Under the pieces are notes generated by a model. That model did no database searches. It saw only the letters and a program-made list of their open reading frames with translations, and was not told the DNA's origin. From positions 1 through 22,392 of the forward strand of contig JAWSUS010000037.1 in the NCBI GenBank assembly GCA_033549025.1: DNA of 22,392 bases. The letters run 5' to 3'. Shown in pieces: positions 1 through 22,392 of this stretch. Position numbers and translations under genes: made by a program. The DNA is from Desulfuromonadales bacterium (GTDB lineage: Bacteria; Desulfobacterota; Desulfuromonadia; Desulfuromonadales; SZUA-540). Numbering within the stretch: the first letter of the stretch is position 1; every line of letters starts with the position of its first letter.

Positions 1-33
1 TTTCTGGCATCACTATGCCTGAAGTAGGAAGGC

Positions 34-1392
34 TTATCCACTTATACCGCTGTTCAAATTTCTGGAGCCGGCTCTTTTTATCAACCGATAGATGTTAAAT
101 GAAATAGCTGAATAGTGTGCCGTTAAAACAATACTATAGATGATAATTGTCAATGTCGGGCTAAAAGAAAAAAGAAATGAAAAATAAAAAATTAAAACAA
201 CCAACGACACTCTAACTACATTAAACCTTAAAAATAGACCTTGTCTTTCAAACACATTTAAAACACTCATCAATGGAGAAGATACAAATTGTGCCACTAA
301 ATAAATAGCTAAAATACGTGCAAATATACCTGCGCGGCCCCATTCTTCACCAAAAGAAATTGAAAATAACCATGGCCCGTATATAACCAGTATTAATGCA
401 GGCACTACGCTTAGCATAAAAAGTCTTTTTAAAACATACTTTGTGATTTTGCGTATTTTTTCTGGGTTTTTTCGTCCAACTTTTGCAATTTCACCGTAGT
501 ATGCTTGACCAGTTGTTTGGCCGAACAAAGCAATCGGCAACGCCAGTGCGGTCAGGGCCAATCCTAACTGGCCAGTTGTCTCAGCACCAAAAAGTTTAGC
601 ACTGAATATCAACGGCGCTTGAACAGAGAACACCAATAAAAACTGTGAGGGCAAGCGATATTTAGGAAAGTTTGAGTAATGCTTGAGCAAAAATAAAATA
701 CGCCGTTTGGTGACAAATCTTCCCCCGGCCCTGAACTTATTCTTAAAACTATTAGTAAGGCTCAGAATTCCTCCGGCCTGCGTCACCACATGCCCGAGCA
801 ATAGCCCCAAAGGTTTCAACGCAAGTAAACCCAATCCGATCTTGACAAGGGAACCACAGATTGACTGCCATACATTTGTTTTTGCAACTACTTTGAATGC
901 TTTTTCTCGAGTCGCCCACTGGGAAAGAATCTCATAAAACCCCGCCCCAACAACCGCAATAATGAGTAGCCACCAATATGGCATCAATAATTGCATGTCG
1001 AGAAGTGCCAATATCGGCCTGGCGAACAGCGATAAAACAAGCGCTGAAACAGTCGACATAACACCTAAAGAAATCAGACATAAAACAGCCAGATTGACTG
1101 CGAGCCCATCATTTTTTGGCAAAGGGAGAGCCATCGAATATCGCAAGGTTCCAAACGGGACAAGCATCGCCGTCATTGCGACAAAAACCGACAGTACACC
1201 CATATGTTCCGGCGTATATATACGGGTGATTATCGGTATCGAAATAGCGCCTAGAACTTTGGCAATGCCAGAACCACTGGCCAGCACAGCCATATTACGG
1301 AATACAGAATTTCCAGGACTATTGCTCTGCCATTTTTTTAAAACACGAGCTTTTTGGCTGGAGAACCAGCTTGATGTTTTTGCTTTAGCCAC
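34..1392 (-). CDS. wzx: Wzx-type oligosaccharide flippase (MOP superfamily polysaccharide biosynthesis protein)
   Basis: 452-aa polytopic membrane protein. The N-terminal pattern 'LASGSGIAKVLGAISIPIITRIYTPEHMGVLSVF...LRYSMAL' is typical of Wzx, and it lies in a capsule locus. Visibly more AT-rich than its neighbours. Start uncertain (GTG 1392 or ATG 1293). Confidence 0.88.
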   Translation of the reverse strand: MAKAKTSSWFSSQKARVLKKWQSNSPGNSVFRNMAVLASGSGIAKVLGAISIPIITRIYTPEHMGVLSVFVAMTAMLVPFGTLRYSMALPLPKNDGLAVNLAVLCLISLGVMSTVSALVLSLFARPILALLDMQLLMPYWWLLIIAVVGAGFYEILSQWATREKAFKVVAKTNVWQSICGSLVKIGLGLLALKPLGLLLGHVVTQAGGILSLTNSFKNKFRAGGRFVTKRRILFLLKHYSNFPKYRLPSQFLLVFSVQAPLIFSAKLFGAETTGQLGLALTALALPIALFGQTTGQAYYGEIAKVGRKNPEKIRKITKYVLKRLFMLSVVPALILVIYGPWLFSISFGEEWGRAGIFARILAIYLVAQFVSSPLMSVLNVFERQGLFLRFNVVRVSLVVLIFYFSFLFSFSPTLTIIIYSIVLTAHYSAISFNIYRLIKRAGSRNLNSGISG

Positions 1393-1465
1393 TAAGCGTT
1401 AAACCTTGCCTCAAATAAGCAGGAGATGATCCAAAATGCGTAAAATCGGGATGATGGTTTGACAA

Positions 1466-1506
1466 AGGGTCGGGTTGAGGGTCACCCAGGGTCGGGTTGA
1501 GGGTCA
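1466..1506. repeat. Tandem duplication of the 19-mer AGGGTCGGGTTGAGGGTCA
   Basis: Exact copies at 1466-1484 and 1488-1506 separated by CCC; directly abuts the repeat at 1507. Confidence 0.9.
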
Positions 1507-1565
1507 GGCCTGGCAAACGGGGATCTGGCATAAATGATCCGCGAGCTATTAAGGTTGTGCCAATT
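1507..1565. repeat. ~60-bp direct repeat, copy 1 (downstream of the parE stop)
   Basis: GGCCTGGCAAACGGGGATCTGGCATAAATGATCCGCGAGCTATTAAGGTTGTGCCAATT; differs from 2206-2265 by 2 substitutions and 1 indel. Confidence 0.95.
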
Positions 1566-1572
1566 CCAATCA

Positions 1573-1884
1573 TTAATCCAAGCGCTCCTTCAATCGTGCG
1601 ATGATGTCCATCCGTTCGTGAAGTATGGCCAGAATCAGTGCGGGGGCAGCAGCCCGAGGCAGGCAAAAGACATAGTGATGGCCTGCTAATCGCACACGAA
1701 CACCGGGGCATAGATCATCCCGCTGTCGGAAGGCTCCGCGCCCTTGTGCAAGCTCTATGGCGGCTGTTTCGATTTGCCTAATGTATTCCTGACGCTGTGT
1801 CGTACCCCATTTTCGTTCGGTATAGCTGGCAATCTTTTGAAGATCGACCGCAGCGCCGGCGGTGAGTAGGTAAGGTTGACTCAT
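1573..1884 (-). CDS. parE: Type II toxin, RelE/ParE family
   Basis: 103 aa with ParE hallmarks 'YLLTAGAAVDLQKIASYTERKWGTTQRQEY' and C-terminal 'HYVF...ILAILHERMD'. ATGA overlap with the upstream antitoxin. Confidence 0.92.
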   Translation of the reverse strand: MSQPYLLTAGAAVDLQKIASYTERKWGTTQRQEYIRQIETAAIELAQGRGAFRQRDDLCPGVRVRLAGHHYVFCLPRAAAPALILAILHERMDIIARLKERLD

Positions 1885-2126
1885 TCCGCAGATTCCGCCC
1901 TTATCGCTTGCTCTGCGATCTCGCTGATGCTGCCCTTGATCACCTCTCCCCGCTGCGCTTGGGCGACCCGCTCTGCGAGCAGGGTTCTGATATCATTCAG
2001 CTCCGTTTCCTGAGCATCGAAGAGACGCTCAAGTGTAAATTGCTTGATCGTTTTTCCCTCAAGTGCTGCCATGGCTTTCAGGGCCTGATGTTGCTGTTCG
2101 GTGATATCAATCGTCAGTCGGCTCAT
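1881..2126 (-). CDS. Type II antitoxin (ParD-like, ribbon-helix-helix type)
   Basis: 81 aa 'MSRLTIDITEQQHQALKAMAALEGKTIKQF' (beta strand plus helices, RHH-like) with an acidic C-terminus. GGGAG RBS; translationally coupled to parE. Confidence 0.85.
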   Translation of the reverse strand: MSRLTIDITEQQHQALKAMAALEGKTIKQFTLERLFDAQETELNDIRTLLAERVAQAQRGEVIKGSISEIAEQAIRAESAE

Positions 2127-2160
2127 TTATTTATCTCCCACGGTTGGTAAATGTATCCAA

Positions 2161-2189
2161 ACAATACCACAAATGTGGGTTTGTGTAAA
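2161..2189 (-). promoter_or_regulatory. Putative sigma70 promoter of the TA operon with overlapping operator palindrome
   Basis: Minus strand: TTTACA (2189-2184), 17 bp, TATTGT (2166-2161) preceded by TGn. Palindrome CCACA-aa-TGTGG (2167-2178) in the spacer, consistent with TA autorepression. Confidence 0.65.
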
Positions 2190-2205
2190 TTGATGGCTTG
2201 GATCG

Positions 2206-2265
2206 GGCCTGACAAACGGGGATTTGGCATAAATTGATCCGCGAGCTATTAAGGTTGTGCCAATT
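2206..2265. repeat. ~60-bp direct repeat, copy 2 (downstream of the dehydrogenase stop)
   Basis: GGCCTGACAAACGGGGATTTGGCATAAATTGATCCGCGAGCTATTAAGGTTGTGCCAATT; the last 31 nt are identical to copy 1; internal inverted arms ATTTGGCATAA / TTGTGCCAATT. Confidence 0.95.
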
Positions 2266-2285
2266 TGGAATCTTGAGTCGATGCC

Positions 2286-3602
2286 TCAAAGCCCCCAATA
2301 ACGCAATCCCGCGCTCTCAACCTCTGCCCGATCCAACACCGCCTTTACATCCACCACCACCCCGCAACCGTCATCGCAGCAGAGCGCCTTCAGAGCCGCT
2401 GGGGTGAAGCGTTGGCGGTAAGCATCGTGAGCCACGGCCCACACCACTGCATCCACCTGGCCGACATTATCCACATCTACAAGTTCCAAGCCATACTCAT
2501 GCCGCGCCTCATCGGCATCGGCCAAGGGATCGGCCACCAGCACCTCGACCTCGTAGTCCTGCAGTTCGCGGACGATGTCGATGACTTTGGAGTTGCGGAT
2601 ATCGGGAACGTTCTCTTTAAAGGTCAACCCCAGCACCAGCACCCTAGCCCCCTTGACCGCCTTGCCTGCTTTGATAAGCTTTTTGACAGTATTTTCGGCC
2701 ACATACTTGCCCATACCGTCGTTGATGCGGCGACCGGCTAGAATGACTTGCGGGTTATAACCGATGGCCTCGGCCTTGTAGGTGAGGTAATAGGGATCGA
2801 CGCCGATGCAGTGGCCTCCGACCAACCCGGGGGTGAACTTGAGAAAGTTCCACTTGGTGCCGGCCGCGGCCAGAACGTCCATGGTGGGGATGCCTAGTTT
2901 GCCGAAGATGATGGCCAGTTCATTCATGAGGGCGATATTGAGGTCGCGCTGGGTGTTCTCGATAACCTTGGCCGCTTCGGCTACTTTGATGCTGGAAGCC
3001 CGGTGCACGCCGGCAGAGACGACCATTTCGTAAACGCCGGCCACGGTGTCGAGAGTTTCAGCATCCTGCCCTGAGACTACCTTGATAATTTTGTCGACGG
3101 TGTGCACTTTGTCGCCGGGATTGATACGTTCAGGCGAATATCCGACCTTGAAATCAACTCCGCATTTGAGGCCCGATTCGGCCTCGAGAATCGGCACGCA
3201 GATCTCCTCGGTCACGCCAGGATAAACGGTCGATTCAAAGACGATGATGGCGCCGGGCGCCAGGTGGCGGCCGATGGTGCGGGCGGCCGACTCGACGGGG
3301 CGCAGGTCGGGCTTTTTGTAGTCATCGATAGGCGTCGGTACGGTGACGATAAGAAAGGACGCCTCTTTAAGCCGGGCCGGATCCAACGTATAGTCGATGC
3401 GCGTCGCCGCCAGTTCGGCGGAAGAGAGTTCGCCGGTGGCATCATAACCGCGCTTGAGCTCGGTGATTTTCTTGGCGCTGATATCAAAACCAATCACCTC
3501 GGCTACTTTGCCGAAGGCCGCTGCCAGCGGCAGGCCGACATAACCCAGGCCGACGAGGGCAATCTTGGCTTCTTTGTTGCGTATCTGTTCTACCCTGACC
3601 AC
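2286..3602 (-). CDS. wbpO: UDP-N-acetylhexosamine 6-dehydrogenase (WbpO/TviB/CapL-like nucleotide-sugar dehydrogenase)
   Basis: GLGYVGLP Rossmann motif, 'ESTVYPG', 'SPERINPG', catalytic 'GGHCIGVDPYYL', 'FKENVPDIRNSK'. Start moved to GTG 3602, which follows an AGGAGG RBS (ORF track start is 3629). Confidence 0.9.
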   Translation of the reverse strand: MVRVEQIRNKEAKIALVGLGYVGLPLAAAFGKVAEVIGFDISAKKITELKRGYDATGELSSAELAATRIDYTLDPARLKEASFLIVTVPTPIDDYKKPDLRPVESAARTIGRHLAPGAIIVFESTVYPGVTEEICVPILEAESGLKCGVDFKVGYSPERINPGDKVHTVDKIIKVVSGQDAETLDTVAGVYEMVVSAGVHRASSIKVAEAAKVIENTQRDLNIALMNELAIIFGKLGIPTMDVLAAAGTKWNFLKFTPGLVGGHCIGVDPYYLTYKAEAIGYNPQVILAGRRINDGMGKYVAENTVKKLIKAGKAVKGARVLVLGLTFKENVPDIRNSKVIDIVRELQDYEVEVLVADPLADADEARHEYGLELVDVDNVGQVDAVVWAVAHDAYRQRFTPAALKALCCDDGCGVVVDVKAVLDRAEVESAGLRYWGL

Positions 3603-3644
3603 GTTGTTCCTCCTGACATCGACTTCCAACCGACCATAAATCCT

Positions 3645-3746
3645 TTAGCCGCAGATTTCGCCGATTGGCGCAGATAAAAACCTTAAAGAAAGCCTATTTT
3701 CTTGGTTTTAGACCTTATCCGCGTTCATCTGCGTGCATCAGCGGTT
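3645..3746. repeat. ~100-bp imperfect palindrome built from CGCAGAT-type heptamers
   Basis: Left arm CGCAGAT/CGCCGAT/CGCAGAT (3650, 3659, 3669); right arm ATCCGCG/ATCTGCG/ATCAGCG (3717, 3727, 3737); inner arms AAAACC/GGTTTT and AAGAAA/TTTCTT. Confidence 0.85.
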
Positions 3747-3782
3747 TACTTACCTTTAAATCTCTCCGCTCACAGATAACGG

Positions 3783-4169
3783 TTAAGGTGCAACCAAAAG
3801 ATCGACCCTGTTTTCCAGGTAGCGGAAATCCAGCCCGGCGGCACCGAAGTTTACCAACAAGCCGATGGAAAGACCGGTCAGGCGCAGGCAATTTAAAACT
3901 TGGTTGGCGTGACTGGCCGCCAGATTCTTCATGGCTTTCAGTTCGACTAGCAGCTGCCCTTCCACCAGAAGATCAGCGCAAAATTCCCCGACGGACTGCT
4001 GGCGAAACCAGACCTCCAGCGGTACCTGAGTTTGCACTTCGAGGCCCTTTTCCTTGAGGGCCACGAGCAAGGCCGACCGGTAAACGGAATCCTGAAACCC
4101 TATCCCCAGTTCGTTGCTGACTTCAAAACAGGCACTGAGCACCTGCTCGGTGACTTCATCAAAAGCCAT
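3783..4169 (-). CDS. GxxExxY family protein (PD-(D/E)xK nuclease fold)
   Basis: 'CFEVSNELGIGFQDSVY', 'ADLLVEGQLLVELKA', 'GLLVNFG' match the family layout. ATG 4169 follows GGAGGGAG; 128 aa. Confidence 0.88.
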   Translation of the reverse strand: MAFDEVTEQVLSACFEVSNELGIGFQDSVYRSALLVALKEKGLEVQTQVPLEVWFRQQSVGEFCADLLVEGQLLVELKAMKNLAASHANQVLNCLRLTGLSIGLLVNFGAAGLDFRYLENRVDLLVAP

Positions 4170-4232
4170 ATCTCCCTCCGCAAAGAACAGATGAAACAAA
4201 ATCCCCTGATTCCCAGGTAAAGGACCTGCCCT

Positions 4233-4958
4233 TTACTCTGGCGACTTCCTCTCCAAGGCGGCCAGGCCGGCCCCAAGCATGACCCGGGTCGATTCGGGTC
4301 GATGGGCGTCGCTGCCGAAGCAGTGATAATACTGCCGCTGCTGCAGCTGACGAGCGCGCTGGGTGACGCTGCTGCCGTAATGGCCGGCGAAACTGCCGAT
4401 ATTCCCTTGGAACAGACACCCCTGCTGCCGCAGCGCCTCGACCAGACTGTGGGCGCCAGTCTCACCATCTCTGTCGGTGCCGGTGAAGTAGGCCTTGACC
4501 TTGTGCAGCAGACCGCCGCCGCTGGCGGGCAGAGCCAAGTAGCCGTAGCGCTCGGGATGGGCAAAGAGTGGCGTCAACCCCTTGCGCACGATGGCAAAGA
4601 TGAAATCTTTGAGAGCCTCGCCATCGGCCTGGGAGGGTGACTCGACCAGCACCATCCCCGTATCGCCCAAAGGCTGCAGATCGGACAGCAGACGCGGGAA
4701 GTATTCATCGAGGGTGTATTCCATGCCGGCATAAAGCTGCAGGGCAATGCCCTGATGATCGAGTTCCCGCTGTAGATCGGCCACTGCCCCCCGCACAGCT
4801 GTCGGCGTATTGTCATAAACGCCGCGTATGCAGTGGGGTGTGCAATAAACCTGCCGAAAACCGGCGCCGACCAGCAAGCGAGCCAATTCCACCGACTCGG
4901 CCAGATCGCGGCAGCCATCGTCGAGACCGGGCAATATGTGGCAATGGTAGTCGATCAT
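4233..4958 (-). CDS. cpsB: CpsB/CapC-family PHP tyrosine-protein phosphatase
   Basis: 'MIDYHCHILPGLDDG', 'TPH', 'AHPERY', 'GSDAH' metal-binding motifs; adjacent to wzc. Confidence 0.92.
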   Translation of the reverse strand: MIDYHCHILPGLDDGCRDLAESVELARLLVGAGFRQVYCTPHCIRGVYDNTPTAVRGAVADLQRELDHQGIALQLYAGMEYTLDEYFPRLLSDLQPLGDTGMVLVESPSQADGEALKDFIFAIVRKGLTPLFAHPERYGYLALPASGGGLLHKVKAYFTGTDRDGETGAHSLVEALRQQGCLFQGNIGSFAGHYGSSVTQRARQLQQRQYYHCFGSDAHRPESTRVMLGAGLAALERKSPE

Positions 4959-5096
4959 CTCTGCCCCCCGGATGCCACAAGCGCAGCACCGGGGTCCTTT
5001 CTCATTAACCGGAGGGAGTTGTATCAGGTATGGGAGGGGTTAGCAATTCAGGAAATTCCTGAGTTGCATAATGCAACACTTCTCAGTCTTTTTTGC

Positions 5097-5127
5097 TTTT
5101 GACCTATCCGCGTGCATCAGCGGCTAA
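5097..5127. repeat. Half copy of the heptamer element (right arm of 3706-3746 minus one 10-bp unit)
   Basis: TTTTGACCTATCCGCGTGCATCAGCGG versus TTTTAGACCTTATCCGCG[TTCATCTGCG]TGCATCAGCGG. Confidence 0.8.
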
Positions 5128-5140
5128 CAGGGGTAAGCCC

Positions 5141-7498
5141 CTATTTTTTCAGCAGCCGTTGCCACCAGCTTTTTTGCTGGCCGTTGTCACTTTCGCCGTA
5201 GTAGCCACCATAGTAACCGCCGTAATAGCCGTAGGCACCGCCATAATACTGCGCCCCCTTCGCATTTTTGTCGTTGAGGATCAGTCCGGCGACGGGGGAT
5301 TGCACATTGGCAAGTTGGTTTCTGAGTTCGGTAGCCGTTTTACGATTGTTGCGACCGACTTCAAAGGTCACCAGCAGCAGATCGGCCAGGCGGCTGAGCA
5401 CCATGGCATCGGTCACGGCCAGCAGGGGCGGCGCGTCGAGGATAATGTGATCGTAGCGGGTGCGCAGGTCGGCCACCAGGTCGGCCATGGCGTCGGCGGC
5501 GAGCAATTCGGCGGGATTAGGGGGCGTGCTGCCGGAAGCCAGAAAATCGACACCCCGTGCCCCGGCCAGATTGACGGCCTCTTCAAAGGTCTGGTCGCCG
5601 ACCAGCACCTCGGTCAGACCGGGTGTGCGATGTCCTTCGAAAAACTCGTGCAGAGCCGGCTTACGCAGATCGCAGCCGATGACCAGCACCCGCGTTCCCG
5701 CCGTCTGGGCCAGGGTCACGGCCAGATTGGCGGAAGTGGTGGTCTTGCCTTCGCCGGGAAAGGAACTGCTCACCATCAGCACCTGTTTGGTCTTCTGGAT
5801 GGCGGAAAAGTGGATACTGGTCCGCAGGGCCCGAAAGGCCTCGGCCGCTGGCGACTTGGGATCCAGCTGACTGACCAGGGTATGTTGCCGCCCTTGCCGG
5901 TCCTTGTCGCGACGCCCCAAAAAGGGGATGGTCACCAGCGCGGGCTGCCCGACCAGGTGCTTGATCTGCTCGGCATCCTTGAGGGTATCGTCCATGTACT
6001 CGAGGAAAAAGGCCAGGCCGACGCCGACCATGAGGCCGACGATGAGCCCCAGCAGCAGATTTTTCTTCTTCTGCGGCTTGACGGGGCGGTCGGGGGTGAT
6101 GGCCGGATCGATGATGTCGATATTGCTCATGGTGGAGGCGCGCAGAATACGGGCCTCTTCGTGTTTTTGCAGCAAAAAGGTGTAGATGTCGGCATTGACC
6201 TTGGCCTGGCGGGCCAGATGGGCCAGCTTGCGCTCGGCTTCAGGCAGTTTTTTGAGCTGCTGGTCGTAGCGGTCCAGCTCATGTTGCAGGGCGGTCCGCT
6301 GCTGGCCGAAGTTCAGCAGAATGCTGCGATAGGTGGCCAACAGTTTGCGCTGCGTCTCGGCGATCTGGCCGAGCAGGGTGAGCACGGCGGGATGCGCTTC
6401 GGTATATTCGACCGTGAGGGCCCTTTTCTGCACCTCGTATTCGGCCAGTTTCTGCGCCAGGCCGGCGACGACGGGGTCATCGAGCAAAACGGCGGGCGCG
6501 TAGTTCTGCCCCTTGGCCATCGCCTCGGAGAGGGCTTCGATAGCGAATTCAACCTGTTTGTGGCGCACCGCCACGGCCGCCATCTGCCGCTCGGTGTCGG
6601 CCAGGCGTTCAATGAAGCTTTCCGCTTCGACGTCGAGCTGGATCAGCCCGGAGGTGCTCTTGAATTGCTCGAGCTGGCTTTCGGCCCCATCGAGGTCGTG
6701 CCGCACATTTTCGAGCTGGGTCGCGATGAATTCCAGGGATTTGCTGGCCTCCTGGGTTTTGAGAGTAACGGAGCGCTCCAGAAAGACCTGCGCCAGGGTG
6801 TTGACGACATCGCGGGCGGTGACAGGATCGGCGTGGGTATAGGTCAGTTTGATGATGTTCGTCTTTTTGCCCAGCTCGTTGGCCCGTAGGGTCCCGCGCA
6901 GGCCAGCCACCGTGCGGTTAAAAGAGCGCAGAGTCAGGCGGAAGCTGTCCCCCGGCTCACCGACCAGCTCGGTCAACAGCAGCTCGATACCGTCACCGCG
7001 TAGCAGCTCCCCGGCGCGCCCCTGCCCGACCCTCTTGCCATCCGCGTCCTTGACGACATAACCCGCCTCGTCGGTCAGCTCGATGCGATAAACCGGTTCG
7101 GCCGCCGTGCTGCGGAACTCAAGCAGGCGCAGGGAAAGATCTTCGGATCTCTTGTCGATGTGCCAGTCGAGGTGCAGCCGCCGCACGACCTCTTCCACAT
7201 TGGTGCGGGAGCGCAGGATCTCGATTTCCGATTCGATAGGGCTGCCCTGCCCCAGACCGAGGTCGCCGAGCAGGTCGACCTTGCCTTTTTCGTCACGCAC
7301 ATGCAGCGTGCCCGACGCCTCAAAAATCGGCGTGGCCATGAAGGTAAAGAGAGCGACCAGCAGAAAAACAATCGCGAAGGAGGCCAGGAAAAGGCCTTTA
7401 CGGCGGGTCAGGACCTGCAGGTAATCGGAGAGGTGGATCTCTTCTTCCTGCCACATCGGCGAATCTTGCGGCTTGGGCGCGTTCTGGGAAGACGGCAT
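5141..7498 (-). CDS. wzc: Polysaccharide co-polymerase / BY tyrosine autokinase
   Basis: N-terminal 'EEEIHLSDYLQVL' plus TM, periplasmic coiled coil, 'PVKPQKK' plus second TM, 'AEAFRALRT', Walker A 'SSFPGEGKTT', Walker B 'ILDAPP', Tyr-rich tail. Confidence 0.95.
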   Translation of the reverse strand: MPSSQNAPKPQDSPMWQEEEIHLSDYLQVLTRRKGLFLASFAIVFLLVALFTFMATPIFEASGTLHVRDEKGKVDLLGDLGLGQGSPIESEIEILRSRTNVEEVVRRLHLDWHIDKRSEDLSLRLLEFRSTAAEPVYRIELTDEAGYVVKDADGKRVGQGRAGELLRGDGIELLLTELVGEPGDSFRLTLRSFNRTVAGLRGTLRANELGKKTNIIKLTYTHADPVTARDVVNTLAQVFLERSVTLKTQEASKSLEFIATQLENVRHDLDGAESQLEQFKSTSGLIQLDVEAESFIERLADTERQMAAVAVRHKQVEFAIEALSEAMAKGQNYAPAVLLDDPVVAGLAQKLAEYEVQKRALTVEYTEAHPAVLTLLGQIAETQRKLLATYRSILLNFGQQRTALQHELDRYDQQLKKLPEAERKLAHLARQAKVNADIYTFLLQKHEEARILRASTMSNIDIIDPAITPDRPVKPQKKKNLLLGLIVGLMVGVGLAFFLEYMDDTLKDAEQIKHLVGQPALVTIPFLGRRDKDRQGRQHTLVSQLDPKSPAAEAFRALRTSIHFSAIQKTKQVLMVSSSFPGEGKTTTSANLAVTLAQTAGTRVLVIGCDLRKPALHEFFEGHRTPGLTEVLVGDQTFEEAVNLAGARGVDFLASGSTPPNPAELLAADAMADLVADLRTRYDHIILDAPPLLAVTDAMVLSRLADLLLVTFEVGRNNRKTATELRNQLANVQSPVAGLILNDKNAKGAQYYGGAYGYYGGYYGGYYGESDNGQQKSWWQRLLKK

Positions 7499-7539
7499 GA
7501 TATCAGTTCAATCCTTGGCTAAAGGGCGTTCGCGGGAGG

Positions 7540-8583
7540 TTAGTCATCCTCGGTCAGATACTTGATGGAAACAAAGGGCTGCAGCACGGCGCTGATGGCC
7601 TGCAGGGACGGCAGGATCTCCTGGATGGCCTGGTTCCAGTTGCCGACGGCACTGCGCGGCACATAGACGATGTCCCCTTCGGTGAGGGGCAGAGGCAGAG
7701 CCTCACCCCGCATGATGCGGTTCTGGTCGATGACCATGAGTTCACCGCGGGTGGCAGAGAGAGAGCGGATGATGCGTACGTGTTCGGTGTTGCCGCGGGT
7801 CTCGCCGATGCCGGCGCTGGCCAGCGCCTGGGTGAGGCTCAGGCGGCCGTTGGGCATGGGCACGGGGCCGGGCTTGCTGACAGCGCCGAAGACGAAGACG
7901 TTCTGGTTCTTGTCATCGGGCACATAGATGGTATCGCCGGCCTGCAGCCAGACGTTCTGGGCGAGGGAGCCCCCCCTCAACAGCTGATAGATATCGACGG
8001 GCAGAGTCTGGCCGTCGCGGATAAGACGGGCGCCGCGCAGGTTGGCCGTATCGAGCATGCCGCCGCCCAGAGCCAGACCATTGAGCAGGGACAACGGACG
8101 GTCCATATAATAGGTGCCGGCGCTCTTGAACTGGCCGAGCAGATAAAGGGGATGACTCTTGTATTCGGCGATTTCCACCACCACCCAGGGCTCATTGAGG
8201 TAGGCGGCAAACGCCTCGCGCAGACGCGCCTCGACCTGGGCGAGAGTCAGACCGGCCACAGGCACGGGGCCGACCAGGGGCAGGCGGATAGCCCCGGAGC
8301 CGTCGACGCGGCTGCCGGAAACCTTGGTGCTGCCGCCACCGACCAGACCGGGACTGCTCAAATCTGGCTTGCCGTGGACATTGACCAGCAGAACATCGCC
8401 GGCGCCAACAACATAGTCGGGCGTGTAGGTGGCCTGTTTAGGCAGAGATGCGACCTCGACAACTTCCCTCTCAAGGACGGGCGACCCGATGACGGATTTG
8501 ACGGTACCCGGTTTGAGATCCGTATAGGAGGCGCAACCGCTGAGAAGAAGCAGCAGGCAGGTCGCCCTGAACAATAGAGACAT
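7540..8583 (-). CDS. wza: Outer-membrane polysaccharide export lipoprotein
   Basis: Lipobox 'LSGC', PES motif 'YVVGAGDVL...VDGSGAIRLPLVG', SLBB repeats, C-terminal amphipathic helix 'WNQAIQEILPSL'. Confidence 0.93.
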   Translation of the reverse strand: MSLLFRATCLLLLLSGCASYTDLKPGTVKSVIGSPVLEREVVEVASLPKQATYTPDYVVGAGDVLLVNVHGKPDLSSPGLVGGGSTKVSGSRVDGSGAIRLPLVGPVPVAGLTLAQVEARLREAFAAYLNEPWVVVEIAEYKSHPLYLLGQFKSAGTYYMDRPLSLLNGLALGGGMLDTANLRGARLIRDGQTLPVDIYQLLRGGSLAQNVWLQAGDTIYVPDDKNQNVFVFGAVSKPGPVPMPNGRLSLTQALASAGIGETRGNTEHVRIIRSLSATRGELMVIDQNRIMRGEALPLPLTEGDIVYVPRSAVGNWNQAIQEILPSLQAISAVLQPFVSIKYLTEDD

Positions 8584-8601
8584 GGTTTTCCTCTTGAGTT
8601 T

Positions 8602-10149
8602 TTAAAAAGTCATTGTGAGGCCCAGGGCCAGCAATAGATGATTTTCCTGAGCCCCGTTAACGAATTTGACATTGTCAACCCGATCGTAAAATAAATCAAC
8701 CCCCAACAGGGTCTGTGGATTGGTCTGCCATTCCAACTGCAAGCCAGACTGGTAATGTTCTTCGCTGACCGGTTGACTGTCCTCCCGTTCTTCGTAGTTC
8801 AGTGAGAAGGCCAGGCGCAGATCCTTGTTCATGATCCAGTCAAGTGCGGCGTAATAGTCCTGCCCATCGCCGCCAACAGGGTGGGCCAGAATCTGTTCTT
8901 CATAAGTATAGCCAGATTGGTAGACACTGTGTCTGTACCAGACCCGACCAATGCCGAGACCATTGCCCTTGTAGTTGAAGTCGGCAATCTCGAAACGCAG
9001 GCCAAGGCGCTGGCTCGGTTCGATCACAGGAAGATAGAGACCAAGCAGCAGGGCGTTTTTGGTGGGCCAGCGGTCGTGCTGATCCTCACCGGCCCATTCG
9101 CCATAGAGTTCGGCCTGAGCCAGGGCGGGAATTTTCAGGCGCCAGTCGAGGCCGGCCAGGGAGTTGCCGCTATCGTCATTGTGAGAAAATTTATTGTCAC
9201 CCCCCAGAACGGTAATAAACTGTTCCACATCCACCCCGGGACGCCCACCACCGCCAAACAGGGTAGTGCGTGAAGCACCGACTTCGAGCCAGGGGAAAGG
9301 CTTAAGGTTGAGGCGCATGCCGGCGAAGTAAGGTTCGGGCACGACGCGGCCTTTTTCGAGTCGGCTCCAGAAAGCGTCGAACCGAAAGGGGCCCAGAGCC
9401 TCGAAAATCCAGGGCAGGCAGACGGGAACCGGGTTGGTGATCCTCACCATATCAAGGGGTTGGGCGTTATTGGTCAGCAGCAGCGTTCCTTGACTGCCTT
9501 GCCCCCACCACAAGGCCTGACGGCCGAAGGAAATCTCCCAAGGCCCCAGCATAGTCGCCACACGGCCCTCCAGCAGGTCGATCTCCGCCTCATCTTCCGG
9601 AGTCGTCACAATAACGGGCCGATATTCGACGGACAGGAGCGAGCCCAGCCGGGCATCGCCCTGCACAAGGAGTTGTCCGTTGAAACCTTCACCGTAACGA
9701 AGACCGAAGTTATTGGTATTTAAGGCGAACTGGTGTGCATCGGTCCGGGGATAAACGGATTCCTGTCCACCCTGACAGATGACGGAGAGCTTGGTTTGGC
9801 GAAGCCATTTCAGCTGATGGCCGGCATCTTCTTCCCCCTCGATAACAGACAGGGAATCGGCCAGTTCTGTCTGTAAGCGTTTTAGGATTTCGCCAACAAC
9901 CGGGGCCGCACCTGCAGAGGCATCGGCCGCCTCTCGTGTCTGTCGGGCGGCCTCCAATCGCGTAAAGGGTCGGTCTCCCCGCAGAGACGATTGGATCAGA
10001 CCGAGTCCAGCCAGCTTGTCGAGGGCGGGGTAGACCCAGCTGTCCAAGGGCACCAAGCTGGAAACGGGAGCAGCTGGAGAGAGAGCGGGACAGCACAGCA
10101 GCGCGAGTAGCAGAAGAACCGACACGTGAAAAGAGCGACAACCAGGCAT
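8602..10149 (-). CDS. wzi: Capsule assembly outer-membrane beta-barrel protein (Wzi family)
   Basis: Signal peptide, 'GRQALWWGQG..GTLLLTNNAQPLDM', 'KPFPWLEVGASRT..FGGGGRP', 'GNSLAGLD', 'LYGEWAGED', terminal Phe. Start uncertain (10149 or 10182). Confidence 0.88.
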   Translation of the reverse strand: MPGCRSFHVSVLLLLALLCCPALSPAAPVSSLVPLDSWVYPALDKLAGLGLIQSSLRGDRPFTRLEAARQTREAADASAGAAPVVGEILKRLQTELADSLSVIEGEEDAGHQLKWLRQTKLSVICQGGQESVYPRTDAHQFALNTNNFGLRYGEGFNGQLLVQGDARLGSLLSVEYRPVIVTTPEDEAEIDLLEGRVATMLGPWEISFGRQALWWGQGSQGTLLLTNNAQPLDMVRITNPVPVCLPWIFEALGPFRFDAFWSRLEKGRVVPEPYFAGMRLNLKPFPWLEVGASRTTLFGGGGRPGVDVEQFITVLGGDNKFSHNDDSGNSLAGLDWRLKIPALAQAELYGEWAGEDQHDRWPTKNALLLGLYLPVIEPSQRLGLRFEIADFNYKGNGLGIGRVWYRHSVYQSGYTYEEQILAHPVGGDGQDYYAALDWIMNKDLRLAFSLNYEEREDSQPVSEEHYQSGLQLEWQTNPQTLLGVDLFYDRVDNVKFVNGAQENHLLLALGLTMTF

Positions 10150-10184
10150 GCAAAATCTATTATTCAGAAAGGAAGAAGACATTG

Positions 10185-10226
10185 AAAAAAAAAGGACCAG
10201 ATCATTATCCTGCAGACCTGGTCCTT
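10185..10226 (-). terminator. Intrinsic terminator after tRNA-Gly
   Basis: Minus strand AAGGACCAGGTC-11 nt-GATCTGGTCC followed by a run of 9 T. Confidence 0.8.
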
Positions 10227-10237
10227 GTTCATTTTTA

Positions 10238-10312
<75 letters not shown>

Positions 10313-10346
10313 TCATTTGTTTTGCCCGTCGTTGCGAGCGGGCCTA

Positions 10347-10375
10347 TTAATATCAAAACGATTTCGGCAAGTCAA
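10347..10375 (-). promoter_or_regulatory. Possible sigma70 promoter for tRNA-Gly
   Basis: TTGACT, 17 bp, TATTAA preceded by TGn, with T-rich tracts upstream; the -10 is imperfect. Confidence 0.45.
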
Positions 10376-10414
10376 CAGAAAATTCGAAAAAAATTTTCAA
10401 GGGCAATTTTATCT

Positions 10415-11002
10415 TTATCTGGCAATAACTTTAAAGAATTTAAGGAGATAGTCGACCCCGGACCAGACCGTCAGCACCAGGGCGATGATAAAAAAGAAGA
10501 TACCGAGATGGTGCATATTGACCTGCAGCAGGTTCCATTCCACCCCAAAGAACCAGTAGGTATCATAGTGCAGCAGCAGCGCGATGATGGCCACCATCTG
10601 GAAGATGGTCTTGTATTTTCCCAGGGGACTGGCGGCGATAACCACGCCATCGGCGGCGGCAATGGAACGCAGGCCGGTGATGATGATCTCCCGGGCCAGA
10701 ATGATGAAGACAGCCCAGGCGGGCACGCGCCCCATGGGAATCATCATGATCAGGGCCGCCATCACGAGGAGTTTGTCGGCCAGCGGATCGAGAAACTTGC
10801 CGAGGACGGTCACGATATCCCACTTGCGGGCGAGATAACCGTCGAGCCAGTCGGTCAGCGAGGCCAGCGCGAAGACGACGGCCGCCCAGAAGCTGGCGGA
10901 GGGCGTATCGAAGAGCAGCAGAACAACCAGCAGCGGCACGGCCCCGACCCGGCCGAGGGTAAGCATGTTGGGCAGATTGAGCAGACCGAGGGATGAGTTC
11001 AT
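10415..11002 (-). CDS. pgsA: CDP-diacylglycerol--glycerol-3-phosphate 3-phosphatidyltransferase
   Basis: 'NLPNMLTLGR', CDP-alcohol motif 'TDWLDGYLAR...GKFLDPLADK', 'REIIITGLR', 'GKYKT'. Confidence 0.96.
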   Translation of the reverse strand: MNSSLGLLNLPNMLTLGRVGAVPLLVVLLLFDTPSASFWAAVVFALASLTDWLDGYLARKWDIVTVLGKFLDPLADKLLVMAALIMMIPMGRVPAWAVFIILAREIIITGLRSIAAADGVVIAASPLGKYKTIFQMVAIIALLLHYDTYWFFGVEWNLLQVNMHHLGIFFFIIALVLTVWSGVDYLLKFFKVIAR

Positions 11003-11580
11003 AGCTTGGAGTCCCGGTTGATCTGATAGTGATAGAGATATTTTTTGACCCGCTCGACGTAGGTGCGCGTTTCCTCGTAGGGGGGGATGCCGCCATGGCG
11101 CCGGACGGCACCGGGACCGGCGTTGTAGGCAGCCAGAGCCAGGTCGAGACGGTTGTTGAACTGGTCGAGCATCAGGCGCAGATATCGGCTGCCCCCACGG
11201 ATATTGTCTTCCGGGTCAAAGGGGTTTCTGACGCCCATGTCGCGGGCCGTATCAGGCAGCAACTGCATCATGCCGAGGGCGCCCTTGCGGGAGATGGCTT
11301 TGGGATTGAAATCGCTCTCGGCCTTGATGACGGCCTGGATCAGCGCGGCCTCCAGGCGGTAGAGGTCGGCGAACTCGTTGATGACTTCCTTCAAGGGACG
11401 GGTGCTGGGCCCTTCCTTCATATAGAAGTTGAAATGACTGGCCGTGGGCGTATTGGTAAAGTGAACGTTGCCGTTGGAATCGACGTAGCGGTAAATGTCA
11501 GCCTGGCAGTTGGTGCCGAAAAAGGTCAGCGCCAGGGCCAAAGACAGTTGAATGACGATGTGTTTTTGCCAAGAAGCCAT
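10999..11580 (-). CDS. SLT-domain lytic transglycosylase with N-terminal DUF4124-like module
   Basis: Signal peptide, 'IYRYVDSNGNVHFTNTP', 'AVIKAESDFNPKAISRKGALGMMQL', 'LAAYNAGPG', 'ETRTYV'. Confidence 0.93.
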   Translation of the reverse strand: MASWQKHIVIQLSLALALTFFGTNCQADIYRYVDSNGNVHFTNTPTASHFNFYMKEGPSTRPLKEVINEFADLYRLEAALIQAVIKAESDFNPKAISRKGALGMMQLLPDTARDMGVRNPFDPEDNIRGGSRYLRLMLDQFNNRLDLALAAYNAGPGAVRRHGGIPPYEETRTYVERVKKYLYHYQINRDSKL

Positions 11581-11678
11581 AAAAATGACCTATCCCGATG
11601 GTTTGCAGACTGAAACTATAGGCCAAAAATTCCTGTATTTCAACCAGGTTACTGCCAGAAAGCCCGGCGCCAAAAATC

Positions 11679-11707
11679 TTGACATGACTCTGGCAGGAGC
11701 CGATAAT
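11679..11707 (+). promoter_or_regulatory. Putative sigma70 promoter of nadB
   Basis: TTGACA (11679-11684), 17 bp, GATAAT (11702-11707). Confidence 0.7.
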
Positions 11708-11811
11708 GACCTGCTTTGCAAAATCCGCCCCAACGCGGCCCTGGGCCGCTTCTCTTCCGGCCCGGTCACGGCACTGTCGGCAGGGCCGCAACCCTCTCGT
11801 GAGGTACAACG

Positions 11812-13410
11812 ATGAAAATCACTTCGGATTTCCTGGTTATCGGCAGCGGCATCGCCGGGCTGTCCTACGCGTTGAAAGTAGCAGATAAGGGGACGGTTTC
11901 CATCATCACCAAACGCACTATTTCCGAAACCGCCACCAATCTGGCCCAGGGGGGCATCGCCTCGGTCTTTTCCACCCAGGATTCCTTCGACGCCCACATC
12001 CGCGACACCATGGTCGCCGGCGCCTTCCTCTCCCACGAGGATATCGTGCGCATCGTCGTCGAGAGCGGTCCCCAGGCCATTCACGATCTCATCGACTGGG
12101 GGGTCCAGTTCACCAAGAACGCCGACGACACCTATGCCCTTACCCGGGAAGGCGGTCACAGCGCGAGGCGCATTCTCCACTCCAAGGACATGACCGGCTT
12201 CGAGATCGAGCGGGCCCTGGTGGCCGCCGTCCGCGCCCATCCCAACATCACCATCTACGAGAACCACATCGCCATCGACCTGATCTCCCAGGCCAAAGCC
12301 ATGCACCGTCGCCTGAAGCCGGACCGCTGCCTGGGCGCCTACGTCCTGGACATCGACAGCAACGAAGTGATCACCTTCGGGGCCCACTTCACGGTGCTGG
12401 CCACCGGCGGCAGCGGCAAGGTCTACCTCTATACCTGCAACCCGGATGTCGCGACCGGCGACGGCGTCGCCATGGCCTATCGGGCCGGGGCCACCATCGC
12501 CAACATGGAGTTCATCCAGTTTCACCCCACCACGCTCTACCATCCGCACGCCAAATCGTTTCTGATCTCCGAAGCGGTGCGTGGCGAAGGGGCGATTCTC
12601 AAGCGACGCGACGGCACGGCCTTCATGGCTTCCTATCATGAATTGAAAGACCTGGCCCCGCGGGATATCGTGGCCCGGGCCATCGACAACGAAATGAAGA
12701 CCTACGGGGACGATTGCGTTTTCCTGGATATCACCCACCGGGGCGCCGACTACATCAAGGACCGCTTCCCCAATATTTACGAGACCTGCCTCTCCTACGG
12801 CATCGACATGACGAAGGAGCCCATCCCCGTCGTACCGGCGGCCCATTACCTGTGCGGCGGCGTCAAGATCGACACCTTCGGCGAGACGGACATCCAGAAT
12901 CTCTTCGCCATCGGGGAGGTGTCCTGTTCCGGTCTGCATGGCGCCAACCGGCTGGCCAGCAACAGCCTGCTCGAAGGGGTGGTCTATGCCGACCGGGCCG
13001 CCAGCTGTTCCCTGGAGAGGCTGGCCGACAAACAGGCGGACTTCCCCTCCATCGAGCCCTGGGACTCAGGCAGCGCCACCGACAGCGATGAAGAGGTGGT
13101 GGTCGCCCACAACTGGGACGAAATCCGCCGCTGCATGTGGAACTACGTCGGCATTGTCCGCTCCAACAAGCGCCTGACCCGGGCCCTGCGCCGCATCAAG
13201 ATGATTCAGGAAGAGATCGCCGACTATTACTGGGACTTCTACGTCACCTCGGATCTTATTGAATTGCGCAACATCGCCACCATCGCCGAACTGATTGTGC
13301 TCTGCGCTCTGGAGCGCAAGGAGAGCCGTGGCCTGCATTACACCATCGACTACCCCGAAACCGACGATATTCACTGGAAGCACGACACCCTGATCCGCAA
13401 AGAATTTTAG
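11812..13410 (+). CDS. nadB: L-aspartate oxidase
   Basis: FAD motif 'IGSGIAGL', 'AQGGIA', 'REGGHSARRILH', 'QFHPT', 'LAPRDIVARAI', 'GLHGANRLASNSLLEG', 'ESRGLH'; GAGG RBS. Confidence 0.96.
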   Translation: MKITSDFLVIGSGIAGLSYALKVADKGTVSIITKRTISETATNLAQGGIASVFSTQDSFDAHIRDTMVAGAFLSHEDIVRIVVESGPQAIHDLIDWGVQFTKNADDTYALTREGGHSARRILHSKDMTGFEIERALVAAVRAHPNITIYENHIAIDLISQAKAMHRRLKPDRCLGAYVLDIDSNEVITFGAHFTVLATGGSGKVYLYTCNPDVATGDGVAMAYRAGATIANMEFIQFHPTTLYHPHAKSFLISEAVRGEGAILKRRDGTAFMASYHELKDLAPRDIVARAIDNEMKTYGDDCVFLDITHRGADYIKDRFPNIYETCLSYGIDMTKEPIPVVPAAHYLCGGVKIDTFGETDIQNLFAIGEVSCSGLHGANRLASNSLLEGVVYADRAASCSLERLADKQADFPSIEPWDSGSATDSDEEVVVAHNWDEIRRCMWNYVGIVRSNKRLTRALRRIKMIQEEIADYYWDFYVTSDLIELRNIATIAELIVLCALERKESRGLHYTIDYPETDDIHWKHDTLIRKEF

Positions 13411-13430
13411 CCCCCAGCCTGGAGAGACCC

Positions 13431-13703
13431 TTGGATATCGATACCCTCAGGGAAGAAATCAACCGACTGGACGACGAACTGCTCAAAATTTTCAACCAGC
13501 GCGCCGACCTGGCCCTGAAAATCGGGGAGATCAAAAAAGAGCGGCAGCTGCCCGTCTATGACCCCGACCGGGAAAAGCGCATCTTCCAGCGCATGAAGGC
13601 CATGAATCCGGGCCCCCTGGAGGACGAGGCCATCGTCCGTCTCTTTGAACGTGTCATCGACGAATCCCGCCGACTCGAACGCATTCGCACGAAAGGACTC
13701 TAG
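13431..13703 (+). CDS. Monofunctional AroQ-type chorismate mutase
   Basis: 'LREEINRLDDELLKIFNQRADLALKIGEIK...VYDPDRE'; TTG start after GGAG. Confidence 0.9.
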   Translation: MDIDTLREEINRLDDELLKIFNQRADLALKIGEIKKERQLPVYDPDREKRIFQRMKAMNPGPLEDEAIVRLFERVIDESRRLERIRTKGL

Positions 13704-13706
13704 CCC

Positions 13707-13913
13707 ATGCTCGTCGTCATGAAAAAAAGTGCCTCGGAGGATGAACTGAGCCAAATCAAACAGTTTCTGGTCGACCACGACTTCGATTTTCATCAGTCCA
13801 CCGGCGCCAACCGGATTATCATTGGCGTCATCGGCGAAACCCGGGATTTCGACGCCCAAAAGATCAAGGCCCTGCCCGGGGTCCTCGAAGTCTTCAAAAT
13901 ACCCGAGGAATAA
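13707..13913 (+). CDS. Stand-alone ferredoxin-like (ACT-like) domain homologous to the DAHP synthase N-terminal regulatory domain
   Basis: 'MLVVMKKSASEDE...HQSTGANRIIIGVIGE...LPGVLEV' follows the pattern of the regulatory domain of type I-beta DAHP synthases; ends at 68 aa. Confidence 0.8.
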   Translation: MLVVMKKSASEDELSQIKQFLVDHDFDFHQSTGANRIIIGVIGETRDFDAQKIKALPGVLEVFKIPEE

Positions 13914-13932
13914 TCCCACTCCTGCCAGATCA

Positions 13933-13963
13933 GGCGGACGGCCAGGTTCAAAGGCCGTCCGTC
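13933..13963. terminator. GC-rich hairpin between convergent genes (no U-tract)
   Basis: GGCGGACGGCC-9 nt-GGCCGTCCGTC. Confidence 0.45.
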
Positions 13964-14039
13964 ATCCCATCCCGACTCTCCCCCTCTCGCATCATCCTCG
14001 CAGCCCAGCCACGCTATCGCAGCCACGAACGCCGTCGAC

Positions 14040-14708
14040 TCAGACCCTGGGGGGAATTACGTAAAAAAGGATAGCCAGGTAGTGAAAGAAACTGCCGGCC
14101 AGCACGAAAAGATGCCAGATGGCGTGGTTGTAGGGGATGCGATCAATGGCGTAGAAGAGGACGCCCAGGGTATAGGCCACCCCGCCCGCCACCAGCCACA
14201 AGACTCCCGGCAGCGGCACGGCAGCGAGCAGGGGTTTGATGGCGACGATCACCAGCCAGCCCAGCCCGATATAGAGCAGAGGCGCGACAATGCGCAGGCG
14301 ATGGGGCATGAAGGCCTTGAAGACCATGCCGGCAAGGGCCAGGCCCCAGACCGTCCCGAACAGGGACCATCCCCAGGCCCCGTTGAGGCTGACCAGGGTA
14401 AAGGGCGTGTAGGTTCCGGCAATCATGAGGAAGATACTGGCGTGGTCGAGGATACGAAAAACGTACCGGACACCGGGAGTGCGCACCGTGTGGTAAAGGG
14501 TGGAGAGGGTGTAGAAGGTGACCAGGCCGGTCCCGTAGATGGCGCTGCTGGTAATGCGCCAGGGGTCGGAGGTGCGGGTGGCCGCCACCATCAGGATGAC
14601 GAAACCGATCACACTGACCAGGGCACCGAAACCGTGGGTCAGACGGTTGGCCAGTTCTTCCTGTTCTGAATAGTGGACCAGGCGGTCCGCCAGTCGGACG
14701 TTCTTCAC
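14040..14708 (-). CDS. trhA: Hemolysin III / PAQR-family membrane protein (TrhA/YqfA-like)
   Basis: 'EELANRLTHG', 'STLYH', 'LDHASIFLMIAGTYTP', 'HAIWHLFVL'; about 7 TM segments. Confidence 0.9.
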   Translation of the reverse strand: MKNVRLADRLVHYSEQEELANRLTHGFGALVSVIGFVILMVAATRTSDPWRITSSAIYGTGLVTFYTLSTLYHTVRTPGVRYVFRILDHASIFLMIAGTYTPFTLVSLNGAWGWSLFGTVWGLALAGMVFKAFMPHRLRIVAPLLYIGLGWLVIVAIKPLLAAVPLPGVLWLVAGGVAYTLGVLFYAIDRIPYNHAIWHLFVLAGSFFHYLAILFYVIPPRV

Positions 14709-14789
14709 TGGAAAGCGCTTTCTGGTTGAGGTACCCTGAAGGCAGATTGAAGCTTTTCCATTTCACTCCCTGTTGAGCGAGAGGAACCT

Positions 14790-15599
14790 ATGATGAAAAA
14801 ATCGACCATGCTGGCCACCTCCCTGGCCCTGGTGCTGGGCGTCATTTTTCTGCTGTCCCTCTGGAAGGATCTATTTCCCCCCTCCCCGCCCGAACCGGTG
14901 CGGCAGGCTGTGGTCCATCCCACCCCACCGAGAGCACCTGAGGCGCCAGCCGTTATCCAGCCGGTTCCTGAGCTGCCGGCCCGAAAGGAGGAACCCATTC
15001 AGCCCCTGCCCGCCCTGGACGACAGCGATGCCGCCCTGGCGACGGAACTGCGCGGGCTGGCTCCCGAATCGAGCCCGGAAGACCTGTTCCTTCTTGACCA
15101 CTTTATTCGTCGCCTGGTTCTGCTGGTCGACACCCTCCCCAAGGCGCAACTGGCCACCAACCGGCTGCCCACCCGTCCGGTGGCAGGTTCTTTCCAGGTT
15201 GACGGCGAAGAGGATCAGGCCGTCATCCATCCGGAAAACACCCAGCGCTACGATCCTTTCGTGCGTTTCGTAGAAGGGCTGGACGCCCAAAAAGCCGTCG
15301 CCCTTTACGTGCGTTTCTCCCCCCTGTTCCAACAGGCCTACCGCGACATGGGCTACCCTGACGGCTCTTTCCACGCCCGTCTCATGGAGGTGATCGACCA
15401 TCTGCTGCGAACGCCGACCGTGGAGGAGCCCATCCGGGTGAAACGCCATGTCGTGCGCTACCGTTTTGTCGACCCTGAGCTTGAGGCCCTGTCGGCCGGC
15501 AGGAAGATCCTGCTGCGCATCGGACCGCAAAATGCCCTGAAAGTAAAGAGCAAGCTGAGCGAGATACAGGGGCTCCTGCTGAATCTGCCGCCAGGCTGA
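14790..15599 (+). CDS. Membrane-anchored DUF3014-like protein
   Basis: N-terminal anchor, Pro-rich linker, 'LPALDDSD', 'NTQRYDPFV', 'PLFQQAYRDMGYPD', 'LEALSAGRKILLRIGP'; GAGGA RBS. Confidence 0.8.
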   Translation: MMKKSTMLATSLALVLGVIFLLSLWKDLFPPSPPEPVRQAVVHPTPPRAPEAPAVIQPVPELPARKEEPIQPLPALDDSDAALATELRGLAPESSPEDLFLLDHFIRRLVLLVDTLPKAQLATNRLPTRPVAGSFQVDGEEDQAVIHPENTQRYDPFVRFVEGLDAQKAVALYVRFSPLFQQAYRDMGYPDGSFHARLMEVIDHLLRTPTVEEPIRVKRHVVRYRFVDPELEALSAGRKILLRIGPQNALKVKSKLSEIQGLLLNLPPG

Positions 15600-15607
15600 G
15601 TATTCAG

Positions 15608-15642
15608 CTTAAAAAGGCGATCAAAATGATCGCCTTTTTAAG
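15608..15642. terminator. Bidirectional intrinsic terminator
   Basis: Perfect inverted repeat CTTAAAAAGGCGATCA-aaa-TGATCGCCTTTTTAAG between convergent genes. Confidence 0.9.
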
Positions 15643-15684
15643 TGCCGCCGGACCCGGTTTAAATGGAGGGTTTTCGCCCCTCGG

Positions 15685-16410
15685 TCAATTCAGGCCACAG
15701 CACTTTTTGTATTTTTTGCCGCTGTGACAGGGGCAGGGATCGTTTCGTCCCGGGCGGCCGCCGGAAGTCACCACAAAGGGGATCCCTTCGCCGGCGGCCC
15801 CTTCCTGCTGCCCCATCTGCAGAAAATCGGCGTAGTCCTGCAGGGATTCCACGGCCAGAGCCAACTGTTCCAGCAGTTGCGTCCAGACTTCCCTGATCTC
15901 TTTTTCGTCTTCACTGACCCCTTCGAACAGTTCAGGCAGCTTTTCCGGGTGAGCCACACCGAGAACGATCAGAAGGCAGTTCATGACCGCCTCCCGATCG
16001 TCATCCATCTCCGTCTTTTCCAGAGCTTCCTCCGGCATCCACAGATAGGCTCGCCGCGCCAGCGCCTTGTCGAGTCCGGCCGCCCACTGTTTGACGGCGG
16101 AAAAGTCGTTTTCCTTCTGACTGGCCAGGTCAAAGGGGAAATCCAGCTTTGTCTCTTTACGAAGGGCCTGCAGACGAAGAATCGTTTCGGTCAGGGCAGC
16201 AAAAAGCCGGTCCGATTCGGCCGAATCGGGGAAGGCGGCCAGAGATTCGCCAAAAATATCGGCAAACCACTCACCCGGCTCCGTGCGATCCGGCGTAATC
16301 GCCAGGCCAAAGAGGTAGCCCTCCAATTGGTCGAGGCCCATGGCCTCCTGTGGATTCACGGCGTGGGCCAGCAGGGTTTTAAGGGCCTCTTTTTCACTTT
16401 CAGTCAGCAT
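15685..16410 (-). CDS. yecA: YecA/UPF0149-family protein with C-terminal SEC-C metal-binding motif
   Basis: '[18 protein letters not shown]...PGEW', 'WAAG', C-terminal '[18 protein letters not shown]'. Confidence 0.85.
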
Positions 16411-16446
16411 GAATAACCTATTGAGTTTGGATTGAATTGGGGGATA

Positions 16447-17388
16447 TCAGCGTTTTTGGCCGGACATCCTCTCGCGCATATGTTTTTCCGCCACCTGGCC
16501 GAAATTCGGCGTGAATAGCAGCCGCCCCAGCCACAAAAGCCCCCAGAGAAAAAAGAGCGGCAACAAAATGGTGTTGAGCACAAAAATGACGACAAGCTGA
16601 ATCAATTGATCGAAGATCCCCGTGGTGACCCGTTTGATGGCCTCCAGCCGCTGGCGAAAATCGAGGGCGCTCAGACTCTGTTCGGCGGCCTGGCTCAAGG
16701 CCTGTCGGGTCTTCTCCAGCCACCCGGCAGGCATCTCAGGCGAGGAAACCGCTCCGACGGCCTCGTCAGGAACCGCAGCTTGCAGGACTTCAAGATCGCG
16801 CTTCACCTCATGAATGGTCTCGTCGTACCGCTGTTCCAGCACCGCACTGTAGGCGGCATGGTTGATCCAGGCCATGGCTGGCACACAAAAGCGGACCAGC
16901 AGCACCACCAGCAGCAGGGCTTTGCCCAGCCGGGCAAAGTTGGCGGCAAAACGCCCCGGAGACCAGAGAGACGCCAGGAAAAAAACCAGGGAACCGACCA
17001 GAAGAACCTGAATACTCAGCCAGGGGCTGATCTCGACAAGGACCTTCTGAATGCCGAGAGACGCCAGGCAAGCCAACATCACCCAGGAAAAACGCTCCAC
17101 CAGATCGTTGAGCGGATCCAGGGCCTGCCCCAGAGCCAGGGTGACGCCGACGCCGGCCGGCTGCACCATCAGCTCGCTTTCCTGCACCACGGAAATGACC
17201 GCGTTGATGGCGCGGGCGATGACGTAACTCCCACCGGCCCGAACGAGCGCCTCGTCTACATAGGTAAGGGCGGCGGTATCGATGGACCTGAACAGTGCAT
17301 TGCCGTACAGCACTCCGCGCGGAGCGGGGAGCAGAGAAAAAAGGAGAAAGACGACGAGGACGCCGCTCAACAGGAGTTTTTTACGCAT
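16447..17388 (-). CDS. Hypothetical integral membrane protein
   Basis: Likely start ATG 17388 (MRKKLLLSG..., GGGG RBS); 313 aa, several TM helices, 'ARAINAVISVVQES...GQALDPLNDLVERFSWVML'. The ORF-track extension to 17679 overlaps the next gene. Confidence 0.75.
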   Translation of the reverse strand: MRKKLLLSGVLVVFLLFSLLPAPRGVLYGNALFRSIDTAALTYVDEALVRAGGSYVIARAINAVISVVQESELMVQPAGVGVTLALGQALDPLNDLVERFSWVMLACLASLGIQKVLVEISPWLSIQVLLVGSLVFFLASLWSPGRFAANFARLGKALLLVVLLVRFCVPAMAWINHAAYSAVLEQRYDETIHEVKRDLEVLQAAVPDEAVGAVSSPEMPAGWLEKTRQALSQAAEQSLSALDFRQRLEAIKRVTTGIFDQLIQLVVIFVLNTILLPLFFLWGLLWLGRLLFTPNFGQVAEKHMRERMSGQKR

Positions 17389-17426
17389 GATCCCCACTGC
17401 CGACAAACAGATCTCTTCAAACAGCC

Positions 17427-17618
17427 TTACCCGAGGGACTTTTCGAGGGCCTGATAGAAATAGATGCTGCTGATGATGGTGACAACACATATGGATGTGG
17501 AAAACAGACTGATCCCCACCATCACCAGGGCCACTTTGCGGTGACGCGCCCGCCAGCTCAACCAGGCCAGAATGCTGCAGAGAATGGCCAGAGGAATCAG
17601 AAGCATCAGAAAGAGCAT
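17427..17618 (-). CDS. Small two-TM hypothetical protein (63 aa)
   Basis: ATG 17618 preceded by GGGGAGG; two hydrophobic segments separated by a basic loop (RARHRK); fits between the flanking genes. Confidence 0.6.
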   Translation of the reverse strand: MLFLMLLIPLAILCSILAWLSWRARHRKVALVMVGISLFSTSICVVTIISSIYFYQALEKSLG

Positions 17619-17712
17619 GAAAAAGGAACCTCCCCAAGAAACTTGGGGGACGATAGCACAGAGCCATTTTCCCTGGCAACCCCTGCCCTGCCCGCTATCT
17701 TCCGTTCGGTTT

Positions 17713-19590
17713 CTAAAAAAACTCCCGCAGGCTCTCGTCGATCCCCATGAGCGTCTCGTACCAGAACTCCCGGGCCGTTTCCACCTTGTCCGTTTCAAAC
17801 CGCTGCAGCCACGCCTCCAGACGCGGATCGGTCTCGCCATCAATACTCTTTTTGCGCACCAGGAAGGTATGCAGGTAATCGATGTTGCGCTGCGACTCCC
17901 AGAAGATGGGACTGTTGCGGCTGTTGAGGCGACTGGCCAGCACGGAGACGGCGCGCAGGTAGGCTTCTTTGCAGTCGTAGAGCGACCCCATGACCTCGGG
18001 CAGCATCTCTTCAGCCCAGCCCCGGTGAAAACGGCAGGTGCCGAGATTGTCGAGGAGGAGTTCCTGTTTCATGCGCTCGGCGCACAGGCGCCCCAGAGTC
18101 CGCGGCGGGATAAAGTCGTAGCTGTAGATCATGTAGTATTTGCCCATGATGGCCATGGGCGCCAGCACCCCGGCCACCCAGTACTGGTTGGGCACCATCC
18201 AGCCCCGGCGATTGAAGGCGACATGGACCAGACTGTCATGAAGCTTGATCCCCTTCCGGCGTGAATGCAGACGACTCCACTTGCGCACCCCTTCGCGAAA
18301 GTCGAGGATCCCCCGCCGCGCCAGAATGGCGTCGATAAGATCGCAGCCAAGGGTTGCGTTGTGCAGGGAATCGGCCACCACGTCGAACTCAGGCCAGGCC
18401 CAGCGGGGTTTGTTCTTCACACCGAGTTCGGCTGGCGTCAAGACCCCCTGATCGAGCAGATCCATCAGCCAGGCCAGCACGCCGCCGCCGGAAATAGCGT
18501 CGAATCCCATGGCGTCGCAATGGCGGTTGAGCTTTTCCGCCGCCCGTTGATCAAAAATCCCGCAGAGGGGCCCCAGGGTCTGGTAAGGTTCGTAATCCTT
18601 CTTATATTGGCCGTTCAGCTTCTTGCAGACGGCGACACAGGGCTCGCCGCAGGTGGCCTGCTGCTTTTGATGGATGGTCTCTTCATTGAACTGCAGCAGA
18701 TAGTGGTTCAGGATCAGATTTTCATGCAGAGCCAGCCGTTCTTCTTCGCTCCAGAAGATGGTGCGGTAGTTGAAGGCCAGAATCCGCCCCCCCATGCCGG
18801 CATAGTTGACCCCGAAGGTGCCGCCTGTCTGCAGTTTTTCGTCGTACCGATATTTGGTGGTGACTTCCAGATCCTTCTGCATCAGGTGCAGGTCGTACTT
18901 GTTGCGGAACCACTCGTCGACCACCTTGCGGTCGCGAAAATCCTCGTTGACCGAAGTCCCTCCGTAAATAATGGCCACGATGCCGTGCTGCTGCACCATG
19001 GCGCTGCCGAAACCGCCGCGCCCGGCCCAGGTGTCGACGTGGCTGATCTTCCCCTTGTTGATGGGGACGGACATGATGCCGCCCATGTCCGTGGAGGCGG
19101 CCGCCGGACCGGCAACCAGAATGCGCGGATCCTTTTCGTAGCGATGGCCGAACATCTCATAGACCCGATCGGTCATGGCGTACACGCCCTGGCGGCCAGA
19201 CTGCCAGATCGCCGTCGCCTCCACTGGAACCACCTCGACCTCGATCTCTTCGCCATGATTGCGGTTGAGAAAAAGTACCGAGGGGACCGGAGCCTTGCCC
19301 ACGAGGCTGAGCATGTTGATGCCCAGATTATCGAAAACGAGTCCGGCGCCCCCCATGGAACTGATGTAAACTCCCTGCCAGCAGGGAGAATGTCCGGTCA
19401 CCAGCAGGCGGTTGGAACCGGGAAAGATGGAACCGGCGAAGAGGCCGACGCCAAAGTTGAGACTGCGGTATTCCTCGGCCATATGGATGCCGAGATCGAC
19501 CGGCCCGAAATAGCGGTCGAATCCATACTTTTTCAGGCGATAGAAACCGCTGGCCGCATCGACCAGCAGAACACGCTGGAACTGAGTCAT
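17713..19590 (-). CDS. Tungsten/molybdopterin oxidoreductase of the AOR family, GAPOR-like (glyceraldehyde-3-phosphate:ferredoxin oxidoreductase type)
   Basis: AOR-family motifs 'SSMGG', 'GPAA', 'AGRGGFG', 'DAMGFD', 'DNLGTCRF'; GAPOR-like blocks 'TKYRY...TGGTFG.NY', 'CGEPCVAVCKK', 'YEPY..LGP', 'CRFHRGW'; GAGGTG RBS. Confidence 0.85.
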   Translation of the reverse strand: MTQFQRVLLVDAASGFYRLKKYGFDRYFGPVDLGIHMAEEYRSLNFGVGLFAGSIFPGSNRLLVTGHSPCWQGVYISSMGGAGLVFDNLGINMLSLVGKAPVPSVLFLNRNHGEEIEVEVVPVEATAIWQSGRQGVYAMTDRVYEMFGHRYEKDPRILVAGPAAASTDMGGIMSVPINKGKISHVDTWAGRGGFGSAMVQQHGIVAIIYGGTSVNEDFRDRKVVDEWFRNKYDLHLMQKDLEVTTKYRYDEKLQTGGTFGVNYAGMGGRILAFNYRTIFWSEEERLALHENLILNHYLLQFNEETIHQKQQATCGEPCVAVCKKLNGQYKKDYEPYQTLGPLCGIFDQRAAEKLNRHCDAMGFDAISGGGVLAWLMDLLDQGVLTPAELGVKNKPRWAWPEFDVVADSLHNATLGCDLIDAILARRGILDFREGVRKWSRLHSRRKGIKLHDSLVHVAFNRRGWMVPNQYWVAGVLAPMAIMGKYYMIYSYDFIPPRTLGRLCAERMKQELLLDNLGTCRFHRGWAEEMLPEVMGSLYDCKEAYLRAVSVLASRLNSRNSPIFWESQRNIDYLHTFLVRKKSIDGETDPRLEAWLQRFETDKVETAREFWYETLMGIDESLREFF

Positions 19591-19776
19591 TGGACACCTC
19601 GAGGTGAAATAGTCGCGTCGTGGGCTTGCCCAGACAATATTCTATCCCCTCACAAAGAAATAACCAGTGCACGTTTCAGATCAGGCGCGGTAGCCAAAGG
19701 CCAAAGAAGGCATTATCCTGTTGAGATAGAGGGTCCGTTGCCATTTCGATTTTTTCCACCACAAGGATTTTTTCTC

Positions 19777-21114
19777 ATGATACGCCTAAAGCCATTTTCC
19801 ACACCCATCCTGCTGTTGGTTCTGCTGCTGGCGGGATGCCAGCCCAACCTCTCCCAGCGCAGCATCCGGGACTTGGCCTTGTTGCCCCAAAGCCCTCTCG
19901 CCTACCTGCGGGACGACGATAAAGAGCGGCACCTGCTCACTAAAGAGAGACAACAGGAGATGGCGGCAGAATTTCTGGAGCAGCATTATCGGCCCTGGCA
20001 GGCAGAAGAGGAACGCATCGGCGGCAGCCACCCCTTCTGGGCCATCGACTGGATCCGGGTGGAGGATGTTTTCGCCGCCAACCTTAAGCTTCTTGACGCA
20101 GAGCGCCGGGACAAGCTCATACGTCAGGCCGACGCCGGACGGTATCCCAGCCTGGATCGGCGCGCCGTCACCCTGCGGCGAACAGATGTGCGGGCTCTGC
20201 CAACCCAATCCCCCCTGTTCAACGATCCGAACTGGGCCGGCCAGGGCTTTCCCTTCGACCTGTTGCAGCATGGCGTGCTGCCTGGTGGCACCCCTTTGCG
20301 GGTCACCCATCAGAGCCTTGACGGCGGTTGGGCATTGGTGGAAACGGCCCTGCTCTACGGCTGGATTCCCCTCAGCCAACTGGCCTGGGTCGATATTCCC
20401 CCCGGTCAGATGACCGCTTCAGCCAGGCATGTCGTTTTCACCCGGGATGACGTCGCCCTGAAGGACCCCGATGGAGACTACCTTTTCAGCGCCAACATCG
20501 GTACGGTCCTGCCCGTAAGCGACAGCACCCCGACAGGCGATACCGTGCTCGTACCCGTGGCCGACCCCACCCGGCAGGCTCAGTGGATTGAAGTCAGAAT
20601 TCCCCACGACCAGGCCGAGCCCTTCCCTCTGGTGCTGACCCCACTCAACCTGGCCAGTCTGGCTGAACGCTTCATGGGGCAACCCTATGGCTGGGGGGAC
20701 AGCTACGAAGGCCGCGACTGTTCGGGAACCATCCGCGACCTCTTTGCCCCCTTCGGCCTCTGGTTGCCACGCAACTCCGCCGATCAAGCCCAGGTAGGCC
20801 AAGTCATTCCCCTGGCAGAACAGGCGCCCAAAGAACGTGAGAGGATTATCCTCTCCGAAGGTATCCCCTTCCTGACTTTGATTCAGCTGCCCGGTCACAT
20901 CATGCTCTACCTCGGCGACTACAAAGGGCGCCCCGCCCTGCTGCACACTTTTTGGGGCGTGCGCACAAAAACCTTAACGGGTAAGGAAAATCGCTGGATT
21001 GTCGGCAAAACCGTGATCACCACCCTGCAGCCTGGGGTCGAGGAAAACGGTCTTTTCTTGAAAATAGGCAGGCTTCGCGACAGGGTTGTAAAGATGAATG
21101 TGGTGCTTGACTGA
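19777..21114 (+). CDS. NlpC/P60 (C40) peptidoglycan peptidase lipoprotein with SH3-like domains
   Basis: Start ATG 19777 with lipobox 'LLAGC'; catalytic domain 'GQPYGWG...RDCSG...WLPRNSADQ...GHIMLY...H'; 445 aa. Confidence 0.9.
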   Translation: MIRLKPFSTPILLLVLLLAGCQPNLSQRSIRDLALLPQSPLAYLRDDDKERHLLTKERQQEMAAEFLEQHYRPWQAEEERIGGSHPFWAIDWIRVEDVFAANLKLLDAERRDKLIRQADAGRYPSLDRRAVTLRRTDVRALPTQSPLFNDPNWAGQGFPFDLLQHGVLPGGTPLRVTHQSLDGGWALVETALLYGWIPLSQLAWVDIPPGQMTASARHVVFTRDDVALKDPDGDYLFSANIGTVLPVSDSTPTGDTVLVPVADPTRQAQWIEVRIPHDQAEPFPLVLTPLNLASLAERFMGQPYGWGDSYEGRDCSGTIRDLFAPFGLWLPRNSADQAQVGQVIPLAEQAPKERERIILSEGIPFLTLIQLPGHIMLYLGDYKGRPALLHTFWGVRTKTLTGKENRWIVGKTVITTLQPGVEENGLFLKIGRLRDRVVKMNVVLD

Positions 21115-21141
21115 GAAAGTTCCTCAAAACTCCCAGAATGT

Positions 21142-21171
21142 AAAAAAGGACGGCCCATTACGGTGCCGTCC
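21142..21171 (-). terminator. Intrinsic terminator (minus strand)
   Basis: GGACGGC-10 nt-GCCGTCC followed by TTTTTT on the minus strand. Confidence 0.75.
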
Positions 21172-21354
21172 CCCGACGCCCGAAAGCGTCTTTAATGATT
21201 TTCCACATTCCCACTGAGGTTGCCTTTGGCGTTTCAGATTGGCAAGACCTTCTCTGAACTTTTCGAAACCTAACTTACGTTTCGCAGAATTTCTTTGAAG
21301 TCCATGTGGATTTCCATGTTCTGTTCAGACGACCGGCTGGGATTGTATCAACAT

Positions 21355-21591
21355 TTAGTAAATTAATGATTTACCTTCGATTTCTTTTTTCCTTCTAAAA
21401 TACTCATCCTCAGAAATCCGTCCGGCTTTGTAGTCATCCTCGAGATCTCCTAAGGCTTTTTTGTTGGAGTACTCGTAGGCCGCGCCGGCAGCGCCAGCTC
21501 CCAGTGCGGCACCACCGACAACGCCTCGGCTACACCCACCAGTGACCGCCAGCAGTGCGCTCAATAAAACTATCGCTAATAGTCGATGCAT
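21355..21591 (-). CDS. Small lipoprotein with glycine zipper and SHOCT-like C-terminus
   Basis: Signal peptide ending TGGC, 'GVVGGAALGAGAAG', 'YKAGRISEDEYFRRKKEI'; AAGGGGG RBS. Confidence 0.8.
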   Translation of the reverse strand: MHRLLAIVLLSALLAVTGGCSRGVVGGAALGAGAAGAAYEYSNKKALGDLEDDYKAGRISEDEYFRRKKEIEGKSLIY

Positions 21592-21690
21592 AATTAACCC
21601 CCTTTCCTTATTTCCTGAGTCTGATCTTTTTTAAACGGCCGCAACCAAGGCGATAACAAAGAAAATCACAGCCCAACTCAACTTGCTCGA

Positions 21691-22350
21691 TGAGCTCGGT
21701 CCGCTATAGTGGAAATCAAGTATTGGTCAGGCGGCATTTTGCTGCCTGATGAATTTCTTCCAGTATGCCGCCGGAGAGAGAATACCCCGGTTGGCATGTC
21801 GTCCCTGTCGGTTGTAGAACATCTCAAGGTACTCGCTAATCTCGGCGACAGCCTGCTTACGGGTGCCATACTTCCGGTGGTGAACCATTTCCCTCTTGAG
21901 GGTACCGAGGAAACTCTCCATTGGCGCGTTGTCCCAGCGTTTCGCCTTGCGGCTCATCGACGGCTGCATCTTGGTTTGTTTCATCAGCTTCTAGTAGTGT
22001 CCTGAACAATACTGGCTGCCGCGATCTGAATGGTGAATCAGCTCTTCCGGCGGCCGTCGGGTCCTTTTTAGGATTTCCTTCTCCAACTGAGCTTCGGCCA
22101 ACTCTTTGCGCAGTCTGGAAACCTCGGCTTCCAACTCGGACACGTTATGACTGCCGTGGGTCTTCAACCCGCTGGTGTTATGCTTCTTGATCCCGTTGCG
22201 CAGCGTCTGCTGCGAAACACTTAATCTCCGCCCAACCTCGGCCAACGTCAGACCGTCATCAACAACCAGACTGACGGCTTCCTCCTTGAACTCGAATCTA
22301 AAGCGAAATATTCTCTTTATCAAAGCACACCGTAAAACCCGGTCAGTTCA
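21691..22350 (-). mobile_element. IS3-family insertion sequence remnant, internally deleted
   Basis: Candidate termini TGAACTGACC... (22350, minus strand) and TGAGCTCGGTCC... (21691, plus strand) fit the IS3 TG...CA rule; contains orfA and the 3' part of orfB; only 660 bp. Confidence 0.8.
21727..22323 (-). pseudogene. IS3 transposase pseudogene (orfA fused to truncated orfB, internal TAG)
   Basis: OrfA HTH 'EFKEEAVSLV...EVGRRLSVSQQTLRN' and zipper 'EVSRLRKELAEAQLEKEILK' joined to orfB 'HHSDRGSQY'; in-frame TAG at 21993-21991, then 'SMSRKA..WDNAPMESF...YNRQGRH'. Confidence 0.9.
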
Positions 22351-22392
22351 CGGCCGGGATATAAGGTGCCGGGCCGTTTAGGTCCGTTGGTT

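Follow-up and report, generated by a model that had tools for sequence, protein, structure and literature searches.

Relics of TIRYT ends and GxxExxY-linked hairpins in the intergenic gaps of a Desulfuromonadales capsule locus

The gaps between genes of this capsule locus are best explained, with a probability of about 0.6, as holding relics of TIRYT ends and GxxExxY-linked hairpins, between whose same-direction copies genes were likely gained and lost by recombination, with no integron-type recombinase involved. In two congeners and in short metagenome contigs, parDE and the GxxExxY gene are missing or rearranged, and the breakpoints lie at the repeats. That capsule loci vary is known, and the points and routes of gene entry have rarely been mapped. 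Here the entry point would be a hairpin of the GxxExxY type with a TIRYT end nested inside it; its empty, donor-like and filled forms are all seen in public data. A concrete candidate substrate is now at hand for two enzyme families, TIRYT, described since 2013 (PMC3733652, available text), and GxxExxY.

Layout of the locus

The window is the whole stretch of 22,392 nt, taken from a genome that is 100% complete in 78 contigs (G000). On its minus strand lie, in this order and all co-oriented, wzi, wza, wzc, cpsB, GxxExxY, tviB-like dehydrogenase, parD, parE and wzx (Table 1), which confirms the first-pass annotation on the orientation of the repeat-bracketed genes from wzc to wzx. The same annotation saw no local recombinase, a statement that omits the IS3 end at 1-75 and the GxxExxY gene itself. 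The IS3 insertion lies at the stop codon of wzx and has duplicated 3 bp of target. Because contig C36 carries a 4-nt IS end, and because target duplication and reading frame agree, we infer from these sequences that the capsule locus carries on to C36. No public sequencing run contained half of the window's words, and uncovered bins were not taken as evidence.

Table 1 Features between the contig end and wzc
Feature	Position	Strand	Remark
IS3-family element end (contig C64)	1-75		breaks assembly
wzx flippase	34-1392	-	first gene of AT-rich block; listed frame enters IS end by ~15 codons
short tandem stutter of TIR end	1455-1500	-	
family A copy 1, hairpin-arm stub + TIRYT right terminal repeat	1501-1565	-	TIR at 1501-1524
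parE toxin (PF05016)	1573-1884	-	
parD antitoxin (PF09386)	1881-2126	-	
parDE promoter/operator-like segment	2160-2193	-	conserved
family A copy 2	2200-2265	-	TIR at 2200-2223
tviB-like UDP-sugar dehydrogenase	2286-3596	-	core capsule gene
family B hairpin, arms 9-nt-periodic	3645-3748	-	paired region 3649-3744
GxxExxY protein (TIGR04256, PF13366), PD-(D/E)XK fold	3783-4151	-	
candidate decayed arms of the GxxExxY gene's own repeat type	4170-4215	-	likeness by eye only
cpsB/capC phosphatase	4233-4958	-	core capsule gene
family B single arm	5105-5126	-	downstream of wzc
wzc tyrosine kinase	5141-7498	-	conserved export block

TIRYT ends around parDE

Family A is a direct repeat of 65-66 bp that brackets parDE, its two copies being 92% identical (BLAST E ~4e-20). 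Judged from its sequence, it is chimeric, joining a hairpin-arm stub to the right-hand terminal repeat of a transposase element of the TIRYT (Y1/HUH) type, and such an element sits elsewhere in the same genome. Over 24 bp, the TIR of copy 1 has 1 mismatch to the end of the element on contig C58, and that of copy 2 has 2. The finding that the repeats are ends of a known IS or MITE had been named as one that would refute the integron-like proposal; the 3′ 24 bp of family A are, bar these one or two bases, a TIRYT terminal repeat. Over 26 bp, copy 1 is identical to the C58 end at 25 positions and to the end in congener G002 at 24. Six TIR copies within 3 mismatches exist in the genome, three of them at ends of TIRYT genes (contig C13 twice, C58), and copies are also present outside the capsule locus; shuffled patterns gave 0 matches in the genome even at 4 mismatches.

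The C58 gene has the domains Y1_Tnp (PF01797) and Bac_DnaA_C (PF08299), which the available text of PMC6006769 and PMC3733652 gives as the signature of TIRYT, or subclass 2.1.2. Terminal inverted repeats are found in 25 of 29 complete homologues. The GGGGWSAS motif is complete at the C13 and C58 genes; in the window, copy 1 keeps three of the four G, and copy 2 is more decayed. Stutters like that at 1455-1500 come after several TIRYT right ends in relatives. The genome's TIRYT is in two pieces that both touch contig ends.

A derivation of family A from the final 65 bp of a TIRYT gene is ruled out, as the match is limited to the last 26 bp; the preceding 39 bp are identical to the gene at ~11 positions and, read in its frame, hold stops. 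At the corresponding junction congener G001 has an intact hairpin to which the arm stub can be aligned, with 0 of 500 shuffles scoring as high, and the two repeat families are thus not unrelated as had been supposed. Family A itself does not fold (z 0.2 and 1.0 for its two copies), which rules it out as a hairpin. All four intergenic repeats first noted are real, but ‘structured’ fails for this family. An intact TIRtron or MITE was not found at the locus, both A copies having the same direction, and neither a left end nor a transposase gene lies between them. Homology to copy 2 in other strains reaches ~2275. The A repeat alone gave two weak matches in 400 genomes and none in viral contigs.

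As in TIRtron/TIRYT systems, the 3′ 24-26 bp of family A equal the right terminal repeat of a Y1_Tnp + Bac_DnaA_C gene, here and in G002, and the terminal repeat at the C13 and C58 genes fits the GGGGWSAS consensus. Solo TIR copies are described in the available text of PMC3733652 (Di Nocera et al. 2013) and PMC6006769 (Quentin et al. 2018), where no cargo exchange at TIRs is described and activity tests are only proposed. In contrast to a TIRtron, the locus has solo ends in direct orientation, which are joined to a hairpin-arm stub and lie around a toxin-antitoxin operon.

parDE does not form a cassette whose ends are set by the repeats. In homologues with 85% and 93% DNA identity, likeness to the window is limited to the part from 2193 on, making 2193 a boundary common to close homologues in unrelated contexts, and TIR within 5 mismatches was found at 0 of 80 parE loci. 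Close homologues occur without any repeat. When 400 other genomes of the class were compared with the parDE cassette DNA, 3 had matches, and no match spans the repeats.

The slot between tviB and wzx, filled with parDE here, holds an epimerase gene in both congeners. G001 has neither GxxExxY nor parDE, yet it has arms at the same three junctions, with a bare hairpin after tviB. The order in G002 is tviB, TIR relic, epimerase, TIR relic and wzx-like gene, each relic scoring above 500/500 shuffles, and what follows tviB is an arm, a TIR relic and another arm. The match between the window and G002 after parE is not significant (89/500 shuffles).

Metagenome contigs of 153-757 nt (depth 2-7, strain of origin not identified) add to the comparison. 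Three of them, from two studies, have copy 2 and no parD, departing at 2206 inside the TIR, with an overlap with tviB of only 10 bp (two contigs) or 47 bp (one contig). Contigs from two other studies have 1566-2231 with a different GGGGWSAS end upstream. One contig departs at 3644, the outer edge of the hairpin, two carry the 118-bp hairpin in tandem, and one has an additional 10-nt unit at the 5105-5126 arm. Inter-strain breakpoints had been expected in the repeats, and those seen fall at repeat edges or within the TIR segment in four studies; the gaps are short and mostly repeat, so junctions are often expected inside them anyway, and this comparison spans only two congeners with no formal null.

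Family B hairpins and the GxxExxY nuclease

The arms of family B hairpins are built of 7-nt words, one every 9 nt, and the hairpins form strong folds in the sense strand (z -3.7 to -6.4). The one at 3649-3744 has -21.7 kcal/mol (z -5.6 against shuffles), and the single arm at 5105-5126 is of the same family. The candidate fifth relic at 4170-4215 is not significant alone (z 0.3). As had been predicted for the rest of the locus, further repeats were found on C36, where additional hairpins accompany two further GxxExxY genes. GxxExxY and fcl on C36 lie between same-family hairpins, and a near-identical 170-bp repeat surrounds one GxxExxY. Gene-less hairpin copies are found on C36 and C37. Three gaps inspected in the AT-rich block of C36 hold no such repeats, and two detectors found none in the block.

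Family B copies in this genome are confined to one locus, whose repeat sites are of at least five sequence types. Arm words at the same slot differ between genomes, genes are found nested within hairpin loops, and hairpin and unit copy number varies between strains, with tandem amplification. The strict motif-free detector misses the hairpin in the window, 6 of the 11 matches that it gives in the genome are at the background level of 5, and 13 of 19 stretches from several relatives' wzc loci have no strict hairpin. The multicopy sites known as ‘class 4’ in Geobacter metallireducens belong to a different family, by the available part of PMC2700814 (supplement S15). The literature searched yielded no paper describing GxxExxY-linked hairpins.

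A narrow fixed arm pattern scored 1 of 50 flanks, and a motif-free flank test was used instead. Inverted flanks (z>3) are found at 43 of 45 GxxExxY homologues other than the window's own and, within the same order, at 27 of 28 such family members, the controls giving 2/24 (tviB-like) and 2/69 (parDE). The association of hairpin and GxxExxY spans many phyla. The window's own gene fails the test (z 0.4), and the hairpin adjoining it bears an arm word other than that of its clade. On the protein tree, the arm word changes 10 times versus a shuffled mean of 29.7 (0/200 as low), the tree being a quick one in which 37 of 78 branches are open, built on 116 columns, with 50-odd of the rows chosen by likeness to the query. 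That the arm word follows the protein clade argues that the GxxExxY gene is probably part of the hairpin element rather than cargo. In a congener, the gene is located between two arms of a C36-type hairpin. The earlier picture of passengers with no role in sugar synthesis holds in part: parDE is indeed bracketed by family A, but tviB-like and cpsB are core capsule genes, and GxxExxY probably belongs to the element.

The GxxExxY protein is predicted to fold as PD-(D/E)XK (pLDDT 92), and its model matches Cas4 SSO0001 with Z 8.5 and rmsd 3.8 over 105 aligned residues. The fold matches (Z 7-8.6) show the general fold and name no function, which is entered as ‘Unknown’ in PMC3424549. In the window's protein D60, E70 and K72 are retained, and the signature E and one conserved Y are altered; it is probably a decaying copy. 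The two C36 copies score well over the family cut-off and retain their arms. An anti-phage role had been raised as possible, and PADLOC gave 0 matches among the three proteins submitted (GxxExxY, ParD, ParE).

Possible course of gene exchange and alternatives

We consider that a TIRYT end would have inserted into the loop of the hairpin that follows tviB, because this hairpin is bare in G001, whereas G002 shows the arm, TIR relic and arm. parDE may have arrived from a donor already having a TIR before it, with the crossover in the shared 32 bp (2200-2231), which would have produced the 65-bp duplication and pushed out the epimerase gene that both congeners have there. The GxxExxY nuclease would probably bind the arm word cognate to it and nick the extruded hairpin, after which host repair could copy, amplify or delete hairpins and the genes between. 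Toxin-antitoxin pairs tend to keep their DNA segment in place, and parDE, once in, would tend to do so here.

Integrons and CALINs have co-oriented genes separated by imperfect attC hairpins, with IntI and attC core ends (RYYYAAC and GTTRRRY). The first-pass annotation proposed an integron-like array, in which the repeats are dedicated sites and one trans-acting recombinase captures and shuffles single-gene cassettes. The likeness is real in the co-oriented genes, the imperfect hairpins between them, the toxin-antitoxin pair and the strain-dependent slot content, as parDE here and the epimerase between TIR relics in G002 fill the same slot. All TIR copies in the locus have the same direction, GxxExxY and fcl are hairpin-bounded as described above, with the 170-bp repeat round one GxxExxY, and the genome has 7 tyrosine-recombinase matches. 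We nevertheless find such an array quite unlikely. The integrase is absent from the genome as predicted (0 of 9 TIGR02249 matches pass the cut-off); CALINs have no local IntI, so its lack alone does not exclude a CALIN. attC core ends are found in 0 of 6 hairpins on either strand, the site types are several and unrelated, at least five in sequence, and TIRs occur outside the locus too. Moreover, core capsule genes lie between the sites, the AT-rich variable serotype genes are not individually bounded by repeats, parDE has its own promoter-like segment and homologues free of repeats and TIR, and 8 of 29 GxxExxY loci are in non-glycan operons.

The TIR ends and hairpins could instead be passive debris accumulating in a tolerant, often exchanged locus, with GxxExxY and TIRYT inactive, capsules switched by ordinary host recombination and gene turnover merely happening to end in the gaps. 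That family A does not fold, that the window's GxxExxY lacks signature residues and its own arms, that IS3 and IS5-type elements have hit the locus as well, and that relatives' loci mix IS, TA and repeat relics would all fit. Breakpoints from four studies at repeat edges or inside the TIR segment, the differing copy numbers among strains and the two well-scoring C36 genes with arms kept make this rather improbable. A role in RNA, where family B hairpins modulate how the long capsule transcript is processed or how stable it is and GxxExxY acts on RNA hairpins, agrees with the strong sense-strand folding between co-transcribed genes, and such functions are raised for REP-type repeats in the available text of PMC3733652. 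It is very unlikely, given the different arm words at one slot, the genes nested inside the loop and the tandem amplification; Rfam matched none of the repeats and only a tRNA (10241-10312) in the window, and family A would be left unexplained.

A bolder reading, less likely than not, may be considered tentatively. GxxExxY and the 9-nt-periodic hairpins might form an undescribed mobile system, whose enzyme is encoded within the capsule locus and, on recognising the arm word that matches it, would bring about insertion, tandem amplification and the exchange of single genes; with loop-nested TIRYT ends, this would amount to recombinase-free cassette switching of surface polysaccharide. Family B resembles REP/REPIN-RAYT, as far as available descriptions of that system go, in its intergenic hairpins with many gene-less copies and tandem clusters, and in having these repeats on both sides of a small nuclease gene, with repeat type matched to the enzyme clade. 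It differs in that the enzyme is PD-(D/E)XK rather than HUH/Y1, the arms show 7-nt words every 9 nt and no GTAG/CGTC tag, and copies here lie in one locus rather than genome-wide. If GxxExxY does cleave the hairpins, a large family of orphan nucleases would gain a function, and a REP-like system built on another enzyme fold would be added. GxxExxY is present in 82 of 121 genomes of the order.

Layout of the capsule locus and its repeats

On its minus strand, the window carries wzi, wza, wzc, cpsB, GxxExxY (a nuclease-fold family; TIGR04256, PF13366), a tviB-like dehydrogenase gene, parD, parE and wzx, in this order. The window is all of contig C37, and its best database matches point to a Desulfuromonadales-like host. 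An IS3-family element, inserted at the wzx stop codon and flanked by a 3-bp target duplication, splits the locus between C37 and contig C36 of the same genome. The first 4 bases of C36 are the terminal bases of the element seen at the C37 end, the 3 bases flanking it agree between the contigs, an agreement also seen for three further contig pairs, and wzx, read across the join, has a stop codon overlapping the start of the next gene. For these reasons, C36 very likely continues the locus, with acetyltransferase-like, murB, murA, IS5-type transposase, AT-rich transferase, wecG, gmd, GxxExxY, fcl, manC, GxxExxY, manB and GT4/wecA-like genes. Incidentally, its murB-murA pair is a second one, lying within the capsule block.

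Positions of features in the window and in other examined stretches (L numbers)
Feature	Position	Strand	Basis or remark
wzc	7498-5141	-	gene order
cpsB	4958-4233	-	gene order
GxxExxY	4151-3783	-	gene order
tviB-like dehydrogenase	3596-2286	-	gene order
parD, parE	2126-1573	-	gene order
Family A copies	1501-1565; 2200-2265		direct repeat
Family B full hairpin	3649-3744		z -5.6, folding vs shuffles
Family B single arm	5105-5126		
IS3-family element end	1-75 (about 1-78)		C36 counterpart L261:1-10
Palindrome upstream of cpsB	5043-5067		15 bp
tRNA gene	10241-10312		
Right-end repeats	21193-22392		
Overlapping frame	17713-19590	-	
Overlapping frame	18265-21114	+	
Second murB-murA pair	L261:492-2733		C36
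Tandem hairpin units	L261:10762-11397		C36
TIRYT gene	L005:1-873		C13
wzc locus of G021	L015:11421-15477; L016:1533-8100		
Four-helix-bundle gene of G017	L020:15404-16859		

The four repeats listed in the first-pass annotation are all present: two copies of family A, 65-66 bp long and 92% identical, and a full hairpin and a single arm of family B. Their description as structured suits the family B hairpin but not the family A copies, which gave no folding signal (z 0.2 and 1.0). More repeats had been predicted in the rest of the locus, and C36 has them, holding all 10 strict arm pairs of the genome and 5 of the 11 clusters from a motif-free detector (6 elsewhere vs 5 in a shuffled genome). One C36 hairpin, between gmd and GxxExxY, is repeated in at least 4 tandem units of ~139 bp around an assembly gap.

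Family A and transposase ends

The 3′ 24 bp of family A has six genome copies at ≤3 mismatches, while shuffled patterns have none at 4. Of these, three form the ends of Y1-transposase genes located on contigs C13 and C58. The C58 gene combines Y1_Tnp and Bac_DnaA_C domains and has its stop codon inside the repeat, fitting in architecture and repeat the TIRYT/TIRtron (a Y1/HUH transposase with terminal inverted repeats, TIR, and its element) as outlined by Di Nocera et al. (PMC3733652), and also subclass 2.1.2 as outlined by Quentin et al. (PMC6006769). TIRYT-type proteins are present in 126/201 genomes of the order; 32 loci were examined, and terminal inverted repeats were found in 25 of the 29 complete ones. 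The C13 TIRYT gene has a tandemly duplicated 5′ end, its second copy may continue on C58 (L006), and an intact transposase in the genome is possible.

The match to TIRYT ends is limited to the last 26 bp. The corresponding junction of the congener G001 has an intact hairpin, the left arm of which aligns with the 5′ part of family A. In another congener, G002, the junction reads arm, TIR relic, further DNA, other arm, epimerase gene, second TIR relic and wzx-like gene, which by alignment appears intermediate between the bare hairpin of G001 and the window arrangement. At the junction after tviB, all three comparisons beat 500/500 shuffles, as do both G002 relics against the TIR; the window junction after parE compared with the second G002 junction is not above shuffles (89/500 reach its score). 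Family A consists of a hairpin stub followed by a TIRYT end. Because of the arm alignment, the intermediate form and the shuffle tests, the families earlier called unrelated are in fact entangled.

Family B and GxxExxY genes

Fifty-four homologous GxxExxY loci were collected, and among the 45 with both flanks long enough, 43 have inverted flanks (z>3); controls were positive for 2/24 tviB-like genes and 2/69 parDE operons. The order-level set has 30 members, with inverted flanks in 27 of the 28 testable ones from other genomes. Both C36 copies pass, and the window copy gives no inverted-flank signal (z 0.4). Since the window protein also lacks the family's signature glutamate and one conserved tyrosine (D60, E70 and K72 are retained), this copy is probably in decay. 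In a quick 81-protein tree (8 rows unlabeled, many branches open), the arm word, the 7-nt unit of the 9-nt-periodic arms, changes 10 times vs 29.7 for shuffled labels (0/200 as low), a clustering inflated by kinship and query bias. One arm word dominates the window protein's clade over at least 8 phyla, and same-genome paralogues carry other words. G001 has a GxxExxY gene enclosed by the two arms of a C36-type hairpin. Family B, on this evidence, belongs with GxxExxY genes.

PF13366 is given as of unknown function in a passage of PMC3424549. The predicted GxxExxY model (pLDDT 92) resembles PD-(D/E)XK nucleases, with Cas4 SSO0001 at Z 8.5 (rmsd 3.8, 105 aligned) and Hjc lower at Z 6.9, matches that indicate the fold but not what the protein does. 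The family occurs in 82/121 genomes of the order. Because neighbors of 29 loci from other genomes, tallied by inspection, were glycan-pathway genes in 16 and other operons in 8 (5 without clear call), the unit favors glycan loci without being restricted to them. It recurs across families, with differing arm words, in the manC-manB slot (L201, L207, L212, L217, L218) and the gmd-fcl slot (L215, L216, L220, L222; both main protein clades), which suggests that the same slots are targeted repeatedly.

Breakpoints, mechanism and related loci

As had been anticipated, the repeats contain the gene gain and loss junctions of the cases seen, a comparison with no formal null. G001 has wzc-cpsB-tviB-epimerase without GxxExxY and parDE, and arms at 3/3 junctions. 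The other cases are short, shallow metagenome contigs not tied to a strain. Three of them, from two studies, contain family A copy 2, and their window match ends at 2206 with an intact TIR there and parD absent, the tviB overlap being only 10, 10 and 47 bp. Two other studies have the segment 1566-2231, as a single contig at 97% in one and piecewise in the other, where a different GGGGWSAS-type end precedes it and replaces the tviB side; in one such case, 157 bp of other sequence separate parE from the start of family A. For family B, one contig departs from the window at 3644, two have the 118-bp hairpin in tandem, in one the arm on the wzc side follows another hairpin arm, and one contains an additional unit at 5105. 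parDE is itself promiscuous, as the sequence in common with its close homologues begins only at 2193 and does not include the repeats.

With the identity of both repeat types, the GxxExxY link and the breakpoints in repeats taken as demonstrated, we give a probability of about 0.6 to the following overall mechanism. A TIRYT end would have come to rest in the loop of the hairpin that follows tviB, and a TIR-parDE-A donor would have recombined within the shared 32 bp, leaving the duplication. The likely role of GxxExxY is to nick its cognate hairpins, which host repair would then copy or remove together with the intervening genes.

That the repeats are passive debris is unlikely, and a role of the hairpins in RNA regulation is very improbable. 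The integron-like array proposed in the first-pass annotation is improbable as well, given that the genome has no IntI match above the cut-off, attC ends were found in 0/6 hairpins, site types are mixed and TIR copies also occur outside the capsule locus. Moreover, the repeats lie among GC-rich export and nucleotide-sugar genes, and none was found in gaps between AT-rich genes by C36 inspection, strict arm pairs or the motif-free detector, an arrangement unlike an integron with variable cargo. The locus rather resembles REP/RAYT-like repeat-and-nuclease systems plus TIRtron relics. TIRtrons are already in print (PMC3733652), and no published description of GxxExxY hairpins was found in the literature searched, which left most subscription journals outside. 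This locus adds two things: two repeat systems nested together, and a series of empty, donor-like and filled states for one toxin-antitoxin insertion.

The wzc loci of relatives vary in content. Hairpins of several types, TA genes, TIR relics or a four-helix-bundle gene accompanied by short repeats of its own occur in those of G021, G017 and G019, and the loci of other relatives have few such features. In the G021 locus, hairpins, mqsRA, relE, HepT/MNT pairs, and TIRYT genes and ends form a densely packed mosaic. The four-helix-bundle gene of G017 (23S rRNA IVP, PF05635), located between wzc and cpsB, has 7-nt tandem repeats in inverted orientation on its two sides, which makes it a third kind of small gene with repeats at this locus.

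The palindrome upstream of cpsB has 12 genome sites vs 0 for the reversed control, occurs at the matching place and also upstream of wzi in G001, and is likely a transcription-factor operator. A tRNA gene lies immediately upstream of wzi in the window; G001 has another context there, with a nucleotidyltransferase pair. The right end of the window has a transposase fragment (HTH_Tnp_1) and repeats common to other contig ends. Two long opposite-strand frames overlap, and both have Pfam matches, one to aldehyde ferredoxin oxidoreductase and the other to NlpC/P60 with SH3 domains (residue 516 onward); the true start of the plus-strand gene is probably later than the annotated one.
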